Shown here piece after piece: positions 1 through 64,000 of a DNA stretch of 64,000 nucleotides (within the stretch, counting starts at the first letter, position 1; the number at the start of each line of letters is the position of its first letter). The stretch comes from Candidatus Magasanikbacteria bacterium GW2011_GWC2_37_14. Its GTDB lineage: Bacteria; Patescibacteriota; Patescibacteriia; Magasanikbacterales; UBA922. The notes below the pieces were generated by a model. It was not told the origin of the DNA. It saw nothing but the letters and a program-made list of their open reading frames with translations, and did not search any database. The translations under genes were made by a program, and so were the position numbers. Where the stretch lies: assembly GCA_000990355.1 (NCBI GenBank), contig LBSX01000002.1, positions 6,000 through 69,999 of the forward strand. Reading direction: 5' to 3'.

Positions 1-2
1 CT

Positions 3-572
3 TTGTTAAAAAAAGAATTCGATATTCATCGAGCCAAAAATCAACAACATCCTTTGCAAGAAAAATATGGCATAGATGCTGTACCAGCACAACACGAAAA
101 ATTAAATGAATGGCGCGAGAATTTTGTAGGTATTCAGTATGAACATCCGGAATTAGGAATCACTATTACTGGGGCAATTGATGATTTATGGGTAAATTCA
201 GCTGGTGAATATATTGTGGTAGATTATAAATCTACTTCCAAGGCCGAAAAAATTGAAGCCTTGGATCAAGAGTGGCAAAATGGTTACAAAAGACAAATGG
301 AAGTTTACCAATGGCTTTTGCGAAAAAATGGTTACCAGGTTTCTAATACTGGATATTTTGTGTATTGTAATGGCGATACCGACAAAGAAGCTTTTGATGG
401 TAAATTAGAATTTGAAATTACTTTAATTGTTCACGAAGGTAATGATAGTTGGGTAGAACAAAGAATTAAAGAAGCTCATGAATGTTTAAAAATTGATAGT
501 TTGCCTAACCCGGGCAAAGCTTGTGATTATTGCGCTTATCGCCAGGGAGTGAAAGAAGTTTTGAGTGTTTAA
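3..572 (+). CDS. PD-(D/E)XK nuclease family protein (RecB/Cas4-like), N-terminus outside window
   Basis: ORF open to window edge. IDDLW...YIVVDYKS...QMEVYQWL fits the D / (D/E)xK / QxxxY nuclease core. C-terminal CDYC pair. Confidence 0.55.
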   Translation: MLKKEFDIHRAKNQQHPLQEKYGIDAVPAQHEKLNEWRENFVGIQYEHPELGITITGAIDDLWVNSAGEYIVVDYKSTSKAEKIEALDQEWQNGYKRQMEVYQWLLRKNGYQVSNTGYFVYCNGDTDKEAFDGKLEFEITLIVHEGNDSWVEQRIKEAHECLKIDSLPNPGKACDYCAYRQGVKEVLSV

Positions 573-574
573 TT

Positions 575-1072
575 ATGCAGTTACCATATAGAAAACCAGG
601 AAAATATAGTCAAATAAAAATTGATCTTCTTTTAACAGAAGAGAAATTTAATGAACTTAAAAAAGATTTAGAAAAATTAAAAAGAAAACAACCTCAGGCA
701 GCTGCCGAAGTGGTTCGTTTGGCGGAGCTTGGTGATTTTTCGGAAAATGTAGAGTACCAATTAGCCAAGGGTAAGTTAAGGGGGATAAATAATGCTATTC
801 TAAAATTGGAATATCAAATAGATCATGCAGAAATAATTAAACCAGAAAAACAAAAAAATACAGTGCAAATTGGTCACGAGGTTTGGGTGCTCGTGAGTGG
901 CCAAGAAAAAAGATTCCAAATTTTGGGTTCAAGCGAGACTAATCCCGAAAAAGGGATTGTGTCTTATTCATCACCACTTGGTTTGGCGCTTTTGGGGCAT
1001 AGAGTCGGGGAGCATGTAAGAGTGAGTTTAGGTGAGCGGGAAATAGAGTACCAGATTTTAAAAATTGAGTAA
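575..1072 (+). CDS. GreA/GreB-family transcription elongation factor (paralog 1)
   Basis: LAELGDFSENVEYQLAKGKL coiled-coil tip motif and C-terminal SPLGLALLGHRVGE. First ATG at 575; the track start 530 overlaps the upstream gene. Confidence 0.8.
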   Translation: MQLPYRKPGKYSQIKIDLLLTEEKFNELKKDLEKLKRKQPQAAAEVVRLAELGDFSENVEYQLAKGKLRGINNAILKLEYQIDHAEIIKPEKQKNTVQIGHEVWVLVSGQEKRFQILGSSETNPEKGIVSYSSPLGLALLGHRVGEHVRVSLGEREIEYQILKIE

Positions 1073-1075
1073 ATC

Positions 1076-1104
1076 TTGACAATTCTTTGTAAATAGTGTA
1101 TACT
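1076..1104 (+). promoter_or_regulatory. sigma70-type promoter TTGACA-N17-TATACT upstream of the cold-shock gene
   Basis: TTGACA 1076-1081, 17-nt spacer, TATACT 1099-1104. Leaves a roughly 80-nt 5' UTR, as is typical for csp genes. Confidence 0.7.
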
Positions 1105-1188
1105 AAAAATCTACAAAATATCCTTAGAAAACTAGTCGACCTTCTTCAGTGATATATAATTTGTATTTTATTCATTACATTTCATACT

Positions 1189-1389
1189 ATGAAAGGTGCA
1201 ATTAAGACCATCGTTGCTGAAAAGCATTTTGGTTTCATCACCCCTGAGGATGGTTCTAAAGACGTTTTCTTCCATGAATCCGGTTTAGTAGACCTTCAAT
1301 TTGGTGACTTAAAAGCTGGTGATATGGTAAGTTTCGACGTTGAGCAGTCCGACAAAGGACCACGCGCTATCAACGTTGTTCGCGCTTAA
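1189..1389 (+). CDS. cold-shock protein (CspA family)
   Basis: 66 aa. KHFGFITPEDGSKDVFFH carries the RNP1/RNP2-like cold-shock domain motifs. Confidence 0.92.
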   Translation: MKGAIKTIVAEKHFGFITPEDGSKDVFFHESGLVDLQFGDLKAGDMVSFDVEQSDKGPRAINVVRA

Positions 1390-1400
1390 TCATTCAGATT

Positions 1401-1434
1401 AAAAACACCCCGCATTTTGCGGGGTGTTTTTTTT
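1401..1434 (+). terminator. rho-independent terminator after the csp gene
   Basis: ACACCCCGC-atttt-GCGGGGTGT stem followed by a T-run. Confidence 0.8.
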
Positions 1435-1442
1435 AATATTTT

Positions 1443-1495
1443 CCCTCCCCTATGAGGGGAGGGGTAGCCTGCCTGCCGGTAGGCAGGGGTGGGGT
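1443..1495. repeat. GC-rich composite hairpin element (CCCTCCCCT/AGGGGAGGG hairpin plus CCTGCC/GGCAGG hairpin plus GGGGTGGGG)
   Basis: Two adjacent perfect hairpins in the spacer between convergent genes. The same modules recur at 37916-37953, 38422-38449, 47248-47273 and 31756-31777. Confidence 0.75.
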
Positions 1496-1499
1496 TTGT

Positions 1500-2129
1500 T
1501 TATTTCTTCTTTTTTGCAACAACTTTTTTTACAGCTGCTTTTGTTTTAGTTTTCTTTTCTTTTGTAGCTTCTTTTTCAACTACTTCTTTAACAACAGTTT
1601 CTTTGGTTTTTTTTGTTTCAGGTTTGCTTTCAGTAACAACTCCCAAAAACTTCATTAATTTATCAATTTTTACATGAAGTTGCTTGATTTGTTCTGTTAC
1701 GTCGCCATTATCTCTACTACCTCTGTTTTCGTCTTTTTTAAAGCAATTACTACAATATACAGGTTTATCAGTTGGTCGAAAAGGCACTTGGCAATTGTCG
1801 CCACATTTAGCGCAAGTAGCATCATGCATCTGGCGATCAGCACCAAAGTTTGGTCTTTCGCGACGGTCGCTGGCAAAATTACTTGGTCTACTGCCGCCAC
1901 CATTGTCTTGCTGTTTGCCAAAGCAATTACTGCAAAACACTGGACGTTCACCAGATGGTCTAAATGGTAATTCACAGTTGTCTCCACATTCACTGCAAAC
2001 AGCCTTAAAACGAGCTGGTTTATCTCCATCACGGTCAAATCTACCTCCACCGCCAAATGATTTACCGCCACCAAATTTACGGCCAAAACCACCACTAGAT
2101 TTTCGATCGTCTCTATTAAAATTTTTCAT
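1500..2129 (-). CDS. zinc-ribbon protein with two CxxC-x16/17-CxxC modules, Gly/Arg-rich N-terminus and Lys-rich tail
   Basis: CSECGDNCELPFRP...CSNC and CAKCGDNCQVPFRP...CSNC internal repeat. KKTKTKAAVKKVVAKKKK tail. The overlapping plus-strand ORFs are low-complexity shadows. Confidence 0.65.
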   Translation of the reverse strand: MKNFNRDDRKSSGGFGRKFGGGKSFGGGGRFDRDGDKPARFKAVCSECGDNCELPFRPSGERPVFCSNCFGKQQDNGGGSRPSNFASDRRERPNFGADRQMHDATCAKCGDNCQVPFRPTDKPVYCSNCFKKDENRGSRDNGDVTEQIKQLHVKIDKLMKFLGVVTESKPETKKTKETVVKEVVEKEATKEKKTKTKAAVKKVVAKKKK

Positions 2130-2207
2130 ATTTCAATATTTTATATTAATTAAACAACAAGTGACCTAAGCTTACCACAGAATGGTATAAAAAACAAGGG
2201 GCGTGGT

Positions 2208-3380
2208 CTAAAAATGATTTGTTTGAGCTTCTTGATATAATTTTTCAAAAGCAAGAATAGTGGTAGAGACATCGTGTTTTTTAATAATTTCCAAACTTTC
2301 TTGGCCAAATTTTTGGCGTAAGTCACTATTTTCTAGTAATTGTTTAAGATAATTAGCCAATTCCAAATAGTTATTATCATTAAACAAAAAACCATTTTCA
2401 TTAGGGTAAACTAATTCTGGTAAAGCCAAAGCATTGGCAGCTACCACAGGTAAACTAGTAGCCATAGCTTCCATTGTTACCAAACTTTGTAATTCTGCAG
2501 TGCCAGCCATTACAAAAATATTTGCCAAAGGATAAACAAAAGGTAAGTCTTCGTCACTTACATATCCCAAAAATGTTACATTATTACTAATATTTAAATT
2601 TTTAGCCAAATTTTCCAAATTTTGTCTTTCATTACCATTGCCAGCAACTATAAAATGTATATCAATATTTTTTTTCAATTCTGCAACAGCGCGTAATACT
2701 GTATCAACATGTTTTTCTGGGGATAGACGATTAACTACTAAAATAGTTGGTTTGTTTGGTAAATTATGGCGTTTTTTTAAATAATCACTATTATTATTTG
2801 GATTAAATTTTTTCATGTCTATACCACAAGAGAGAGGAATAATTTCTTGAGTTAGGCCAATTTTTTTTAAAACATTAGCTGCTGTTTTGGTAGGTGTAGT
2901 AATAATGGGTAACTTGGAAAAATTTCTTTTAAAATGCCACCAGAGTAAATTATTTAAAAGTTTTTTTATTTTTTTTGGTAAAGCCACATAATGGGTTAAA
3001 TTATCTGGCATGAAGTGGTTGGTGGCCACAATTGGCAAATGATTTTTTTTGGCAATTTGTATTAAAGCATTTTCCACGAAAAAATGTCCTTGTACGTGAA
3101 TTACGTCAGGTTTAAAGTTTAAGACAACTGGTTCTAGATGTTTTAACAAACCAAAGGGTAAACTAAAACAATAATCTTTATGAAAGCCCGAGGGCCAAGA
3201 ACTAACCCCTAAAATATTAACTTGATTATGCGTAGAGTAAATGTCATTAAAACTTTTGCCAGGGGCAATTACTAGCACTTCGTGGCCTCGCAATACTAAT
3301 TGTTCGGCCAAGCGTTGCGTAAAATAAGAAGCACCGTCGATGTTTGGATAATAAGTATCTGCGCCGATAATAATTTTCAT
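2208..3380 (-). CDS. glycosyltransferase family 4 (GT-B fold)
   Basis: N-terminal MKIIIGADTYYPNIDGAS and C-terminal ELQSLVTMEAMATSLPVV are typical of GT4/group 1 enzymes. Confidence 0.8.
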   Translation of the reverse strand: MKIIIGADTYYPNIDGASYFTQRLAEQLVLRGHEVLVIAPGKSFNDIYSTHNQVNILGVSSWPSGFHKDYCFSLPFGLLKHLEPVVLNFKPDVIHVQGHFFVENALIQIAKKNHLPIVATNHFMPDNLTHYVALPKKIKKLLNNLLWWHFKRNFSKLPIITTPTKTAANVLKKIGLTQEIIPLSCGIDMKKFNPNNNSDYLKKRHNLPNKPTILVVNRLSPEKHVDTVLRAVAELKKNIDIHFIVAGNGNERQNLENLAKNLNISNNVTFLGYVSDEDLPFVYPLANIFVMAGTAELQSLVTMEAMATSLPVVAANALALPELVYPNENGFLFNDNNYLELANYLKQLLENSDLRQKFGQESLEIIKKHDVSTTILAFEKLYQEAQTNHF

Positions 3381-3383
3381 AAT

Positions 3384-3992
3384 TTATTTGATAAGTTTTT
3401 TCTCTAAATAATTACCAATAAATAAATAGCCAATAAAGATTAAAATAATTATAACCGAAAAAATAATTGTGCCATAAGTTAAATAAGAATTAATTTTTTC
3501 TGAAAGTTGGCCAAGGTAATATCCAATGATTAAAAAAAATAAGGTTTTGGGTATGGTAGCCATTAAATCATATAAGAAAAAAAGCCACCAGTTTATTTTA
3601 ATTATACCAGCGGCTATAAGTATTGGTACTCCGGCCATGTGGGTGATTTTTCCAATGATTAGGGTTTTTCTAGGATGATTGTGAAAAATGTGTTTTAAAA
3701 AATTTAGACGTTTTTCTGACAATTTAGTAAAATTAGCATATTTTTCTGCGAGTTTTTTTCCACCCCAATAACCAGCTAAATAATAAAGACTGTCACTTAC
3801 CATTTCTGCGGCTATAATAATTACAAAAGCCAATAACCAATTAAACAAATCGTGAGCTAATAAAAAACCCACAAACATAGTTATTAGTGGGCCCTCAATA
3901 ATTACAAAAATAAAAACCAGCAAATAACGGTATATAGGTAAAAGTGTGGCAATTGTTGTTAGAGTTAAGAGGTCCATTTTAATGTTATACAT
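3384..3992 (-). CDS. DedA/SNARE-associated family membrane protein
   Basis: Polytopic membrane protein with IIEGPLITMFVGFL and HPRKTLIIGK motifs. The ATG at 3992 overlaps the upstream stop (TAATG). An alternative ATG lies at 3977. The track start 4046 is TTG. Confidence 0.7.
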   Translation of the reverse strand: MYNIKMDLLTLTTIATLLPIYRYLLVFIFVIIEGPLITMFVGFLLAHDLFNWLLAFVIIIAAEMVSDSLYYLAGYWGGKKLAEKYANFTKLSEKRLNFLKHIFHNHPRKTLIIGKITHMAGVPILIAAGIIKINWWLFFLYDLMATIPKTLFFLIIGYYLGQLSEKINSYLTYGTIIFSVIIILIFIGYLFIGNYLEKKLIK

Positions 3993-6583
3993 TATATAGC
4001 AAATAAAAACCCATAACTCAAAGAAGTATAGGCCATATCTTGCCAAACAGTAAATTCATTCATATCCGGCATGCGGGCCCAAGGAGCATATTGTCGAAGG
4101 GCAGGAATATTTTTTGGGGTGGGATAAAAATTATTATACACCAAACAACCCCAAGCATCGGTAGGTTCACAATCGCCGTCATAATCTCGTGCATGGGGAC
4201 CATAAATAGGTAATCCAGGGACTGGTTTTTCTTGTTGGTCATACATAGAATTCAAATGTAGTGGAAATTCGGGATTTCTAATTCCTAATCCAGTTATCCA
4301 AGAAAGACCCAAAGGATTTTCTCCTAATTGATAATCAGCATTTAAAGAAATTGCGTCGATATATTTTTGATCTTTGGTAAAATAATATGCCATTGCAGTG
4401 CCAACAATACTTCTCATAGAGTTTGATCCCGAGCCCCAAGCAATTGCGTAATTAAAATTAGTAGAATTTTTATATTTATTTTCCATAATTTGTTCTACTT
4501 CGTCATTGCCAATTTCAATAATTCTATTTTTTACTTGTTCTTGAAAATCTCTGTCAACGTTGGTGCCATTGGCATTGCTATAACCCCAAAAAGAATAAAT
4601 ATTTGCAAACCAAGTAGGACCACGATAGGTTGGGTACAATTGTTTAAATACATTTTGATATTTTGTTTCATTGGTTAAAGCAAATAATTCTCCGGCGGCG
4701 TACATTTTTTCTCTTTCTAGTTCATTCAGTTTGTCTTCGTTACTTCTTTCTACAGGCGCTGTCGTGCCAAGGCTAGTTTGTTTTTCTGCCCAATCCCAAG
4801 CTTTCAAGGCTTTATTTTTTAAATCAGTGGCTTTGTTTTTTCCGGCGGGATAATTTTCCAAAATTCTCGCTAAATGTGCAGCTGCTCCGGCAAATTTATA
4901 AGAAGTCCATCTGTTTGGAGCATATGTCCAGTAGGGAAGTGTGTCACCCTCACATGTAGAAGAACCTGGGTGAGCATAACTCTCAACGCCAGCTCTTACT
5001 CCGCCGTCTGATTCTTGTAAAGTTTCCCATAATTTTATTCCCCATAAAGCTTCATCCAAAACATCTGGAATTTGGTTTCCACTTTCCGGAATATTTAATT
5101 GATTGTCTGTAAATTTATTAGGAAACATTTCTTGTAAGGTTGTTAAATCTTCGACAATTAGTAAATGCATTGGTCTTAAATCAAAATCACCAGCATCAAA
5201 CCAACCACCACTAATATTTATCGGGTTATTTTTGGAAGTATTTTTAGAAAATTTTTCACCAAAATCTTCCAATATATTTGTTTCAAATACTTGGTTCAGG
5301 CACATTTTATGAATCCAGTTGGTATATTTTGATTCTAGGGCTGTGCCAGCCCGTTGGTGGTACAAACCGCGAATTGCTGTATAAAAGGCTGTAAAAGCAG
5401 AATCTAGCCCTACGCTAAAGACAAGAGATCGACCAATTCCTTCTACCTCAAGATAATAATTACCTTCGTTTAAATCACTTAAATCTAATTCATATAAAAT
5501 TTCTCCACTTAGATTGTCCGATCCTAAGTTTGTTGATTTTCCCGAACTGACCAATTGTTTGGAACTGGCATTATACACTTGATAATTTAATTGTGTCGGC
5601 AATATTAAAGCACCGCCAGAACCTAACCAATAACCAACATAAGCATAGCGTTCTTTTGCTTTTAAAGAAAAACCATGTTGATTAATTTTAATAGCTTTGG
5701 CAATTTGCAAATCTTTGCCAGGCATTAAATTCCAAGAAGAAAATTGTTCATTGGAAAAATAACCAATTGTTCCGTTATAAACATATTTTTTACCTGTTGG
5801 GTTAATAAGTTCTACTGTATAATTTTGATCATTTTTTAATTCTTTAGGTAAAGTTAAATACAAAGTATGTCTTAAAACAACGTCGGCTTGGTTTTGGCCG
5901 TTATAATCTCTGTCTTCAGCATCTAATACTGCCGAAAATCGATCAATTTTTGTAGGATGAACAATATTTTTGTAATTTATATCACTAGTAGAAATAATAT
6001 TCCAATTGTTTGCATTCATTATAAAATTTAAATCAATTTCACCATCAAAAATTACTTCCGCTATTTTATTAGTAATTAGTCCAATTGAATTATTTTTTAT
6101 TACGACTTCAGAAGTAGTAAATTCACTGTCTGGATATATTTCCGAGTTGTTTATGGTTAATATTCTGTCCCAGCGATAGCCCAAATTATTAAAAGCAGTT
6201 TCATTAGCAATGTGTTTTTTTAATAAAATTCCTTTTTCACTGTATTCTAAGCGATAAACTTTATTACTATTAGCATATTTTATAATTGTAAATTCTGGGT
6301 GATGGTCAGTGTAATTTATTTCACCGGCAGTTTCGTATTTATTTAATAATTCGACATCAATATTTTCAATCCAATTCCAAGGGTATTTTAAAGAGTTAAA
6401 AATATTTTCAGATTTTATCCAATATTTTTTATTGTTCAATAATATATACACCTTTGGGTCGTTGGGAATTTTTACCAAAGCGCCATGCAGGGTGTTATTA
6501 ATAGAAAATGCTTTTGGCACAAACAATACAAAGGCAAAAACTAAGTTTAAAACAATTAAACTAAATATTTTTCTTTTATTCAT
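3992..6583 (-). CDS. secreted glycoside hydrolase family 9-like protein (endoglucanase-like) with long N-terminal beta-rich region
   Basis: Signal peptide MNKRKIFSLIVLNLVFAFVLFVPKAFS. GGWFDAGDFDLRP and DYQLGENPLGLSWITGLG resemble the GH9 catalytic signatures. Confidence 0.65.
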   Translation of the reverse strand: MNKRKIFSLIVLNLVFAFVLFVPKAFSINNTLHGALVKIPNDPKVYILLNNKKYWIKSENIFNSLKYPWNWIENIDVELLNKYETAGEINYTDHHPEFTIIKYANSNKVYRLEYSEKGILLKKHIANETAFNNLGYRWDRILTINNSEIYPDSEFTTSEVVIKNNSIGLITNKIAEVIFDGEIDLNFIMNANNWNIISTSDINYKNIVHPTKIDRFSAVLDAEDRDYNGQNQADVVLRHTLYLTLPKELKNDQNYTVELINPTGKKYVYNGTIGYFSNEQFSSWNLMPGKDLQIAKAIKINQHGFSLKAKERYAYVGYWLGSGGALILPTQLNYQVYNASSKQLVSSGKSTNLGSDNLSGEILYELDLSDLNEGNYYLEVEGIGRSLVFSVGLDSAFTAFYTAIRGLYHQRAGTALESKYTNWIHKMCLNQVFETNILEDFGEKFSKNTSKNNPINISGGWFDAGDFDLRPMHLLIVEDLTTLQEMFPNKFTDNQLNIPESGNQIPDVLDEALWGIKLWETLQESDGGVRAGVESYAHPGSSTCEGDTLPYWTYAPNRWTSYKFAGAAAHLARILENYPAGKNKATDLKNKALKAWDWAEKQTSLGTTAPVERSNEDKLNELEREKMYAAGELFALTNETKYQNVFKQLYPTYRGPTWFANIYSFWGYSNANGTNVDRDFQEQVKNRIIEIGNDEVEQIMENKYKNSTNFNYAIAWGSGSNSMRSIVGTAMAYYFTKDQKYIDAISLNADYQLGENPLGLSWITGLGIRNPEFPLHLNSMYDQQEKPVPGLPIYGPHARDYDGDCEPTDAWGCLVYNNFYPTPKNIPALRQYAPWARMPDMNEFTVWQDMAYTSLSYGFLFAI

Positions 6584-6633
6584 ATCTTTTATTTTACTCT
6601 AATAAGTGAGTAAAAACAATTTATTTATAAGAT

Positions 6634-6666
6634 ATAAAAAAATAATGGCCCAATAAAGCCATTATT
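6634..6666 (-). terminator. rho-independent terminator after the small TPVE-repeat ORF
   Basis: AATAATGGC / GCCATTATT 9-bp stem, followed on the minus strand by TTTTT. Confidence 0.6.
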
Positions 6667-6692
6667 TCATTTATTTTACAATTTTTGTAAAA

Positions 6693-6806
6693 TTATGCTT
6701 GAGGTTCAACTGGAGTTTCTTCTGGGGTAGGTTCTACTGGAGTTGCTGTTTCCTCGACTGGAGTAGTGGCTGTAGTTTCGTCTGTAGTAGGTTCGTCTTG
6801 CATCAT
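6693..6806 (-). CDS. candidate 37-aa acidic Thr/Pro/Glu-rich peptide (MMQDEPTTDETTATTPVEETATPVEPTPEETPVEPQA)
   Basis: Not in the ORF track (<60 aa). Bracketed by a perfect consensus promoter and a terminator. Contains three ACTCCAGTnGAr repeats. Confidence 0.35.
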   Translation of the reverse strand: MMQDEPTTDETTATTPVEETATPVEPTPEETPVEPQA

Positions 6807-6856
6807 ATGTGTGATACTTATGTATAAAGGCCAACTAGTGTTAGTCAGTGGAATCA

Positions 6857-6885
6857 ATTATATCACGTTTTGATTATCTTGTCAA
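6857..6885 (-). promoter_or_regulatory. perfect consensus promoter TTGACA-N17-TATAAT (minus strand)
   Basis: Minus-strand TTGACA at 6885-6880, 17-nt spacer, TATAAT at 6862-6857. Confidence 0.65.
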
Positions 6886-6945
6886 TGATAAATTTTACCT
6901 TACACTACTTGGCTCGGGGTCACGAACGACGTTCGAACCAGCTTG

Positions 6946-7404
6946 TTAGAATTTTAAAAGACTGGCAATACACAAAACTACCCCAGCACCAAAAAGACAA
7001 CCAGCCATTTTACCAACCGCGGATTTAAGCATTGTCCTTTCTTCAGACACAAATTGAAGTCTTAATTTTTCGGCAGAATAGCCCTCAAAGATCCCCGCTA
7101 TTCCGTCTGTTATGGCATTTCCGACAACACCGCCAAGGATAGCCCCTGTTACCCCACCAAAATGACCGCCAAAGATTGCCATTATCGCTAGAATACCATT
7201 ATCTATCAATCCGAAGTATATATCCGGCAAAACGGATTTTATATTTATTTTAAAAGGTAAAAGAGAGAGAAGACAAAGTATGGACAATAAAATCAACACA
7301 AGACCTATCCAGTGACCGTCGTTAACAAGATATATGCTAACCGCACCGATTATAATACAAAGTGCAAGTATGTTAACGATAGCTAAAAAGAACTTCTTAT
7401 TCAT
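6946..7404 (-). CDS. small membrane protein with glycine-zipper segment, unknown function
   Basis: Hydrophobic helices. GGHFGGVTGAILGGVVGNAITDGIAGIFEG. Confidence 0.5.
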   Translation of the reverse strand: MNKKFFLAIVNILALCIIIGAVSIYLVNDGHWIGLVLILLSILCLLSLLPFKINIKSVLPDIYFGLIDNGILAIMAIFGGHFGGVTGAILGGVVGNAITDGIAGIFEGYSAEKLRLQFVSEERTMLKSAVGKMAGCLFGAGVVLCIASLLKF

Positions 7405-7406
7405 AT

Positions 7407-8585
7407 TTATTTATTAATGTTTAATCTTTTTTTGTACTTGTTTGGCTTATTAGCAACAATCTCCTTGTATATCGTCATCAATTTTGTTGTCATGTTTTTT
7501 GAACTAAATTGTTTTGAGCTTGCAAGCGCTCCTGCGGACAGTTTTTTCCGCAGAACATCATCACTTAAAATAAGCTGAATTTTTTCAACCATTTCTTTTT
7601 CAGAATTAACCAAATACCCATTAACGCCATCCTTAATGATTTCCGGAGCTACTCCGACAGGGAACGTTACGGGAATAATTCCTTGTGACATGCCTTCAAC
7701 CATACTCAAACAAAACCCTTCATAACGGGAAGTAACCAATAATATACTACCACAGAGGGCACTCAATTTTTCTTTAATTTCTGGTTTATACAGGTTTGTA
7801 TAAACAGTGTGAAGATTTATAGACGATCTTAACCAAGAACTAATGTTTTTATTAGCCGTCATTAGAATGCTAAGTTTGGGCACATCTCTAAACGCTCGAT
7901 AAGCATAAATAAGACGATCTAGCCCTTTTAATTTGAGGGTAAACACATTTTGGCCGATACGTCCCAAATAAACAAGAAAAGGGGCTGTTGTGGTCGTTGT
8001 TGGACTGTTTTCAAACCAAAAATCTTCTATCGCATTATGGACTACATGAATTTTTGTTTCATCAATTCCGCTGTTTATCAAATCGTTCTTTACTATCTCC
8101 GAGGTTGCCACAATAGCCGTGACTCGTTTAGCGACTAAATTTTCGATATCCGCTATATCTCTTAGTGGTCTTCTGGTTTTTATATTAAGTTCATTAATAA
8201 TTTTGGCTTGTTTTAATTCGTTCCAAATTTTTCTTAATTTTGGTTCAGTTTGGTTTGTGTGAGGTGTTGCGTGGATAAAACCACTCGTTGTTGAACCAAA
8301 ATGAGAAACGATAGGGGTTGAAAAAGATAAGAATGCAATCGTTGTGTATGTAGTTCCTTGGATAATATCACAGCTCAAAACTTTATTTCTATGTTCTAAC
8401 AAACTAAAAAAGAATAATATATTGTTGAAACCTTTCATGTGGTGTGGAGCGTCTACCAATTTTACTTTAGGATAAAAATGTATCATTTCGACGCCCTCTC
8501 CTTCTAATTTGCAAGAAATCAGGCTGTTTATACAACCTGCCCCAGTTTTTAATTTTTTATCTTGGTGAATAAAGGCGATTTTCAT
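7407..8585 (-). CDS. glycosyltransferase family 4
   Basis: C-terminal TSRYEGFCLSMVEGMSQGIIPV...DGVNGYLV matches the GT4 EX7E region. Confidence 0.75.
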   Translation of the reverse strand: MKIAFIHQDKKLKTGAGCINSLISCKLEGEGVEMIHFYPKVKLVDAPHHMKGFNNILFFFSLLEHRNKVLSCDIIQGTTYTTIAFLSFSTPIVSHFGSTTSGFIHATPHTNQTEPKLRKIWNELKQAKIINELNIKTRRPLRDIADIENLVAKRVTAIVATSEIVKNDLINSGIDETKIHVVHNAIEDFWFENSPTTTTTAPFLVYLGRIGQNVFTLKLKGLDRLIYAYRAFRDVPKLSILMTANKNISSWLRSSINLHTVYTNLYKPEIKEKLSALCGSILLVTSRYEGFCLSMVEGMSQGIIPVTFPVGVAPEIIKDGVNGYLVNSEKEMVEKIQLILSDDVLRKKLSAGALASSKQFSSKNMTTKLMTIYKEIVANKPNKYKKRLNINK

Positions 8586-8690
8586 ATGGTAAGTCTATCA
8601 TAAAATATGATATACAACTAGGTACATTATGCCATGCAGTTTATTTTCCAGTTCAAACGTCTTGCCTCCACCTAAGGCAACTTGCATAAA

Positions 8691-9737
8691 TCAATTAGCC
8701 TTGATTTCTCCCACAATCGCTTCCAAAATATCATGAAAAGTAATAATCCCCATAATTACATCTTTATTTTTACTATTTTTATCTGTAACCAGAGCCATAT
8801 TTAGTGATGAACGTTTAAGACGTTCAATAGCCACTAATGCAGGAGTGTCAACATCAATTTTTATTGCGGGTTGGGATAAATTTCTAAGATTAATTTTTTC
8901 TTCCACATTGCCTTTAAAATAATGAGACAAAATATCTTTTACTTCTAAAATACCAATAAAATTGTCTAGAGTGTTTTCACACAGTAAAAAGATAGAACGG
9001 TCACTGGTGGATATTTTACGTTTAATCTCATCATAGGAATCATTGGTGTCTAACCATATTATCGCGTTTCGTAATGTCATAAAATCTTTAATCGGGCGAT
9101 TACCTAAATGAAAAATACTTTCCACCATTTTTTGTTCGGCTCTTTCAAATACCCCACTTTCTGCACCCTCAGCTATTAGAAGTTTAATTTCATCTTCTGT
9201 AACAATCTGTTCAGGAGCTGGCTTAATATGAAGTAACTTAAGCAATATCGTAGTTGATGAACTTAGCAGATTCACTAAAGGGGTGGCAATTTTCATTATT
9301 ATTTTTATTGGTCCAGCAACTCTTAATGATAATTTTTCAGGATTTGATAGAGCAATTTGTTTTGGCACAAGCTCGCCAATTATTAATGATAAATATGTAA
9401 TAACTATAACCACTACTGCCACGCTGATTAGCTCGCTATATCCAGTAATAGGAGGAAATACTGACAAAAATTTTTCCAAGTGTTCAGCCACAGTCGCCCC
9501 GCCAAAAGCACCAGCGAATATTCCGATAACTGTAATGCCTATTTGGATTGTAGAAAGCATTTCAGGAGATTTACGTGTCAAAAATAATGCATTTTGTGCT
9601 TTTTTGCTTCCTTGTTTAGACAAGTGTCTAAGACGGCTTTTTTTAACGCTTAACAAGGCTATTTCTGACATGGAGAAATAACCATTTAAAATAATCAAAG
9701 CAATTATTAAGAGAATTTCAATTAAGACATTTGGCAT
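8691..9737 (-). CDS. CNNM/DUF21 transmembrane domain plus CBS-pair protein (HlyC/CorC-type transporter family)
   Basis: N-terminal LNGYFSMSEIALLSVKKSRL DUF21 motif followed by two CBS-like repeats. ATG at 9737; the track start 9773 is TTG. Confidence 0.8.
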   Translation of the reverse strand: MPNVLIEILLIIALIILNGYFSMSEIALLSVKKSRLRHLSKQGSKKAQNALFLTRKSPEMLSTIQIGITVIGIFAGAFGGATVAEHLEKFLSVFPPITGYSELISVAVVVIVITYLSLIIGELVPKQIALSNPEKLSLRVAGPIKIIMKIATPLVNLLSSSTTILLKLLHIKPAPEQIVTEDEIKLLIAEGAESGVFERAEQKMVESIFHLGNRPIKDFMTLRNAIIWLDTNDSYDEIKRKISTSDRSIFLLCENTLDNFIGILEVKDILSHYFKGNVEEKINLRNLSQPAIKIDVDTPALVAIERLKRSSLNMALVTDKNSKNKDVIMGIITFHDILEAIVGEIKAN

Positions 9738-9828
9738 ATTAATAAGTTTACCATTTACAACAAAATATAACAATTGATTTTATATTGTATCGAACTTAAT
9801 GAATTAATTTGAATCTCAGCTGTAGTCA

Positions 9829-9860
9829 ACAAAAATAAGGCTTTAATTAGGCCTTATTTT
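9829..9860 (-). terminator. hairpin terminator downstream of tRNA-Asn
   Basis: AATAAGGC / GCCTTATT stem followed on the minus strand by TTTGTT. Confidence 0.5.
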
Positions 9861-9865
9861 ATAAG

Positions 9866-9937
9866 CTCGGGAGGTGGGGATCGAACCCACGACCATCACG
9901 TTAACAGCGTGCCGCTCTACCGCTGAGCTACTCCCGA
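9866..9937 (-). tRNA. tRNA-Asn (anticodon GTT)
   Basis: Manual cloverleaf: acceptor TCGGGAG/CTCCCGA, D arm GCTC-AGCGGTA-GAGC, anticodon loop CTGTTAA, T arm GTGGG-TTCGATC-CCCAC. No encoded CCA. Confidence 0.9.
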
Positions 9938-9948
9938 ATATAAAATGT

Positions 9949-10077
9949 CTGTGTATTCACAGAAACTATGAACACATTAAATACCTTATACTTAAAGTGC
10001 GAAGCGGTACCACTGCCTGCCCGCCAAGCTTGCTGGTGATTGCGCCGGATGGTTGTGGTGTGAACCGAGAGGCGGGG
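9949..10077 (-). ncRNA. GC-rich structured leader or unknown RNA co-transcribed upstream of tRNA-Asn
   Basis: 129-nt GC-rich segment bracketed by 22-nt direct repeats (9927-9948 and 10078-10099) and preceded by a consensus promoter. CCCGCC/GGCGGG and other stems are present. Class not recognised. Confidence 0.35.
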
Positions 10078-10124
10078 GCTACTCCCGAATATAAATTGTT
10101 GGTATACTGTAAAATTGTGGTGAA

Positions 10125-10153
10125 ATTATAACAAATAAAAAAACCAGTGTCAA
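10125..10153 (-). promoter_or_regulatory. perfect consensus promoter TTGACA-N17-TATAAT driving the tRNA-Asn locus
   Basis: Minus-strand TTGACA at 10153-10148 and TATAAT at 10130-10125. Confidence 0.65.
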
Positions 10154-10183
10154 TAAGGATTATTAACAAGACGGCCAAAATTT

Positions 10184-10211
10184 TTGATTTATTTAAATTT
10201 AATGCTAAAAT
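10184..10211 (+). promoter_or_regulatory. promoter with extended -10 (TTGATT-N16-TAAAAT, with TGC immediately 5' of the -10)
   Basis: TGCTAAAAT at 10203-10211, 10 nt before the Nudix ATG. The same 9-mer recurs upstream of atpG, the DUF721-like gene and lysS. Confidence 0.45.
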
Positions 10212-10220
10212 ATATCTACT

Positions 10221-10778
10221 ATGTCAGACAATAAATATTTAAACATCGTAAACGAAGCTGGCCAAATTATTGGTGAAGATTCTCGGGAAAATATTCATAA
10301 AAATGGTTTGCTACATCGCGAAGTTCATGTTTGGTTTTATACCCCTCAAGGTGAGATTATTTTGCAACACCGTGGTAAAAATGCCGAGACTTTTCCTGAT
10401 TTGTTATATGTTACTGTGGGTGGTCATGTAGAAATAGGAGAGGATTTCGAGCAAGCCGCTCTAAAAGAAGTACAAGAAGAAACAGGTGTAAAATTAAAAA
10501 TTAGTGATTTAGTTTTGGTATATAAAGCTCACGCGCCAATTGATACTGACACTGTTACTCATAAAATAAATAATACCATAAGAGCAGTTTACGTTTATTG
10601 TTATCGAGGAGCAATCAAAGATTTACAAACAGAAAAAGGTGTAGGGCAAGGTTTTGAAGTATGGCCTTTGACAAGAATATTAAATATTTCAAATGAAGAC
10701 CGAATAAAATTAATTTTTAGTATTTTAAAAGAACCAGCTTTGGGAATTTTAAAAAAGATTCAAACAATGATAAAATAG
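10221..10778 (+). CDS. Nudix hydrolase
   Basis: GGHVEIGEDFEQAALKEVQEETGV Nudix box. Confidence 0.8.
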   Translation: MSDNKYLNIVNEAGQIIGEDSRENIHKNGLLHREVHVWFYTPQGEIILQHRGKNAETFPDLLYVTVGGHVEIGEDFEQAALKEVQEETGVKLKISDLVLVYKAHAPIDTDTVTHKINNTIRAVYVYCYRGAIKDLQTEKGVGQGFEVWPLTRILNISNEDRIKLIFSILKEPALGILKKIQTMIK

Positions 10779-10806
10779 ATTTAATTTAATTCATAAGTAT
10801 AAAACT

Positions 10807-11205
10807 ATGAAAGGCTACAAAAACAATATCGAAAAATTAACTCTAGAAAATGAAAATTTTCGCCAAGTGCTTTATACTGGCAAAAATTGTCAATTAGTCT
10901 TAATGACTTTAAAACCAAATGAGGAAATTGGTATGGAAGTGCATAGTGAAAACGACCAGTTTTTTCGTTTTGAAAGTGGAACTGGTAAAGTAGTAATTGA
11001 TGGCAATGAACAAGTAGTGGGCGATGGTGACGCGGTAATTGTACCAATGGGTGCAGAACACAATATTATAAATACCTCAACGACAGAAGCCTTAAAACTT
11101 TACACTATTTATGCTCCACCACACCATGCCGATGGTACAATACACCCTACCAAAGAAATAGCTTTGGCCGATGATGAAGAATTTGACGGTGTTACAACTG
11201 AGTAG
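10807..11205 (+). CDS. cupin domain protein
   Basis: 132 aa. GMEVHSENDQFFRFESG...GDAVIVPMGAEHNIIN is a two-motif cupin pattern. Confidence 0.7.
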   Translation: MKGYKNNIEKLTLENENFRQVLYTGKNCQLVLMTLKPNEEIGMEVHSENDQFFRFESGTGKVVIDGNEQVVGDGDAVIVPMGAEHNIINTSTTEALKLYTIYAPPHHADGTIHPTKEIALADDEEFDGVTTE

Positions 11206-11207
11206 TT

Positions 11208-11402
11208 ATGAATGGACAAAATCGTGCTGACATAAAAATTGGCTTGGCAGTGGAAATAGTTTTGAAAGCTGATCAAAGAACTGGTAAACTGACCAAGGGG
11301 ATTGTTGCAGAAATTTTAACGAGTTCAAGTTTTCACCCACATGGCATAAAAGTGAGATTGGCAGACGGTCAAGTGGGTAGGGTGGCCAAGATAATTGATT
11401 AA
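11208..11402 (+). CDS. YwbE-family small protein
   Basis: 64 aa. GKLTKGIVAEILTSSSFHPHGIKVRLADGQVGRV resembles the YwbE/DUF2196 family. Confidence 0.65.
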   Translation: MNGQNRADIKIGLAVEIVLKADQRTGKLTKGIVAEILTSSSFHPHGIKVRLADGQVGRVAKIID

Positions 11403-11410
11403 TAATATTT

Positions 11411-12049
11411 ATGATTTATTTAATTGGCGCACCGCCCAGATGTGGCAAGACCACTTTGGCCAAAAAAATGTCTAAGCAAATGAGAATTCCTTGGCTGTCT
11501 TCTGATACTCTGGATTCCATAACCCAAGTATTAACAACAAAAGGAAAATTTGCTAAAAAATTTCCTTATTCTTTTTTGCGAAAAAAAGGCAGTGCCAAAA
11601 ACAATGATTCGTTTTATAATGTCTACTCACCAGAAAAAATAGTTAGTGTTTTAAAAAAAGAAGCCGAGGCAGTTCATTTAGCGATTGATACTGTAATTGC
11701 TTGTGAAATAGCCGACGGCAATGATTATATTATTGAAGGTTATCATTTATTGCCTGGTTTTGTTAATAAAATGATTAAAAAGTATGGTAAACAAAATATT
11801 CGGGCAGTTTTCTTAACTAAGTTTGATGCGAATAAATTTGCCGTAGATGTTCACAAAAGTACCACGCCCAATGATTGGTTACTGGTTTTAACTAAAAAGC
11901 CAGAAACTTTTATTAAAGTTGGCAAAATGGTTTCTGCTTTTAGTAAATATTTTGAGCAGGAGGCAAAAAAGTTTGGTTTACAGACTTTTAATACTGATAT
12001 AAATTTTATTAGACAGATTTTTGAAGCTATAAAATGTTTAAAAGCTTAA
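11411..12049 (+). CDS. P-loop NTPase / small-molecule kinase-like protein
   Basis: Walker A GAPPRCGKTT at the N-terminus. About 210 aa, a size typical of AAA_33/CPT-like kinases. Confidence 0.55.
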   Translation: MIYLIGAPPRCGKTTLAKKMSKQMRIPWLSSDTLDSITQVLTTKGKFAKKFPYSFLRKKGSAKNNDSFYNVYSPEKIVSVLKKEAEAVHLAIDTVIACEIADGNDYIIEGYHLLPGFVNKMIKKYGKQNIRAVFLTKFDANKFAVDVHKSTTPNDWLLVLTKKPETFIKVGKMVSAFSKYFEQEAKKFGLQTFNTDINFIRQIFEAIKCLKA

Positions 12050-12052
12050 TGT

Positions 12053-12493
12053 ATGAGCGATATTATATATTCAACAATGAAAAATTCAGAAGAAATTGAA
12101 TTTTTACGAGACAGAAGATCATTTAATTATTCATTCAACAAAGTTACAATGGATTCGCTAGAAAAGCATTTTAGACTAAAAGACAGCTTGTATTTGTTGG
12201 CTAAAAAAGAAGAAAGATTTGTGGCTTTTTGCTCTATTGATCGAGGGTGGTGGGAAGAAAATTTCTTTTTTATTCGTGAAATTTTGGTAGATCCAGACTT
12301 CCATAAGAGAGGAATAGGTGAAAAATTAATGAGTATGTGTATAGAACATGCAAAAAACTGTGGTACCGTGGGCGTTGTGACTGAAACAGATTTTGTAAAT
12401 ATTCCCATGCAAAAACTTTGTGAAAAACTAGGTTTTACGAAATGGGAAAATCCGCAATGGAAAGAGGGGATAACTTATAAATTGATTTTTTAG
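12053..12493 (+). CDS. GNAT family N-acetyltransferase
   Basis: VDPDFHKRGIGEKLM acetyl-CoA binding motif (Q/R-x-x-G-x-G/A). Confidence 0.75.
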   Translation: MSDIIYSTMKNSEEIEFLRDRRSFNYSFNKVTMDSLEKHFRLKDSLYLLAKKEERFVAFCSIDRGWWEENFFFIREILVDPDFHKRGIGEKLMSMCIEHAKNCGTVGVVTETDFVNIPMQKLCEKLGFTKWENPQWKEGITYKLIF

Positions 12494-12494
12494 T

Positions 12495-13460
12495 ATGAAA
12501 ATGAACAGCAATACAATAAAAATTATCAAAGCCGAACCAAAAGATGTGTTGGGTATTGCAGAAGTAAAAAAAGTTACCTGGCTTGCAACATATCCCAATA
12601 AAAAAGCTGGGATAACAATTGAGGATTTACAAAAAAGTAATTTTTTTGATATAGAAAAAATTAAACGGCGACAAAAAGAGATAAGAGAAAATATAAATCG
12701 TCAATTTTGGGTTGCCAAAGATGATAAAAAGACAGTTGGTTTTTGTGGGGCAATGAGAGAAAAAGAAAAATATGAAATTGGTGCTATCTATGTTTTACCA
12801 GAATATCAGGGTCAGGGGATTGGTAAGATGTTCATTGATAAGGCATTTGTCTGGCTTGGTGGTAATAGAGATATTATCGTTAAAGTGGTAAGCTATAATA
12901 AACAGGCGATTAATTTTTATAAAACAGTAGGCTTTAAGTTGGCTAAAGGAGTTAAAAAGTCTGAATGGCATAAATTGGCGTGTGGCAAATTACTTCCCGA
13001 GATTGAGATGTTAAGAAAGGGTGTAAAATGCAAACTTGCAACAATAAATGATACAAAAATACTTTTGAAACTAAACAGCCTTCTTGACCTAGAAGAAAAA
13101 AATAAAAAGGAAAAAATAAGTGAAGCAGTTAAAAAGAAATTAATTTGGGTTGCTGAGTGTGATAAAAAAATTGTCGGGTATGTTCTTGTTAGACTGTTTG
13201 ATAAAATGCACGAACAACTACCAAATTCTGTTTTTCTTTCTGATTTGTGTGTGCTAGATAACTATCGCGGGCAGGGTATTGGTAGAATGTTGGTACAGAA
13301 AACATTGGATAAAAAATATCCTAAACAATATCATTATTTTTCATTAACACACGATCCAAAAGAAAAAGATTTAACTAATTTTTATAAAACTTTTGGTTTT
13401 AAAGTGAAAGGAAAAACTAAAGCTGGGAATGTTAAGTTGGTTAAAAATATAATTGTATGA
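12495..13460 (+). CDS. tandem double-GNAT N-acetyltransferase
   Basis: Two motif A copies: VLPEYQGQGIGKMF and VLDNYRGQGIGRML. Confidence 0.75.
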   Translation: MKMNSNTIKIIKAEPKDVLGIAEVKKVTWLATYPNKKAGITIEDLQKSNFFDIEKIKRRQKEIRENINRQFWVAKDDKKTVGFCGAMREKEKYEIGAIYVLPEYQGQGIGKMFIDKAFVWLGGNRDIIVKVVSYNKQAINFYKTVGFKLAKGVKKSEWHKLACGKLLPEIEMLRKGVKCKLATINDTKILLKLNSLLDLEEKNKKEKISEAVKKKLIWVAECDKKIVGYVLVRLFDKMHEQLPNSVFLSDLCVLDNYRGQGIGRMLVQKTLDKKYPKQYHYFSLTHDPKEKDLTNFYKTFGFKVKGKTKAGNVKLVKNIIV

Positions 13461-13870
13461 AAAATAATTACGACTGGGAAAGTGTTGGTTTGGATTTTGG
13501 AAATTGGGATGAAGAAAAAATATGGGCGTTAAATTTGACTGTTGTAGAAATAGACATTAATGAATTGTTGTGGCATTTTGATGCTCCTTGGTGGCCAAAT
13601 GATACCGATGAACGGTGGACTGTTACTCCTTGGGATGTGTTGAATAAAACAGTAGATAGTAAAAAACAACAAGATATTACAGATCAAGTTGATCTTTCTT
13701 ATCCTATTGATATCTTTAAGAATAAAGGTAAGTGGCTTATTTTGGATGGGATTCACCGTCTGGTAAAATCATATAAACAGGGTTTAAAGAAAGTTAAGGT
13801 ACATATCATTCCACCAGAGAGGCTTCCTGAAATTTTGTCCGGTTTACCAATTGAGTTACCTAATAGTTAA
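13457..13870 (+). CDS. hypothetical protein, possible ParB/sulfiredoxin-like fold
   Basis: WLILDGIHRLVKSY resembles the DGxHR motif. Otherwise unrecognised. Confidence 0.35.
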   Translation: MKNNYDWESVGLDFGNWDEEKIWALNLTVVEIDINELLWHFDAPWWPNDTDERWTVTPWDVLNKTVDSKKQQDITDQVDLSYPIDIFKNKGKWLILDGIHRLVKSYKQGLKKVKVHIIPPERLPEILSGLPIELPNS

Positions 13871-13879
13871 TTTCTTTTT

Positions 13880-14464
13880 ATGAAAAAAATAATTCCAATA
13901 ATAAATTGCGCCACCCGACTGGCATTAGTAAATAGAACGGTTGGTTATCGTGACGGCCATTTTGAGAATGACGCCGAACATAGTTATCAACTAGCCTTGG
14001 CTTGTTGGGCGGCAAATAAACAATATAATCTTGGCCTAAATGATGAATTAATACTTAAATTTGCGTTGATACATGATTTGGTTGAGGTGTATGCCGGTGA
14101 TGTAGATGCTTTTGGCGATCCACAACAAATTGTTTTGAAAAAGGAAAATGAGAAAAAAGCCTTCGCGAAATTAAAAACAGAATTTGGTCAATTTGAGGAC
14201 ATCATAGGTATGATTGAAAAGTATGAAGAAAGAAAAGAAATTGAAGCCGAGCTGGTTTATGTATTTGATAAGCTGATCACGGATGTTAATATTTATAATA
14301 GCAAAGGAGATTATTATAAGAGTAGAAAAATTGGCGTAGACGGGTGGAAAAGTTGGTTTTTAAATAAAATAAATTACGATTCATTAGATCTGAAGCTTAA
14401 GCCACTAGTAGATGAATCAATAAAAGAAGTAGAGGAAAATTTTAAGAGTAGTTTTTATGGATAA
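13880..14464 (+). CDS. HD-domain phosphohydrolase (YfbR-like)
   Basis: NDAEHSYQLA...LIHDLVEVYAGD gives an H...HD...D metal-site pattern. Confidence 0.7.
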   Translation: MKKIIPIINCATRLALVNRTVGYRDGHFENDAEHSYQLALACWAANKQYNLGLNDELILKFALIHDLVEVYAGDVDAFGDPQQIVLKKENEKKAFAKLKTEFGQFEDIIGMIEKYEERKEIEAELVYVFDKLITDVNIYNSKGDYYKSRKIGVDGWKSWFLNKINYDSLDLKLKPLVDESIKEVEENFKSSFYG

Positions 14465-14499
14465 TACTATAATAAATGAAATTTTTTAAATAATTAACT

Positions 14500-15159
14500 A
14501 TGAAACTACTTCTTACATCCGCTGGTTGGGGAGAGAGCCCGGTGATTGGTCAGAAATTTTTGAAATTGGTTGGAAAAAAGCCTTCTGAAATTAGGATATT
14601 TTTAGTGGTGACCCCAATTAAATATCTTAAACGAAATAAATATATTTTGAACCAACTGTTGCAGTTCAAAGGAATTAAGATACCAGAGAAAAATATTACT
14701 TTTTTCAAATTAGATAGAAAACTCGCACCAGATGATTTGAAAAATATAGATGTTGTTTTTGTCTTTGGGGGAAACACTTTTGAATACTTAGACAGAATTA
14801 AAAAAACTGGCTTAGATAAAATTATTAAAAGTTTTGTTAAAAAAGGTGGTGTTTATTTGGGATTAAGTGCTGGCAGTTATGTTGCTTGTCCCACAATTGA
14901 AATGGCGACTTGGAAAAATGCTGACCCTAATTTGATTGGTCTTAAAAATTTAAAAGGTTTGGATATCGTGCCTTTTTTGGTTACCGCTCACTTTGAAGAA
15001 AAATGGCGTGAGGTCATTGAGCAGAGTGCTAAGAAAACAAAATACCAAACTATTGCCTTAACAGACAAACAAGCAATTTTGGTAAAAGGGAAAAGCATAA
15101 AGATAATTGGTAGTGGCAAGAAAAATATTTTTAATGGTAAAAAATACCAAAGTAATTAA
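14500..15159 (+). CDS. S51 peptidase (dipeptidase E-like, class I glutamine amidotransferase-like fold)
   Basis: VFGGNTFEYL...GLSAGSYVA carries the nucleophile-Ser motif. Confidence 0.65.
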   Translation: MKLLLTSAGWGESPVIGQKFLKLVGKKPSEIRIFLVVTPIKYLKRNKYILNQLLQFKGIKIPEKNITFFKLDRKLAPDDLKNIDVVFVFGGNTFEYLDRIKKTGLDKIIKSFVKKGGVYLGLSAGSYVACPTIEMATWKNADPNLIGLKNLKGLDIVPFLVTAHFEEKWREVIEQSAKKTKYQTIALTDKQAILVKGKSIKIIGSGKKNIFNGKKYQSN

Positions 15160-15241
15160 AATGAAATTAATTTTATAAATTCCTTCTATCGTGCTATAAT
15201 TTATTAAACACAGTTTATTAATATAAATTAAACTAATATTT

Positions 15242-16564
15242 ATGTTAGAATCAATCGCTTTTAAACTATTTTTGTCAATACTAATTGGTGCCGCTATTGG
15301 TCTAGAAAGACAAAGTGGAGCTACACAAGAAGCACCTGGTGGTATTAGAACTTTTTCCATTGTCTCATTAATGGGTGCTTTAGGAGGAGTACTCCTTACT
15401 TCGGGTGCTAATGTGTTGTTTGCCATAATGAGCGCATTTGTGGCACTGTTAATTTTGGCTTATTATGTTATTTATTCATTAAAATCAAACAAACTTGGTT
15501 TTACCAACGAACTGGCAGTATTTTTTGCATATCTTTTGGGCTTTTTAGTAACTGCCTCTAGTCTATCATTACAAGTTGTGATTGCAATTTTTGTAGTTGT
15601 GCTTTTAATTTTATCTTTTAAACACAAAGTTAAGCACTTCATGGCTAGAGTTTCTCGGAGTGAAACAGAGTCTTTTATTAGTTATGCTATTATTGCTTTG
15701 GTAGTTATGCCATTTTTACCGAATACCGCTATTCATGTTAGTGATATTCCACTTTTACAAACTATTCTAAATGGTTATCAAATAAATTTAGGCGCTTTTG
15801 GTAGTATGGAAATATTTAATCCTCGAAATATTTGGTATATTGTAGTTTTGGTAACTGGTATTGATGTTTTTGGTTATTTATTGGGTAAATTATTTGGCAA
15901 CAAACGTAGTTTTGTTCTTACTAGTTTAATTGGTGGCTTTATTTCTTCTACTTCTACAACTATAGCGATGGCCAATAAAAGTAAAAAAGGTGGTGTGGTT
16001 AATCATTTGGTAGGGGCGACGTTAATTGCCAATATGGCCAGTATTTTTCCAATTTTTTTATTGGTTGGGCCAATAAATGGAGCCTGGTTAGCGACAATTG
16101 TTCCGACATTGGTTTTAGTTATTTTAAGTGCAGCTATTTTAGGAGCTGTTTTTCTCTTAAAAAAGACTGAAAAAAAAGATGAGGCAAATAAATTGGATAC
16201 TTCTGCAGAAAAGAAGGGTAAAGTGTTTTCATTAATGCCAGCTTTAAAATTTGCTCTTATTTTAATTGCAGTAAAATTTGTTACCAAAATTTGTTTAGTG
16301 GTTTTTGGTAACTCAGGATTTATAATTAGTTCAATGATTGCTTCGCTCGCTGGTTTAGATGCCATAGTTATAAATTTGGCAGACATGGCGGGTAAGACTA
16401 TTACTTTTCATACAGCTTTATTCACTCTTATCTTGGTAAGTGCTACCAACATGGTTGGCAAAATGGTCTATTCATTTATTCAAGGAAAAGGCTCATTTGC
16501 TCTCAAATTATCACTCTCCTTAGCTGTGGTTATTGGTGTAAGTTTTATAGGTCTATTTATTTAA
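15242..16564 (+). CDS. MgtC/SapB-family N-terminal domain plus DUF4010-like polytopic membrane protein
   Basis: LSILIGAAIGLERQ...GIRTF MgtC motif followed by a long hydrophobic C-terminal half. Confidence 0.65.
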   Translation: MLESIAFKLFLSILIGAAIGLERQSGATQEAPGGIRTFSIVSLMGALGGVLLTSGANVLFAIMSAFVALLILAYYVIYSLKSNKLGFTNELAVFFAYLLGFLVTASSLSLQVVIAIFVVVLLILSFKHKVKHFMARVSRSETESFISYAIIALVVMPFLPNTAIHVSDIPLLQTILNGYQINLGAFGSMEIFNPRNIWYIVVLVTGIDVFGYLLGKLFGNKRSFVLTSLIGGFISSTSTTIAMANKSKKGGVVNHLVGATLIANMASIFPIFLLVGPINGAWLATIVPTLVLVILSAAILGAVFLLKKTEKKDEANKLDTSAEKKGKVFSLMPALKFALILIAVKFVTKICLVVFGNSGFIISSMIASLAGLDAIVINLADMAGKTITFHTALFTLILVSATNMVGKMVYSFIQGKGSFALKLSLSLAVVIGVSFIGLFI

Positions 16565-16595
16565 TTGACTTTGCATTTATAAGAAAAAATATTTA

Positions 16596-16625
16596 AACAT
16601 CTCAACCTAACTGAGATGTTTTTTA
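16596..16625 (+). terminator. rho-independent terminator
   Basis: AACATCTCA / TGAGATGTT stem plus T-run. Confidence 0.75.
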
Positions 16626-16654
16626 ACCCTTTTATTTTCAATTAGTGCTGGGGG

Positions 16655-16683
16655 TTGACAAACAATTAAATTTTCGCTATAAT
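16655..16683 (+). promoter_or_regulatory. perfect consensus promoter TTGACA-N17-TATAAT upstream of typA
   Basis: TTGACA 16655-16660, TATAAT 16678-16683. Confidence 0.7.
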
Positions 16684-16697
16684 TAGGCAATTCTTAT

Positions 16698-18512
16698 ATG
16701 CAGATTAGAAATATTGCCATTATTGCCCACGTAGACCACGGTAAAACCAAATTAACCGATGGTTTGTTGCGTTTTACTGGCATGGTTACGGACGAAAGTG
16801 TAAGTATGGATTCTAATGCTTTGGAGCAAGAACGTGGCATTACAATTTATTCCAAAAATACTTCTGTTTTTTATAAAGGAACAAAAATTAATATTGTGGA
16901 CACTCCTGGTCACGCTGATTTTGGCTCCGAAGTAGAACGTGTACTTCGTTCCATTGATTCAGTATTATTGGTTGTTGATGCACAAGAAGGTCCGATGCCT
17001 CAAACAAAATTTGTCTTAAAAAAATCATTAGATTTGGGTTTAAAGCCGATTGTGGTGATTAACAAAATAGATAAAGCCGCCGCTCGACCCGAATGGACTC
17101 ATGATAAGGTTTTGGAATTATTTATGGATTTGGGTGCCAATGATGCACAATTAAATTTTACTACTGTTTATGCCATTGCAAAAAATGGCATTGCCAAAAG
17201 AAATTTAGCCGATGAAAGTAATGATTTAGCACCTTTACTTGATACAATTTTAGAAGTTGTTGAACCAGCCAAGGTAGACACCACATTGCCATTTACTTTT
17301 CAACCTTTTAATTTGGCTTATGATAATTACTTGGGTCGTTTAGGTATTGGCCGTATTTATCAAGGCACTTTAAAAGCTAATGACCGAGTGTTTGATAAAA
17401 AAGTTGACGGTGAAATAATTTCTGGTAGTGTAAATAAAATTTTTACTTTTGAAGGCATGGCTCGCAAAGAGGTAAGTGAAGTGATTGCTGGCGACATTGT
17501 CATGGTTGCCGGTCTTCCCGAAATTTATATTGGTGATACTGTTTGTGCCAACAAAGATCAAGAAACTTTACCAGCGATTAGTGTAGATGAACCAACCATT
17601 TGTCTTAATTTTTTGGTAAATAATTCTCCTTTTGCCGGACGTGAAGGTAAATATGTAACCAGTCGCCAAATTAAAGAACGTTTGGAAAAAGAATTAGAGG
17701 TAAATGTAGGTTTAAAAATTGATTTTTCGGCTACTGACTACTATAAAGTTTATGGTCGTGGTGAATTGCATATTGCAATTTTATTAGAAAATATGCGCCG
17801 CGAAGGTTTTGAAGTACAAGTTTCGCAACCACAGGTAATTATTAAGGAAATTCCTTCGGCAAGCTCAGGACAAGTAATTAAATGTGAACCTTTTGAAGAA
17901 ATTACCGTAGATATTCCCGATAATTGTGTGGGTGGAGTAATTGAAAAATTATCCAAACGTAAAGCGGTAATGACAGAAATGCGTCCTGAAGGTAATCATA
18001 CTCGTTTACTCTTTATTATTCCTACTCGCGGACTCTTGGGTTATCGCAATGAATTTATTGTGGATACTCGTGGTGAAGGAATTTTATGTAGTGAAATGAT
18101 TGGATTTCAACCCTATGTTGGTGAAATAGAAAAACGCGATGTAGGTTCCATGATTTCTGGTGAAACTGGTAAAGTGTTGGCTTATTCATTGGCCAATTTA
18201 CAAGATCGCGGTGTATTGTATGTAGCACCAAATGTAGATGTTTATACTGGACAAGTAATTGGCAATACTGCCAAGGGTCAAGATATGACCGTTAACCCTA
18301 TTAAAGGTAAGCATCTCACCAATATGCGTTCTTCCAATTCAGATATGGCAGTGCAATTAACTCCGCCAATGGATTTATCACTAGAAAGAGCCATGGAAGT
18401 AATGGCTGAAGATGAATTTTTGGAAATTACTCCCAAAAGTATTCGCTTGCGTAAACAATTTTTAACCGAAAATGATCGGATTCGGCAAGAAAGAAAAGAA
18501 GCTAAAGAATAA
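16698..18512 (+). CDS. typA: translational GTPase TypA/BipA
   Basis: [13 protein letters not shown] and NKID G-motifs, full-length collinear architecture. Carries a short PSASSGQV insert. Confidence 0.95.
17853..17875. repeat. 23-nt GC-rich element CCTTCGGCAAGCTCAGGACAAGT inside typA
   Basis: 22/23 identical to 20169-20191 in nifS. Encodes PSASSGQ. Confidence 0.75.
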
Positions 18513-18539
18513 ATCGCCAAAACTGGCGATTTTTTTTTA
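18513..18539 (+). terminator. rho-independent terminator after typA
   Basis: ATCGCCA-aaac-TGGCGAT followed by T9. Confidence 0.85.
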
Positions 18540-18578
18540 TTTATGCTAAACTGTGCTAGTTATAACTAAATTTATTTT

Positions 18579-19163
18579 ATGTCAAAAGAAATCGTTTTGG
18601 ATATTGAAACCATTGGCGATATTCGTGATTTTAATAGTTTAAAAGTTACTGTTGTTTCTATTTATGAATATGAAACCGATAAATATACTAGTTTTGTAGA
18701 ATCTGAATTAGGAAATTTGTGGCCAATTTTGGAAAAAAGCGAACGGATAATTGGTTACAATAGTGAACATTTTGATTTGCCAATATTAAATAAATATTAT
18801 GCTGGGGATCTTTTAAAATTTCCCCAATTAGATATATTAAAAGTAATCAAAGAAACTAGTGGTTCACGTTTTAAATTAAATGATATTGCTAAAGCTACCT
18901 TGCAAATCGAAAAAAGTGCCGATGGTTTACAAGCCATGAAATGGTGGGAAGAGGGGAAAGTGGATGAAATCAAAAAATATTGTGAGCAAGATGTAAAAGT
19001 TACCAAAGAGATTTATGAATATGGTCGCAAAAATAAAATGTTGTATTTCTTTACTCTCACCGGCGACCTTACACCAATTGCGGTGAATTTTGAGCCAATA
19101 CCACAATCCACAACAAAAAATGGTAGTACCGTCTCCAATATCAATTTAACCCTGCCCTTGTAG
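18579..19163 (+). CDS. DEDDy-type 3'-5' exonuclease / RNase H-like domain protein
   Basis: LDIET (ExoI), GYNSEHFDLPIL (ExoII), YCEQDVKVT (ExoIII, YxxxD). Confidence 0.65.
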   Translation: MSKEIVLDIETIGDIRDFNSLKVTVVSIYEYETDKYTSFVESELGNLWPILEKSERIIGYNSEHFDLPILNKYYAGDLLKFPQLDILKVIKETSGSRFKLNDIAKATLQIEKSADGLQAMKWWEEGKVDEIKKYCEQDVKVTKEIYEYGRKNKMLYFFTLTGDLTPIAVNFEPIPQSTTKNGSTVSNINLTLPL

Positions 19164-19193
19164 TTGACATCTCATACTTAGATAGTATATAAT
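19164..19193 (+). promoter_or_regulatory. promoter TTGACA-N18-TATAAT with embedded palindrome ATACT-TAGAT-AGTAT (19174-19188)
   Basis: Seen directly in sequence. The palindrome overlaps the -10 and is a plausible operator for the downstream Rrf2 regulator. Confidence 0.6.
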
Positions 19194-19219
19194 GAATTTA
19201 CTTTTATATACTTATTTAT

Positions 19220-19630
19220 ATGTTACAATTCAACAAAGAAGTAGACTATGCTTTGCAACTGCTTTTGGCATTAAAAAGTTTACCCGAAGGCCAGCTTTTG
19301 AGTTTAAGAAATTTTTCTAAAGGTAGTAAAATTTCTTTTTTATTTTTACAGCGTATCGCCTTTAAATTAAAAAATTCAGGAATTGTTAAGTCCGTAAAGG
19401 GGGCGCAAGGGGGTTATTATTTAGCCCAAAAACCACAAAAAATTACTTTTAAGAATGTGGTTGATTCTTTGGAAGGGGAATGTGTGGTAGCCAATTGTTT
19501 GCGAGCAGGTTTTTGTTGTGAAAAACAAAAGACTTGCAAGGTGCACGATGTTTTTTTCAATATCAACACCAAAATTTTGGAATATTTAAGTGCTATAAAT
19601 CTAGGTACAATTGCTAATTATGACAAATAA
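19220..19630 (+). CDS. Rrf2-family transcriptional regulator (IscR/CymR-like)
   Basis: N-terminal wHTH (DYALQLLLAL...) and a Cys cluster CVVANCLRAGFCCEKQKTC. First gene of the Fe-S operon. Confidence 0.8.
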   Translation: MLQFNKEVDYALQLLLALKSLPEGQLLSLRNFSKGSKISFLFLQRIAFKLKNSGIVKSVKGAQGGYYLAQKPQKITFKNVVDSLEGECVVANCLRAGFCCEKQKTCKVHDVFFNINTKILEYLSAINLGTIANYDK

Positions 19631-20927
19631 TTTACCTAAAAAACCAAAAACAAAAAAATTAGTATATTTGGATCATGCCGCTACTACATATGTAAGTCAA
19701 GAGGTAGAAAAAGCCACAAAGCCTTTTATAACCAAGATTTTTGGGAACCCCAGTAGTTTGTATGAACTAGGTAGAATTGCTAATGGTGAATTAAATGATT
19801 GCCGACGTAAAGTGGCGGAGATTTTACACGCCCTGCCTGACAATATTATTTTTACGGGTGGTGGTAGTGAATCAGATAACTTGGCTATTTTTGGTGTTTG
19901 TAGAAAAATTGGTAAAGGTCATATTATTGCTACCAGGATAGAACATCACGCAGTGCTTTATCCTTGCCAACAATTAGAAAAAGAAGGTTTTACTGTTACT
20001 TACCTAGAACCAGATTCACAAGGTTTTATTTCACCCAAAAAAGTTTTAGCGGCAATTAAACCAGACACAATTTTGATTTCTATAATGTATGCTAATAATG
20101 AAATTGGTACTGTAGAACCAATTGCTGATATTGGTCGCGAGATTTTAAAATATCGTAAAGCCAACAATCCTTCGGCAGGCTCAGGACAAGTTCAGTATCC
20201 TATTTTTCATACCGATGCTTGCCAAGCCGGTGGAGTGCTGGAATTAGATGTAGAAAAATTACATGTGGACCTAATGACACTTAATGGTAGTAAAATTTAT
20301 GGACCAAAAGGTGTGGGTTTGCTTTACAAACGTCGTGGAGTAAATATTCAACCACTTATTTTTGGTGGTGGTCAAGAAATGAATTTGCGTAGTGGTACTG
20401 AAAATTTAGCTGGCATTGTAGGTTTTACCAAAGCTTTGGAAATTGCTCAAGAAAATCGTCACGAAGAAAATATGCGTTTAGTAGATTTGCGCAATTATTT
20501 TTTTGATCAAATACAAAAGAATATTAAAAATATTAGACTCAATGGTCCCCAACTTCACTCTGATAAAAATCAGAGTTACACTGGGCAAGCTGGTTCTGAA
20601 GTTCTAAACAGATTACCTAACAATCTAAATATTACATTTATTGATGTAGAAGGTGAGGCAATGCTTCTTTATTTAGATGCTTACGGAATTTGTTGTTCTA
20701 CTGGTTCGGCTTGTACTTCAATGTCATTAGAACCTTCACATGTTCTTACCGCTTTAGGTTTGCCCTATGAATACGCTCATGGTAGTTTAAGATTTACTTT
20801 GGGTTATTGTAATACAAAACAAGATATTGATTATGTAATGAGATACTTACCAGCAATTGTAGAAAAATTACGGGAAATGAGTCCGGTGCAGATGGGGAAA
20901 GTTCAACATGCCAAATATAAAAAATGA
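19620..20927 (+). CDS. nifS: cysteine desulfurase (NifS/IscS class)
   Basis: YLDHAATT, HTDACQA, SGTEN and the SACTS active-site Cys loop. ATG at 19620; the track start 19611 is TTG. Confidence 0.9.
   Translation: MTNNLPKKPKTKKLVYLDHAATTYVSQEVEKATKPFITKIFGNPSSLYELGRIANGELNDCRRKVAEILHALPDNIIFTGGGSESDNLAIFGVCRKIGKGHIIATRIEHHAVLYPCQQLEKEGFTVTYLEPDSQGFISPKKVLAAIKPDTILISIMYANNEIGTVEPIADIGREILKYRKANNPSAGSGQVQYPIFHTDACQAGGVLELDVEKLHVDLMTLNGSKIYGPKGVGLLYKRRGVNIQPLIFGGGQEMNLRSGTENLAGIVGFTKALEIAQENRHEENMRLVDLRNYFFDQIQKNIKNIRLNGPQLHSDKNQSYTGQAGSEVLNRLPNNLNITFIDVEGEAMLLYLDAYGICCSTGSACTSMSLEPSHVLTALGLPYEYAHGSLRFTLGYCNTKQDIDYVMRYLPAIVEKLREMSPVQMGKVQHAKYKK
20169..20191. repeat. 23-nt GC-rich element CCTTCGGCAGGCTCAGGACAAGT inside nifS
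   Basis: Near-identical to the typA copy. Encodes PSAGSGQ. Confidence 0.75.
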
Positions 20928-21024
20928 CAAATTACTAATATCTAATACCTAATGAAATGACAAATTTTAAAATTTAACATTAAGAATTTCATTAGAAATT
21001 AGTAATTAGACATTAGAAATTATT
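20928..21024. repeat. AT-rich long imperfect palindrome (nifS-nifU spacer)
   Basis: Left arm AATTACTAATATCTAAT... is mirrored by ...ATTAGAAATTAGTAATT. Same style as 24136-24262 and 31060-31181. Confidence 0.55.
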
Positions 21025-21705
21025 ATGCTTAATAAATCAATCAAAAAAGAAAATTTGGAAAACCCAGTTGACATAAGAAACACTGACGGTTCTGGTTGGT
21101 TGTATTCTGATATTGTAAAAGACCATTTTTTCAACCCGCGCAATTTTATGCAATATGGTGAGGAAGAAAAGTTTAAGTTTAATGGTCTGGGCCGAGTTGG
21201 TTCACCAGCTTGTGGTGATGAAATGGTGTTGTGGATTTTGGTAGATGAAAAAAGTGAAAAAATTATTGATTGCCGTTGGCGTACTTTTGGTTGTGGTTCA
21301 GCGATTGCTTCTACTAGTGTTTTAAGCGAAATGATTATTGAAAATGACGGAATGAAACTAGAGGAGGCTTTGAAAATCAAGCCTCAAGACATTTTAGAGC
21401 GTTTAGGTGGTTTGCCAGCGAGAAAGGTACATTGTTCGGTTTTGGGGGATAAGGCCCTTCAAGAGGCAATTAATGACTATTTTAGGCAAACTGGACAACA
21501 CAATCGCATAATTACAGCGGGTAAAAAGGTTATTGACAAAGTTTTAAATATTACGGATAATGACATTGAAGAAGCAGTTTTGGAAGGGGCACGGACTTTG
21601 GAAGATTTACAAAAAAAATTAAAAGTTGGTGTTGGTGATCCAGAAGCCATTCCTCAAATTGAAGAATTATTAAAATTTTATTTTGAAAAATATTATGAAG
21701 TGTAA
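21025..21705 (+). CDS. nifU: NifU/IscU-type Fe-S cluster scaffold protein
   Basis: GSPACGDEM, FGCGSAIAS and HCSVL supply the three scaffold cysteines. Confidence 0.85.
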   Translation: MLNKSIKKENLENPVDIRNTDGSGWLYSDIVKDHFFNPRNFMQYGEEEKFKFNGLGRVGSPACGDEMVLWILVDEKSEKIIDCRWRTFGCGSAIASTSVLSEMIIENDGMKLEEALKIKPQDILERLGGLPARKVHCSVLGDKALQEAINDYFRQTGQHNRIITAGKKVIDKVLNITDNDIEEAVLEGARTLEDLQKKLKVGVGDPEAIPQIEELLKFYFEKYYEV

Positions 21706-21880
21706 AGTAGACAAAGACCTGTGTATTGGCTGTGCCACTTGTACAATTTTGGCTGCCAATAGTTTTAAAATGAATGACGACAACAAAGCTGTGGAAATTA
21801 ATCCTCCAGGTGATGACGCCGAAGCTTTAAAAGATGCCAAAGATAATTGTCCGGTTGCTGCCATTACTATAGAAGAATAA
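21695..21880 (+). CDS. small [4Fe-4S]-type ferredoxin
   Basis: CIGCATC...C(P) cluster pattern. The ATG at 21695 overlaps the nifU end. Confidence 0.7.
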   Translation: MKCKVDKDLCIGCATCTILAANSFKMNDDNKAVEINPPGDDAEALKDAKDNCPVAAITIEE

Positions 21881-21885
21881 ACAAC

Positions 21886-21917
21886 AAAAACAGCTTGCAA
21901 AAAAGCTGTTTTTTTGT
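21886..21917 (+). terminator. rho-independent terminator of the Fe-S operon
   Basis: AAAAACAGCTT / AAGCTGTTTTT stem plus T-run. Confidence 0.8.
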
Positions 21918-21929
21918 TAAGCTTATTAT

Positions 21930-22649
21930 ATGGAAAATATTGGAAAACTTTATATTGTTGCCACCCCAATTGGCAATTTAGGCGACATTACTTTACGCGC
22001 TTTGGAAACATTAAAAAGTGTTGATTTTGTTTTGTGTGAAGATACCAGAGTTACCCAAAATTTACTAAATCATTTTGCTATTAAAACAAAAAGTATTTCC
22101 TACCACCAACATAGCGGTGTAGAAAAAATAAGTGAAATTATTAAATTATTAGAGACCGGTAAAAATTTAGCTCTTGTAACCGATGCTGGCACTCCCGGTA
22201 TCTCTGATCCTGGGAATTATTTGATAGCTGAAATTGTCAAAAAATGTCATGCTGAATTTATTTCAGCATCTCAGGGGATCCTGAAACCAGTTCAGGATGA
22301 CAGTATTGTACCAATCCCAGGTGCTTCGGCAGTCATTACTGCTTTATCAATTTCTGGTTTTTCAACAGATAAATTTTTATTTCTGGGTTTTCCGCCACAT
22401 AAAAAGGGTCGCAAGACGTTTTTTGAAGAATTAGCAAAAGTAGAACACACAGTTTGTTTTTATGAATCAAATCATCGAATTAAAAAATGTTTAGGAGAAT
22501 TAGCCGACGTTTTGGAAGAAGATAGACAAATGTGCGTGTGCCGTGAATTAACAAAAAAATTTGAAACTATTTATCGTGGAACAATAAAAGAAATATTAAC
22601 AAAAAATATTTCCGAAAAAGGCGAATTTGTAATAGTAATTAGTAATTAA
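21930..22649 (+). CDS. rsmI: 16S rRNA (cytidine1402-2'-O)-methyltransferase RsmI
   Basis: LYIVATPIGNLGDITLRALETL...CEDTR...DAGTPGISDPG. Contains a hairpin-element insert. Confidence 0.9.
   Translation: MENIGKLYIVATPIGNLGDITLRALETLKSVDFVLCEDTRVTQNLLNHFAIKTKSISYHQHSGVEKISEIIKLLETGKNLALVTDAGTPGISDPGNYLIAEIVKKCHAEFISASQGILKPVQDDSIVPIPGASAVITALSISGFSTDKFLFLGFPPHKKGRKTFFEELAKVEHTVCFYESNHRIKKCLGELADVLEEDRQMCVCRELTKKFETIYRGTIKEILTKNISEKGEFVIVISN
22246..22301. repeat. GTCAT...ATGAC double-hairpin element, short form, inside rsmI
   Basis: ATGCTGAA/TTCAGCAT and ATCCTGAA/TTCAGGAT hairpins bracketed by GTCAT/ATGAC. Confidence 0.85.
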
Positions 22650-22650
22650 T

Positions 22651-24135
22651 ATGAAAAATTTTTATTTAACAACTACACTTCCATATGTAAATGCCGAACC
22701 TCACATTGGTTTTGCTTTGGAAATTATTCAAGCTGATGTAATTGCTCGTTATCATAAGTTGCTAGGTGAAGAAGTAATTTTTAATACTGGTACTGATGAG
22801 CATGGTTTAAAAATATATCGTAAAGCAATAGAACTGGGTGTTGAACTACAAAAATATTGCGACGAATATGCTGCCAAGTTCGATGCTTTAAAGCAAGCCT
22901 TAAATTTAAGTTATACTCATTTTATTCGTACTACCGACCCACATCATCTCAAAGCTGCTCAGGAATTTTGGTTACGTTGTGAAAAAAATGGTGATATTTA
23001 TAAAAAGAATTATAAAGTAAAATATTGTGTAGGTTGTGAATTAGAAAAAACTGATTCCGAATTGGTAGACGATAAATGTCCAGTGCATCCAAATTTAAAT
23101 ATTGAATTAATTGAAGAAGAAAATTATTTTTTTAAATTTTCTAAATTTCAAAAGCCATTACTGGAACTTTATAAAAAGAATCCAAAATTTGTTATTCCAG
23201 CCAATCGTCAATTAGAAATAAAAAACTTTGTGGAAAAAGGTTTGGAAGATTTTAGTATTTCTAGATTAAAAGAAAAAATGCCTTGGGGTATTCCAGTGCC
23301 AAATGATGCTGATCATGTAATGTACGTTTGGTTTGATGCTCTTATAAACTATATATCTACATTAGGTTGGCCAGAAGATGAAAATAATTTTAATAATTTT
23401 TGGCCAGGAATTCAAGTAGCCGGAAAAGATAATTTACGCCAACAATCGGCAATGTGGCAAGCAATGCTGTTGTCTGCAGGGTTGCCAACGTCAAAACAGA
23501 TATTTATTCATGGTTTTATTACCTCCGAAGGACAAAAAATGAGTAAGAGTTTCGGTAATGTTGTTGAACCTTATAAAATTGTAGATAAATATGGCACTGA
23601 TGCCACGCGTTATTTCTTGCTTGGTGGTTTGCCTTCATATGAAGATGGTGATTTTTCTATTGAACGTTTTGAAGAATTTTATACTGCTCATCTTGTAAAT
23701 GGAGTAGGGAATTTATCAAGTCGAATTTTGACGATGATTGAAAAATATTCAGAATCAAAAATACCAGCTCAAATAGCAGATAACAAATATCAGTTAACAG
23801 AATTTTGGGCAAGTTATGATAAATTTATTAATGAATATAGATTTGAATCAATTGTTGAATTGGTGAATAGTCTTGTTGGCCAACTTGATGGAATGATTTC
23901 AACAGAAAAACCATGGGAAAAAGCGAAAAAAGGTGAAGATATTTCTGGTTTACTTTATCAACTAGCTGAAGGTTTGCGTCATATTGCTGTAGCACTTTTA
24001 CCAATTATTCCCGAAACTGCAGAAAAGATTTTAAAACAATTAGGCACAGAAGATACTTCGCGCGACTGGGGAAAATTAGAAGAAGGTGGTATAATAAAAA
24101 AAGGCGTGATACTTTTCCCAAGACTGGAAAAATAA
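22651..24135 (+). CDS. metG: methionine--tRNA ligase
   Basis: Class I HIGH-type motif (PHIGF) and KMSKS. CxxC knuckles present. Confidence 0.95.
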   Translation: MKNFYLTTTLPYVNAEPHIGFALEIIQADVIARYHKLLGEEVIFNTGTDEHGLKIYRKAIELGVELQKYCDEYAAKFDALKQALNLSYTHFIRTTDPHHLKAAQEFWLRCEKNGDIYKKNYKVKYCVGCELEKTDSELVDDKCPVHPNLNIELIEEENYFFKFSKFQKPLLELYKKNPKFVIPANRQLEIKNFVEKGLEDFSISRLKEKMPWGIPVPNDADHVMYVWFDALINYISTLGWPEDENNFNNFWPGIQVAGKDNLRQQSAMWQAMLLSAGLPTSKQIFIHGFITSEGQKMSKSFGNVVEPYKIVDKYGTDATRYFLLGGLPSYEDGDFSIERFEEFYTAHLVNGVGNLSSRILTMIEKYSESKIPAQIADNKYQLTEFWASYDKFINEYRFESIVELVNSLVGQLDGMISTEKPWEKAKKGEDISGLLYQLAEGLRHIAVALLPIIPETAEKILKQLGTEDTSRDWGKLEEGGIIKKGVILFPRLEK

Positions 24136-24262
24136 TTTTCATTTTACAATTTACAATTTTCAATAAATTATCAATTTTCAATTACCAATTTGGAAATTGT
24201 TTCATTGAAAATTTATTGTAAATTGATTATTGATAATTGTAAATTTTATTTTTTAATTTTTT
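24136..24262. repeat. AT-rich long imperfect palindrome (metG-cvpA spacer)
   Basis: Shares the 22-mer TTGAAAATTTATTGTAAATTGA (24205-24226) with 31141-31162 and a TTTTCAATAAATT motif with 31091-31103. Confidence 0.6.
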
Positions 24263-24267
24263 ATGTT

Positions 24268-24810
24268 ATGAGTTTATTCGACATAATATTATTAATCATC
24301 ATTGGTGGTTTTACCATGTTTGGTTTTTGGTTTGGTTTGATTCACACTCTTGGTTCACTCTTGGGTACAGTGTTTGGGGCTTATTTGGCTGCCAGATTTT
24401 ATGAACCAATGGCTGGGTGGCTGATGAATATTACCGGTTGGGGTGGTAATATTTCCAAAGTTTTAATGTTTATTATCGCCTTTATAATTATCAACCGTTT
24501 GGTTGGTTTTGCTTTTTGGATTGTGGAAAAAATTACCAATGTTATTACTTATCTACCATTTATTCAAGGAATTAATAGACTTCTTGGCATGATTTTGGGT
24601 TTGGCCGAAGGTTTAATTACTTTGGGTTTAATTTTTTATTTTATTGAACGTTTTCCTCTTTCCGATACTTTTATGCAATGGATGGCTAATTCGGTAGTAG
24701 TACCATACACACTCTCTATTGCCGCTGTTTTAATTCCACTACTCCCTGAAGCCTTAAAAATGCTAAAATCTACAGTGGATTATGTAGAGCATACGCTGAT
24801 TAAATTGTAA
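24268..24810 (+). CDS. CvpA-family membrane protein
   Basis: MSLFDIILLIIIGGFTMFGFWFGLI N-terminus and 4-TM layout typical of CvpA. The track start 24190 is a TTG inside the AT-rich repeat. Confidence 0.7.
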   Translation: MSLFDIILLIIIGGFTMFGFWFGLIHTLGSLLGTVFGAYLAARFYEPMAGWLMNITGWGGNISKVLMFIIAFIIINRLVGFAFWIVEKITNVITYLPFIQGINRLLGMILGLAEGLITLGLIFYFIERFPLSDTFMQWMANSVVVPYTLSIAAVLIPLLPEALKMLKSTVDYVEHTLIKL

Positions 24811-24813
24811 AAC

Positions 24814-24836
24814 AAAGCTCCGTTCGCGGAGCTTTT
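24814..24836 (+). terminator. rho-independent terminator
   Basis: AAGCTCCG-ttcg-CGGAGCTT followed by TTT. Confidence 0.7.
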
Positions 24837-24842
24837 AAAATT

Positions 24843-26696
24843 ATGAGGAAATATTTACTAATGTTTATTTTATTATTTATTACTGGTTGTACCGGTGTTT
24901 CTTTAGTTAACGAACAAAACACAACAACAAATAATAAAATAAATTATCAATACAGCAAACCTTGGGATAAAGAATTGTTTGATAATTTTTATAAAAATAA
25001 ATTATCACCAACCTCAACTTTACCAAGTATTAAAGGTGGAATTATTCCTCATCATTTATTGGCAGGTAACTATATTGCCAGTTTTTTGGCTACCTTGGAA
25101 AAACAAAAACCCAGTGTCGTAGTTCTAATTGGTCCTAATCATTTTAGCGAAGGTCGGGGACAAGTAATTTCTTCAGTTTGGGATTGGCAAACTCCTTATG
25201 GTGTTTTGAAAACAAATGAAGAATTATTGAATAAATTGCACGACGAAAAATTTATAACTTTTGAAAATAATGTTTTTAAAACCGAACATAGTATTAATGG
25301 ACCAATAGCATTAATTAAAAAAATTCTACCCAAGACAACTATTATACCGCTTATTTTAAAAAATAATTTAAGCAACAAAGAATTGGATAATTTATCAATC
25401 AAATTAAAAGAAATTTTACCGGCTGACGCAGTAATTATTTCTTCCATAGATTTTTCACATTATCAAACATTAAACGCGGCTAATCTCCATGATGAATTTA
25501 GCGAAAGTGTAATCGCTAGTTTTGATTATACACGATTAAAAACTTTGGAAATTGATTCTGTACCTTCGTTATATGTGCTTTTAAAATTAATGGATAGTTA
25601 TGGTACTAAGAAAATTGTTCAGGCTTGGCACAGTAATAGTGCCGAAATTACTGGTCAACCAGATTTAGCACAATCTACTAGTTATTATTTACCACTATTT
25701 GGTAAAGGAGAAGCGAATACAGAAAAAGTTGCTAGTTTGTTATTTTTTGGCGACATGATGTTGGATAGGAACGTGGCCAAAAGAATAAGTGAAAATGGAG
25801 CAGATTATATTTTTACAAAATTAGCTGGTGAAGAAAATCGCTTTTTAAAAGGCGTGGATATTATTCATGCAAATTTGGAGGGGCCATTTGCCAATTATCG
25901 TCGACCCACGACCAAAGAAATTGCTTTTCAATTTAATCCGGAATTAATAAGTACTTTGAAAAAATATAATTTTAATTTGTTTTCAGTTGCCAATAATCAT
26001 ACTTTGGATATGGGTAGTGCCGGTTTGGCAGAATCAAAAGAAAATTTAACTAATGCTGGTTTGGAATTTTATGGTGATGGCTATGATATTGGACAGGATG
26101 CAACTCTTTTTAAAGAAATTGGAGGAGTTAAAATTGGTTTTGTGGGTTTCAATGACACCTATTTCCCACTGAGCGAAGAAAAAATTATTAATAAAATTAA
26201 ATTAGCCAAAGCCCAAAGTGACCTGGTAGTGGTAAATATTCACTGGGGATCAGAATATAAAGTTTTAAAATCCAATCAACGCCAACAATCTTTGGCGCAT
26301 TTAATGATTGATAACGGGGCTGATATAATTATTGGTCATCACCCACATGTAGTACAAGAGATGGAGATTTATAAAGATAAACCCATATTTTATTCTTTGG
26401 GAAATTTTGTTTTTGATCAGTATTTTTCCCAAGAAACCCAAGAAGAAATGGGTGTCGGTTTAGTCTGTCATTGCGAGGACGAAGGACAAAGCAATCCCAA
26501 TGATGTAAAAATAAGTCAGTGTCAGAAAAAATCTTTATCAATTTATGTCTTTCCTTTACAAAGTGTTAACAGCCAAATCAGTCAAATGCCACCTGAAAAT
26601 GGCAAAATTTGGTTTAAAAATTTTGTTGACAGTAGTCGTTTGAACGGCTATAATTTTGATACTAATAAACATTTAAATTTAATTTATGAAAAATAA
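24843..26696 (+). CDS. lipoprotein fusion: Memo/AmmeMemoRadiSam-B-like domain plus CapA-family (PGA_cap) metallophosphatase domain
   Basis: Lipobox FITGC. GGIIPHHLLAG...LIGPNH...TPYG (Memo-like). GDMMLDR, ANLEGPF, ANNHTLDMG, NIHWGSEY, GHHPHVVQ (CapA). Confidence 0.75.
   Translation: MRKYLLMFILLFITGCTGVSLVNEQNTTTNNKINYQYSKPWDKELFDNFYKNKLSPTSTLPSIKGGIIPHHLLAGNYIASFLATLEKQKPSVVVLIGPNHFSEGRGQVISSVWDWQTPYGVLKTNEELLNKLHDEKFITFENNVFKTEHSINGPIALIKKILPKTTIIPLILKNNLSNKELDNLSIKLKEILPADAVIISSIDFSHYQTLNAANLHDEFSESVIASFDYTRLKTLEIDSVPSLYVLLKLMDSYGTKKIVQAWHSNSAEITGQPDLAQSTSYYLPLFGKGEANTEKVASLLFFGDMMLDRNVAKRISENGADYIFTKLAGEENRFLKGVDIIHANLEGPFANYRRPTTKEIAFQFNPELISTLKKYNFNLFSVANNHTLDMGSAGLAESKENLTNAGLEFYGDGYDIGQDATLFKEIGGVKIGFVGFNDTYFPLSEEKIINKIKLAKAQSDLVVVNIHWGSEYKVLKSNQRQQSLAHLMIDNGADIIIGHHPHVVQEMEIYKDKPIFYSLGNFVFDQYFSQETQEEMGVGLVCHCEDEGQSNPNDVKISQCQKKSLSIYVFPLQSVNSQISQMPPENGKIWFKNFVDSSRLNGYNFDTNKHLNLIYEK
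26467..26504. repeat. truncated GTCATTGCGAGGA... element inside the CapA domain
   Basis: The first 13 nt are identical to the tatD element (29118-29130). Retains CGAAG, GCAATCCC and a degenerate AATGAT end. Confidence 0.6.
26626..26654 (+). promoter_or_regulatory. perfect consensus promoter TTGACA-N17-TATAAT inside the end of the capA-fusion gene
   Basis: TTGACA 26626-26631, TATAAT 26649-26654, 32 nt before the ATG at 26686. Confidence 0.6.
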
Positions 26697-28638
26697 AATT
26701 CTCTTGGTGGCATCTCTGCTTAGTGTTGCTTTAGTGTTTTCTGGTTGCCAATTTACTGACAATTTTAAAACTTTTTTTGCCAAAAAAGAAGCACCTGTGG
26801 TGGTAATACCTAACGATCCAAACACTAACTCTATCAATGAAGTAGCTGGTGAAAGTACTGAAATGGAAGTAGTAGAAGCTGTTTGGAGTGGTAAAGCAGA
26901 AAAAGTTTCTCTTGAAGAAACTAATACCTTATTAAATAAATTATATCCCAACTATCAAAAAACTGTTGAGTGGGTTAATAACTACAAAAAACTTTGTAGT
27001 AAAAATTTAAAAAATGAAATTTGTTCGCAAGCAGTTTCTCCAGATTCAATGACTAACCCAGAAATAGTTTTGTATAAAGTTGGTAAAACGAAAGTTGGTA
27101 ATTTTGATATTTATTACCTAACAGTACCAATTTTACCAATCATGGAAATGGGAACTCCCCAACAAAGTTGGCTGGCATATTTTGACAGTGTAAATAACAA
27201 AATGGTTGGTTTGCAGGCAAATAAAGAAATGGCCTTCAGTTACCCAACTTATGGAATTGATACTTTACCAAATTACGTAACAGGACCAAACAATTTCAAT
27301 TTAGGTCCAGAATATAAAAATGTGGAAATTTTTTCAGAAAATAAATTTTTAAGTTTACAAACAGAATTTTTAACTTTAGACGAGACTACCATCGAATTAC
27401 CTGGGGGCAATGTAAAGTTGACTCCCCTTGGTTTTTATAAGACAGGCTGGTCTAGTTGGTCAAATATTGAAATGCTGGGTGATTTTGGTTTAGATGATCC
27501 TTTGATTGGAAAAACTTACGAAGATAAAATAAATTCTTCAACTGATTTTATGGATGGTAAAATTTTACCAGGATTAAAATATCAAAATGGTTGTTTTTAT
27601 CGAGTTTTGACAAATGGTTCATTATTTTTTTATAAAGTCCAACCTTATTTCTTTAAACAAACATTGGAATCAATGGCATTGCAAACATACCCAGAAAGTT
27701 TTGTGGCAACAATTGAATGGAAAAATAAAAGTAATGAAAAAGATTTTTACTTTGCTTATGGCGAGTTAGGTGGTTGTGGATCTATTGTTTTTAACTGTAA
27801 AGAAATAGTAAATAATAAACCGTGGTTTAGTGAAAATGACTTGGTAGAAATTGGTAAAACTGCGAGCGCAGAAAAAGTTTATGAATTAAAAAACAAAAAG
27901 GATAATGAGTTCTACAAAGAATTTTTTCAAAATTACGGATCTGTAGTTTATGATAATTATGGAGAGTCTGAAAAAATACCCGAGGCAACTCGTTATGCTA
28001 ACTTTCTAAGTGATCAGCCAGTATTTTTTTGGAAAGATAACTGGGGAAATTGGCGTGTTTATCAAAAAATTAAATATAGGCCAATGGCAGAATGTGGTAA
28101 GCCAGTAATTTATTTATATCCAGAAGAAACTACTGATGTAAGCGTAAAAGTAGCACCAACTGGTGGATTAACGATTACCGAACCAATGTATAATAATGGT
28201 TGGTTGGTAAAAGCCACACCAAATAGTGAATTGTTTAATTATGCTAACCAAACTAATTATCCTTATTTATTTTGGGAAGGTAAAGCTAATGATTTTGTAA
28301 CTCCAGATTATGGCTATGTAATTAAACGTGAACAAGTTGCAATGAAAATGAAGGAAATCCTTGGTAAATTGGGTTTGAACACTAAAGAAACTGCTGATTT
28401 TCTAGAATTTTGGCAACCAAAGTTGGAAGTAAAACCATATGTGTTTGTAACCTTTGTACCACAAAGAGAGTTTGATAAAATGGCACCTCTAACAATTTCA
28501 CCAAAACCGGATAAAGTTATTCGTGTGTTTATGGATTATGAACCATTAGAAAAATTTATTAATGTTCCTGAGCCACAATTTAGCACTCCAATACGCACTG
28601 GGTTTACGGTTGTGGAATGGGGTGGTAGGTTGCACTAA
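26686..28638 (+). CDS. large lipoprotein of unknown function
   Basis: Lipobox LVFSGC, 650 aa, no recognised catalytic motif. Confidence 0.5.
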   Translation: MKNKILLVASLLSVALVFSGCQFTDNFKTFFAKKEAPVVVIPNDPNTNSINEVAGESTEMEVVEAVWSGKAEKVSLEETNTLLNKLYPNYQKTVEWVNNYKKLCSKNLKNEICSQAVSPDSMTNPEIVLYKVGKTKVGNFDIYYLTVPILPIMEMGTPQQSWLAYFDSVNNKMVGLQANKEMAFSYPTYGIDTLPNYVTGPNNFNLGPEYKNVEIFSENKFLSLQTEFLTLDETTIELPGGNVKLTPLGFYKTGWSSWSNIEMLGDFGLDDPLIGKTYEDKINSSTDFMDGKILPGLKYQNGCFYRVLTNGSLFFYKVQPYFFKQTLESMALQTYPESFVATIEWKNKSNEKDFYFAYGELGGCGSIVFNCKEIVNNKPWFSENDLVEIGKTASAEKVYELKNKKDNEFYKEFFQNYGSVVYDNYGESEKIPEATRYANFLSDQPVFFWKDNWGNWRVYQKIKYRPMAECGKPVIYLYPEETTDVSVKVAPTGGLTITEPMYNNGWLVKATPNSELFNYANQTNYPYLFWEGKANDFVTPDYGYVIKREQVAMKMKEILGKLGLNTKETADFLEFWQPKLEVKPYVFVTFVPQREFDKMAPLTISPKPDKVIRVFMDYEPLEKFINVPEPQFSTPIRTGFTVVEWGGRLH

Positions 28639-28640
28639 TT

Positions 28641-29771
28641 ATGATGATTGACACTCACTGTCATATACAATTCAATTCATATAAAGACGATTATGAAGAA
28701 GTAATAAAAAGATGCACTGAAAAGGGTATGATTTTGAATTGTGTGGGTTCACAAATTGATACTAGTAGACGAGCAGTAGAGTATGCGGAAAAGTATGAAA
28801 ATATTTATGCCACCATTGGGCTTCACCCCGTGCATTTGTTTTCCAGTGAAGTAGATGAAGAAGAAACAAAATTTAAAACGCGTGAAGAAAAGTTTGATTA
28901 TGAAGAATATAAAAAATTAGCAGAACACCCCAAAGTGATTGGCATAGGGGAGTGTGGCTTAGAATTATTTCATCTTCCAAAAGATGCTAACAAAGATGAA
29001 ATTTTGGCAAAACAAAAAGAAGGATTTTTGTTACAATACAAATTGGCACAAGAATTAGCCTTGCCAATGGTAATTCATGTACGTGATGCTTATGATGAAA
29101 TGGTAGAGTTTCTAACTGTCATTGCGAGGAGGTCAACAGCCGACGAAGCAATCCCCAGTCAGAATGGGATTGCCACACCTCGTTCGGGCGAGGTTCGCAA
29201 TGACATTTGTGGAGTAGTGCATTGTTACTCTGGTAATTGGGCTCAGGCCTCTAAATTCATTGATTTAGGCCTGTACCTAGGCTTTACTGGGATTCTAACC
29301 TATCCAACAAGAAAAACCAACCCAAAGCCTACAGAAGACCTTGTAGAGGTAGTTAAAAATTGTCCTATAGAGCGAATTTTAATCGAAACAGACGCTCCTT
29401 ATCTAGCACCGCAGAAATATCGTGGACAGCGTTGCGAGCCATGGATGGTAGAAGAAGTTGCTGTAAAAATAGCAGAAATAAAGGGAATAAGTGTAGAAGA
29501 AGTTCGAGAACAAACAGTAAAAAATGCTTTGAAATTGTTTAAAAAATTAGATATTTGGCATTTTCATACTTGTCCCCAAGCAAATCTAAAAATCCCCTTG
29601 ACCAAAGAGGGGTTTTTTAGTAAAATATGTGCGTTCTTCAATAAACAATATTCAAGAAGTATATGGCTCTTTTACCTACTGATTCCAAGGATCGTCAATA
29701 TATGTTACTTGGTTTGCGCATTGCTGGTGATTTTGGTGCTACAATTGCTGTTCCAATTGTTCTTTTTGTAA
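28641..29771 (+). CDS. tatD: TatD-family metal-dependent hydrolase (homology ends near 29550; about 75-codon unsupported C-terminal extension)
   Basis: IDTHCH, GLHP, GECGLE, VIHVRDA, HCYSG and ETDAPYL motifs. There is no in-frame stop until 29771, so the ORF overlaps atpZ. Confidence 0.8.
   Translation: MMIDTHCHIQFNSYKDDYEEVIKRCTEKGMILNCVGSQIDTSRRAVEYAEKYENIYATIGLHPVHLFSSEVDEEETKFKTREEKFDYEEYKKLAEHPKVIGIGECGLELFHLPKDANKDEILAKQKEGFLLQYKLAQELALPMVIHVRDAYDEMVEFLTVIARRSTADEAIPSQNGIATPRSGEVRNDICGVVHCYSGNWAQASKFIDLGLYLGFTGILTYPTRKTNPKPTEDLVEVVKNCPIERILIETDAPYLAPQKYRGQRCEPWMVEEVAVKIAEIKGISVEEVREQTVKNALKLFKKLDIWHFHTCPQANLKIPLTKEGFFSKICAFFNKQYSRSIWLFYLLIPRIVNICYLVCALLVILVLQLLFQLFFL
29118..29204. repeat. 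87-nt GC-rich element with 10-bp terminal inverted repeats GTCATTGCGA/TCGCAATGAC inside tatD
   Basis: Internal hairpins GCAATCCC/GGGATTGC and CCTCG/CGAGG. Encodes VIARRSTADEAIPSQNGIATPRSGEVRND. Confidence 0.85.
29594..29618 (+). terminator. hairpin plus T6 (terminator-like) overlapping the atp promoter
   Basis: CCCCT / AGGGG stem followed by TTTTTT. Confidence 0.5.
29598..29626 (+). promoter_or_regulatory. candidate atp operon promoter TTGACC-N17-TAAAAT
   Basis: TTGACC 29598-29603, TAAAAT 29621-29626, 37 nt before the atpZ ATG. Confidence 0.5.
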
Positions 29772-29920
29772 TAATTGGCCAGTGGTTAGAAGGTAAATAC
29801 GGTTATGCGCCTTGGTTTACAATTAGTGCTTTCCTTTTAGCAGCTGTTTTGTCTGGAATTAGTATTTATAAAAAAGCAAAAAAATACGGCGAAGAATATA
29901 AAAATTTTGATAAAAAGTAA
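29663..29920 (+). CDS. AtpZ/AtpI-family small membrane protein
   Basis: Two-TM protein with LGLRIAGDFGATIAVPIVLF...PWFTISAFLLAAVLSGISIY, immediately 5' of atpB. Confidence 0.7.
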   Translation: MALLPTDSKDRQYMLLGLRIAGDFGATIAVPIVLFVIIGQWLEGKYGYAPWFTISAFLLAAVLSGISIYKKAKKYGEEYKNFDKK

Positions 29921-29923
29921 TTT

Positions 29924-30712
29924 ATGTCCGGAACGATTCACATACCAACATTAGCCCCAGACGTACTATTTCAAATTGGTAATTTTAACATTACCAATAC
30001 TATGATTAATGTTTGGTTGGCAATGCTAATTTTTTTGGTCTTGGGAATTTTAATTAAAAGAAAAGTTAGTTTGCGCCCGGGAAAATTACAAAATATTTGC
30101 GAATTTTTTTTAGAAAGTGTTTTAAGTTATTTTGATCAAGTAACAGGAGATAGAAAAAAGACAATACGTTTTCTGCCAGTTGTCGGTTCTATCTTCTTTT
30201 TTATTTTGTTGTCTAATTGGTTAGGACTTTTGCCTGGTACTGGTAGTATTACTTGGGGTCATAAAATGTTGCTTCGCCCTGCTAATACTGATTTAAATTT
30301 AACAGTAGCTATGGCGTTAGTATCGGTTATTGCTTCGCATGTCTATGCCTTTATTGCGCTTGGTGTTTTTACACATTTGGGAAAGTTTATTCAAATAAAA
30401 AATTTGTTCAAGAGTATAAAAAAAGGACCGATTGCTATTTTTACGGCGATTATTGAATTTGCAGTTGGACTTATAGAAATTATTTCCGAATTGGCCAAAG
30501 TTTTGTCCTTATCATTGCGGTTGTTTGGAAATATTTTTGCAGGTGAGGTTTTGATTTCAGTTATTTCGGCATTAATTGCTGCTTTGGTGCCAACTCCGTT
30601 TATGCTTTTAGAATTATTGGTTGGTTTGATTCAAGCAGCTGTGTTTGCTATGTTAACGATTGTGTACTTAACGGTTGCTACGAGCGCCCCTCATGGAGCA
30701 GAGGAACACTAA
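29924..30712 (+). CDS. atpB: F0F1 ATP synthase subunit a
   Basis: LSLRLFGNIFAGE with the essential Arg. Operon position fits. Confidence 0.95.
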   Translation: MSGTIHIPTLAPDVLFQIGNFNITNTMINVWLAMLIFLVLGILIKRKVSLRPGKLQNICEFFLESVLSYFDQVTGDRKKTIRFLPVVGSIFFFILLSNWLGLLPGTGSITWGHKMLLRPANTDLNLTVAMALVSVIASHVYAFIALGVFTHLGKFIQIKNLFKSIKKGPIAIFTAIIEFAVGLIEIISELAKVLSLSLRLFGNIFAGEVLISVISALIAALVPTPFMLLELLVGLIQAAVFAMLTIVYLTVATSAPHGAEEH

Positions 30713-30794
30713 AATAATTAATTAATGTTGTTTTGATTAACGAGATTAAAAAACTAATTTCCTCTCGCTTAATTAAGACATAAATAATAAAAAT

Positions 30795-31016
30795 ATGGAA
30801 CATGCCTCAATTGTGGTATTGGCCAAAGCCTTTACTATGGGTATCGGTGGTATGATGCCAGCCTTGGCTATCGGTAAATTAGTAGCCAAAGCTATGGAAT
30901 CAATCGGTCGTAACCCAGAATCAGCTGGTAAATTATTTGTGCCAATGTTACTTGGCGCTGCGTTTGCCGAAGCGATTGCTATCTACGCTCTTGTAGTAGT
31001 ATTCACTTTAAAGTAA
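30795..31016 (+). CDS. atpE: F0F1 ATP synthase subunit c
   Basis: 73-aa hairpin with a GRNPE loop and the carboxylate in FAEAIAIY. Confidence 0.95.
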   Translation: MEHASIVVLAKAFTMGIGGMMPALAIGKLVAKAMESIGRNPESAGKLFVPMLLGAAFAEAIAIYALVVVFTLK

Positions 31017-31059
31017 AATGTTTCGACCCAATGGACTGAATGGTCTGTTGGGATGGGAA

Positions 31060-31181
31060 CGTTTTAAATTTACAATTACTCAATTTACAGTTTTCAATAA
31101 ATTTACAATTACTCAATTTTCAAATTGATAAATTGTAGGATTGAAAATTTATTGTAAATTGAAAATTAAAAATTGAAAATT
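31060..31181. repeat. AT-rich long imperfect palindrome (atpE-atpF spacer)
   Basis: TTTTCAATAAATTTACAATTACTCAA... is mirrored by ...TTGATAAATTGTAGGATTGAAAA. The 22-mer at 31141-31162 is identical to 24205-24226. Confidence 0.6.
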
Positions 31182-31751
31182 ATGAATATCATTGAAATAG
31201 CTAACGCCTCTACTGAAGAAACTGTAGTAGAGCATACAACAACACCAAATAACGAGAGTGTCGCTGCATCTCTAGGCTTAAATGGCCAGTTATTTGTTTT
31301 CCAATTAATTAATTTTGCGATAGTCGCAGGAATTGTTTGGTTTTTAATTTTAAAGCCTTTAACTTCAAAATTAGAGGAACGAAAAAATATTATTGATGAA
31401 AGTCTTGAGAAAGCAAAAGAAGTAGAAGCTAATTTAATAATGAGTAATGAAAAATTTACTGAAAAAATTAGCGAAGCCAAAGCTGAAGGTAATAAAATTA
31501 TTACCAAAGCAACTACCGATGCTGAAGAATTGGCAGTTTCTATGAAAGCCAAAGCCAAGGTTGAAATTGAAAATTTAGTAGAACAAGCAAGAGGAAAAAT
31601 TAAGGATGAAAAAGAAGAAGTAATGCAGGGTATTAAAAAAGAAACTGCTAGTTTAATTATGGCTGTGGTAGAGAAAGTTTTAAATGAAAAATTAACCGAT
31701 AAAAAAGATCAGCAATTGATTGAAGAATCATTAAAAAATTTGCATAAATAA
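31182..31751 (+). CDS. atpF: F0F1 ATP synthase subunit b
   Basis: Single N-terminal TM followed by a long charged coiled coil. First ATG at 31182; the track start is TTG. Confidence 0.85.
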   Translation: MNIIEIANASTEETVVEHTTTPNNESVAASLGLNGQLFVFQLINFAIVAGIVWFLILKPLTSKLEERKNIIDESLEKAKEVEANLIMSNEKFTEKISEAKAEGNKIITKATTDAEELAVSMKAKAKVEIENLVEQARGKIKDEKEEVMQGIKKETASLIMAVVEKVLNEKLTDKKDQQLIEESLKNLHK

Positions 31752-31755
31752 TTTG

Positions 31756-31777
31756 TCCCCACAAGGGAGGGAAACAG
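31756..31777. repeat. degenerate copy of the CCTCCCCT-aca-AGGGGAGG module
   Basis: TCCCCACAAGGGAGGGAAACAG compared with 37930-37953 CTCCCCTACAAGGGGAGGGGAACG. Confidence 0.5.
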
Positions 31778-31782
31778 AATGT

Positions 31783-32172
31783 ATGAAAAAGAAATTAAGT
31801 ACAAAACAATTCGCCGTAGCCCTTTACGAAATTACCGAGGGATTAAAAAGTGAAAAATTGGATGAGGCCTTGCGTCAATTTGTTTTGTTGCTAATAAAAT
31901 ATCACAAATTAAAACAAGGTGCACGAATCATTGTTGAATTTGAAAAATATGCTAAAAAGAAAGCTGGTATTGTAGAAATAGAAATTACCTCAGCCCGAAA
32001 ATTATCTGGTACTACTCTAAATCATATTAAAAAAATATTTGGCGAGCATATTGAATCAGTGGAAAATATTGACGAAGCGCTTTTGGGTGGAATGAAAGTT
32101 AAAACCGAAGATAAAATTTTGGATGCAAGTTTAAAAACACAGTTAAATAATTTTAAAAATAGTTTGATTTAA
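31783..32172 (+). CDS. atpH: F0F1 ATP synthase subunit delta (short form)
   Basis: C-terminal IDEALLGGMKVKTEDKILDASLKTQL matches the OSCP/delta signature. ATG at 31783. Confidence 0.8.
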   Translation: MKKKLSTKQFAVALYEITEGLKSEKLDEALRQFVLLLIKYHKLKQGARIIVEFEKYAKKKAGIVEIEITSARKLSGTTLNHIKKIFGEHIESVENIDEALLGGMKVKTEDKILDASLKTQLNNFKNSLI

Positions 32173-32176
32173 TAAT

Positions 32177-32560
32177 ATGGCGGGAAAACCAAAACAAACA
32201 GATTACTCAGAAAGAATGAAATGGGCATTAAATTTTTCGCAACAGCTGTATGATTTAGAGTCTGGTACTAAAATTGCAGTTGATACTGGATATATTACTT
32301 TTGATGAATTAGTAATTACGACCTTCATTAATGATTTATGTAATGAACATGATCCCTATCCTGTGGCATCTGAACAGAAAAAAATATTTGGATTAGTTGC
32401 TCAATTATATTCTAAAACAGAAGATAAAATTTTGGAAATTTGGGAGAGAAGAAACTTGATTCCTAGAGCCGCTGAAACTGTTGAACAATTTAAACAGATG
32501 TTGGAAAAGAACCGTGAATTTATGGAAGGAAGAAAACAGGGTAGAGTAATTTTTAAATAA
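32177..32560 (+). CDS. hypothetical soluble protein encoded between atpH and atpA
   Basis: 127-aa ORF tightly packed in the operon (4-nt gap upstream). No recognisable motif. Confidence 0.5.
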   Translation: MAGKPKQTDYSERMKWALNFSQQLYDLESGTKIAVDTGYITFDELVITTFINDLCNEHDPYPVASEQKKIFGLVAQLYSKTEDKILEIWERRNLIPRAAETVEQFKQMLEKNREFMEGRKQGRVIFK

Positions 32561-32592
32561 AATTGTTATATTATTTTTATTAATCATTTGAT

Positions 32593-34080
32593 ATGTCAAC
32601 AAATACTATAGTAAACGAACTAAAAAAACACATTGCCGCTTTTGAAAAAACTGTCCAAGTAGAAGAAATTGGCACAGTAATTGAAGTCGGTGATGGCATT
32701 GCCCGCATGTCTGGCCTAACCAAGTGTCAATATCAAGAAATGTTGGAATTTACTGGTGGGGTATTTGGTGTGGCCTTAAATTTGGAAGAAGAAACTGTAG
32801 GTGCGGTTATTTTGGGTGATTACAAACAAATTAAAGAAGGTGATAGTGTAAAACGCACTGGCCGTATTTTGTCGGTACCAGTTGGTAAAAATGTGATAGG
32901 CAGAGTAGTAAATGCTTTGGGACAACCAATCGATGGAAAGGGCGATATTAAGTCAGACAAATTTTATCCAGTAGAAAAAATTGCTCCCGGCGTAATGACT
33001 CGCGAAGGTGTACACGAACCAGTACAAACTGGTATTAAAGCAATTGATGCCATGATCCCAATTGGGCGTGGACAACGCGAACTTATTATTGGTGATCGTC
33101 AAACTGGTAAAACTGCAATTGCGATTGATGCAATTATTAATCAAAAAGGCCAAGACATGAAATGTATTTATGTGGCGATTGGCCAAAAAGAATCCAAAGT
33201 TGCTAGAATCGTAGCCAAATTACAAGAAGCTGGAGCTATGGAATATACCACTGTCGTGGTAGCTGGTGCTTCGGATCCTGCTTCAATGTCTCTTTTTGCT
33301 CCTTATGCTGGAGTAGCCATGGCTGAATATTTCGCTGATCAAGGTGAAGATGTTTTGATTATTTATGATGATTTAACTAAACAAGCTTGGGCTTATCGTG
33401 AAATTTCCTTACTCCTTCGTCGTCCACCAGGACGTGAAGCTTATCCCGGTGATGTATTTTATTTACATTCTCGTTTACTTGAACGCGCTTGTAAATTAAA
33501 TGAAAAATACGGTGGCGGTTCAATTACTGCATTACCAATTATCGAAACTCAAGCAGGGGATGTAACTGCTTATATTCCTACCAATGTAATTTCAATTACT
33601 GATGGACAAATTTTCTTGGAAACCGATTTATTCTATCGTGGTATTCGTCCAGCTTTAAATGTAGGTATTTCTGTATCTCGTGTAGGTGGTTCTGCACAAA
33701 TCAAGCCAATGAAGAAAGTTGCTGGTAAATTAAAATTAGCCATGGCACAATTTCGTGAATTAGAAGCATTCTCTGCCTTATCATCCGACCTAGATGTCGA
33801 CACCAAGCGCCAGATTGACTTGGGTCAACGTATGACAGAGCTTTTAAAACAGCCACAATATTCACCAATGGCAGTAGAAGACCAAGTGGCGGTAATTTAT
33901 GCAGTATCTAACGAATTCTTTAATAAATTTTCTGTTAAAGAAATCAAAGACACAGAAAAGAAATTTTTGGAATTTTTGCATAAAAGCAAAAAAGCTTTGT
34001 TGGACAAAATTGCCAAAGGTGATTGGGAAGAAGACACAGAAAAAGAATTAAAAGAAGCTTGTTTGGAGTTCGCCAAGTAA
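32593..34080 (+). CDS. atpA: F0F1 ATP synthase subunit alpha
   Basis: GDRQTGKT Walker A, full-length conservation. Confidence 0.97.
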
Positions 34081-34082
34081 TT

Positions 34083-34175
34083 GTCATGCTGAATTTATTT
34101 CAGCATCTCTTCGATAGATTACTTTTTGCTAAAATAATTAAATTAAGAAAGATCCTGAAACGAGTTCAGGATGAC
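34083..34175. repeat. GTCAT...ATGAC double-hairpin element, 93-nt long form (atpA-atpG spacer)
   Basis: Hairpin stems identical to 22246-22301 and 63253-63345. The AT-rich central spacer contains TGCTAAAAT (34127-34135). Confidence 0.85.
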
Positions 34176-34182
34176 AGACAAT

Positions 34183-35136
34183 ATGCCCGTAAATACCAAA
34201 GCAATTAAAAGAAGAATTAAATCTGTTAGCTCGACCAAAAAAATTACCCGAGCTATGGAAATGATTTCCGCAGTAAAAATGCGTAAAGCTATTGAAGCAG
34301 CAATTAATACTCGTACTTATGCTACTTTGGCTTGGGATTTGCTCGTAAAATTAGCTAAAGTTAAAAAAGATAATTTAGTTCTTTTGGAAGTTCGTCCTGT
34401 AAAAAAGTTATTAGTAATTTTAATAACTTCTAATCGCGGACTTTGTGGTAGTTTCAATGCTAATATTATTAAAAAAACTGCTGCTCAGTTGGCTGATCCT
34501 AAGAATATTAGTCGTCAAAGAGTAGAAAATGGCCATTTAGAGCCAGCAAATATTGTAGAAGTGGATGTTGTAGGTGTGGGTAAAAAAGGTGCTGATTTCG
34601 CCAAAAAAATGGGTTATAATTTGATTGCTAGTTTTTCCGATTTTTCTGATACCTTAAAATTAAACGATGTTTTACCAATTTGTAAAATGGTGATTGATGA
34701 GTATAGTAAAAAAAATTATGACAAAGTTGTGGTGGCCTACACCGATTTCAAATCCACCGTTAATCAAGTAGCCAAGCTACGTCAAGTTTTGCCAATTTCC
34801 GAACTTGATTTAGAAAAGATGATTACCGATCTAGGTACAGAAATTGCCGAAAAAAATAAAATTACCGAACTTGAACTAGATAATTATATTTTTGAACCAA
34901 CACAAGATGATGTTTTGGAAATTATTTTACCACGTTTGGTAGAAACACAGATTTATCAAGCAACATTAGAATCTGCAGCTTCCGAACATAGCGCTCGCAT
35001 GATCGCTATGAGAAATGCTAGTGATGCTGCTTCCGACATGATTAAAGAATTAACCTTAACATTTAATAAAGCACGTCAAGCTGGCATTACACAAGAAATT
35101 GCTGAAATTGCTGGTGGGGCAGCAGCTTTAGAATAA
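34183..35136 (+). CDS. atpG: F0F1 ATP synthase subunit gamma
   Basis: N-terminal IKRRIKSVSSTKKITRAMEMISAVKMRKA and C-terminal ITQEIAEIAGGAAAL. An alternative in-frame ATG at 34171 lies inside the repeat. Confidence 0.92.
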   Translation: MPVNTKAIKRRIKSVSSTKKITRAMEMISAVKMRKAIEAAINTRTYATLAWDLLVKLAKVKKDNLVLLEVRPVKKLLVILITSNRGLCGSFNANIIKKTAAQLADPKNISRQRVENGHLEPANIVEVDVVGVGKKGADFAKKMGYNLIASFSDFSDTLKLNDVLPICKMVIDEYSKKNYDKVVVAYTDFKSTVNQVAKLRQVLPISELDLEKMITDLGTEIAEKNKITELELDNYIFEPTQDDVLEIILPRLVETQIYQATLESAASEHSARMIAMRNASDAASDMIKELTLTFNKARQAGITQEIAEIAGGAAALE

Positions 35137-35145
35137 TTTTTATAA

Positions 35146-36546
<1,401 letters not shown>

Positions 36547-36548
36547 TT

Positions 36549-36980
36549 ATGAATACGTTAAAGTTCAAAATTGCCACACCAGAAAAAGTCGTTTATGAAA
36601 ACGAAATTTTTCAGGTTTCTATTCCTACTACTACCGGAGAAATTACCATACTACCTAATCATTCACCCCTCGTTTCTATTTTGCAAGCAGGTGAATTAAG
36701 ATTTAAAGACAATGAAGGCGAACATTTAATGGCTGTTTCTGGTGGATTTTTGGAAATTCGCGCCAATAATGAATTAATAATTTTGGCAGATAACGCCGAA
36801 CGTGCTGAACATATTGATATTGACCGTGCTGAAGAAGCTCGAAATAGGGCTGAAGAACAAATGAAAGCTGTTAAAACTGGAGAGGATATTGATTATGCTA
36901 AGTTACAGGCAATAATAGAGAGAGAAGTGAATAGAATGAGAGTTGGTAAAAAATATAAAAATATAAAAATTAACAGTTGA
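36549..36980 (+). CDS. atpC: F0F1 ATP synthase subunit epsilon
   Basis: Beta-sandwich N-terminus plus helical C-terminus. Operon position fits. Confidence 0.9.
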   Translation: MNTLKFKIATPEKVVYENEIFQVSIPTTTGEITILPNHSPLVSILQAGELRFKDNEGEHLMAVSGGFLEIRANNELIILADNAERAEHIDIDRAEEARNRAEEQMKAVKTGEDIDYAKLQAIIEREVNRMRVGKKYKNIKINS

Positions 36981-37005
36981 CACCTTTTTTAGAGTATTTT
37001 ATAAT
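36977..37005 (+). promoter_or_regulatory. perfect consensus promoter TTGACA-N17-TATAAT
   Basis: TTGACA 36977-36982, TATAAT 37000-37005. Confidence 0.65.
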
Positions 37006-37037
37006 ATAATTATTAATTATAATTTTTAATTTATAGT

Positions 37038-37160
37038 ATGGCAGATTGCCCACAATGTGGTATGCCCATGGACGAAGATATTTCTTGTCCAAAGTGCGAT
37101 GCTTGCGATCAGTGTTGTAAATGTTTTGAAGGAGAAGAAACCTTGGAAGAAAATGAATAA
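37038..37160 (+). CDS. 40-aa Cys-rich zinc-ribbon-like protein (MADCPQCGMPMDEDISCPKCDACDQCCKCFEGEETLEENE)
   Basis: Not in the track (<60 aa). Has its own consensus promoter and terminator. CPQC...CPKC pattern, 9 Cys. Confidence 0.5.
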   Translation: MADCPQCGMPMDEDISCPKCDACDQCCKCFEGEETLEENE

Positions 37161-37165
37161 AATTC

Positions 37166-37191
37166 AAAACCCGTTTTTTAGGCGGGTTTTG
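37166..37191 (+). terminator. rho-independent terminator
   Basis: AAAACCCG / CGGGTTTT stem. Confidence 0.7.
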
Positions 37192-37212
37192 TTATCCACA
37201 GTTTAAGTGGTC

Positions 37213-37242
37213 TTGACAGTTTTCATACTAAATTAGTATACT
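37213..37242 (+). promoter_or_regulatory. promoter TTGACA-N18-TATACT with perfect 15-bp palindrome ATACTAA-A-TTAGTAT (37225-37239)
   Basis: Seen directly in sequence. The palindrome resembles the one in the Rrf2/isc promoter. Confidence 0.6.
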
Positions 37243-37277
37243 ATACTTAGTTTAAGTCACTTTTTAATTATAATTAT

Positions 37278-37301
37278 ATGTGTGGTGGATGTTCTTGCTA
37301 A
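37278..37301 (+). promoter_or_regulatory. candidate leader mini-ORF MCGGCSC
   Basis: ATG TGT GGT GGA TGT TCT TGC TAA sits between the promoter and a strong terminator. 3 of 6 sense codons after the ATG are Cys. Confidence 0.3.
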
Positions 37302-37310
37302 ATTAGCCAA

Positions 37311-37341
37311 AAATATCCCGACTAAGTCGGGATATTTTTTT
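37311..37341 (+). terminator. strong hairpin terminator/attenuator upstream of the helicase gene
   Basis: AAATATCCCGAC-taa-GTCGGGATATTT 12-bp stem plus T-run. Confidence 0.7.
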
Positions 37342-37399
37342 ATTGCCTTTTTTATACTTGGATGCTAGAATAGTGTACATATACAAGCTAAAAGAGAGC

Positions 37400-40384
37400 A
37401 TGAAAGATCTGAATTTAGAACAAAAACAAGCAGTAGAATACACCTCTGGTCCGCTTTTGATTGTCGCCGGAGCTGGTACTGGTAAAACTACAGTAATCAC
37501 CCAAAAGATTACTTTTTTGGTTAAGCAAAATTTGGCCAAACCCGAAGAAATTTTGGCTTTAACTTTTACAGAAAAGGCAGCCGGGGAGATGCAGGAGCGC
37601 GTGGATCAACTATTGGATTTGGGTTATTCAGACATGCAGATTTCAACTTTTCATGCTTTTTGTCAAAAACTTTTAGAATTTCATGGGCTAGACATTGGCT
37701 TGTCAAATCAATTTAAATTATTAACTCCCACTGATGCTTGGCTCTTGGTACGTAAAAATTTAGATAAATTTAATTTGGATTATTATCGACCCCTGGGTAA
37801 TCCTACGCGCCATATCCATGAATTAATTAAACATTTTTCTAAGTGTAAGGATGAATTAATTACGCCAGCAGAATATTTAAAATATGCGGAAGAAGTGAGT
37901 TTGGATGATGATGCCGACCCCACCCCATCCTCCCCTACAAGGGGAGGGGAACGTAAGCGTCTCACTGAAATAGCTAATGCTTATCATACTTATAATCAAC
38001 TTTTGCTGGATAATAATTGTCTGGACTTTGGTGATCTAATTTTTTATGGCCTTAAATTGTTAAAAGAACGGCCAAATATTTTAAAATTATTGCAAAATAA
38101 ATATAAATATATTTTGGTTGACGAGTTTCAAGATGTTAATTATGCACAGTATGAATTGGTAAAATTGTTTACGACTAATGGAAATCAGTTAACAGTTGTG
38201 GGAGACGATGACCAGTCAATTTACGCCTTCCGCGGAGCATCGGTTTCCAATATCTTACGTTTTAAAGATGATTTTCCTAATGCCAAAGAAATTGTTTTAA
38301 CAGAAAATTATCGTTCAGGCCAAGAAATATTAGATTTAGCCTATAAATCAATACAAAATAATAATCCCGATCGTCTAGAGATTAAATTAAATATCAATAA
38401 ACAATTAAAGTCAGTAGTTAGTAGCCTGCCTGCCGGCGAGGCAGGTCTAAAGTCTGAAGTCGAATACAAGCATTTTAATACTTCAACTGAAGAAATTAAT
38501 TTTGTAATTAATAAAATTTGTGAGATTTGTAAAGATGAATCTGTAGTTTTGTCAGATTTTGCAATTTTAATTCGCGCCAATAGTCAGGCCGAACCGTTTA
38601 TTAATGCTTTTGAAAAAGTTGGTCTGCCTTATGAGTATCTGGCTTCGTCTGGATTATATCGCCAGCCATTAATTTTAGATTGTATTAACTTTTTAAAAGT
38701 ATTGGACAACTATCACGAATCCAGTGCTATTTTTCGTTTATTACATTTACCTTTTTTAAAATTTAATCCAGATGATTTACAAAAAATAACCTATTTTTCT
38801 AAGAAAAAAAGCATTTCTTATTATGAAACTCTAAAACGTGGATTGGAAATTAATTTATCAAAAACAGGTATTGAAATAGTCAATAAATTGTTAAATATAA
38901 TAAACAGTGGCACACAAATGGCCAAGGAAAAAAAACCTATAATAATTTTATTAGATTTTTTAGAACAAAGTGGTTATTTTAAATATCTTGCCTTGGAAGA
39001 TGAACAAGGTAATAGAGAAATAATTAAACAAATTAAAGAGCTACGAAGTTTTTTTGAAGAAGTTAAACACTACGAAGAATCAGTGCCTCAAGCACGCGTG
39101 TCAGATTTTTTGGAACATTATAATTATATTTTAGAGTCTGGTGATGAAGGGCAAATGTTTAAAAATCTAGAAGAAACAGAAGCGATAAAAATTTTAACGA
39201 TTCATTCTGCCAAGGGCTTAGAATTTAAATATGTTTTTGTTGTTAACTTGGTGGAAGAACGTTTTCCTAGTCGTAAACGTGGAGAAGCTATTGAATTGCC
39301 TGTATCATTAATTAAAGAAAATCTATCAGAAGTGGATTACCATGTTAATGAAGAAAGACGTTTATTTTATGTGGCCTGTACCAGAGCCAAAGAAAAATTA
39401 TTTTTAACTAGCGCGGATGATTATGGTGGGGTGAGAAAGAAGAAAGTTAGTAGGTTTATTGATGAATTAAATTTAAGTATGGAAGCAAGGCAACAATATA
39501 ACAATGTAACTATTGACACATTGCCACATTGTCACACTGTTGACAAAAAAGATATTAATCAGTCTAAAAGTACTACAATTTTATCTGACACCTTTTCCTA
39601 CTCCCAAATCAATTCATATCTTCGCTGTCCTTATCAGTATAAATTAGCCCATGTATTAAAAATTCCTACCACAGGCAATGCTAGTTTTAGTTTTGGTTCA
39701 ACTATACATAATACTTTACAAAAATTTTATAACCAGGTTATTGAATTAAATAGTATTAAACAAGATTCGTTGTTTGTTCAACATACTACAACTAAACAAG
39801 TTGGAGAAATAAAAGTTCCAACATTGGATAATTTACTAAAATTTTATAAAGATTCTTGGCAAGATGACTGGTATCAAAATAAACAACAACGAGAGGAATT
39901 TTACAAAAAAGGACATAAAATATTGGAAATATTTTATTCTTCAGAGCAAAAAAATGGCTGGACTGTGCCAGTTTTTCTAGAGAGCGGTTTTAAAATTAAA
40001 ATAGGAGATTATTTTATAAATGGACGCATAGATCATATTGATAAATTATCGGCTGGTGCTTTAAAGATTATTGATTATAAAACCGGTAAAGCTAAAGAAA
40101 AAGTAGTTGGCGATGATAAAAATCAACTGCTAATTTATCAAATTGCCGCGGAAATTTTACCTGAATACAAAAATATTGGCCCAGTTAGTGAATTAACTTT
40201 TTATTATTTAGAAGAAAATCTTACAACGTCTTTTGTTGGCGACGATAAAGACAAAACAAAACTACAAGAAAAAATTATCAAAACAATTGGGGAAATAAAC
40301 GATTCTAATTTTGTTGCCACACCCAGTGAACACATTTGTCAGCATTGTGATTTTAGAGACATTTGTCAGTTTAGACAATTATAA
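37400..40384 (+). CDS. UvrD/PcrA-type superfamily 1 helicase fused to a C-terminal PD-(D/E)XK nuclease with Cys4 (AddA/AddB-like)
   Basis: AGAGTGKT, VDEFQD, GDDDQSIYAFRGA, TIHSAKGLEF and VACTRAK helicase motifs. IIDYKTGK, QLLIYQ and RCPYQY...CQHCDFRDIC nuclease/Fe-S staple motifs. ATG at 37400. Confidence 0.85.
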   Translation: MKDLNLEQKQAVEYTSGPLLIVAGAGTGKTTVITQKITFLVKQNLAKPEEILALTFTEKAAGEMQERVDQLLDLGYSDMQISTFHAFCQKLLEFHGLDIGLSNQFKLLTPTDAWLLVRKNLDKFNLDYYRPLGNPTRHIHELIKHFSKCKDELITPAEYLKYAEEVSLDDDADPTPSSPTRGGERKRLTEIANAYHTYNQLLLDNNCLDFGDLIFYGLKLLKERPNILKLLQNKYKYILVDEFQDVNYAQYELVKLFTTNGNQLTVVGDDDQSIYAFRGASVSNILRFKDDFPNAKEIVLTENYRSGQEILDLAYKSIQNNNPDRLEIKLNINKQLKSVVSSLPAGEAGLKSEVEYKHFNTSTEEINFVINKICEICKDESVVLSDFAILIRANSQAEPFINAFEKVGLPYEYLASSGLYRQPLILDCINFLKVLDNYHESSAIFRLLHLPFLKFNPDDLQKITYFSKKKSISYYETLKRGLEINLSKTGIEIVNKLLNIINSGTQMAKEKKPIIILLDFLEQSGYFKYLALEDEQGNREIIKQIKELRSFFEEVKHYEESVPQARVSDFLEHYNYILESGDEGQMFKNLEETEAIKILTIHSAKGLEFKYVFVVNLVEERFPSRKRGEAIELPVSLIKENLSEVDYHVNEERRLFYVACTRAKEKLFLTSADDYGGVRKKKVSRFIDELNLSMEARQQYNNVTIDTLPHCHTVDKKDINQSKSTTILSDTFSYSQINSYLRCPYQYKLAHVLKIPTTGNASFSFGSTIHNTLQKFYNQVIELNSIKQDSLFVQHTTTKQVGEIKVPTLDNLLKFYKDSWQDDWYQNKQQREEFYKKGHKILEIFYSSEQKNGWTVPVFLESGFKIKIGDYFINGRIDHIDKLSAGALKIIDYKTGKAKEKVVGDDKNQLLIYQIAAEILPEYKNIGPVSELTFYYLEENLTTSFVGDDKDKTKLQEKIIKTIGEINDSNFVATPSEHICQHCDFRDICQFRQL
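37916..37953. repeat. GC-rich module CCCCACCCC plus CCTCCCCT-aca-AGGGGAGG inside the helicase gene
   Basis: Same hairpin as 1443-1463. Encodes DPTPSSPTRGGE. Confidence 0.75.
38422..38449. repeat. GC-rich module TAGCCTGCCTGCCGG...GGCAGG inside the helicase gene
   Basis: The 15-nt core TAGCCTGCCTGCCGG is identical to 1465-1479. Encodes SLPAGEAGL. Confidence 0.75.
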
Positions 40385-40400
40385 ATAATCGTGCTAAAAT
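40371..40400 (+). promoter_or_regulatory. candidate promoter TTAGAC-N18-TAAAAT with extended -10 TGCTAAAAT
   Basis: TGCTAAAAT at 40392-40400. Confidence 0.4.
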
Positions 40401-40418
40401 AGCCTTATAACCAAATTT

Positions 40419-40673
40419 ATGAAACAATTGAAAAATAATGCCTCAGTAAATGACGAATTGATACTTTTAGCCGAAACAATTTTAGCCGAAGTTTTGGGTT
40501 TAGAAAATGCTATTTTTGTAAAACCTTTGTTTTTAAAAAATCGTACTCTTACGGTTGCGTGCACAAAAGTTGATTTAGCCCCTAGTATTAGAGAAAAACA
40601 GCAAATAATTGTCGAGAAAATTAATGAAAAATTAGGTAAAAACGAAGTAGACAGAATTCGTTATTTGTTGTAA
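40419..40673 (+). CDS. DUF721/DciA-like small protein
   Basis: 84 aa. LKNRTLTVACTKVDLAPSIREKQQIIVEKINEKLG resembles the DUF721 pattern. Confidence 0.5.
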   Translation: MKQLKNNASVNDELILLAETILAEVLGLENAIFVKPLFLKNRTLTVACTKVDLAPSIREKQQIIVEKINEKLGKNEVDRIRYLL

Positions 40674-40681
40674 GATAATCT

Positions 40682-41104
40682 ATGAATTTAAGGCAATATT
40701 TTATAACTATGCTCATTGGCACAATTTTGTGCTGGCTAGCTTGGAGTATAGTAATTATCAATGTAAATCCTGCTGTTGACAGCGGATTGGGTTTTTTCTT
40801 TTTCTATCTCAGTTTGGGATTAGCCTTGTTGGGAACAATCTCTCTGTTAATTTTTGTAATATATTATTTTTTTTCAAAAAAAGAATTACCTTTATTTCGT
40901 TTTGTAAAAAAAAGTTTTCAGACAGCATTGTTTTTAACTTTTTTATTAATTATAATTTTGTATTTACAAGGTAAAGGCTATTTAAGCTGGTGGAATATAT
41001 TATTATTATTTATTATTGTTATTTTATTAGTTATTTTTAAAAAACTGAGTAAAACTTATGAAACAGAGCCAATTATTTACGAAAACAACCAAAAACATTC
41101 CTAA
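40682..41104 (+). CDS. small membrane protein, unknown function
   Basis: Four hydrophobic helices. Overlaps the proS start by 47 nt. Confidence 0.5.
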   Translation: MNLRQYFITMLIGTILCWLAWSIVIINVNPAVDSGLGFFFFYLSLGLALLGTISLLIFVIYYFFSKKELPLFRFVKKSFQTALFLTFLLIIILYLQGKGYLSWWNILLLFIIVILLVIFKKLSKTYETEPIIYENNQKHS

Positions 41105-42302
41105 AGATGAACTGGCCAAAAATGCCGAACTTTTAATTCGTGCTGGTTTTATTCACAAAGAAATGGCAGGGGTTTATTCTCTTATGCCATTGGGTTTTAG
41201 GGTAATCAAAAATATTAAAAATATAGTTGCCGAAGAAATGGAAAAAATTGGTTCTGAAGAAATAATAATGTCTACTTTACAAAATAAAGAAATTTGGCAA
41301 AAAACCGACAGATGGGATGATGAAAAAGTGGATGTTTGGTTTAAATCACAATTAAAAAATGGTAACGAAGTAGGCTTTGGTTGGTCTCACGAGGAACCAA
41401 TTACCGAAATGATGAAATCATTTATAGTTAGTTACAACGACTTACCAAGATTTGTACATCAATTTCAAAATAAATTAAGGAATGAAATAAGAGCAAAAAG
41501 TGGAATTATAAGATGTCGGGAATTTATTATGAAAGACATGTATGCTTTTTGTGCTACAGACGAAGAAAACATGAATTTTTATAATAAAACCACTGAGGCT
41601 TATCTAAAAGTCTTTAAAAGAGTAGGTTTAGGTGATATTACTTATGTAACTTCAGCATCGGGGGGGCTCTTTACCGATAAATTTAGTCATGAGTTTCAAA
41701 CTATTTGTGAAACTGGTGAAGACATTATTTATATAAATAAAGAAAAAAATATTGCTGTTAACAAAGAAATTTACAACAAAGAAAATCTAGAAAAAATGAA
41801 AATGGAGATGAAAGATTTTGAGGAAAAGAAAACAGCCGAGGTAGGAAACATTTTTAATTTCGGCACTAATAAGTGCGAACAAATGGGTCTTTATTTTAAT
41901 GATAAAGATGGAAGTAAAAAACCTGTATATTTAAGTTCCTATGGGATTGGTATTACTAGACTTATGGGAGTTTTGGTGGATGTTCACCATGATGATAAAG
42001 GTATAATTTGGCCAGGCGAAGTTGCTCCATTTGATTATCATCTTATTTCTTTGGCCAAAACTGATGAAGAAAAAAAAGAAGCAGAAAAAGTATACGAAAA
42101 ATTAAAACAAATTGGCAAGGAAGTATTATTTGATGATAGAACAAATAAAACCGCTGGAGAAAAATTTGCTGACAGTGATTTAATAGGTATCCCTGTGCGT
42201 TTAATATTAAGCACTAAAACGTTGGAAGCTGGTGGTTTAGAAATTAAAAATAGAAATGAAAATGAAAGTAAAATAATTAAAATTGGTGAACTACTCCATT
42301 AA
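41058..42302 (+). CDS. proS: proline--tRNA ligase (short form lacking the INS editing domain)
   Basis: MKQSQLFTKT...LIRAGFIHKEMAGVYSLMPLG N-terminus and class II motif 2 LRNEIRAKSGIIRCREFIMKDMY. Confidence 0.88.
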   Translation: MKQSQLFTKTTKNIPKDELAKNAELLIRAGFIHKEMAGVYSLMPLGFRVIKNIKNIVAEEMEKIGSEEIIMSTLQNKEIWQKTDRWDDEKVDVWFKSQLKNGNEVGFGWSHEEPITEMMKSFIVSYNDLPRFVHQFQNKLRNEIRAKSGIIRCREFIMKDMYAFCATDEENMNFYNKTTEAYLKVFKRVGLGDITYVTSASGGLFTDKFSHEFQTICETGEDIIYINKEKNIAVNKEIYNKENLEKMKMEMKDFEEKKTAEVGNIFNFGTNKCEQMGLYFNDKDGSKKPVYLSSYGIGITRLMGVLVDVHHDDKGIIWPGEVAPFDYHLISLAKTDEEKKEAEKVYEKLKQIGKEVLFDDRTNKTAGEKFADSDLIGIPVRLILSTKTLEAGGLEIKNRNENESKIIKIGELLH

Positions 42303-42305
42303 AAT

Positions 42306-43358
42306 ATGTTTTTAAATAATTTATTTAAAAAATTTAACAAAGAAATTGGAATTGATTTGGGTACTGCAAATACTTTGGTGTTTGTAAAAGACAAGGGAAT
42401 TATAATCAATGAACCCTCGGTAGTAGCTATAAATACTCGCACCGAACAAATTTTGGCCGTTGGTAATGAAGCCAAGAGTATGTTGGGTAAAACTCCACCT
42501 CATATTACAGTTACCAAACCACTAACCAATGGTATTATTTCTGATTATGAAGTAACTGAAAAAATGCTTAAATATTTTTTGGATAAGGCCAATGAAGGAA
42601 ATTATTCGTTTTTTAATCGGCCAAGAGTAATCATTTGTGTTCCTTTAGAAGTAACAGAGGTAGAAATTAAGGCTGTTGAAGATGCTACATTAGCAGCAGG
42701 TGCAGGAGAAGTGTTTGTTGTTCAGGAACCTATGGCAGCTGCTATTGGAGCACGCATGCCAATTCAAGATCCTGTGGGTAATATGATAGTTGATATTGGT
42801 GGAGGAAACTGTGAAGTAGCAGTAATTTCATTAAACGGTGTGGTAGCTTGGAAATCAATTATTATCGCTGGTGATGAAATGAATAGAAACATTACACAGT
42901 ATGCACGTGAAGTATTCAATTTATTTATTGGAGAAACACAAGCAGAACAAATAAAAATTAAAATAGGTTCTGCTATTGATGATGGAAATCCAACAGAGTT
43001 TGCTATGCGTGGTCGCGATGTTGTTACTGGATTACCAAGAGAAATAATGGTGACCGACACTCATATTCGCGAAGCTTTATCTCGCTCAGTAAACAGTATT
43101 GTTGAATCTATAAAAATGACATTGGAAATTACCCCACCAGAACTTACCGCCGATATACATGAAAGAGGCTTACTTTTAACGGGAGGTGGTTCATTATTAA
43201 AAGGTTTGGACAGAGTCATTGCCGAATCAACAGAAATACCAGTTAGAATTGCTGATGATCCATTGAGCGCTGTGGTTAGAGGTACAGGAATACTTCTAGA
43301 AGAAAAAGAATTACTAAAAGAAATTGCTTTACCTTCGGCCAGAATTAGTAAAAAATAG
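42306..43358 (+). CDS. mreB: rod shape-determining protein MreB
   Basis: IGIDLGTANTLV, DIGGG, actin-fold conservation. Confidence 0.95.
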   Translation: MFLNNLFKKFNKEIGIDLGTANTLVFVKDKGIIINEPSVVAINTRTEQILAVGNEAKSMLGKTPPHITVTKPLTNGIISDYEVTEKMLKYFLDKANEGNYSFFNRPRVIICVPLEVTEVEIKAVEDATLAAGAGEVFVVQEPMAAAIGARMPIQDPVGNMIVDIGGGNCEVAVISLNGVVAWKSIIIAGDEMNRNITQYAREVFNLFIGETQAEQIKIKIGSAIDDGNPTEFAMRGRDVVTGLPREIMVTDTHIREALSRSVNSIVESIKMTLEITPPELTADIHERGLLLTGGGSLLKGLDRVIAESTEIPVRIADDPLSAVVRGTGILLEEKELLKEIALPSARISKK

Positions 43359-43363
43359 TTTTT

Positions 43364-44158
43364 ATGAAAAATAAATCTAAAACTTTTTTGGCTATAAGTG
43401 TTGTTATATTGTTAACAACATTTTTTCATTATATTGGTTTGTTAAAACCTTTGGAAAATTTAATTAGAAGTTTTATAAGTCCAGTATCCAAAGTAATGTA
43501 TGATTTAAGTTTAGAAATAAAAGGACAAAATCAAAATTTTTCAACAGTAGAAGAATTAAAAAATGCTTATATAATTTCCGAGGAGAAATTATTAGAAAAA
43601 GAAATTTTTGACTCTCAAATTAAATTAGTCTCAGCCGAAAATGAGGAGTTACGCAAAGAACTTAATTTTCTTAAAAAGAATAGTTATCAAACATTGGGAG
43701 CAGATGTAATTGGTAAAAATATTGATTCATTGGGTAATACTATCATTATAAACAGAGGGGAAGATTCAAATTTAAAAGTTGGGCAATCAGTTGTTGTTAG
43801 TGAAGGAGTTTTGATTGGAAAAATAATTAAAGTAGAAAAAAGTAATTCTGTAATACGTCTTATAAATGATAATCAAAGTAAAATTGCTGCCACAATATTA
43901 AATGAAAATAAAAGCATTGGTTTAGTTGAGGGCGGTTATGGTATAAGTATTTATCTTAATTTTGTGCCCCAAACCGAAAAAATTATTATTGGTGATGTTG
44001 TCGTTACTTCGGGGTTAGAAACCAATATACCAAAAGGATTACTGTTGGGTAAAGTAGAGGCAGTTGAAAAGGAAGCTTATCAACCTTTTCAAAAAGCTAT
44101 ACTTACACCTTTTGTTGATTTAGAAAAAATTTTTGTTGTTAGTGTTATTTTAATATAA
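43364..44158 (+). CDS. mreC: rod shape-determining protein MreC
   Basis: N-terminal TM, coiled coil (ENEELRKELNFLKK), beta-rich C-terminus, synteny. Confidence 0.85.
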   Translation: MKNKSKTFLAISVVILLTTFFHYIGLLKPLENLIRSFISPVSKVMYDLSLEIKGQNQNFSTVEELKNAYIISEEKLLEKEIFDSQIKLVSAENEELRKELNFLKKNSYQTLGADVIGKNIDSLGNTIIINRGEDSNLKVGQSVVVSEGVLIGKIIKVEKSNSVIRLINDNQSKIAATILNENKSIGLVEGGYGISIYLNFVPQTEKIIIGDVVVTSGLETNIPKGLLLGKVEAVEKEAYQPFQKAILTPFVDLEKIFVVSVILI

Positions 44159-44163
44159 CAAAT

Positions 44164-44709
44164 ATGCCCAGTTGGTTAAGATTTATTTTCATAATTTTGT
44201 TTATTGTTTTTATCACAAGTTTGCACGTTGGAGCTGTTTATCTTTTACCATACCCACTATCAAAAATGAATGTTTTATTTTCTTTTTTTATTATAATGTT
44301 ATTATGGCAAAATTCTGGTAAAATTGTCTGGATGGTTTTTTTTTCACATTTTTTAATAGAACTTTTTACTGTCAGCCCTTTCGGTATAATATTGTTTTCT
44401 AGTGTAATCGCTTTTTTAATAAGTTATTGGCTGTACCAAAATGTGTTTACAAATCGATCATGGTATGCAGCTTTAGTTTTATCTGTTTTTACGTTATCTA
44501 TATACAGAATTTTATATATAACATTATTATTTTTAGGTCAATTGTTGGGATGGCAAAACAACACACCATTACGTTTGGTTTTGGTAACTTCTTTTTGGGA
44601 ATTATTAACTACAACCGGATTTTTAATAATTATTTACTTTATATTTTCTCGTTTTTCAAAAAAATTAAGTTCAGCTGTTGTAATTGAAAGTTCAATATAT
44701 GGTAGATAA
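44164..44709 (+). CDS. mreD: MreD-like polytopic membrane protein
   Basis: Position between mreC and pbp2, 5-TM small protein. Sequence not diagnostic. Confidence 0.55.
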   Translation: MPSWLRFIFIILFIVFITSLHVGAVYLLPYPLSKMNVLFSFFIIMLLWQNSGKIVWMVFFSHFLIELFTVSPFGIILFSSVIAFLISYWLYQNVFTNRSWYAALVLSVFTLSIYRILYITLLFLGQLLGWQNNTPLRLVLVTSFWELLTTTGFLIIIYFIFSRFSKKLSSAVVIESSIYGR

Positions 44710-46687
44710 AAAATCATATTTTTTTGGTGAACCATTGTTTTCTGGTAAAAAATTAGAAGGTAAATTTAGAAATACATGGGTAGAAGAGTCTTTTTATTTT
44801 GAAAAGACTTTTGGTAAACAAAAAGAATTGGCTGGCACTACAAAAGAATATTTAGGAAATAACTTTACTAAAAATAAATATTTAATTAGTCTATTAACTA
44901 TAATTGCTGTATTTTTTTTAATTCTTTTCCGATTAATTTATTTACAAGTCTTTTCTGGTTCCGACTATAGAATTTTAGCAGAAAATAATCGTCAAAGAAT
45001 AATTCCTATTCCAGCTGAGAGGGGTTTAATCTACGATAGAAACAACATACCTCTTACAAAAAATATTCCAAATTTTGTTTTAACTCTTATTCCACAAACA
45101 TTACCAAAAGACGAAAACAAAAAAAATGAAATTATTAACAAATTAGCAGAATTAACAGCTATACCAAATGATGAAATTAAAATGATTATTGAAGAGTATG
45201 GTAATTATACATACGAATCTGTAGTAATAAAAGATAATATAGAATATGAAAAAGCCTTGTCAATCCTTATTGCTCTTGGAGATTTGCCTGGTATAGAAAT
45301 CAAGCAGGGTAGCAAACGTTTGTATATAAATAAAGAAGAAGTTATTTCTACCTCTACCCCAAGTTCTTTAGCCCATGTTTTGGGATATATTGGAAAATTA
45401 AACAAAAAAGAACTAGATAATTTGCACAGTAAAGGCTATTTACCATCAGATGTGATTGGAAAGGTAGGAATTGAAAAAACTTTTGAAACTTATTTACGAG
45501 GTATTTATGGTAAAAAAAGAATAGAAGTTAATGCCACGGGCAAAGAACAAAGCATTTTGGCGGAAGAAGCTCCAATACCAGGCAAACATTTAATTCTTAC
45601 CATAGACAAAAAAATTCAAAATAAACTAGAAGAAATAATTAGTAGTTATTTAAAAAATTTTCCATCCAAAAGGGCTGCTGCAGTAGCAATAAACCCACAA
45701 AATGGTGAAGTGTTAGCACTAATTAGTTTACCAGCGTTTGATAATAATGATTTTTCTGGTGGAATTAAATCAGTGGTTTATAATAATTACTTAAACGATA
45801 AAAATCAACCTCTTTACAATAGAGTAATTAGTGGTCTTTATCCATCGGGTTCTTCAATCAAGCCAGCAATCGCTGCTATAGCATTAGAAGAAGGAATTAT
45901 TACATCAGTAACTTCTTTTTTAAGTACCGGTGGTTTACAAGTGGGGGATTGGTTTTTCCCAGATTGGCAAGCCGGAGGTCATGGTAATACAAATGTTCGT
46001 AAGGCAATTGCTTGGTCAGTGAATACTTTCTTTTATTATATTGGGGGTGGTTACCGAGATTTTACTGGTTTAGGTGTAGAAAAAATTGTTGAATATTTAA
46101 AAAAGTTTGGATTTTCAACTCAAACAGGTATTGATTTACCAGCAGAAAATCAAGGTTTTTTACCTAGTAAAAAATGGAAGGAAGAAACCAAAAAAGAAAG
46201 GTGGTATGTTGGTGATACTTACAATGTTTCAATCGGACAAGGTGATATTTTAGTAACTCCATTACAAATTGCCAACATGACAGCTTTTTTTGCTAATGGT
46301 GGTGTTTTATACAAACCACAGATAATTAAATCCATTATTGACCCTGTAACAAATTTAGAAACAGAAAAAATTATTCCACAAATCATTAATAGAGATTTTA
46401 TTAAAAAAGAAAATATTAATACTGTAAAGTTAGGAATGAAAGATTGTGCCGATTATGGTTCTTGTCGTCGTTTAAGTTTGCTTCCTTTTTCGACTGCTGG
46501 AAAAACTGGCACAGCGCAATGGAACAAAAACAAACCAAACCATGCCTGGTTTACTTCCTTTGCTCCATACGAAAACCCACAAATTGTAGTAACTGTTTTA
46601 GTAGAAGAAGGTGGAGAGGGTAGTAGTATTGCTGTACCAATAGTTTATGATTTTTACAAATGGTGGGCAAACAATGGTTTAAAATAA
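44699..46687 (+). CDS. mrdA: penicillin-binding protein 2 (elongasome transpeptidase)
   Basis: SGSSIKP (SxxK) and KTGTAQ (KTG) motifs, N-terminal TM, synteny with mreBCD. Confidence 0.9.
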   Translation: MVDKKSYFFGEPLFSGKKLEGKFRNTWVEESFYFEKTFGKQKELAGTTKEYLGNNFTKNKYLISLLTIIAVFFLILFRLIYLQVFSGSDYRILAENNRQRIIPIPAERGLIYDRNNIPLTKNIPNFVLTLIPQTLPKDENKKNEIINKLAELTAIPNDEIKMIIEEYGNYTYESVVIKDNIEYEKALSILIALGDLPGIEIKQGSKRLYINKEEVISTSTPSSLAHVLGYIGKLNKKELDNLHSKGYLPSDVIGKVGIEKTFETYLRGIYGKKRIEVNATGKEQSILAEEAPIPGKHLILTIDKKIQNKLEEIISSYLKNFPSKRAAAVAINPQNGEVLALISLPAFDNNDFSGGIKSVVYNNYLNDKNQPLYNRVISGLYPSGSSIKPAIAAIALEEGIITSVTSFLSTGGLQVGDWFFPDWQAGGHGNTNVRKAIAWSVNTFFYYIGGGYRDFTGLGVEKIVEYLKKFGFSTQTGIDLPAENQGFLPSKKWKEETKKERWYVGDTYNVSIGQGDILVTPLQIANMTAFFANGGVLYKPQIIKSIIDPVTNLETEKIIPQIINRDFIKKENINTVKLGMKDCADYGSCRRLSLLPFSTAGKTGTAQWNKNKPNHAWFTSFAPYENPQIVVTVLVEEGGEGSSIAVPIVYDFYKWWANNGLK

Positions 46688-46707
46688 AATGATATCCACA
46701 GTATTCT

Positions 46708-46767
46708 TTGCTCTTTTTTGTTTTTTTTTCTATACTACTCATTATCCGCAAGTTGCGGTTTATTTTA
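46708..46767 (+). promoter_or_regulatory. candidate greA promoter (TTGCTC-N17-TATACT) followed by a short leader hairpin CCGCA-agt-TGCGG plus T-rich tail
   Basis: TATACT 46731-46736. Hairpin 46746-46758 followed by TTTATTTTA, before the ATG at 46780. Confidence 0.35.
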
Positions 46768-46779
46768 TTAAGATTTTAT

Positions 46780-47244
46780 ATGCAAGATGATATTCAATAC
46801 ATGTCCGAAGAAAAATTAGCAGAATTAAAAAAAGAACTAATTTATTTAAAAAATGAAAAATCAATACAATTACGTAAACGTATAGATGAAGCTCGACAAA
46901 TGGGTGATTTATCAGAAAATGCTGAATATCACCAAGCTCGAGAAGATTTGTCTTGGGCATTATCACGAGTAAATGAAATCCAGTCAATTTTAGGTAATGC
47001 CCAGATCATTGTTAACACTGTTGGCAAGGGCGTTTCTCTTGGCTCTTTTGTAAAAGTAGAAGATAAAAGTGGTAAAGAAAAAGAATTTACTATTGTAGGT
47101 GCGCAAGAAGCAAACCCTTTAATTGGTAAAATTTCCAATGAATCACCACTTGGTAACGCTCTTTTAGGTAAGAACAAAGGTGACAAAGTAGAAATAAATA
47201 CTCCAGGTGGTATCCAGATATACAAAATCCTAAAAGTTGGCTAA
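46780..47244 (+). CDS. greA: transcription elongation factor GreA (paralog 2)
   Basis: ARQMGDLSENAEYHQAREDL, SPLGNALLGKNKGD. Confidence 0.9.
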   Translation: MQDDIQYMSEEKLAELKKELIYLKNEKSIQLRKRIDEARQMGDLSENAEYHQAREDLSWALSRVNEIQSILGNAQIIVNTVGKGVSLGSFVKVEDKSGKEKEFTIVGAQEANPLIGKISNESPLGNALLGKNKGDKVEINTPGGIQIYKILKVG

Positions 47245-47247
47245 AAT

Positions 47248-47273
47248 TAGTCTACCTACTGGCAGGCAGGCTA
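47248..47273. repeat. GC-rich module (reverse orientation) TAGCCTGCCTGCCAGTAGG
   Basis: The reverse complement matches the core of 1465-1483 and 38422-38440 with one substitution. Confidence 0.65.
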
Positions 47274-47282
47274 AATATTCTA

Positions 47283-47319
47283 CAAATACCTCAAAAAAAT
47301 GGGGTATTTGTGTTTTTTG
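47283..47319 (+). terminator. rho-independent terminator after greA
   Basis: CAAATACC / GGTATTTG stem followed by TGTTTTTT. Confidence 0.65.
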
Positions 47320-47396
47320 TGGTTTTTTGCTAAAATAAAAGATAATAAATCCCTGTAAAAAGGATCTTTTTTCACTACAAATAACTAGCTAATTTT

Positions 47397-49484
47397 ATGG
47401 AAAAAATAACAAACATCAACGACGAAAAAACTATTAGAATTGGTAAATTAAACGATTTAAAAAAACTTGGAGTAAATCCTTATCCAGCCAAAGCGCATAA
47501 AAAAAATACTTTAGAAGAAGCATTAAGCATGACCGATGGTGAGAAAGTTTGTTGTGCTGGTAGAATTATTACTTTTAGAGAAATGGGTAAATTAACTTTT
47601 TGTCATTTACAAGATGCTAGTGCAAAAATGCAAATTGCCTTAAAAGATGGTGAGATTGATAAAGAAAGTTATCATTTGTTTTTAAAGAAAATTGATTCTG
47701 GTGATATTATTCAAGTAGAAGGAGAAAGATTTACTACCCACAAAGGCGAAGCTTCTATTTTAGTTAAAAAATGGACCTTGCTTAGCAAATCACTTCTACC
47801 TTTACCAGATAAATTTCATGGATTACAAGATGAAGAGATTCGTTTGCGTAAACGATATTTAGAAATGATTGACAATCCCGAAGTAAAAGATATTTTTATT
47901 CGTAAAAGTAAATTTTGGAATAGTACTCGTCAATTTTTATTAAAAGAAGGATTTTTGGAAGTCGAAACCCCAGCCTTGGAAGTAACTGCTGGTGGAGCCA
48001 GTGCTACTCCATTTGTTACACATCACAATGCCCTAGATATTGATGTTTATTTACGAATTTCTATGGGTGAACTTTGGCAAAAAAGATTAATGGTTGCTGG
48101 TTTTGAAAAAACATTTGAAATTGGTAGACAATTTAGAAATGAAGGCATGAGTCGTGAGCATTTGCAAGATTATACACAAATGGAATTTTATTGGGCCTAT
48201 GCGGATTACAACATGGGTATGGAATTAGTAGAAAAATTAATTAAATATATTGCCAAAGAAACATATAACACACTAAAATTTACGATTGGTGATTTTGGTG
48301 AAATTGATTTAGGTGAAAAATGGGAGCGTTATGATTATGTTTCTATAATTAAAGAAAAAACTGGCGTAGATGTTTTAAAGACTAATGATAAGGAATTGAA
48401 AATTGAACTTAAAAAATTAAAAGTAGCCTATGAAGAAACCGAGGGTCGTAGTAGTTTAATTGATGCTTTATGGAAATTTTGTCGCCGGTCATTAAAAGGT
48501 CCTGGTTTTTTAATTAATGTACCTGTAGCTGTGTCTCCTTTAGCCAAAAGAAAAACCGATAACCCAGAATTAACCGAAAGATTTCAAATTATTATTGCTG
48601 GTTCTGAATTGGGCAATGGTTATTCCGAATTAAATGATCCAATCGATCAAGCAGAAAGATTTAAAGAGCAGGCCAGCATGCGTGAAGCCGGGGATAATGA
48701 AGCACAAATGCATGACACAGACTTTGTAGAAGCTTTGGAACATGGTATGCCACCAACCTGTGGTTTTGGTTTTTCCGAACGTTTATTTTCGTTTTTAGAG
48801 AACAAACCAATTCGCGAGTGTGTAATTTTTCCTTTGATGAGACCAGAAAAGGGTGATTTAGAAAAAATCAGTGTTGTCAGTAAAAAAAACAATGATGTTT
48901 TATTAAAACTTCCAATTACTCGTGAGGAGGCGTTATGTGCTATAAAAAAGTATACTAAAAAACCAGCAAATTTAAATCATTACCTAGAATCAGAAGTGGT
49001 AATGCGTGCTCTAGCAACACATTTAAAACAAAACGTGGAATATTGGGGTATGCTTGGGTTACTTCATGATATTGATTGGGAAATGACTGAGGATGACTCT
49101 ATAAAACATTTGACTAAAGCTCCAGAATTGTTAAAAGGATTAGGTTTTGATGATTATTTTATTGAAATTATTTTGTCTCATGGTTATGGTTGTAATTGTG
49201 CTGGGTTGAATGATAAAAAACGTTCAAAACAATTAGAATTTGCTTTGGCCTGTGCTGAGACAGTAACTGGGTTAATTTACAGTGTATCTTTAATGAGACC
49301 GGATAAAATTGCTACTTTAGATGCTAAATCGGTAATGAAGAAATTTAAGGATAAGAAATTTGCGGCTAAAGTAGATCGTGAGGTAATTAAAGAATGTGAA
49401 AAGATCGGTTTGGGTGTTGAGGAATTTTTACAATTATCAATCGAAGCTATTCGTTCGATTGCTGGTCAAATTGGTTTAAAATAA
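47397..49484 (+). CDS. lysS: lysine--tRNA ligase (class II) fused to a C-terminal HD-domain protein
   Basis: OB-fold N-terminus, FRNEGMS and class II core up to ...FPLMRPE, then a roughly 200-aa domain with LLHDIDW and SHGYG (HD superfamily). Confidence 0.88.
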   Translation: MEKITNINDEKTIRIGKLNDLKKLGVNPYPAKAHKKNTLEEALSMTDGEKVCCAGRIITFREMGKLTFCHLQDASAKMQIALKDGEIDKESYHLFLKKIDSGDIIQVEGERFTTHKGEASILVKKWTLLSKSLLPLPDKFHGLQDEEIRLRKRYLEMIDNPEVKDIFIRKSKFWNSTRQFLLKEGFLEVETPALEVTAGGASATPFVTHHNALDIDVYLRISMGELWQKRLMVAGFEKTFEIGRQFRNEGMSREHLQDYTQMEFYWAYADYNMGMELVEKLIKYIAKETYNTLKFTIGDFGEIDLGEKWERYDYVSIIKEKTGVDVLKTNDKELKIELKKLKVAYEETEGRSSLIDALWKFCRRSLKGPGFLINVPVAVSPLAKRKTDNPELTERFQIIIAGSELGNGYSELNDPIDQAERFKEQASMREAGDNEAQMHDTDFVEALEHGMPPTCGFGFSERLFSFLENKPIRECVIFPLMRPEKGDLEKISVVSKKNNDVLLKLPITREEALCAIKKYTKKPANLNHYLESEVVMRALATHLKQNVEYWGMLGLLHDIDWEMTEDDSIKHLTKAPELLKGLGFDDYFIEIILSHGYGCNCAGLNDKKRSKQLEFALACAETVTGLIYSVSLMRPDKIATLDAKSVMKKFKDKKFAAKVDREVIKECEKIGLGVEEFLQLSIEAIRSIAGQIGLK

Positions 49485-49489
49485 AAATT

Positions 49490-49909
49490 ATGAAAACCGT
49501 AATGATCTTTGGCACTTTTGATATTGTCCATGCTGGACATTTGCATATGTTTAAAGAAGCCAAGAAATATGGTGATTTTTTAGTCGTTGTGGTTGCACGT
49601 GATCAAAATGTAGAAATAATTAAGGGTTTAGGGTCATTACATAGTGAAGAAGAAAGATTGTTGTTTTTAGAAAATATTAAATTAATTGATCAGGTTTTGT
49701 TGGGAGACAAAACTGATGTTTATAAAGTCGTAAATGAAATTAAACCAAATATAATTGCTTTAGGTTATGATCAAAAAATTTATGTAGACAATCTTGAAAA
49801 GGCTATCACCAATTTCGGGTTGAATACTAGAATAGTACGATTAGCACCTTATCAAGAAAATCGTTTAAAAAGTAATAAAATTCGTAAATATATTGAACGT
49901 TTAGTATAG
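49490..49909 (+). CDS. cytidylyltransferase-like nucleotidyltransferase (FAD synthase RibL / TagD-like)
   Basis: FGTFDIVHAGHLHMF HxGH motif, 139 aa. Confidence 0.7.
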   Translation: MKTVMIFGTFDIVHAGHLHMFKEAKKYGDFLVVVVARDQNVEIIKGLGSLHSEEERLLFLENIKLIDQVLLGDKTDVYKVVNEIKPNIIALGYDQKIYVDNLEKAITNFGLNTRIVRLAPYQENRLKSNKIRKYIERLV

Positions 49910-49912
49910 ATT

Positions 49913-50941
49913 ATGCAAAAAGTTTTAATTGCGACAACCAACCAAGGAAAATTTAATGAAACCAAGGAATTTTTGAGTGATTTGGCTTTTAATTTTATTA
50001 GTTTAAATGATTTGAACAAAAAAATTTCTCCACCAGAAGAAAACGAAGATAATTTGGAAAAAAATGCCATGTCTAAAGCGGTTTATTATGGAGAAAAAAC
50101 CGGTTTAATTACACTTTGTGATGATTCTGGTTTGTTTGTTAAAACTTTAAAAAACTTTCCCGGTATTTATTCAGCGCGAATTGCAAAAACCGATAAAGAG
50201 CGTTGTAAAATTATTTTAGAAAAATTAAAAAATAAAAAAAGCCGTTCTGCTATTTTTGCTTTAGTTTATGCACTCTATAACCCCAGCAATCAGGATCTAT
50301 ATTTAGCCAGTGGTATGACCAAGGGCAAAATTACCGAAAAGGAAATTGGCAAAAATGGTTTTGGTTATGACCAAATTTTTTATGTAAATGAAAAAAAGAA
50401 AACTTACGCTCAAATGAAAATTCAAGAAAAAAATTCTTGTTCGCATCGAGCTAAGGCCTTAAACAAAGTAAAATATTTTTTATTAAATCAGTTTGACCCA
50501 AAACATATTGTCGTTCCTTTTGGTATTATTGTAAAAGAAGGCAAAATGTTAATATCTCTACGTAATGATCCTCATCGTCCAAAATCCCACAAAAAATGGG
50601 AAATGCCTGGTGGGGGAGTAGATTTTGGAGATAATGTAGAATCTACATTATTAAAAGAAGTAAAAGAAGAAACAGGTTATAAAATAAAAATTATTAAGCA
50701 ATTGCAAGGAATTACTGTTAAAAGTGTTGCATACCCAAATTACAAATATCAAGTTTTTTTAGTTCCTTTTGTTTGTAAAATTATTAGTGGTAAATTAGCA
50801 TTGAACAGTAATGAAGTTTTGACTACAAAATGGATTAAACCAAATGATTACAAAAATTACAAATTTTTAGAAGGTAATAATATCATGTTAAAAAAATTAT
50901 TACCGCAATTAAAACAAGTTATTAAAGATTTTAAATTATAA
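49913..50941 (+). CDS. fusion of RdgB/HAM1 non-canonical purine NTP pyrophosphatase and a Nudix hydrolase
   Basis: ATTNQGKFNE, GFGYDQIF and SHRAKAL (HAM1), then GGGVDFGDNVESTLLKEVKEETGY (Nudix box). Confidence 0.8.
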   Translation: MQKVLIATTNQGKFNETKEFLSDLAFNFISLNDLNKKISPPEENEDNLEKNAMSKAVYYGEKTGLITLCDDSGLFVKTLKNFPGIYSARIAKTDKERCKIILEKLKNKKSRSAIFALVYALYNPSNQDLYLASGMTKGKITEKEIGKNGFGYDQIFYVNEKKKTYAQMKIQEKNSCSHRAKALNKVKYFLLNQFDPKHIVVPFGIIVKEGKMLISLRNDPHRPKSHKKWEMPGGGVDFGDNVESTLLKEVKEETGYKIKIIKQLQGITVKSVAYPNYKYQVFLVPFVCKIISGKLALNSNEVLTTKWIKPNDYKNYKFLEGNNIMLKKLLPQLKQVIKDFKL

Positions 50942-50944
50942 AAT

Positions 50945-52183
50945 ATGCTAGATATTAAATTCATTCGTGAAAATGTGGAATTAATCAAAACTAACTGCGC
51001 TAATCGACATGTAAAAGTTGATATTGAAAAATTAGTAGAATTTGACGACAAAAGACGAGGGATGCTAAAAAGAATTGAAGATTTAAGAGCTAGTAGAAAT
51101 CAAAATTCCAAGCAAAAACCAAGTGAAGAAGAAATTGCTAAAATGAAGATTGTTGGAGAAGGCATAAAAGCCTTGGAAGTGGAAATGCAGACAATTGACG
51201 CTGAATATTTAAATTTGTTAAAACAAATTCCAAATTTATCCCATCCAGAGAGTCCAATTGGCGGTGAAGCAGATTATAAAGTAATTTGTGAAAGTGGTAA
51301 GCCACCTAAATTTGACTTTGTACCCAAAGATCATGAAACCCTAATGACAAGTTTAGATTTAATTGATTTTGAACGAGGAGCTAAAGTGTCGGGTTCTAAG
51401 TTTTATTTCGTAAAAAATGACGCTGTACGGCTCAATTTTGCCCTTTTGAGCTATGGTATGGATATTGTGAATAAATATGGCTACACCCTAATGGAAACCC
51501 CGGATTTGGCCAAAAATGAGATTTTGAGCGGTACTGGTTATAACCCTAGGGGTAATGAAACAGCAATTTATTCTGTCGAAAATACTGACCTAAGTTTAAT
51601 AGCCACTGCCGAAATCACTGTTGGTGGTTATCATGCCAATGAAGTTTTGGATTTGTCTAGTGGACCAAAAAAATATGTTGCCTTATCACATTGTTTTCGT
51701 ACCGAAGCAGGGTCCTATGGCCAGGAATCCAAAGGCCTGTATCGCGTTCATCAATTTACTAAATTAGAAATGTTTGTTTTTTGTAAACCAGAAGAAAGTG
51801 AAAAATATCACGAAGAAATATTAAATATTGAAAAAGAAATTTGTGATGGCTTAAAATTAAATTATCGCGTGATTGATATTCCGACAGGCGATTTGGGCGG
51901 GCCCGCTTATCGCAAATTTGATCTAGAAGCTTGGATGGTGATGAAAGACGGCTATGGTGAAATTACTTCTACTTCCAATTGTACAGATTATCAAGCACGA
52001 CGATTAAATATTAAATACAAAAATGAACAAGGCAATAATGAATATGTTCATACTTTAAATGGTACTGCTGTAGTCTTGAGCCGTTTTCCTCTGTCAATAG
52101 TTGAACAATACCAGCAAGCTGATGGGAGTGTTAAAATTCCTGCAGTGTTGGTAAAATATTTGGGTAAAAAAATTATTAAATAA
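50945..52183 (+). CDS. serS: serine--tRNA ligase
   Basis: N-terminal coiled coil, FRTEAGS motif 2, GTAVVLSR motif 3. Confidence 0.95.
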   Translation: MLDIKFIRENVELIKTNCANRHVKVDIEKLVEFDDKRRGMLKRIEDLRASRNQNSKQKPSEEEIAKMKIVGEGIKALEVEMQTIDAEYLNLLKQIPNLSHPESPIGGEADYKVICESGKPPKFDFVPKDHETLMTSLDLIDFERGAKVSGSKFYFVKNDAVRLNFALLSYGMDIVNKYGYTLMETPDLAKNEILSGTGYNPRGNETAIYSVENTDLSLIATAEITVGGYHANEVLDLSSGPKKYVALSHCFRTEAGSYGQESKGLYRVHQFTKLEMFVFCKPEESEKYHEEILNIEKEICDGLKLNYRVIDIPTGDLGGPAYRKFDLEAWMVMKDGYGEITSTSNCTDYQARRLNIKYKNEQGNNEYVHTLNGTAVVLSRFPLSIVEQYQQADGSVKIPAVLVKYLGKKIIK

Positions 52184-52184
52184 A

Positions 52185-52955
52185 ATGACTAAAAAAACTT
52201 TGATAATTCTACCTGGATGGGGTGGAAACAAAGAAACGTGGAAAAATTTTGCAGAACTTGCGAGCAAAGATTTTGACGTACATATTATTGAATTGCCGTG
52301 TTTTGGCGATGAACCCTGCCCAAAAACAGTTTGGGATATTGAAGATTATGTTGAGTTTGTTAAAAATAAACTTCTTGAGCGTCATTCCCGCGAAGGCGGG
52401 AATCTTAAATTGGTGAAAGATCCCCGTTTTCACGGGGATGACGCAGTGCTATTAGGTCACTCATTTGGTGGACAAGTAGCCACGGTCTTTGCTTCCAAAT
52501 ACCCAGAGATGATTGAAAAACTTATTTTAACAGCACCGGCTGTTTTCCGCCCTAAAAAAACTTTTCGACGAGTAGTTTTCAATATTGGAGCAAAATTTGG
52601 TAAATTAATTTTTAAAATTCCTTGGATAGAAAATGGTTCCCTCTGGGCCGAAAAAATTTATCACCAAGCAATTGGTGCCAAAGATTATCATGATAGTTCG
52701 GGCATTAAACGAGAAATTTTTAAAAATATTATTCGTCAAGACAGGGGAGTGGAAGCTAGTAAAATTACTATACCAACTCTAATTGTTTGGGGTACAATGG
52801 ATGGTTATCTACCAGTTGCTGATGCTAATCAATTGAATAAATTAATAAAAAACTCTAAACTTGAAATAGTTAATGGTGGAAGACATGGATTACACCTACA
52901 AATACCAGAAAAACTTTTATATTTAATAAAATCTTTTCTTGAAAAAAATATATGA
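52185..52955 (+). CDS. alpha/beta hydrolase
   Basis: GHSFGG nucleophile elbow. Contains a hairpin-element insert just upstream of it. Confidence 0.75.
   Translation: MTKKTLIILPGWGGNKETWKNFAELASKDFDVHIIELPCFGDEPCPKTVWDIEDYVEFVKNKLLERHSREGGNLKLVKDPRFHGDDAVLLGHSFGGQVATVFASKYPEMIEKLILTAPAVFRPKKTFRRVVFNIGAKFGKLIFKIPWIENGSLWAEKIYHQAIGAKDYHDSSGIKREIFKNIIRQDRGVEASKITIPTLIVWGTMDGYLPVADANQLNKLIKNSKLEIVNGGRHGLHLQIPEKLLYLIKSFLEKNI
52379..52444. repeat. GCGTCAT...ATGACGC double-hairpin element inside the hydrolase gene
   Basis: ATTCCCGC/GCGGGAAT and ATCCCCG/CGGGGAT hairpins. Same architecture as the rsmI element but with different stems. Confidence 0.85.

Positions 52956-64000: not shown

Follow-up and report, generated by a model that had tools for sequence, protein, structure and literature searches.

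A short conserved ORF with its own promoter and terminator beside a GH9 gene of Candidatus Magasanikbacteria

Candidatus Magasanikbacteria is an uncultivated groundwater bacterium of the CPR/Patescibacteria, the genomes of which are small and full of unannotated genes. The stretch of DNA analysed here (64,000 nt, hereafter the window) is identical to the JGI metagenome contig Ga0209211_10000626 (JGI 3300025308) and to one Logan contig, and the organism is also present in SRR3309152. Its GH9 protein (see below) matches a protein of Candidatus Magasanikbacteria bacterium GW2011_GWC2 (US42) at 100% identity. A preliminary description made from the letters of this stretch had proposed a self-contained mini-gene on the minus strand, consisting of a promoter, an ORF and a terminator, and all of the elements it described are present (Table 1). 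The 3' neighbour of the unit encodes an 863-aa protein with Pfam matches to Glyco_hydro_9 and CelD_N (GH9), and genes for a VTT/DedA-like protein, a GT4 glycosyltransferase and a 152-aa glycine-zipper-like membrane protein are also found around it. The unit stands out in composition as described, the GC content being 0.48 in 6700-6799 versus 0.15-0.21 in the adjacent spacer. The 37-aa ORF had already been predicted by the JGI gene caller, and the caller used for Logan gives a 54-aa version of it with a TTG start.

Table 1. Elements of the mini-gene and the promoter-like box in front of the GH9 gene, in window coordinates.
Feature	Position	Strand	Details
Sigma-70-type promoter	6857..6885	-	TTGACA 6885-6880, 17-nt spacer, TATAAT 6862-6857; 12/12 consensus
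Extended -10 TGaTATAAT	6865-6857	-	TG at 6865-6864
5' UTR, ~44 nt	6807..6850	-	without Shine-Dalgarno motif; 80% identical to L003
5'-terminal stem-loop CUGACUA-ACAC-UAGUUGG, 7 bp	6831..6848	-	predicted in all three orthologues
37-codon ORF and TAA stop	6693..6806	-	MMQDEPTTDETTATTPVEETATPVEPTPEETPVEPQA; net charge -10; TAA at 6695-6693
Three in-frame ACTCCAGTNGAR (T-P-V-E) repeats	6764-6753, 6743-6732, 6716-6705	-	within 6705..6764
AU-only hairpin A-UUUUACAA-AAA-UUGUAAAA-U	6673..6693	-	directly 3' of the stop; predicted fold, conserved
Intrinsic terminator	6636..6668	-	13-pair stem-loop 6668-6639 and 7-T run 6642-6636; stem with 3 G-C pairs, several G-U
Weak promoter-like box TTGTTT-N17-TAAAAT, outside the mini-gene	6591..6619	-	ends 7 nt before the GH9 ATG (6583)

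The perfect TTGACA-N17-TATAAT promoter reported earlier lies where it had been placed, and in the promoter scan only one other 12/12 match was recorded for the first 14 kb. The window as a whole includes seven 12/12 sigma-70 promoters, each of which precedes a gene or RNA gene; consensus promoters are thus the norm here and not a peculiarity. The start ATGATG is present at 6806, though at a distance of 50 nt from the -10 box, not about 45 nt as first given. Likewise, the terminator is present but is longer than the 9-bp stem with a T5 tail originally claimed, and about 50 nt separate the end of its T run from the GH9 ATG, as had been noted.

The predicted 5' stem-loop begins within a few nucleotides of the inferred transcription start. 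A Shine-Dalgarno motif was found within 30 nt upstream of none of the 24 called genes of the neighbourhood (L001 1-20459, equivalent to window 17404-1), the leaders of which are AT-rich. The missing motif is therefore normal at this locus and does not count against translation of the mini-ORF. In the window (6800-6817, minus strand) and in L003 (1239-1257), one of two further contigs with the unit (see below), the start codon of the mini-ORF lies within a weak second hairpin; in the other, L010, there is instead a small hairpin immediately 5' of the start.

The three ACTCCAGTnGAr repeats of the preliminary description were recovered and are confined, within the window, to the mini-ORF. Copies of ACTCCAGTNGAR are 21 and 27 nt apart and hence in frame, and they differ from one another solely at third-codon positions (GTC/GTA/GTT, GAG/GAA). 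In a shuffle control, 6 of 100 shuffles gave at least three matches to this motif anywhere in the window. Tandem Repeats Finder reported no tandem array at the mini-gene, the three repeats being interspersed. ARAGORN detected no tRNA or tmRNA in the mini-gene region, and the search of the whole window against Rfam (Rfam 15) gave no match at the gathering score. When 6400-7100 was searched in E-value mode, only terminator-like chance matches were obtained, the best of which (rli52, E 0.25) covered the terminator hairpin alone. A nhmmer search with a profile of the unit found no paralogue of it in the window.

Scanning metagenomes with the GH9 protein identified a relative, contig L003 (L011-L013 are exact copies), with a GH9 79% identical at the protein level. 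Nucleotide identity over the aligned segment from GH9 to the downstream genes is ~81.5%, and the neighbour proteins are 83-86% identical. The mini-ORF was located in L003 at 1252-1362 by tblastn with the peptide (E 1e-12). The window and L003 peptides were then combined into a profile, which was compared with a set of 5.8 billion proteins and retrieved P0025 (L003, 36 aa) and P0026 (35 aa), the latter from L010, a 556-nt ENA contig carrying a third orthologue. All three ORFs were predicted independently by gene callers.

Both L003 and L010 keep the promoter, the 5' hairpin, the frame, the position of the stop, the AU hairpin and the terminator. The -35 box TTGACA is identical in the two, and the -10 box reads TATACT in L003 and TGgTAGAAT in L010. 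At the 5' end, one G-U pair of the stem has become G-C in L003, and one loop position differs in L010, which gives CUGACUA-NCAC-UAGUYGG (7 bp) across the three genomes. This hairpin is separated from the start codon by 23-26 nt of AT-rich leader in every case, including L010 (26 nt), where the first six codons are lost and a new ATG lies right before the TDETTAT core. The site of the stop is constant (TAA, TAA and TAG in the window, L003 and L010, respectively). In the hairpin following it, the 8-bp core stem is invariant in the three genomes and the loops differ (AAA, AUC and ACA); the ninth, closing pair A6693-U6673 is replaced by G-U in L010 with its TAG stop. The terminator of L003 has kept the stem with a changed loop, and that of L010 is a different, GC-rich hairpin, AAAAAGCGGC-TACA-AGCCGCTTTTT, followed by a T run at the same position. 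Thus, the terminator sequence has been wholly replaced in place in L010, which indicates that termination function is kept and not sequence. In the consensus fold, pairing is confined to the two conserved hairpins (5' and post-stop) and the terminator, the body of the ORF being unpaired. The post-stop palindrome was also considered as a repeated operator, but this was rejected as it occurs once in the window.

Between the window and L003, the conserved block spans exactly the region from the -35 box to the terminator, and both UTRs, 5' and 3', are 80% identical. Outside it, 100 nt upstream and 50-60 nt downstream fail to align. The upstream neighbour of the unit is different in each of the three genomes, being the 152-aa glycine-zipper-like membrane protein, a 273-aa Cys-rich protein or an unrelated ORF. 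On the downstream side, where this is known (window and L003), the unit is followed by an LCP/GH9/VTT(DedA-like)/GT4 cluster in the same orientation.

The synteny between the window and L003 breaks inside the N-terminal part of GH9 (window 6486-6583, L003 1507-3012), and the similarity resumes at residue 33. The window GH9 has a short, different, signal-peptide-like N-terminus. L003 includes an extra gene for a 396-aa LCP-like protein, and its GH9 N-terminus is ~80 aa longer. As read from the sequences, this break suggests that DNA adjacent to the mini-gene has been deleted or replaced.

The preliminary description had proposed the comparison of synonymous and non-synonymous changes in related genomes as a check of the ORF, and the substitutions are of the coding type with the frame kept. 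In the Nei-Gojobori analysis, the mini-ORF gave pS 0.51, pN 0.20 and omega 0.28 (Fisher p 0.0024) for the window vs L003, pS 0.345, pN 0.124 and omega 0.30 (Fisher p 0.027) for the window vs L010, and pS 0.354, pN 0.174 and omega 0.41 (Fisher p 0.15) for L003 vs L010; as only three orthologues of low-complexity sequence are compared, the statistics are modest (p ~0.002-0.03), and the alignment in the middle of the ORF is ambiguous owing to the same low complexity. For the neighbour genes used as references (VTT-domain, GT4 and zinc-finger; window vs L003), pS was 0.46-0.49, pN 0.07-0.08 and omega 0.10-0.13, with Fisher p 1e-20 or lower. The pS of the mini-ORF is thus similar to that of the neighbour genes, so that its synonymous sites drift at the local neutral rate, its replacement sites being restrained. 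The other two frames of the same alignment gave omega of 0.75-3.7 and include stops. At least 11, 8 and 20 changes are required at codon positions 1, 2 and 3, respectively, so that third positions account for 20 of the 39 changes (binomial p 0.015, three sequences). There are three indels (3, 12 and 18 nt), all of them in frame.

A different explanation of the same block is that the transcript is a non-coding or dual-function sRNA, in which motifs of the ACUCCAGU type would pair with G-rich targets, e.g. GGAG-like sites. The unit would form a discrete transcript of ~210 nt from promoter to terminator with an ORF body that is predicted to be single-stranded, and its hairpin stems are conserved while the loops vary (the post-stop core without change, the 5' stem with the single G-U to G-C change). 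An open frame is also fairly likely from composition, since, as estimated from the base frequencies of this A/C-rich sequence, a given 36-codon frame stays open by chance about 1 time in 4. Furthermore, the UTR hairpins are conserved at least as strongly as the peptide, and hence a role at the RNA level may exist. However, the repeat is not conserved at the nucleotide level, L003 having ACCCCAGTA, ACTCCAACC or ACTCCTGTT in its place; wobble-site variants of the motif or a change to TPTE are seen in L003 and L010, and the protein stays TP[VT]E. A conserved seed of the kind expected for a base-pairing sRNA was not found, as ACUCCAGU varies at wobble positions both within and between genomes. The enrichment of third-position changes, the omega below 0.5 in the ORF frame only and the in-frame indels argue against this explanation as well, as do the lack of Shine-Dalgarno sites that it could target (0/24 genes) and of a matching Rfam family. 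The sRNA option raised in the preliminary description is therefore disfavoured by the codon-periodic substitutions and by the wobble variation inside the supposed repeat motif; a role as sRNA, alone or beside coding, is unlikely, and the unit is most likely not a pure sRNA.

The preliminary description had also suggested that the unit might be a leader or attenuator for the glycosidase. In L003, a gene for the 396-aa LytR_cpsA_psr-like (LCP-like) protein lies between the unit and GH9, and with the profile of the unit nhmmer found no copy near the GH9 relatives of 50% identity (L004-L009). The equivalent spacer in those relatives is occupied by two tRNA genes, as read from the sequence (L004), or by unrelated sequence (L006). 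The two tRNA-like genes upstream of the L004 GH9 are located at 2517-2795, where the gene caller had put a 73-aa antisense ORF over them. No antiterminator structure competing with the terminator was found in single-sequence or consensus folds of any orthologue, and the L010 terminator, the sequence of which was replaced while the ORF was kept, has no complementary upstream segment for an alternative pairing. With a gene intervening in L003, GH9 relatives lacking the unit and no antiterminator, the unit is evidently not a leader or attenuator of GH9. The TTGTTT-N17-TAAAAT box, which had been said to end 7 nt before the GH9 start, is indeed present, but it is weak evidence of a GH9 promoter, as its -35 hexamer matches at only 3/6 positions, it did not reach the threshold used in the scan, and boxes of this kind abound in this AT-rich DNA. 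The box is not conserved in L003, where GH9 directly follows another gene.

In a broader form of this suggestion, the unit would be the leader or first cistron of the whole LCP/GH9/DedA-like/GT4 envelope-glycan cluster, which its strong promoter would drive through partial read-through at the terminator, with translation of the Thr/Pro-rich ORF as a possible modulator. In both genomes with known downstream DNA the cluster comes directly after the unit and has the same orientation, and the upstream neighbour of the unit varies; the weakness of the box before GH9 and the proportion of Thr (26-33% of the residues) are further points in agreement with such a leader. On the other hand, each of the three genomes has retained a T-run terminator even where its sequence was replaced, none of the orthologues has an antiterminator pairing, and the next gene is not the same, being GH9 in the window and the LCP-like gene in L003. 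In addition, tRNA genes or unrelated DNA make up the spacer in the GH9 relatives of 50% identity, and the cluster is unrelated to threonine supply. A leader function for the cluster is accordingly rather improbable, with partial read-through into the LCP/GH9/VTT/GT4 genes a minor possibility.

The ORF could also be thought of as a decaying remnant, e.g. of the Pro/Thr-rich linker of a broken cellulase-type gene, or as a spurious ORF by a promoter. The ORF is similar in composition to the PT linkers of glycoside hydrolases, and the break of synteny inside the GH9 N-terminus is close by. Nevertheless, conservation of the unit extends from the -35 box to the terminator across three genomes with neutral sites diverged by 35-50%, its frame is under purifying selection, and the peptide resembles neither GH9 nor any of the other ORFs in the window and L003. 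This explanation is largely refuted by the pattern of conservation and is very improbable.

The peptides of the three orthologues consist of T, P, E, D, V, A, Q and M, with a single I, L, S and N added in L003, and K, R, H, aromatic residues, Cys and Gly are absent from all of them. The net charge of the three peptides is -10, -9 and -7. The conserved core is TDETTAT...TP[VT]E...ETPVEPQA, and VEPQA forms the C-terminus in each case. No secondary structure was predicted for the peptide by AlphaFold (pTM 0.19). This, together with the coding-type conservation in three genomes, supports the earlier suggestion of a small disordered peptide. That the peptide might be secreted found no support, as it has no hydrophobic segment and no signal peptide of any kind. 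Inspection for a Sec/Tat signal or a double-glycine leader revealed in it neither a signal peptide nor a hydrophobic core, no stretch of Leu, Ile or Phe, and no GG cleavage motif. Nor does it have the features of a RiPP precursor, since the neighbours include no modifying enzyme, the peptide has no Cys, and the upstream neighbour varies by genome.

Comparison of the 37-aa peptide with 1.84 billion cluster representatives by phmmer and of the 54-aa version by a word-indexed protein search found only the query itself, and no match was obtained in Pfam (E up to 10) or the PDB. The tblastn search of the window with the peptide gave chance matches only, the best of them antisense to an MreB-like gene. 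Among the contigs of species-representative genomes, neither the GH9 protein nor the pattern CTGACTAACACTAGN{20,30}CATATGAT had a match, and the lineage seems to be absent from that set. Pattern scans of viral contigs were negative, and nothing relevant was found in the literature on small disordered proteins in CPR.

Taken together, the data indicate that the unit is probably an independent, monocistronic and likely strongly transcribed small-protein gene, its transcription and translation being read from the DNA. The best-supported description is that of an orphan, lineage-restricted small-protein gene which is ordinary in kind and which no family covers. Transcription would start a few nucleotides upstream of the conserved 5' stem-loop, which may shield the mRNA from 5'-end-dependent decay, as such hairpins typically do. 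The AT-rich leader of ~24 nt without a Shine-Dalgarno motif would lead into the start codon, and the A/C-rich, unstructured frame of 35-37 codons would be translated into a polyanionic Thr/Pro/Glu/Val peptide. The conserved AU hairpin and then the Rho-independent terminator would follow, so that the transcript would end before the next gene.

Bacterial small proteins of fewer than 50 aa encoded by monocistronic genes are the closest known parallel, as the unit, like their genes, has a promoter and a terminator to itself, its conserved ORF is very short, its phylogenetic range is narrow, and annotation misses it or leaves it unnamed. Most of the characterised monocistronic small proteins (AcrZ, MgrB, KdpF, CydX and SpoVM) are hydrophobic membrane peptides. 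In contrast to these, the mini-gene peptide is entirely polar and polyanionic, and belongs to no recognisable family. Tags of the Pup/UBact type are likewise small, acidic and disordered with a strictly conserved C-terminus. However, the mini-gene peptide ends in EPQA and not in GG[Q/E], is about half as long and gives no match in Pfam. Attenuator leader peptides such as thrL and hisL resemble the mini-ORF in being short, Thr-rich and followed by a terminator upstream of a same-strand operon. The mini-gene differs from them in that it has no antiterminator pairing, ~25 nt, including a separate hairpin, lie between its stop and the terminator stem, the downstream gene is not constant and belongs to no amino-acid pathway, and the peptide is under purifying selection.

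Lacking a signal sequence, a hydrophobic segment and a fold, the peptide is most likely a cytoplasmic disordered polyanion. Since no homologue has a known function, its biochemical role is a guess. Two such guesses, drawn from composition and context only, are that it serves as an electrostatic binder or mimic for a basic partner, or as a Thr-rich acceptor for the glycosyltransferases of the adjacent cluster. For the former, the 52-aa Gp5.9 of phage T7 is a small acidic mimic of nucleic acid, and known mimics are folded. The mini-gene peptide is likewise very small, highly negative and without basic residues, but it has no phage context, no predicted fold and no sequence similarity to Gp5.9. 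With regard to the latter, the GtfA/GtfB system comprises cytoplasmic O-glycosyltransferases of the GT4 family with Ser/Thr-rich repeat substrates. Like those substrates and the linkers of glycoside hydrolases, the peptide is rich in Thr and Pro, and it is encoded beside GH9 and GT4 genes. In contrast to them, it is free-standing, with no flanking domain, export signal or sequence similarity, and its glycosylation is a conjecture.

A more far-reaching proposal is that the peptide is the founding member of a group of highly expressed cytoplasmic polyanionic peptides specific to Magasanikbacteria, which would work with the LCP/GH9/DedA/GT4 cluster either as a Thr-rich O-glycosylation acceptor or primer for GT4, or as a mimic titrating a basic partner, and that the post-stop palindrome and the 5' hairpin form a post-transcriptional control module; as a whole this proposal is doubtful. 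For the small-protein gene itself, an ORF of fewer than 40 codons has here been validated from three metagenomic orthologues, and the gene, clear-cut, apparently strongly promoted and with conserved hairpins in its mRNA, offers a concrete and inexpensive target for experiments. The view of GH9 regulation or of CPR biology is unchanged by it unless a link to the envelope-glycan genes is demonstrated.

Several other elements of the window were observed in the course of this work. On the minus strand at 10153-9937, a second perfect TTGACA-N17-TGtTATAAT promoter (10153-10125) precedes a GC-rich element of ~100 nt (~10090-9990) and tRNA-Asn (9937-9865), with the sequence ATATTCGGGAGTAGC occurring twice, at the start of the GC-rich element (~10090) and at the 5' end of the tRNA-Asn gene (9937-9865). 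The GC-rich element had no Rfam match at E up to 1, and its fold is no better than those of shuffled sequences (z 0.21). On the plus strand, a CIRCE-like inverted repeat, TTAGCACTC-N9-GAGTGATAA, is located at 63220-63246 directly after a perfect promoter (63191-63218) and upstream of an ORF, with its start at 63354, that is ClpB-like as read from the translation. This CIRCE-like repeat suggests that heat-shock control of the HrcA type may operate in this CPR genome. A small ORF also lies behind a perfect promoter at 36977-37160 (plus strand); it starts 32 nt past the -10 box and encodes a Cys-rich peptide of 40 aa with 10 Cys and a net charge of -10, MADCPQCGMPMDEDISCPKCDACDQCCKCFEGEETLEENE.

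Follow-up and report, generated by a model that had tools for sequence, protein, structure and literature searches.

A GC-rich insert upstream of tRNA-Asn in a Magasanikbacteria genome as a probable scar of a small mobile insertion

The tRNA-Asn gene of Candidatus Magasanikbacteria GW2011_GWC2_37_14 (Patescibacteria, 33% GC) is separated from its promoter by a 129-nt insert that is bracketed by two copies of the 5' end of the tRNA and its flank. The insert (window positions 9949-10077) is, on balance, probably an ORF-less, partly decayed scar of a small mobile insertion type found in Patescibacteria, read through from the displaced tRNA promoter. A new functional RNA is not supported as a reading of the GC-rich stretch. 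The window, as we use the term, is the whole 64-kb stretch of DNA analyzed; its overall GC content is 32.7%, and that of nearby intergenic DNA is about 22%.

The tRNA-Asn transcription unit and its direct repeat

The intact tRNA-Asn(GUU) gene occupies 9866-9937 on the minus strand and was found both by ARAGORN and by the Rfam tRNA model. Its RF00005 score of 67 bits exceeds the gathering score (29), and the anticodon is GTT. The discriminator is G and CCA is not encoded. Genes for CNNM, glycosyltransferase, NUDIX, cupin, DUF2196 and acetyltransferase proteins surround it. The sequence is identical in two other assemblies of GW2011_GWC2_37_14, which excludes an assembly artefact.

A reading made earlier from the sequence alone (the sequence-only reading) had placed a perfect minus-strand promoter about 190 nt upstream of the tRNA, and our analysis bears this out. 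The sigma-70 promoter, TTGACA-N17-(TG)TATAAT (10125-10153, minus strand), matches at 12 of 12 positions and carries a TG extension, and nt 1 of the tRNA lies 188 nt past the end of its -10 element. Five perfect copies of TTGACA-N17-TATAAT occur in the window against 0.03 expected; the organism thus appears to use this consensus, and the site at 10153-10125 is very probably a genuine promoter. It is also the only one upstream of tRNA-Asn, as no further promoter-like site was found on the minus strand from 10124 to 9938. Transcription would start near 10118. At the other end of the unit, a hairpin read off the sequence, UAAGGC-(9 nt)-GCCUUA followed by UUUUU (9831-9856, minus strand), is likely the intrinsic terminator; with too few G-C pairs in its stem, it escaped a terminator scan.

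The direct repeat (9927-9948 and 10078-10099) is identical at 21 of 22 positions, also in agreement with the sequence-only reading, and extends to 29 nt at 86%. On the minus strand it consists of 11 nt of 5' flank and tRNA nt 1-11 (UCGGGAGUAGC), spanning positions -11 to +11. The window has no further copy of the 22-nt repeat, and 100 shuffles yielded none. The left, upstream copy (10078-10106, minus strand; core 10099-10078) ends in an orphan tRNA 5' fragment, UCGGGAGUAGC at 10088-10078. The right, downstream copy (9927-9955, minus strand; core 9948-9927) contains the flank and nt 1-11 of the intact tRNA. Lacking a 3' acceptor strand as a partner, the upstream copy should not be an RNase P substrate; the sole CUCCCGA partner of its UCGGGAG is the 3' end of the tRNA itself.

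Between the two copies the composition changes abruptly. The insert had been described as strikingly GC-rich over all 129 nt; this applies to the first 82 nt (9996-10077, minus strand), a body without an ORF that has 64.6% GC, but not to the last 47 nt (9995-9949), which have 27.7%. The CCCGCC/GGCGGG arms pointed out earlier are present in the GC-rich segment, but the segment folds no better than dinucleotide shuffles, with z = +0.6 for minus-strand RNA, +0.2 for plus-strand RNA and 0.0 for DNA. The AU-rich part (9938-9995, minus strand) forms a hairpin at approximately 9990-9938, up to tRNA position -1, which folds unusually well (z = -3.14). The 3' arm of this hairpin is part of the right repeat copy, a U-rich tract comes next, and a scan returned a terminator-like match at 9963-9948. 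The hairpin with its U-rich tract could be a weak terminator or a pause site.

GIY-YIG-associated insertions in other patescibacterial tRNA genes

The architecture of repeat plus insert is common to four other patescibacterial tRNA genes, one for Trp, one for Ser and two for Gln. At these loci an upstream 12-22-nt copy of the flank and of tRNA nt 1-11/13 is followed by a GC-rich twin hairpin, an ORF for a GIY-YIG nuclease of 86-88 amino acids and the intact tRNA. At the tRNA-Trp gene (L174) the repeat is identical at 14 of 14 positions and consists of TAT and nt 1-11 (-3 to +11), with copies 332 nt apart; the insert CGCCTCACCGGCGACCCGCCGAAGAGGCTGG precedes an 87-amino acid GIY-YIG ORF. The repeat measures 22 nt (-9 to +13) at the tRNA-Ser gene (L185) and 18 nt (-5 to +13) at the tRNA-Gln(UUG) gene (L180), whose metagenome is also the source of the window; at both loci the twin hairpin and then the ORF follow. 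At the tRNA-Gln(CUG) gene (L195), nt 1-12 (+1 to +12) are followed by the twin hairpin, nt 13-20, the ORF and the intact tRNA. We defined a provisional family, tRNA D-arm insertions with a GIY-YIG ORF and a twin hairpin, from these four loci. They were reached via the GIY-YIG protein and give no unbiased background rate of tRNA 5'-end duplications.

The twin hairpin begins 1-3 nt past the orphan tRNA fragment and consists of H1, GCC-UCNNC-GGC, and H2, GCC-GARGA-GGC, whose outer stems covary. In the H1H2 alignment 97.9% of cells are paired and six pairs show compensatory changes; covariation scores 0.574, while shuffles give 0.142 and none of 500 reaches the observed value. This pattern of substitution argues that H1H2 is a selected structure. 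The GIY-YIG ORF is co-oriented with the tRNA and its end meets or overlaps the beginning of the intact gene, and the proteins consist of the catalytic domain only, without a DNA-binding domain. At L174 the promoter lies upstream of the orphan copy and not before the intact tRNA, the same as in the window. Elements of this type are presumably mobile. No description of GIY-YIG/tRNA duplication elements was found in the searchable literature.

The window locus shares the repeat architecture of this family, with an orphan copy upstream and an intact tRNA downstream of an insert flanked by positions -11 to +11. Its repeat stops at tRNA nt 11, and the repeats at all four loci stop at nt 11-13. Additionally, the GC-rich body opens with CCGCCTCTCGG (10075-10065), which is probably a decayed copy of the H1 hairpin, GCC-UCNNC-GGC, that the relatives have after the orphan fragment. 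Where the relatives have GCCTCNNCGGC 1-3 nt past this fragment, the window has GCCTC-T-CGG 4 nt past it in the same orientation. CCGCCTC occurs a single time in 128 kb (both strands of the window), exactly at this junction, and the looser pattern GCCTC.{1,3}CGG only twice in the window. The loop of the H1-like motif is one nucleotide short and its 3' arm is decayed (GGUU for GGCNNN).

The rest of the element could not be recognized in the insert. An H1H2 profile (nhmmer) gave nothing significant against the window, GCCGA[AG]GAGGC occurs nowhere in it, and the insert contains no recognizable H2 hairpin. The insert is weakly similar overall to the element ends of relatives. Its best match, 20 of 22 positions to the H2 region of L174, is inverted and divergent in the loop; 4 of 300 shuffles do as well, uncorrected for approximately 18 comparisons. 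The 64-kb window contains no GIY-YIG gene, with no tblastn match of two GIY-YIG proteins at E<=1, and its AU-rich part has no similarity to the 3' ends of the GIY-YIG ORFs. Statistics do not support a GIY-YIG ORF remnant, either in the AU-rich spacer or on the plus strand, where ATGGTTGTGGTGTGA follows a GCTGGTGAT motif that L174 also has. Given that there is no ORF, no similarity to an ORF 3' end and only 47 AU-rich nt, we filed the window copy as an ORF-less relative of the family and not as a full member.

The likeness to the GIY-YIG loci could instead be coincidental. In a local duplication unrelated to GIY-YIG/hairpin elements, replication slippage or illegitimate recombination could have copied roughly 22-29 nt around the beginning of the tRNA gene, with some 130 nt of filler, such as a foreign GC-rich fragment, caught in between. 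The insert has no significant overall similarity to any retrieved sequence, it lacks the ORF and H2, and it is not unusually structured, as opposed to three of five other tested GC-rich islands that fold strongly. Such a duplication would not, however, account for a repeat that stops at tRNA nt 11 like those of four independent GIY-YIG insertions (nt 11-13), nor for the only CCGCCTC of the window falling at the junction in the expected orientation. We therefore consider this explanation unlikely.

Regulatory, RNA and integrase readings of the insert

Comparison with the tRNA-Asn loci of relatives gave no trace of the insert. The GC-rich segment is absent at tRNA-Asn of the nearest accessible relatives (L003, L165 and L167), the insert has no homology to the leaders of any of the three, and no homologue of the segment was found elsewhere in the window or in any retrieved relative. 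We did not find an empty-site strain, since even the nearest relative available shares only 73% identity in the neighboring protein. The protein database holds no relative between 73% and 100% identity, with exact-sequence clusters consisting of GW2011_GWC2_37_14 only, and when genome and metagenome contigs were scanned with a protein anchor, no match exceeded 71% identity. L165 carries a group I intron inside the orthologous tRNA-Asn; the insert has no significant similarity to it that would mark it as an intron remnant. Group I introns have been described in tRNA genes of Patescibacteria, among them tRNA-Asn with an intron at position 35/36 (PMC13011429). They too are selfish elements in the tRNA genes of this phylum, but they interrupt the anticodon loop, are removed from the RNA by splicing and make no duplication, whereas the window insert follows an orphan fragment after its nt 11, lies upstream of a tRNA that is itself uninterrupted and has no group I intron signature.

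At the position equivalent to the insert, both L003 and L167 have an Asn-codon-rich leader ORF and a terminator before tRNA-Asn, and the L003 leader carries MKTTRLNNNNNNSPAGGV together with its terminator. These leaders make regulation of tRNA-Asn by a leader plausible. In the window, a leader of 180 nt might sense tRNA-Asn, through T-box-like pairing of UGGUACC with the tRNA 3' end or through another attenuator, and control read-through of the AU-rich hairpin and U-tract. The T-box core consensus is GUGGNACCGCG. The window sequence GUGGUACCGC (10013-10004) matches it at 10 of 11 positions, and a stable hairpin with a U-rich tail adjoins the tRNA. While the core match is real and is followed, as in a T-box riboswitch, by a downstream hairpin with a U-rich tail, the other T-box features are absent. 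The UGGUACC at 10012-10006 has no helix A1 partner after it and A2 would be 2 bp; Stem I, the K-turn, the specifier loop and the distal platform are missing from both the minimum-free-energy and the centroid folds, as is an antiterminator; the Rfam T-box model has no match at E<=10 over 451 nt; and the downstream gene is a tRNA, not an aminoacyl-tRNA-related gene. A leader-peptide attenuator fares no better, as the stretch from 10118 to 9938 has no ORF that starts with AUG and contains Asn codons, and the window has no Asn-run ORF. No description of leader-peptide attenuation of tRNA genes was found in the literature. Finally, the GC-rich segment is neither conserved nor stably folded, and a cis-regulatory leader leaves the 22-nt duplication unexplained, making this reading quite improbable.

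The sequence-only reading had also offered an unrecognized structured RNA, released from a common precursor by RNase P-type cleavage at the duplicated site. Such an RNA, of about 100-130 nt, would be co-transcribed with tRNA-Asn. A strong promoter lies directly upstream, the segment is GC-rich in an AT-rich genome like tRNAs and other stable RNAs, and the duplication includes the sequence around the RNase P site of the tRNA. The evidence nevertheless does not support it. The covariance-model scan proposed earlier for SRP, 6S, tmRNA and tRNA-like RNAs was run, and the GC-rich segment matches no Rfam family. In a cmscan of 9800-10250 with Rfam 15 at E<=10, only the tRNA and chance matches of at most 18 bits were returned, with no match for SRP, 6S, tmRNA, RNase P, T-box, group I/II introns or the rest of Rfam; over the whole window at gathering thresholds the tRNA alone was found. 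Fragments of SRP, 6S, tmRNA and RNase P RNAs were rejected on these grounds, and SRP domain IV also by eye, as the AGCA and CAGG motifs of the segment are in the wrong order for it. Fold z-scores are about zero on both strands, no homologue exists among the retrieved relatives or in the rest of the window, and a tRNA-like RNase P substrate cannot form upstream, where the UCGGGAG has no partner of its own and there is no acceptor strand. An independent RNA freed by processing is thus very unlikely.

A related suggestion, that the segment is a disrupted second tRNA copy, holds for the 11 nt upstream of it, which are an orphan tRNA 5' fragment, but not for the GC-rich body. The body has neither a 3' acceptor strand nor T-arm pairing, and neither ARAGORN nor Rfam detected a tRNA or tRNA-like RNA in 9996-10088.

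The small integrated or degraded element also envisaged by the sequence-only reading is the origin that we favor, given the recurrence of the architecture at four tRNA genes with a GIY-YIG ORF and a twin hairpin, but not in the form of an integrase element with att-like repeats. Known tRNA-targeting integrases are reported (Williams 2002) to act at the anticodon loop or T-loop or at the 3' end, so that the element restores the 3' part of the gene. It is highly improbable that the insert is the scar of such an element, its body since deleted between attL and attR: imperfect 22-29-nt direct repeats overlapping a tRNA gene are typical of att sites, and integrase islands too have repeats that include part of a tRNA gene and keep one intact tRNA, but here the 5' end is duplicated together with locus-specific host flank, no integrase or recombinase was found within several kb or among the small ORFs scanned, and the insert is just 129 nt. 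Two exact-pattern scans of viral contigs for a phage or plasmid attP gave chance matches in GC-rich phages or nothing.

Proposed insertion mechanism, related elements and other GC-rich islands

If the insert is the scar of a small mobile insertion, its history may be modeled on the four comparison loci. The element would enter the D-stem region (nt 11-13) of tRNA genes, and an intact insertion would read, 5' to 3', host promoter, orphan flank with tRNA nt 1-11/13, twin hairpin, GIY-YIG ORF, and a second copy joined to the rest of the tRNA. This last copy again holds flank plus the 5' end of the tRNA, and one intact gene thus survives. The duplication would be made at insertion, either as a long target duplication by staggered nicks approximately 14-22 nt apart or by gap repair. 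What may remain in the window is the 22-nt target duplication and a decayed H1-like start, followed by other GC-rich DNA and then the AU-rich hairpin. Transcription of tRNA-Asn would proceed from a promoter displaced 151 nt upstream, and RNase P would cut off the resulting leader, about 180 nt long, at the downstream copy only. The GC-rich segment would be functionless for the cell. The first bases of the insert, CUCUCGG, may pair with the orphan UCGGGAG and thereby spare the folding of the tRNA.

On this reading a candidate "new RNA" at the tRNA-Asn locus falls away, and the distance of nearly 190 nt between the tRNA gene and its promoter is explained. The comparison loci suggest how a selfish nuclease gene can repeatedly settle in an essential tRNA gene without destroying it: it duplicates the 5' end of the tRNA and borrows its promoter. 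More tentatively, it is possible that Patescibacteria harbor undescribed miniature mobile elements made of a covarying GC-rich twin hairpin with or without a gene for an 86-88-amino acid, catalytic-domain-only GIY-YIG protein. These would insert into the D-stem, with the tRNA regenerated through a 12-22 nt duplication and the tRNA promoter expressing the nuclease, and the window would hold an ORF-less copy at tRNA-Asn and several solo modules. If this is true, they would be a new kind of element in the mobile repertoire of ultra-small bacteria, and would provide a natural substrate for the abundant, uncharacterized GIY-YIG proteins that have a catalytic domain only and an explanation for GC-rich in-frame insertions in patescibacterial proteins. 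The annotation of tRNAs and noncoding RNAs in such genomes could then be corrected, as orphan tRNA fragments and GC-rich islands are easily taken for RNA genes.

Free-standing GIY-YIG homing endonuclease genes are known to adjoin tRNA genes, for example segB in the tRNA cluster of phage T4 (PMC2330249). Similar to the patescibacterial loci, Seg-type elements place a small, co-oriented GIY-YIG gene among or against tRNA genes, and their spread is presumed to occur via DNA breakage and repair. In contrast, the patescibacterial proteins are catalytic domains of 86-88 amino acids, and their hosts are cellular genomes, not phages. Additionally, the patescibacterial insertions duplicate 12-22 nt and carry a conserved GC-rich twin hairpin that is not described for Seg, and the window copy has no ORF.

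The same genome contains other GC-rich insertions, several of them strongly hairpin-forming and some in frame within genes; those in frame in the window lie in TatD, TrmH-family, TagA-like and probably UvrD genes. No description of GC-rich in-frame insertions in the candidate phyla radiation was found in the literature. We tested five other islands, three of which fold strongly (z about -5) and two of which do not. The islands share motifs among themselves and weakly with the tRNA-Asn insert, which reaches a similarity z-score of 2.7 to the island at 1435-1510 (9 of 300 shuffles reach it) and 1.8 to that at 62544-62680. Given this weak similarity and its lack of a palindrome (z about 0), the insert was rejected as a member of the hairpin-forming group. 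No direct repeats were found flanking the other islands.

REP-type palindromes tagged by GTAG have been described (PMC3733652), and the islands resemble them and the Rickettsia palindromic elements as short GC-rich insertions, several palindromic, in an AT-rich reduced genome, some in frame in genes and several after GTAG. Unlike in those systems, no Y1 (RAYT) transposase was found among the ORFs examined in 64 kb of genome, and the sequence families are only loosely shared. REPs and Rickettsia elements also lack the long flanking direct repeat that the non-palindromic tRNA-Asn insert has. GUAG(C) precedes the tRNA-Asn insert, and GTAG is also found beside the hairpins at islands 1464, 61330 and 62574.

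Promoter, repeat and composition at the tRNA-Asn locus

The only tRNA gene in the window is tRNA-Asn(GUU), identified on the minus strand at 9866–9937 by ARAGORN and Rfam. The sequence-only reading had placed a perfect minus-strand promoter upstream of it, and the site at 10153–10125 does match TTGACA-N17-TATAAT at 12 of 12 positions, with a TG extension in addition. Perfect sites of this consensus occur five times in the window versus 0.03 expected from shuffles, indicating that the organism uses the consensus and that the site at 10153–10125 is almost certainly a promoter. The same reading had described a 22-nt direct repeat, which was confirmed by alignment: the copies at 9927–9948 and 10078–10099 are identical at 21 of 22 positions (86% when extended to 29 nt) and, on the minus strand, consist of 11 nt of flank followed by tRNA nt 1–11. 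No further copies were found in the window or in shuffles. The 129 nt between the copies (9949–10077) had been called strikingly GC-rich. This holds for the first 82 nt (10077–9996, minus strand; 64.6% GC versus 32.7% for the window) but not for the last 47 nt, at 27.7% GC, so the insert is uneven in composition.

The locus runs from promoter to orphan 5′ tRNA fragment, the insert with its GC-rich part and AU-rich hairpin, intact tRNA and terminator. The host is a patescibacterium (candidate phyla radiation) from groundwater; the proteins encoded around the locus match entries of Candidatus Magasanikbacteria bacterium GW2011_GWC2_37_14 (contig US42_C0002) at 100% identity. The locus is unchanged in two further assemblies of this organism; beyond it, the databases searched contained no relatives above 73% identity of CNNM, the protein encoded beside the tRNA gene.

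The same arrangement at tRNA genes of relatives

This arrangement recurs at other tRNA genes, together with a junction motif. Genome L174 was reached through CNNM homology (its CNNM is 71% identical to that of the window), and three further independent cases were reached by following homologues of its GIY-YIG protein to their contigs. In L174, TAT plus nt 1–11 of tRNA-Trp is duplicated exactly, 332 nt upstream. The orphan copy has a promoter-like site upstream and is followed by CGCCTCACCGGCGACCCGCCGAAGAGGCTGG and then by an 87-aa GIY-YIG ORF ending 6 nt before the intact tRNA-Trp. The repeat measures 22 nt (−9 to +13) at tRNA-Ser(GGA) of L185 and 18 nt (−5 to +13) at tRNA-Gln(UUG) of L180; L180 and the window come from one metagenome. 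At tRNA-Gln(CUG) of L195 and its allies, the order is nt 1–12, hairpins, nt 13–20, ORF and intact tRNA. All of the upstream copies stop at nt 11–13 of the tRNA, that of the window at nt 11. L184 (1426–1890) is a mirrored variant in which an intact tRNA-Pro is followed after 3 nt by the GIY-YIG ORF and then by a partial second tRNA-Pro copy. This copy begins at the D-loop and is broken by a 51-nt nested GC-rich palindrome after GGTAG (D-loop) and by a 21-nt hairpin, GCC-GAGGA-GGC, in the T-loop. Lastly, the element of L176 lies directly 3′ of the dnaX stop codon, without a tRNA.

Beside the orphan fragment, the relatives carry a twin-hairpin module, H1 (NNNGCC-UCNNC-GGCNNN) and H2 (NNNGCC-GARGA-GGCNNN). 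In eight sequences, hand-trimmed to a common register (one linker base removed in one row, a shared G doubled in four), 97.9% of cells are paired, with compensatory changes at all three outer pairs of both helices. The covariation score of 0.574 (0.142 in shuffles) was reached by 0 of 500 shuffles, and pairing collapses in slid registers. The module is also found alone, for example within a GtrA-like ORF of L180.

The window insert starts with GUAGC|CCCC-GCCUC-U-CGG-UUCAC, an H1-like sequence oriented as in the relatives and located 4 nt from the orphan fragment (1–3 nt in the relatives). CCGCCTC occurs once in 128 kb (both strands), precisely at the insert junction, while the looser GCCTC.{1,3}CGG occurs twice, the second being a solo hairpin, CTGCC-TCGCC-GGCAG, in a UvrD-like gene. 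H2 is absent from the window and a search with an H1H2 profile returned nothing significant there. Beyond this, the insert comes closest to the H2 region of L174, which it matches at 20/22 when inverted, non-significantly after correction. Additionally, the AU-rich spacer has no trace of an ORF end, and the 64-kb window contains no GIY-YIG gene. Because the window copy has the architecture of the provisional element family while lacking the ORF and H2, we file it as a putative ORF-less, decayed relative of the GIY-YIG/twin-hairpin elements. A local duplication with filler DNA, unrelated to these elements, is unlikely. The feature at tRNA-Asn itself is probably a scar, of modest interest.

Rickettsia palindromic elements are a precedent for GC-rich palindromes, in-frame ones included. 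GTAG-tagged REPs are another (PMC3733652), and phage T4 segB is a free-standing GIY-YIG homing endonuclease among tRNA genes (PMC2330249). The combination of a catalytic-domain-only GIY-YIG gene, a covarying twin hairpin and a tRNA 5′-end duplication is undescribed in the literature searched (outside subscription journals); the element type to which the window scar points may be new, and it merits a systematic survey.

RNA readings of the insert, origin and expression

A covariance-model scan, suggested by the sequence-only reading, was performed with all Rfam families on 9800–10250 and returned only the tRNA and chance matches at E ≤ 10. The GC-rich segment showed no excess folding over dinucleotide shuffles (RNA z = +0.6 and +0.2 on the two strands, DNA 0.0), and the window holds no second copy. 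The leaders of the retrievable orthologous tRNA-Asn loci (L003, L165 and L167) differ, and none has significant similarity to the segment. Positive evidence for a structured RNA, one of the explanations offered originally, or for a known riboswitch is thus absent. GUGGUACCGC (10013–10004) matches the T-box core at 10 of 11 positions; a T-box was rejected since antiterminator, Stem I and specifier cannot be drawn and the scan gave no T-box score. The position would fit a regulatory leader of tRNA-Asn, but this quite unlikely reading lacks structural support and leaves the repeat unexplained. Contradicted by several tests, an independent sRNA is very doubtful. For the orphan UCGGGAG, a complementary CUCCCGA exists only at the 3′ terminus of the intact tRNA, so the upstream copy offers no tRNA-like RNase P substrate. 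The earlier idea of RNase P-type cleavage at the duplicated site is not supported.

In each case the repeated flank is locus-specific, which argues for duplication of host sequence made at insertion and not for a sequence carried in like an att site. The repeat would be a long target duplication or a gap-repair product arising on insertion. The degraded element proposed earlier is supported in an altered form, as a probable scar whose architecture recurs at other tRNAs, without the att-like nature. A scar left by an integrase is highly improbable, as several tests contradict it.

Between the repeat copies there is no further promoter-like site, which suggests that tRNA-Asn is transcribed from the displaced promoter. 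The transcript would carry a leader of ∼180 nt and be matured by RNase P at 9937. In ORF-bearing elements, the tRNA promoter would drive the nuclease through the same arrangement. Pairing is possible between CUCUCGG, at the insert 5′ end, and the orphan UCGGGAG, and may stop the orphan from competing for the tRNA 3′ strand. The extended AU-rich hairpin (folding z = −3.1) and its U-rich tail might act as a pause site or a partial terminator.

Other GC-rich islands and tRNA-Asn neighbourhoods

The intergenic island at 1435–1507, directly after an intrinsic terminator (1401–1431), contains two perfect hairpins, CCCTCCCCT-ATG-AGGGGAGGG and GTAG-CCTGCC..GGCAGG. Among the GC-rich islands, this one is the similarity hub (z = 4.5–5.7 to three others, 2.7 to the tRNA-Asn insert). 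At 61275–61361, a TrmH/SpoU-family methyltransferase gene (ORF 61243–62070, minus strand) contains an in-frame, GC-rich insert (CPSAGYPRPELGSKAGQ) that shares the 12-mer GGGTAGCCTGCC with this island. The insert also contains GTAGCC-TGCCGAAGGGCAAC, which matches the L195 H2 hairpin at 14/15 (one gap), and just precedes the SLNV motif, with ∼9–15 residues extra relative to PDB homologues. The UvrD/PcrA-like helicase gene (ORF 37343–40384, plus strand) carries a GC-rich stretch (37886–37969) and the solo hairpin resembling H1 (38430–38444); the hairpin of the stretch, CCTCCCCT-ACA-AGGGGAGG, is 90% identical over 21 nt to the island at 1435–1507. A 146-nt block of 74% GC (62544–62689), in frame within a TagA/WecG-like glycosyltransferase gene (ORF 62016–62888, minus strand), forms five consecutive hairpins (z = −5.0) and adds ∼37–46 residues (MWLPHSFQEGVGLPDMPSRQAGGVAEADETPANSTGLRPPPLRKRR) without counterpart in PDB 7mpk. 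Within a TatD-family gene (ORF 28641–29771, plus strand), a 99-nt GC-rich in-frame element (29112–29210) carries inverted repeats of 14 nt at its termini (AACTGTCATTGCGA / TCGCAATGACATTT), encloses two hairpins (z = −5.2) and adds ∼23 residues relative to PDB 1j6o.

In L165, a Magasanikbacteria relative (686-kb contig JACPSK010000001), the orthologous tRNA-Asn (1385–1850) is split by a ∼400-nt insert between anticodon positions 35/36 and is missed by ARAGORN. This fits the group I introns published for that position of patescibacterial tRNA-Asn (PMC13011429). At 1–437 of the same locus, a GIY-YIG ORF lies ∼100 nt downstream of tRNA-Gln.

The tRNA-Asn genes of L003 (2570–2728) and L167 (1–96), located near or upstream of the gene for the CNNM orthologue, each follow a short Asn-codon-rich ORF, although AT-rich DNA often contains AAU runs. 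The L003 ORF encodes MKTTRLNNNNNNSPAGGV before its stop and is apparently leaderless; that of L167 ends in NNNNVNNTP. Both loci have a GC hairpin with U5 10–20 nt before the tRNA, and both leaders contain short repeats (TTTTTCAAT, TTCAATGG), which could be scars of insertions. In L003 the terminator arms, CCCGCC/GGCGGG, can form alternative pairs with the ORF end (CCCGCC GGCGGA), an arrangement like that of a classical leader-peptide attenuator. Were this the case, charging of its own product would control a tRNA gene, of which we found no description.

In L173, with DUF2196-NUDIX-CNNM synteny, the NUDIX-CNNM spacer lacks a tRNA. A GC-rich stretch at 2825–2900, without an Rfam match, starts with CCTCGTAGCTTCAGCCGGGG, which resembles a tRNA 5′ fragment, and is possibly a decayed tRNA locus. 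In L163/L164 (608–1780), whose CNNM shares 73% identity, the place just upstream of the CNNM gene is taken by an asparaginase gene instead of the tRNA-Asn found there in other relatives, which is probably a coincidence.

What the first reader, a model, noticed from the sequence alone, without database searches (positions are those of the whole stretch)
22246..22301. GC-rich GTCAT...ATGAC double-hairpin element embedded in-frame in rsmI
Positions 22246-22301 read GTC-ATGCTGAA-tttat-TTCAGCAT-ctcagggg-ATCCTGAA-accag-TTCAGGAT-GAC. That is two 8-bp hairpins whose stems differ at a single base, bracketed by a 5-nt terminal inverted repeat. The segment is much more GC-rich than the surrounding gene. 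The ORF stays open through it (CHAEFISASQGILKPVQDD). It splits the conserved RsmI stretch between DPGNYLI and IVPIPGASAVITALS, where E. coli RsmI has only a short linker as I recall. Two more copies with identical stems but different loops and spacers lie at 34083-34175 and 63253-63345. No transposase or integrase is present in the window. Related hairpin elements sit inside eight other conserved genes here: typA, nifS, the capA fusion, tatD, the helicase, the alpha/beta hydrolase, the trmH-like gene and the wecG-like gene. This resembles REP/PATE elements or Rickettsia palindromic elements, which colonise coding sequence without breaking it, but at an unusually high density for 64 kb of housekeeping genes.
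Basis: partly seen in the sequence, partly recalled or inferred. Interest (0 to 1): 0.8.

Follow-up and report, generated by a model that had tools for sequence, protein, structure and literature searches.

The report
Hairpin-pair repeat inserted in rsmI
A 56-base pair of small DNA hairpins sits in-frame in a housekeeping methyltransferase gene of a candidate-phyla-radiation bacterium; it belongs to the known "CGTC-tagged" hairpin repeats that flank small GIY-YIG single-strand nucleases, so it is a new host and variant of a known kind, not a new kind of element.

Summary
Window 22246-22301 is two 8-bp hairpins bracketed by GTCAT/ATGAC, in frame in rsmI of a Candidatus Magasanikbacteria genome. 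Full-length copies lie at 34083-34175 and 63253-63345, and a fourth lies just upstream of the window.

Each arm has the anatomy of a CGTC/TGTC-tagged REP, also called NTS or Ssn-related motif: YGTC, a stem starting with AT, a 5-nt loop, then C. The element is an inverted dimer of two such arms. In metagenome loci the same arms, in the same asymmetric order, flank a ~95-aa GIY-YIG gene of the Ssn type. I therefore read the element as a gene-less derivative of that unit.

The rsmI copy lacks the AT-rich, stop-containing spacer. Its arms are almost identical to those of the atpA/atpG copy. It encodes 19 residues in the interdomain linker, partly predicted disordered.

Of 120 RsmI orthologues, 38 carry long inserts in this linker. 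They are of several tag-bearing types and are patchy on a tree.

The Rickettsia palindromic element comparison is apt, because the literature equates RPE-4 and RPE-6 with CGTC repeats. The REP/PATE, IS200/IS605 and RAYT link is not supported.

How the element moves, and whether this genome encodes the nuclease, remain untested.

The parts
22246..22301 (.). Spacer-less inverted dimer of two TGTC-tagged hairpin arms. The left arm is GTC-ATGCTGAA-TTTAT-TTCAGCAT-C ('G-type'). The right arm, read on the minus strand, is GTC-ATCCTGAA-CTGGT-TTCAGGAT-C ('C-type'). It is in frame in rsmI and encodes CHAEFISASQGILKPVQDD.
   Evidence: The arms are 28/28 and 26/27 identical to the arms of the 34083-34175 copy.
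21930..22649 (+). rsmI, the 16S rRNA C1402 2'-O-methyltransferase of the TP_methylase fold. This is the host gene. It keeps all 59 columns that are invariant among 69 orthologues.
34083..34175 (.). Full-length 93-nt dimer with an AT-rich spacer of about 45 nt. It lies between the atpA stop codon and the atpG start, and ends 6 nt before the ATG.
63253..63345 (.). Full-length 93-nt dimer in the clpB 5' leader. It lies downstream of a perfect sigma-70-type promoter (63191-63218) and a CIRCE-like operator (63220-63246), and ends 6 nt before the ATG.
52381..52442 (.). Inverted dimer of the classical NTS type, in frame in an alpha/beta hydrolase ORF, encoding RHSREGGNLKLVKDPRFHGDD. With its flanking base, the left arm (CGTCATTCCCGCGAAGGCGGGAATCTTA) matches 26 of 28 positions of the Neisseria NTS consensus. 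The right arm fits the published SRM pattern.
   Evidence: One search shows about 16 extra residues relative to PDB 6I8W.
29117..29205 (.). TGTC-tagged composite palindrome (GTCATTGCGA...TCGCAATGAC with inner hairpins), in frame in tatD, encoding VIARRSTADEAIPSQNGIATPRSGEVRND. It is absent from the tatD of two related Magasanikbacteria genomes.

Best explanation
**What it is.** The 56-nt segment is a non-autonomous inverted dimer of two hairpin units. The units belong to the CGTC/TGTC-tagged REP superfamily, which includes Neisseria dRS3/NTS, the 'Ssn-related motifs' and Rickettsia RPE-4/-6. Each unit is Y-GTC, an 8-bp stem beginning AT (ATSCTGAA), a YTTRT loop, the complementary stem, then C-Y.

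**Where it comes from.** In many genomes two such units flank a single-domain GIY-YIG gene of about 95 aa, with the C-type unit upstream and the G-type unit downstream. That gene family was shown by Chenal et al. 2025 to bind the hairpin as single-stranded DNA and nick a few nucleotides 5' of the GTC tag. The copies here keep both arms in that order, so they lie on the window's minus strand. In place of the gene, the intergenic copies have about 45 nt of AT-rich spacer. The rsmI copy has only 8 nt.

**How it works in rsmI.** This short form is the only one that can sit in an ORF, because the spacer holds stop codons. It landed in the linker between the two domains of RsmI. It is most likely translated as a 19-residue addition there: the first residues extend helix 4 in the model and the middle is a low-confidence loop, so the enzyme probably still works.

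**Shown.**
- The sequence family, and base-pair covariation in the stem.
- The association of the arms with GIY-YIG genes in other genomes.
- Presence/absence and type polymorphism among orthologues.
- Near-identity of the rsmI arms to another copy in the same genome.

**Inferred.**
- That an Ssn-like nuclease of this organism recognises these arms.
- That nicking drives spread or replacement. GIY-YIG enzymes hydrolyse and do not religate, so host repair, template switching or gene conversion would have to finish the job.
- That the insert is kept in the protein.
For: **Arm anatomy.**
- The window has 8 units of the form GTC-AT(N6)-loop-(N6)AT-C, forming 4 inverted pairs. A looser hairpin scan for GTCAT followed by a perfect stem of at least 6 bp found these 8 plus one unrelated hit, against 1.8 in shuffles.
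- These features match the published determinants. [quoted passage not shown]
- They also match the CGTC-REP definition: a CGTC or TGTC tag, an 8-9 bp stem starting AT, a 4-5 nt loop, and mostly inverted dimers, with spacers of 20-100 bp in most REP dimers (PMC3733652).

**Conservation across genomes.**
- An exact-pattern scan of species genomes gave at least 120 loci in many phyla, against about 4 expected by my own uniform-base estimate.
- In 152 units the two S positions pair in 150, and the loop is YTTRT.

**Link to the GIY-YIG gene.**
- In L011 a Pfam GIY-YIG ORF (E = 1e-15) lies between a C-type and a G-type arm.
- Of 75 evaluable metagenome loci encoding relatives of that protein, 38 have a correctly oriented unit on both sides. 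Background is 0.15 units per kb.
- The stems change with the protein clade. Proteins with CTGAA/GTC arms are 49-62% identical to proteins flanked by canonical NTS arms.
- A syntenic Magasanikbacteria genome (L207) has a GIY-YIG gene inserted between Rrf2 and nifS, flanked by inverted hairpin units. It also has a CTGAA dimer between atpI and atpB.

**Recent origin within this genome.** The rsmI arms are 28/28 and 26/27 identical to the atpA/G copy. A fourth copy lies between ftsE and ftsX (L121).

**Polymorphism among orthologues.**
- 38 of 120 RsmI orthologues have a long linker, and 29 of these carry both tag-derived peptide ends.
- DNA confirms the same family in opposite orientation in L125, another copy in L126, an NTS-type dimer in L209, another tagged type in L207 and an empty site in L208.
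- The states are interleaved on an NJ tree.

**Tolerated position.**
- The AF2 model has mean pLDDT 86. Residues 111-121 are below 50 and lie between helix 94-106 and strand 126-129.
- PDB single-domain entries cover query residues 5-100 and 132-238, so the insert is at the domain boundary.
Against: - No GIY-YIG gene is present in the 64-kb window or in the 7.8 kb upstream. Whether this genome encodes the nuclease is unknown.
- Only 1 of the 120 genome loci with CTGAA arms has a GIY-YIG ORF within the up to 8 kb fetched around the match. This is expected for a dispersed repeat, but it gives no support by itself.
- The CTGAA arms do not fit the published SRM search pattern. No enzyme has been tested on them.
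- The GIY-YIG genes closest to the L011 query have TTT/AAA instead of GTC/GAC next to the stems.
- No mechanism of insertion is known for this superfamily, and no target-site duplication is visible at the four copies.
- Insertion positions in RsmI differ, at 4-5 or 8-9 residues after DPGN. The 'hotspot' may therefore reflect tolerance of the linker rather than targeting.
Confidence: 0.75

Rival explanations
1. The element is a REP/REPIN or PATE mobilised by a RAYT or IS200/IS605 HUH tyrosine transposase.
For: - It has the same general look: short hairpins, often as inverted dimers, dispersed in the genome and able to form a long hairpin.
- PMC3733652 leaves open that CGTC repeats might borrow other transposases.
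Against: - The tag is YGTC, not GTAG.
- The ends are symmetric, unlike the asymmetric left and right ends of IS200/IS605.
- The four copies share no conserved flanking tetranucleotide.
- The gene found between such arms is GIY-YIG in 38 of 75 loci.
- PMC3733652 reports that no RAYT gene is flanked by CGTC units.
- No HUH gene was found in the window.
Confidence: 0.04
2. The hairpins are mainly cis-acting RNA elements that control translation or mRNA stability. They would be selected for that role in front of atpG, clpB, ftsX and atpB, and the rsmI copy would be a by-product.
For: - All four intergenic copies seen have the same orientation. Three end 6-7 nt before the next start codon. The L207 copy ends 10 nt before the first ATG, or 12 nt before the called atpB start.
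- The right arm contains AGGA, sequestered in its stem.
- The clpB copy lies in a transcribed leader.
- PMC3733652 argues that many REPs act as RNA.
Against: - The same arms occur inside ORFs and in many phyla in unrelated contexts.
- No Rfam family matches at gathering threshold.
- The AGGA-to-ATG spacing of 11-12 nt is long.
- Promoter-like matches in the spacer are at chance level.
- Intergenic spacers are tiny in this genome, so almost any intergenic insertion ends near a start codon.
- SsnA does not bind RNA.
Confidence: 0.12
3. The 19 residues are an old, vertically inherited RsmI loop whose palindromy is incidental, or the segment is an assembly artefact.
For: The linker is length-variable in RsmI generally.
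Against: - 82 of 120 close orthologues lack a long linker, and the shortest are exactly 19 aa shorter.
- The arms are near-identical to an intergenic copy 12 kb away.
- The element lies in opposite orientation in L125.
- Palindromy is kept in every orthologue DNA examined.
- The identical protein is found on 9 contigs of different assemblies.
Confidence: 0.02

Closest known systems
CGTC-tagged REPs (Di Nocera, De Gregorio & Rocco 2013, PMC3733652), families CGTC-1 to CGTC-4, including Neisseria dRS3 and Rickettsia conorii RPE-6 and RPE-4
   Same: - It has the tag CGTC or TGTC, an 8-9 bp stem whose first two bases are AT, and a 4-5 nt loop.
- It has a short tail and is mostly arranged as inverted dimers, with spacers in the 20-100 bp range reported for most REP dimers.
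- Intragenic dimers encode 20-30 aa.
- The arms here have a TGTC tag, an 8-bp stem starting AT and a 5-nt loop, which is the geometry described for family 2.
   Different: - The host is a candidate-phyla-radiation bacterium. The 2013 survey listed Proteobacteria, Chlorobi, Bacteroidetes, Spirochaetes and Thermotogae.
- The tail is CY rather than CCA.
- The family consensus figures are not held, so assignment to a numbered family could not be checked.
- That paper found no dedicated enzyme.
NTS / Ssn-related motifs and SsnA GIY-YIG single-strand nucleases (Chenal et al. 2025, PMC11893778)
   Same: - It shares the layout GTCAT, 6-nt stem core, loop, stem, ATC-Y.
- GTC and the C after the palindrome are conserved.
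- The arrangement unit(+), GIY-YIG gene, unit(-) recurs.
- One window copy (52381-52442) is almost the Neisseria NTS itself.
   Different: - The CTGAA arms are AT-richer and are missed by the published SRM pattern.
- The paper does not mention coding-sequence copies, candidate-phyla-radiation hosts or gene-less dimers as derivatives.
- The only demonstrated role is modulation of transformation in Neisseria. No biochemistry exists for the CTGAA type.
Rickettsia palindromic elements (Ogata et al. 2000; reviewed in PMC10969869)
   Same: - Palindromic repeats are inserted in frame in unrelated housekeeping genes.
- They are apparently compatible with protein fold and function.
   Different: - The classic RPE-1 elements are about 150 bp and encode a conserved peptide. 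Here the insert is 56 nt.
- The peptide is read in either of two frames.
- The host is unrelated to Rickettsia.
REPIN / RAYT systems and IS200/IS605-derived PATEs
   Same: - Hairpin units occur in inverted pairs.
- A small nuclease gene lies between two units in the presumed parent.
- Recognition is presumed to be on single-stranded DNA.
   Different: - They have a GTAG tag and a HUH tyrosine transposase that can religate.
- PATEs have asymmetric ends and a fixed target tetranucleotide.
- None of these features is seen here.

Membership tests
CGTC-tagged REP / Ssn-related motif superfamily | An unpaired CGTC or TGTC tag lies directly 5' of the palindrome. | tested here: met
   All 8 units in the window have GTC, preceded by T or C. 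In 152 units from other genomes position -1 is C in 77 and T in 62.
CGTC-tagged REP / Ssn-related motif superfamily | The stem is 8-9 bp beginning with AT, and the loop is 4-5 nt. | tested here: met
   The stems are ATGCTGAA/TTCAGCAT and ATCCTGAA/TTCAGGAT with 5-nt loops. The stem base pair covaries in 150 of 152 units.
CGTC-tagged REP / Ssn-related motif superfamily | A C lies immediately 3' of the palindrome. This is the base most critical for SsnA binding. | tested here: met
   All 8 window units are followed by C. The determinant is taken from PMC11893778.
CGTC-tagged REP / Ssn-related motif superfamily | Units are arranged as inverted dimers with a spacer, typically 20-100 bp. | tested here: met
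   The four intergenic dimers are 83-121 nt long. The two full-length copies in the window carry spacers of about 45 nt. The rsmI copy has an 8-nt spacer, below the 20-100 bp typical range. The 2013 paper also reports dimers with 1-2 bp or deleted spacers in Wolbachia.
CGTC-tagged REP / Ssn-related motif superfamily | The unit fits the published SRM search pattern HGTCWYN(0-2)YYVSBRHN(0-5)WNVSBRGN(0-2)RNCYNB. | tested here: not met
   Only the unit at 52416-52443 matches. The CTGAA arms do not, because A/T occupies S positions of the stem. This is a search heuristic, not a biochemical definition.
CGTC-tagged REP / Ssn-related motif superfamily | The same units flank an Ssn-type single-domain GIY-YIG gene somewhere. 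| tested here: met
   L011 shows this arrangement. So do 38 of 75 metagenome loci, including loci with GTC-tagged CTGAA or CCGAA arms (L149, L158, L159, L162).
CGTC-tagged REP / Ssn-related motif superfamily | A cognate Ssn nuclease is encoded in the same genome. | not testable with these tools
   Only about 72 kb of this genome could be read, and it holds no GIY-YIG ORF. A related Magasanikbacteria genome has one (L207).
CGTC-tagged REP / Ssn-related motif superfamily | The unit is bound and nicked as single-stranded DNA by the nuclease. | not testable with these tools
   This needs biochemistry.
Rickettsia palindromic elements | A palindromic repeat is inserted in frame in housekeeping ORFs without stop codons. 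| tested here: met
   This holds for rsmI, the alpha/beta hydrolase and tatD.
Rickettsia palindromic elements | The sequence is related to a named RPE family. | tested here: inconclusive
The literature equates RPE-6 and RPE-4 with CGTC-1 and CGTC-4. A Rickettsia endosymbiont locus carries CTGAA arms nested in an NTS dimer inside a 1136-aa ORF.
REP/REPIN-RAYT | The unit has a GTAG tag, and the units flank a RAYT (Y1 HUH) gene. | tested here: not met
   The tag is YGTC. The gene found between arms is GIY-YIG. RAYT genes were not searched for genome-wide.
IS200/IS605-derived PATE | The ends are asymmetric and subterminal, without terminal inverted repeats, and a conserved 4-5 nt target lies 5' of the left end. 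| tested here: not met
   The ends are a 26-nt inverted repeat. The left flanks of the four copies are AAAAAA, AGTAAT, CTCACT and TTAATC.
Classical DDE-type MITE | The element has terminal inverted repeats plus a target-site duplication. | tested here: not met
   Inverted repeats are present, but none of the four copies has a direct duplication at its borders.

The most novel reading that the evidence does not exclude
The RsmI interdomain linker, and similar loops in other housekeeping proteins, may be a true landing pad for Ssn-associated hairpin dimers in candidate-phyla-radiation bacteria. On this reading, nicking of the hairpins in single-stranded DNA triggers repeated insertion, replacement by other dimer types and precise loss. 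These very small genomes would then keep remodelling protein loops. Alternatively the dimers could mark essential genes against replacement by DNA taken up from outside, as NTS repeats do in Neisseria. That would make GIY-YIG nuclease/hairpin units a new class of mobile element with a defined coding-sequence niche.
Probability: 0.15. Interest if true: 0.75.

Novelty: new member of a known kind. Interest (0 to 1): 0.5.

Why it matters
The repeat class was catalogued in 2013 without an enzyme. In 2025 it was tied to a single-strand nuclease, but how the repeats spread and what they do outside Neisseria remain open.

This window contributes four things:
- The class reaches candidate-phyla-radiation bacteria.
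- An AT-rich variant missed by the published search pattern has its own GIY-YIG clade.
- Gene-less dimers keep the arm order of the gene-bearing unit.
- One protein linker is occupied again and again by different dimer types.

That last pattern gives a concrete, countable system, RsmI orthologues with and without inserts, for asking whether these elements target sites or are merely tolerated. It also bears on annotation. Peptides such as VIAS...PRND, VILSEA...AQDD and CH.EFIS...QDD in candidate-phyla-radiation proteins are repeat-derived.

Tried and rejected
- **Rfam.** At gathering threshold on the whole window only tRNA-Asn matched, so no known RNA family covers the element.
- **First GIY-YIG regex.** It was too strict on the spacing between the YIG and R..EH motifs and found nothing. 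The corrected version found one gene in 120 loci.
- **Contig extension.** Two look-ups failed on the start codon chosen for the trmH-like gene. The third showed that other assemblies end in clpB. Only 7.8 kb upstream could be added, so the rest of the genome could not be searched for a nuclease.
- **Search for the nuclease in this genome.** A search with the Magasanikbacteria GIY-YIG protein gave 44 relatives. Some are named Patescibacteria, but none could be assigned to this genome.
- **Promoter in the spacer.** The matches are at chance level.
- **Shine-Dalgarno supplied by the right arm (AGGA).** I considered this, but the 11-12 nt spacing is long and I did not test it further.
- **RNA-level removal of the insert.** I considered this and judged it unlikely. 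All coding copies keep the frame and are stop-free, and the coding form lacks exactly the stop-rich spacer.
- **Literature.** Searches for in-frame palindromic elements or hairpin repeats inside genes of candidate-phyla-radiation or Patescibacteria genomes surfaced no report of such elements in these organisms, and no paper holds both 'Rickettsia palindromic' and 'GIY-YIG'.
- **Ogata 2002 RPE paper.** It is not in the library.
Full report
**1. The observation**

Window 22246-22301 reads GTC-ATGCTGAA-tttat-TTCAGCAT-ctcagggg-ATCCTGAA-accag-TTCAGGAT-GAC. It lies in the 239-aa ORF 21930-22649(+), which stays open through it.

- The ORF is RsmI. It matches PDB 3KWP at E = 1.6e-51 and E. coli RsmI 5HW4 at E = 5.8e-48. 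In both alignments a 13-residue gap lies opposite the insert.
- The pattern ATSCTGAA-N5-TTCAGSAT occurs six times in the window, against 0.1 expected. The other four hits form the reported copies at 34083-34175 and 63253-63345.
- The segment folds as single-stranded DNA far better than shuffles, with z about -4.7. It folds either as two local hairpins or as one long hairpin.
- It is 45% GC against 32% for the rest of the gene. The full-length copies are only 30-31% GC, so 'much more GC-rich' is overstated.
- The identical protein occurs on 9 contigs from different assemblies, so the segment is not an assembly artefact.
- The organism is a Candidatus Magasanikbacteria bacterium of the candidate phyla radiation.

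**2. Anatomy of the family in this genome**

- A fourth copy lies 4 kb upstream of the window, between ftsE and ftsX. A small extra hairpin is nested in the loop of its left arm (L121).
- The three intergenic copies are 93-121 nt long. The two in the window have AT-rich central spacers of about 45 nt, and the spacers of all three are homologous.
- All three have the same orientation and end 6-7 nt before the next start codon.
- The rsmI copy has the two arms but only 8 nt between them.
- Its arms are 28/28 and 26/27 identical to the arms of the atpA/atpG copy. RsmI proteins of the nearest relatives are only 72-80% identical. The copy is therefore young, or is kept uniform with the other copies.
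- The AT-rich spacer contains TAA and TAG codons. Only a spacer-less form could survive in an ORF.
- No target-site duplication or shared flanking motif is seen at the four copies.

**3. What the arms are**

Each arm is Y-GTC, then AT plus six bases, a 5-nt loop, the complement ending in AT, then C.

A looser hairpin scan found the eight such units in the window plus one unrelated hit, against 1.8 in shuffles; the stricter unit scan returns exactly the eight. They form four inverted pairs:
- the rsmI copy;
- the two intergenic copies;
- a pair at 52381-52442 inside an alpha/beta hydrolase ORF.

The left arm of the hydrolase pair, CGTCATTCCCGCGAAGGCGGGAATCTTA, matches 26 of 28 positions of the Neisseria meningitidis NTS consensus CGTCATTCCCGCGMAVGCGGGAATCYRG.

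A text search for such strings led to Chenal et al. 2025 (PMC11893778). That paper reports the following:
- NTS, which contains the dRS3 repeat, and the wider 'Ssn-related motifs' are bound as single-stranded DNA by a 94-aa GIY-YIG nuclease, SsnA.
- SsnA cuts a few nucleotides upstream of the motif.
- The ssnA gene is often flanked by the motif on both sides.

A second paper, Di Nocera et al. 2013 (PMC3733652), had already defined 'CGTC-tagged REPs':
- The tag is CGTC or TGTC, the stem is 8-9 bp beginning AT, and the loop is 4-5 nt.
- They are mostly inverted dimers; spacers in most REP dimers measure 20-100 bp.
- CGTC-1 equals dRS3 and Rickettsia conorii RPE-6, and CGTC-4 equals RPE-4.
- Intragenic dimers encode 20-30 residues.
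- No dedicated transposase was known.

The arms here fit that definition point by point. They do not fit the narrower SRM search pattern of the 2025 paper, which matches only one of the eight units.

**4. Distribution and structural constraint**

- My own uniform-base estimate of the chance expectation is about 4.
- The 80 loci whose titles were listed include Sphingomonadaceae, Pedobacter, Treponema, Gastranaerophilales, several candidate-phyla-radiation groups, a Rickettsia endosymbiont and a Nanoarchaeota bin.

In the 152 units recovered:
- the two S positions form a pair in 150, with 88 G-C and 62 C-G;
- the loop is YTTRT;
- the base before GTC is C or T, and the base after ATC is T or C.

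Eleven loci have the same plus/minus pair 76-138 nt apart. About 12% of units lie well inside open frames of at least 150 codons. This count is rough, especially for GC-rich genomes.

**5. Link to a GIY-YIG gene**

- One of the 120 loci, L011 from a Bacteroidetes bin, has a 102-aa ORF with a Pfam GIY-YIG domain (E = 1e-15). The ORF lies between an ATCCTGAA arm upstream and an ATGCTGAA arm downstream.
- Relatives of this protein sit mostly on very short contigs, as multi-copy sequences do.
- A metagenome scan with an alignment of these proteins returned 80 loci.
- Of 75 loci with enough flanking DNA, 38 have a correctly oriented unit on both sides and 11 on one side. Background is 0.15 units per kb.
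- The stems follow the protein clade:

| Identity to query | Upstream arm | Downstream arm |
|---|---|---|
| 68-92% | ATCCTGAA or ACCCTGAA | ATGCTGAA, with TTT/AAA in place of the tag in most |
| 56-66% | GTC-tagged ATCCTGAA, ATTCTGAA or ATTCCGAA | GTC-tagged ATGCTGAA in most; ATGCCGAA, ATTCCGAA, ATTCTGAA or ACCCTGAG in the rest |
| about 49-62% | mostly canonical ATTCCCGC (NTS) arms or close variants | mostly canonical ATTCCCGC (NTS) arms or close variants |

- Proteins with CTGAA arms are 49-62% identical to proteins with NTS arms. They are therefore one protein family.
- Across the two CTGAA-type clades the arm order is C- or T-type upstream. The downstream arm is G-type in all of the closest clade and in four of the eight loci of the second.
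- The window's elements carry the G-type arm on the left and the C-type arm on the right. They also share the short inner motifs next to the arms, ATCTTTC after the C-type arm and GAG before the G-type arm.
- I conclude that they are gene-less derivatives of such a unit, lying on the minus strand.

**6. Magasanikbacteria relatives**

- A syntenic contig of a related genome (L207, GCA_003510435.1; RsmI 76% identical by BLASTP) has a 114-aa GIY-YIG gene inserted between Rrf2 and nifS. These two genes overlap in the window.
- That gene is flanked by inverted hairpin units of another stem type.
- The same contig has a CTGAA dimer between atpI and atpB.
- Another relative (L208) has no unit in 20 kb and an empty rsmI site.
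- Whether the window's own genome encodes the nuclease could not be tested. The window and 7.8 kb upstream hold none, and the rest of the genome could not be reached.

**7. The rsmI site**

- Among the 120 closest orthologues, the segment between DPGN and PIPG is most often 16 residues long.
- In 38 of them it is 24-52 residues.
- 29 of those begin with V-I, V-V or C-H and end with xDD or RND. These are the translations of GTCAT and ATGAC in the two open frames.
- Only two other internal inserts of at least 8 residues occur anywhere else in these proteins.
- DNA of five orthologues confirms palindromic tagged dimers:
  - the same CTGAA family in L125, in the opposite orientation, and in L126;
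  - an NTS-type dimer in L209;
  - another tagged type in L207.
- On a neighbour-joining tree built without the linker, insert-bearing and insert-free sequences are interleaved, and the three CTGAA-type sequences are not neighbours. The tree is poorly resolved, so this is suggestive only.
- The junctions are not at one nucleotide. Most V-I inserts start 4-5 residues after DPGN, and the CTGAA ones start 8-9 residues after it.

There have therefore been several independent events in a short region. Tolerance of the linker is enough to explain much of the clustering. Active targeting is possible but not shown.

**8. Effect on the protein**

- RsmI here keeps all 59 columns that are invariant in 69 orthologues.
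- An AlphaFold2 model has mean pLDDT 86. The only stretch below 50 is residues 111-121, between helix 94-106 and strand 126-129.
- PDB entries of isolated domains cover query residues 5-100 and 132-238. The insert therefore sits at the boundary between the two domains.
- Translation as a partly disordered addition to the linker is the simplest reading. It is inferred, not shown.

**9.

- **tatD** carries a TGTC-tagged composite palindrome at 29117-29205. It encodes VIARRS...EVRND and is absent from two relatives.
- **The alpha/beta hydrolase** pair adds about 16 residues just before the nucleophile elbow.
- **The helicase** (37929-37947 and 38425-38445), **the trmH-like gene** (61271-61363) and **the wecG-like gene** (62530-62690) carry GC-rich hairpins of other families, with stems CCTCCCC/GGGGAGG and CCTGCC/GGCAGG and no GTC tag.
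- **nifS** has two small lineage-specific inserts.
- **typA and the capA fusion** were not examined.

**10. Verdict**

- The finding is real. It is a member of a known repeat class in a new host group.
- It is a variant not covered by the published search pattern, with a clear gene-bearing relative.
- The comparison with Rickettsia palindromic elements is apt.
- The REP/PATE/HUH-transposase idea is not supported.
- The recurrent occupation of one RsmI linker by different dimer types is the most interesting new point.
- The mechanism of spread remains unknown.

Noticed in passing
window 9984-10096 (minus strand): A GC-rich (56%) stretch of about 105 nt lies downstream of a TTGACA-N17-TATAAT promoter-like site. 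It starts with the same 18 nt (TTTATATTCGGGAGTAGC) as the leader plus 5' end of the adjacent tRNA-Asn (9865-9937). It has no Rfam match, even at E = 1. It may be an unannotated small RNA or a tRNA-derived fragment.
   Followed up: partly
window 1443-1487, 37929-37947, 38425-38445, 61271-61363, 62530-62690: There are other families of GC-rich hairpins: CCCTCCCCT..AGGGGAGGG and GCCTGCCTGCCGG..AGGCAGG. One site is intergenic. The others are in frame in the UvrD/PD-(D/E)XK helicase, the SpoU methyltransferase and the WecG-like gene. The CCTGCCTGCCGG..CAGGCAGG hairpin also lies just downstream of GIY-YIG genes in L155 and L166. Peptides that look derived from these families (for example SPLPRG, PLFKEG, YQEGVGG) fill the RsmI linker in other orthologues (P0086, P0110, P0111, P0116).
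   Followed up: partly
window 20920-21024, 24128-24251, 31080-31181: An AT-rich palindromic repeat family (core ATTGAAAATTTATTGTAAATTG) occupies intergenic spacers upstream of nifU, cvpA and atpF. One public assembly of this region ends close to the 24.2-kb copy.
   Followed up: no
window 63191-63246: A perfect sigma-70-type promoter (TTGACA-16-TATAAT with an upstream TG) is followed by a CIRCE-like inverted repeat, TTAGCACTC-N9-GAGTGATAA. Both lie in front of clpB, and the hairpin dimer is inserted between this operator and the start codon.
   Followed up: partly
L207 6405-6875: In a syntenic Magasanikbacteria genome a 114-aa GIY-YIG gene lies between Rrf2 and nifS. It is flanked by inverted TTA-ATCTC...GAGAT-C hairpin units. 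In the window these two genes overlap (19220-19630 and 19620-20927).
   Followed up: partly
L078 590-730 and 1644-1770: In a Rickettsia endosymbiont, CTGAA-type dimers are nested inside NTS-type (ATTCCCGC) dimers. The second composite lies inside a 1136-aa open reading frame. This ties RPE-like coding inserts directly to the same arms.
   Followed up: partly
window about 29550-29771: The tatD ORF runs on for about 72 hydrophobic residues beyond the end of its orthologues in L207 and L208. This may be a fused small membrane ORF or a lost stop codon.
   Followed up: no
L121 3845-3965: In the ftsE/ftsX copy of the element, a second small hairpin (TCCTGAA-ataaa-TTCAGGA) is inserted in the loop of the left arm. 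Arms can therefore be targets for further insertion.
   Followed up: no
window 20169-20189 and about 20556-20606: nifS has two lineage-specific inserts of 7 and 13 residues relative to L207 and L208. The second contains an 8-bp hairpin, ACTCTGAT-aaaa-ATCAGAGT, without a GTC tag.
   Followed up: partly

Follow-up and report, generated by a model that had tools for sequence, protein, structure and literature searches.

Candidatus Magasanikbacteria bacterium GW2011_GWC2_37_14 has an AT-rich genome of 33% GC, and the window analyzed here (the whole stretch of 64,000 nucleotides from contig LBSX01000002.1) contains a GC-rich composite element in the spacer at 1443-1495, pieces of which reappear inside a helicase-nuclease gene. 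How do such pieces come to stand in a coding sequence, and are they building blocks that move or recombine independently, as an initial annotation of this DNA proposed? In our analysis the segments are probably copies of two very small GC-rich hairpin families, i.e., interspersed repeats of the REP/BIME kind, and they make up two repeat units rather than three modules: an oriented unit A-C, composed of hairpin A and an adjoining G-run tract C, and a unit B.

Two repeat units in the intergenic composite

In unit A-C, a tract of the GGGGTGGGG type comes after a CCTCCCCT...AGGGGAGG hairpin, while B is a hairpin of 21-24 nt (GCCTGCCTGCC-GGY-AGGCAGG) preceded by TA in this genome; the stems have 8-9 bp in A and 7 bp in B, the latter with a loop of 6-7 nt. 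In the composite, hairpin A (1443..1463, +; CCCTCCCCT-ATG-AGGGGAGGG, 9-bp stem) makes up the 5' half and the G-run tract C (1486..1494, +; GGGGTGGGG) the 3' half of an A-C unit. Hairpin B (1465..1487, +; TAG + CCTGCCT-GCCGGT-AGGCAGG), with its 21-nt core GCCTGCCTGCCGGTAGGCAGG at 1467-1487, lies between them. If this core is excised from the composite, AGGGGAGGGGTA|GGTGGGG is left, which resembles the B-free A-C units found in metagenomes (AGGGGAGG-GTT-GGGGTGGGG); the composite is thus an A-C unit whose A|C spacer holds a nested B. It sits between the intrinsic terminator of a cspA-like gene (1401..1431, +) and the stop codon of the convergent gene (1500), and the DNA fold of 1438-1500 reaches -18.3 kcal/mol (z = -5.0). 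For none of the modules did Rfam 15 return a family, at gathering or permissive thresholds; the only sub-threshold matches, around 1400-1470, were driven by the terminator.

The recurrence of TAGCCTGCCTGCCGG and of CCTCCCCT-nnn-AGGGGAGG inside the helicase gene, on which the initial annotation rested, was borne out as exact copies in excess over chance. TAGCCTGCCTGCCGG is found exactly at 1465-1479 and 38422-38436 and with one mismatch at 47259-47273 (-), against a chance expectation of 0.18 matches, and three matches were reached in none of 100 shuffles; for CCTCCCCT-nnn-AGGGGAGG, the exact copies lie at 1444-1462 and 37929-37947 (0.05 expected). The 9-mer tract (CCCCACCCC at 37918-26, GGGGTGGGG at 1486-94) is by itself not significant, with 7 matches vs. 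3.5 expected; its position beside hairpin A is significant.

Resemblance by mere low-complexity composition would be conceivable for motifs as simple as (CCTG)n palindromes with C- or G-runs, all the more as CCCCACCCC alone is not significant, and an assembly artifact could likewise multiply such motifs. The first is rejected by the shuffle controls, including the one restricted to GC-rich islands, in which the longest word common to different islands measured 16 nt vs. a maximum of 14 nt in 500 within-island shuffles. Against an artifact, two assemblies from different samples share 14.5 kb and 13.4 kb with the window at 100% and 99.99% identity, respectively; these stretches stop short of the helicase and are identical over the composite and over the WecG/SpoU inserts described below. 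The helicase itself is encoded identically by six contigs, and the elements are also present in the genomes of the cultured isolates L060 and L080. Both explanations can therefore be practically dismissed.

Probable inserts in two loops of the helicase-nuclease

The host gene (37400..40384, +; ATG at 37400) encodes a fusion of 994 aa between a UvrD/PcrA-type helicase and a PD-(D/E)XK nuclease, as identified by Pfam matches and by similarity to PcrA (1pjr, E = 2e-89), and its product matches a Candidatus Magasanikbacteria GW2011_GWC2 protein at 100%. At site 1 (37918..37949), the + strand reads CCCCACCCC-AT-CCTCCCCT-ACA-AGGGGAGG-GG, an A-C unit on the - strand translated in frame as DPTPSSPTRGG. 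As A and the tract form one oriented unit, the helicase segment "CCCCACCCC + hairpin" corresponds to the composite's A-C part in reverse complement. Site 2 (38422..38445, +) is a B unit of 24 nt (TAG + CCTGCCT-GCCGGCG-AGGCAGG) that reads SLPAGEAG in frame; it represents a variant with a 4-nt "GGCG" center, which also occurs in 6 other genomes. Neither insert contains a stop codon.

That the segments fall in variable regions, as originally suggested, was confirmed by comparison with 60 orthologues, most of which have no insert at either site. Site 1 comprises 25 aa vs. an orthologue mode of 18 (7 aa extra) and coincides with a 16-aa gap in the alignment to PcrA, and site 2 comprises 15 aa vs. 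7-9 aa (about 6-8 aa extra). In the predicted structure, residues 172-179 of site 1 form a coil with pLDDT <50 between the helices 156-169 and 179-204, and residues 340-348 of site 2 are likewise coil with pLDDT <50. Both sites are insertion-tolerant loops. They also carry other elements in orthologues: the site 1 loop holds an A-like hairpin in L001 and a B-like hairpin in L002, and the site 2 loop holds TGTCAT...ATGACA elements in L002, L314 and L316 and, in L315, an element that ends in the matching GGAATGAC. Where inserts of different families cluster in this way, selection for loops that tolerate them is indicated no less than targeting.

Could the intragenic copies escape translation altogether, by excision from the mRNA or by ribosomal bypassing as in T4 gene 60 or with the yeast mitochondrial "byp" elements? 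The latter do resemble GC-rich hairpins within AT-rich genes. All intragenic copies that we examined are, however, in frame, free of stop codons and a multiple of three in length, none of which bypassing needs, and the helicase model accommodates both inserts (within DPTPSSPTRGGE and SLPAGEAGL) as predicted loops, which makes this option very unlikely. We rather suppose that the inserts are translated and, judging from the reading frame, would yield short Pro/Gly/Ser/Arg-rich loops. Their persistence within genes would then be due to the absence of stop codons, to a length divisible by three and to permissive surface loops.

Further copies in the window

After greA, where an additional copy had been assigned to 47248-47273, we find a degenerate B copy (47250..47273, -; TAGCCTGCCTGCCAGTAGGTAGAC), flanked by the greA stop codon (47244) on one side and the terminator of this gene (47281-47312) on the other. 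It matches TAGCCTGCCTGCCGG with a single mismatch; the 3' arm is degenerate and the fold weak (z = -0.9). Both extragenic copies of the window, 1443-1495 and 47250-47273, thus lie between stop codons and terminators. The proposed degenerate copy at 31756-31777 did not hold: the segment differs from the A pattern by more than 3 mismatches and contains the Shine-Dalgarno sequence GGGAGGG (31765-71), 7 nt ahead of the atpH ATG (31779).

Two further genes contain related segments. The WecG/TagA glycosyltransferase gene carries an in-frame array of five hairpins (62538..62682, -; 145 nt; DNA fold -37 kcal/mol, z = -5.0), in which an A-like hairpin, GTAG, a B-like hairpin (GCCTGCC...GGCAGGC) and a G-run follow each other in the order of the composite, and residues 70-115 of the protein stand in place of 8 residues of TagA (7mpk). 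In the SpoU/TrmH methyltransferase gene, a possibly B-related segment (61290..61352, -) has the 12-mer GGGTAGCCTGCC in common with the composite. Compared with 2i6d it has only some 6 additional residues; it overlaps a conserved motif and has no significant fold (z = -0.8), and its status as an insertion is ambiguous.

GTAG precedes 4 of the 5 B-like copies in the window, and TTAG the fifth. The GTA ahead of the composite's B may be nothing but A-C spacer.

In the atpA-atpG spacer, a TGTCAT...ATGACA element (34081-34177) was considered for a connection to the 23S_rRNA_IVP/bAvd gene that L002 carries in the same spacer. This was rejected because the inverted repeats flanking that gene differ (ACAATATACA...TGGA).

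Occurrence in other genomes and viral contigs

At least 120 genomic stretches contain B; they come from many phyla, including CPR groups, Bacteroidota, Omnitrophota, Planctomycetota, Chloroflexota, Desulfobacterota and others, and among the matches listed the center of B is GGC or GGT in 82 of 127 copies. It is mostly extragenic (18% of copies vs. 68% of random positions lie within open frames of at least 600 nt). Clear in-frame intragenic copies occur in rpsF, trpS, a DNA ligase gene, rsmI, rmlB and a histidine kinase gene, and sometimes amount to exactly 7 added codons ("GLPAGRQ") in housekeeping genes. Another 69 stretches are viral, a count inflated by chance and shared ancestry, as many of them lie in contigs of 60-70% GC and in related phages; only the matches in contigs of low GC, together with the multi-copy composites, make a convincing case.

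As candidate hallmarks of the B family as a whole, neither a leading GTAG nor a fixed target-site duplication was upheld. GTA stands ahead of the first G in just 3 of the 127 listed copies from other genomes, and immediate direct repeats of 6-13 nt were present at 6 of 124 copies, with intragenic junctions sharing at most 1 nt and no constant flanking duplication. A full-text literature search gave nothing relevant for the sequences of B or A-C or for the encoded peptides LPAGRQ, HPERSEGS and GRVGVGMG, nor did we find REPs described in Patescibacteria/CPR.

The unity of A-C is equally visible outside the window: 33 of 131 A hairpins have the tract on exactly one side, compared with 0.9% of control windows, and the orientation of the hairpin loop agrees with the side that bears it. 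An A-type hairpin adjoins B in 8 of 133 cases, spread over several phyla, vs. 0.2% of controls.

Gain and loss of B in trpS of Daviesbacteria

B also behaves as a discrete unit in trpS of Daviesbacteria, where it gives TrpRS exactly 7 extra residues. Across 120 orthologues the unit is patchily present at one codon, with about 7 changes on the tree and empty sites in the nearest relatives; filled junctions read GAAG[21 nt]TTTT and empty ones GAAATCTTC. This pattern could stem from recombination or repeated precise loss rather than from repeated insertion. The series nevertheless offers a natural system for the gain and loss of tiny palindromes without an evident dedicated transposase, an old question in REP biology.

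With regard to the idea of independent building blocks, the pieces are indeed separable, since B stands alone in most matches and is gained or lost as exactly 21 nt in trpS; hairpin A and the CCCCACCCC/GGGGTGGGG tract, on the other hand, belong to a single oriented unit. Among the helicase orthologues none comes closer than 68% identity, too distant for an empty-site comparison with the window's own copies, and the movement of these copies within this genome is inferred.

Alternatively, the composite could have come first, with whole A-B-C arrays spreading and the helicase pieces being decayed remnants of two composite insertions. In line with this, A-B(-C) arrays recur, with order and orientation preserved, in several phyla and, within one viral contig, three times, and the junction GGG-TAG-(G)CCTGCC of the composite at 1460 is seen again at 61326 and in the WecG array. 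Yet about 94% of the 133 B matches listed from other genomes have no neighboring A-type hairpin (the remaining copies being nested in other hairpins or beside an A-type hairpin), B-free A-C units are common (the 33 of 131 mentioned above), and B alone explains exactly 21 nt in trpS and rpsF. Moreover, the helicase pieces match whole units, i.e., an inverted A-C and a B, instead of random fragments, and composites differ in their A and C sequences but not in B, which would follow from an entry of B into A-C units that had already diverged. We consider an origin from composites unlikely.

A similarly low probability is assigned to selected structures that arose in place and are not mobile, for instance 3' mRNA stabilizers, terminator helpers or translation-pausing RNA hairpins between helicase domains, for which similarity across genomes would result from a selective advantage of hairpins that bind a protein or are very stable. 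The extragenic copies between stop codons and terminators and the high stability of the hairpins would fit such a role, and the G-runs around B could, as read from the sequence, form a G-quadruplex. This is difficult to reconcile with one and the same 21-nt sequence occurring across phyla in unrelated genes, spacers, other hairpins and viral contigs, with the lack of inserts at these sites in most helicase orthologues, with the patchiness at one trpS codon and with the missing Rfam match. We favor units that would have been inserted rather than evolved in place.

Relation to known repeats and possible spread

The repeat family closest in character is the GTAG super-family of REPs, more than 90% of whose members carry an unpaired GTAG or a close variant at one end, and intragenic REPs are on record in UvrD/Rep, RecBCD and Uvr genes (Di Nocera et al., 2013, PMC3733652). 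Like these, our units are dispersed GC-rich palindromes of 20-40 nt with stems of 6-9 bp (A and B also lie within the 5-13 bp given for the imperfect palindromes of REPs in general). They occur in multiple copies that are mostly extragenic and near the 3' ends of convergent or co-directional genes, and are represented by some in-frame intragenic copies, notably in DNA-repair genes (UvrD/Rep, RecBCD); in this genome B is preceded by (G)TAG. They differ in that no RAYT gene was found in the window or the other loci searched, in that GTAG is confined to 3 of 127 copies outside this genome and in that the same 21-nt sequence extends across many phyla and viral contigs, with a CPR bacterium as host. 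The comparison extends to REP/RAYT or REPIN systems (Bertels and Rainey, 2011, PMC3116915). An inverted doublet of REPs, which folds into a long hairpin and is the replicative unit of REPINs, was not seen, the B copies in the window being single with no inverted partner within 100 nt. Nor do the units resemble MITEs, which have terminal inverted repeats and a fixed target-site duplication; B is itself palindromic, but its flanks are free of a constant duplication.

Spread could be mediated by a trans-acting activity that recognizes single-stranded hairpins, the enzyme being postulated. In showing no consistent target duplication, the units agree with the model put forward for REPs moved by HUH/Y1 (RAYT-like) transposases. 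Genomes with REPs have a cognate RAYT (Y1/HUH transposase) gene, which the repeats typically flank. A tblastn search with E. coli RayT, a single query of low sensitivity, gave no match at E <= 1 in the window and 2.4 Mb of A/B loci, the source genome being represented by about 72 kb. REPs usually co-vary with their host, and a near-identical 21-nt unit over many phyla counts against a REP reading.

A further possibility, which we hold to be rather doubtful, is that B and perhaps also A-C are ultra-small mobile elements of one family, pan-bacterial and in part carried by viruses, that use machinery other than a cognate RAYT and insert or excise precisely. Each element would be a 21-nt hairpin that equals seven codons exactly and is free of stops in most frames of both strands, and its targets would comprise spacers, other hairpins and essential genes in more than 10 phyla, again with no consistent target duplication. 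If true, these would rank with the smallest known insertion units of autonomous appearance and would supply proteins in general with short extra loops.

As REP-like repeats, which remains our preferred reading, the units account for the GC-rich patches that the window shows in a genome of 33% GC and for short Pro/Gly/Arg-rich loops of the helicase, WecG and RsmI proteins, and annotators as well as structure predictors should treat such loops as repeat-derived inserts rather than functional motifs. REP-like elements with intragenic copies, known in repair genes of Proteobacteria and Verrucomicrobia, would thereby extend to the reduced genomes of CPR bacteria, with one 21-nt hairpin common to very distant bacteria and viral contigs.

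Other systems share single traits. The BIMEs of E. coli, which are known only from extragenic positions in enterobacteria, likewise mix short modules in variable order and orientation per spacer and nest them beside or inside one another; we know of no sequence relationship to our units. The same holds, to our knowledge, for the mobile GC clusters of yeast mitochondria, a eukaryotic organelle, which are similar as GC-rich hairpins scattered in an AT-rich genome and occasionally found in coding sequence. Rickettsia palindromic elements are also inserted in frame in housekeeping genes of an AT-rich, reduced genome, where they are tolerated as surface peptides, but are about 100-150 bp long and confined to one genus, compared with 21-35 nt and several phyla here. 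The SDRs of Nostoc, reportedly described in cyanobacteria only, are said to measure 21-27 nt, to encode no transposase and have no obvious one, to be nested in repeats or hairpins and to lie near short tandem repeats. By this description, rather than by sequence, B resembles them in size, nesting, lack of an obvious transposase and its flanks, as heptamer-like tandem repeats border many B copies.

Recurrence of the hairpin units and genomic setting

The hairpins of the intergenic spacer at 1443–1495 (the composite) and of the helicase gene (37400..40384, +) recur in the window beyond chance expectation. TAGCCTGCCTGCCGG, part of a 21–24 nt GC-rich hairpin termed B, is found exactly at 1465 and 38422 and with one mismatch at 47259 (–), with 0.18 matches expected for the pattern and three matches reached in none of 100 shuffles. 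Likewise, CCTCCCCT-nnn-AGGGGAGG, which forms hairpin A and adjoins a G-run tract (C), is exact at 1444 and 37929 (0.05 expected); as a bare 9-mer, CCCCACCCC is not significant in the window. The initial annotation had named GC-rich composition alone as the explanation that could undo its reading. When the window's 47 GC-rich islands (1277 nt, 68% GC) were each shuffled separately, the longest inter-island word did not exceed 14 nt in 500 shuffles, compared with 16 nt in the actual islands, and the similarity thus survives this control. Perfect GC-rich hairpins number eight in the window, five of them belonging to the A-C and B families. The copies proposed earlier were recovered except for 31756–31777, which departs from the A pattern by more than three mismatches; this segment is the ribosome-binding site of atpH (GGGAGGG, 7 nt before the start codon) and not a hairpin copy.

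The window has a GC content of 32.7%, stems from a lineage of the Candidate Phyla Radiation (CPR) and carries ordinary housekeeping genes (ATP synthase, mreBCD, aminoacyl-tRNA synthetases, two greA paralogues, cspA). The helicase and a Candidatus Magasanikbacteria bacterium GW2011_GWC2 protein (locus tag US42_C0002G0050) are 100% identical, and the identical protein is encoded by six contigs. Two assemblies from different samples match the window at 100% identity over 14.5 kb in common (JGI 3300025308) and at 99.99% over 13.4 kb in common (ENA ERZ27254745); the shared stretches include the composite and the inserts in the WecG and SpoU genes and stop short of the helicase. It is therefore unlikely that the GC-rich patches at the composite and in WecG/SpoU arose as errors of a single assembly. 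Directly upstream of the composite, 1092–1433 (+) gives a sub-threshold match to the cspA thermoregulator (RF01766; 47 bits, gathering score 78), which spans both the 5' UTR and the coding sequence of the cold-shock gene.

Two blocks rather than three modules

A scan of public metagenomes for hairpin A gave at least 131 matches in at least 120 stretches. In 33 of the 131 matches listed, a GGGGTGGGG-type tract lies within 16 nt of A on exactly one side, and never on both, compared with 0.9% of control windows having such a tract on one side. Among the matches listed, the loop of A is TCA where the tract follows and TGA where the complement of the tract precedes, as expected for the two strands of one element. 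A and C consequently form a single oriented unit, and the helicase segment CCCCACCCC-AT-CCTCCCCT-ACA-AGGGGAGG is its reverse complement. Removal of the 21-nt B core from the composite leaves AGGGGAGGGGTA joined to GGTGGGG, which resembles B-free units, e.g., AGGGGAGG-GTT-GGGGTGGGG; the composite thus consists of an A-C unit with B nested in the spacer between A and C. The 'building block' interpretation holds in part: the blocks are separable but number two instead of three, and they would be mobile within this genome.

TA precedes all five B-like copies in the window. Counting it, the intergenic B copy measures 23 nt and the helicase copy 24 nt, and the variant with a 4-nt centre would be the one compatible with the helicase reading frame. 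The WecG/TagA gene holds a diverged in-frame array of 145 nt (62538..62682, –; fold z = –5), which follows the order of the composite (A-like hairpin, GTAG, B-like hairpin, G-run) with three further hairpins and supplies 46 residues in place of 8 in a solved homologue. In the SpoU methyltransferase gene (61290..61352, –), a 12-mer in common with the composite makes for an ambiguous related segment. The word CCTTCGGCAGGC at 20169–20180 (+), read PSAG in the ORF 19611–20927, is the reverse complement of GCCTGCCGAAGG at 61333 in this segment; it may match by chance or be one more short remnant related to B.

In-frame inserts in two helicase loops

The helicase gene encodes a UvrD/PcrA helicase fused to a PD-(D/E)XK nuclease and carries an inverted A-C unit (site 1, 37918..37949) and a B unit (site 2, 38422..38445), both in frame and free of stop codons. 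Across 60 orthologues, site 1 has a modal length of 18 aa (39/60), compared with 25 aa here, and site 2 one of 7–9 aa, compared with 15 aa; longer inserts occur in about 13 and 12 of the 60, respectively. Alignment with PcrA leaves a 16-residue gap at site 1. In the AlphaFold model (mean pLDDT 77), both inserts are coil between regular secondary-structure elements, and residues 172–179 and 340–348 are among the few segments with pLDDT below 50.

In related Magasanikbacteria, the same two loops hold other elements. In L001, site 1 carries CCCCCCT-CA-AGGGGGG, an A-like hairpin, and in L002 a B-like hairpin enclosed by an outer stem; site 2 carries 78–87 nt TGTCAT...ATGACA elements, read as 'CHPERSEGS...QNDK'-type peptides, in L002, L314 and L316, and a 75-nt GC-rich insert with a matching GGAATGAC end in L315. 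Since different families occupy the same positions, the clustering is accounted for by selection for permissive positions no less well than by targeting. Paired TGTCAT and ATGACA words, 67–92 nt apart, also occur at a third helicase position (L002 12253–12345, L001 8512–8579), which suggests further in-frame insertions in these relatives.

B as a discrete unit of 21 nt

Clear in-frame intragenic copies of B, usually read GLPAGRQ(G), were found in various phyla, in rpsF, trpS, DNA ligase, rsmI, rmlB, glycosyltransferase and histidine kinase genes. The Daviesbacteria TrpRS aligns to a solved structure with a gap of exactly seven residues, and nine or ten of 120 Daviesbacteria orthologues carry the insert at the same codon. 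On a neighbour-joining tree the carriers are dispersed (about 7 changes by parsimony), and the nearest relatives of most (84–90% identity) are without it. Comparison of filled (GAAG[GCCTGCCTGCCGGYAGGCAGG]TTTT) with empty trpS alleles (GAAATCTTC or GATATTTTT) defines the B unit as exactly 21 nt, with a boundary ambiguity of at most 1 nt and no target duplication at these junctions. The pattern could result from recurrent insertion at a single site, recurrent precise loss or recombination that exchanged alleles, and by any of the three B comes and goes as a block.

A scan for GCCTGCCTGCC-N3-4-AGGCAGG in one genome per GTDB species gave at least 120 stretches. The matches listed cover many CPR classes (Wolfe-, Uhr-, Davies-, Yanofsky-, Doudna-, Falkow- and Moranbacteria, Saccharibacteria, WWE3, Peri-/Peregrinibacteria, Absconditabacteria), Bacteroidota including two cultured isolates, and Omnitrophota, Planctomycetota, Chloroflexota, Desulfobacterota, Nitrospirota, Elusimicrobia and others; some labels are ENA placeholders, e.g., the TrpRS of one 'Gammaproteobacteria' stretch (L072) identifies it as a Daviesbacteria contig. 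Of the 127 matches listed, 44 have GGC and 38 have GGT as the unconstrained centre, and the helicase-type GGCG occurs six further times among them. More than half of the matches listed lie in loci below 45% GC, in which a chance match is least likely; in these loci 18% of the listed copies fall in open frames of at least 600 nt, compared with 68% of random positions. Among the matches listed, an outer inverted repeat of at least 6 bp encloses 20% of B copies (4.5% of controls), which then sit inside another hairpin's loop, in many cases one of the TGTCAT family, and direct repeats of at least 6 nt, many of them heptamer-like tandem repeats, lie near 30%. An A-type polypyrimidine hairpin stands directly upstream of B in the same orientation in 8 of 133 listed matches (0.2% of controls), spanning at least five phyla. 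B also occurs in 69 viral stretches; many are GC-rich related phages of little weight, whereas the convincing cases are the low-GC contigs and a contig that holds three A-B-C composites.

Relation to known repeats and possible mode of spread

REPs tagged with GTAG and CGTC have been described in more than 80 species of eight phyla, mostly extragenic and near 3' gene ends; intragenic copies, which are conspicuous in genes for UvrD/Rep, RecBCD, UvrABC and polymerases, code for additional residues, and their insertion in linkers or loops was argued to be potentially neutral (Di Nocera et al., PMC3733652). These intragenic REPs are the closest precedent, and the kind of element is accordingly already known. 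BIMEs share the mosaic arrangement of modules, Rickettsia palindromic elements the in-frame insertion in a reduced AT-rich genome, and yeast mitochondrial GC clusters are an analogy only. The small dispersed repeats of Elhai reportedly resemble the present units in size and nesting. The literature searched reports no such elements in CPR genomes, neither the specific A-C and B sequences nor one 21-nt unit common to so many phyla and viral contigs; the breadth of distribution of B and its exact 7-codon behaviour are the parts deserving follow-up.

The repeats form hairpins, nest in one another, lie in frame in loops, extend across phyla and are present or absent as blocks. Probably, they are REP/BIME-like interspersed repeats that are inserted and tolerated in loops. 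Units would be inserted as single blocks, intragenic ones would be translated, and they would persist owing to the absence of stop codons, a length divisible by three and a position in permissive loops. The hairpin nature of the units and the lack of consistent target duplication agree with the single-strand model put forward for REPs and their RAYT transposases (HUH/Y1 family). Against this model count a search of low sensitivity that detected no RAYT homologue either in the window or across 2.4 Mb of loci bearing A or B, the GTAG tag, which among the matches listed is not a property of the B family outside this genome, and the copies themselves, which are not REPIN-type doublets. A RAYT-like enzyme as the spreading agent is doubtful.

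Further repeat and RNA-like elements

The TGTCAT family has terminal inverted repeats, TGTCATGCTGAA...TTCAGCATC at one end and GATCCTGAA...TTCAGGATGACA at the other, with copies at 22245–22303 (+, inside rsmI), 34081–34177 and 63251–63347 in the window and at 17212–17330 in L313. An AT-rich spacer of about 40 nt separates the two hairpins where the copy is intergenic, compared with 5 nt in rsmI, whose copy adds 13–17 residues relative to solved RsmI (3kwp). GC-richer versions, TGTCATCCTGAGCGAAGCGAAGGATC...CAGAATGACA, occupy helicase site 2 in other Magasanikbacteria and often carry B in their loops in other phyla. In the atpA-atpG spacer, the window has a 97-nt TGTCAT...ATGACA element where L002 (2920–3345) has a 23S_rRNA_IVP/bAvd-type four-helix-bundle gene flanked by its own inverted repeats, ACAATATACATGGA ... 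TCCATGTATTTTGTATATTGT; no sequence link of this gene to the TGTCAT family was found.

Beside tRNA-Asn (9865–9937, –), a GC-rich stretch of about 90 nt (10000–10095) without Rfam match starts on the minus strand with an 18-nt duplicate of the tRNA 5' end and the bases preceding it (TTTATATTCGGGAGTAGC) before diverging; it might represent the remnant of a tRNA gene or a small RNA not yet recognised. Hairpin A also recurs in a different context, i.e., ACCYCTCCGTC, a variable hairpin, CCA, then CCTCCCCT-nnn-AGGGGAGG and CCTTGGC, in metagenome loci L193–L311 (e.g., L211, L248, L262, L298; reverse form in L196, L214, L303), many of them from human gut and soil. This context resembles a distinct element of several stems or a structured RNA, in which ACCCCTCCGT would form the outer stem with ACGGAGGGGT.
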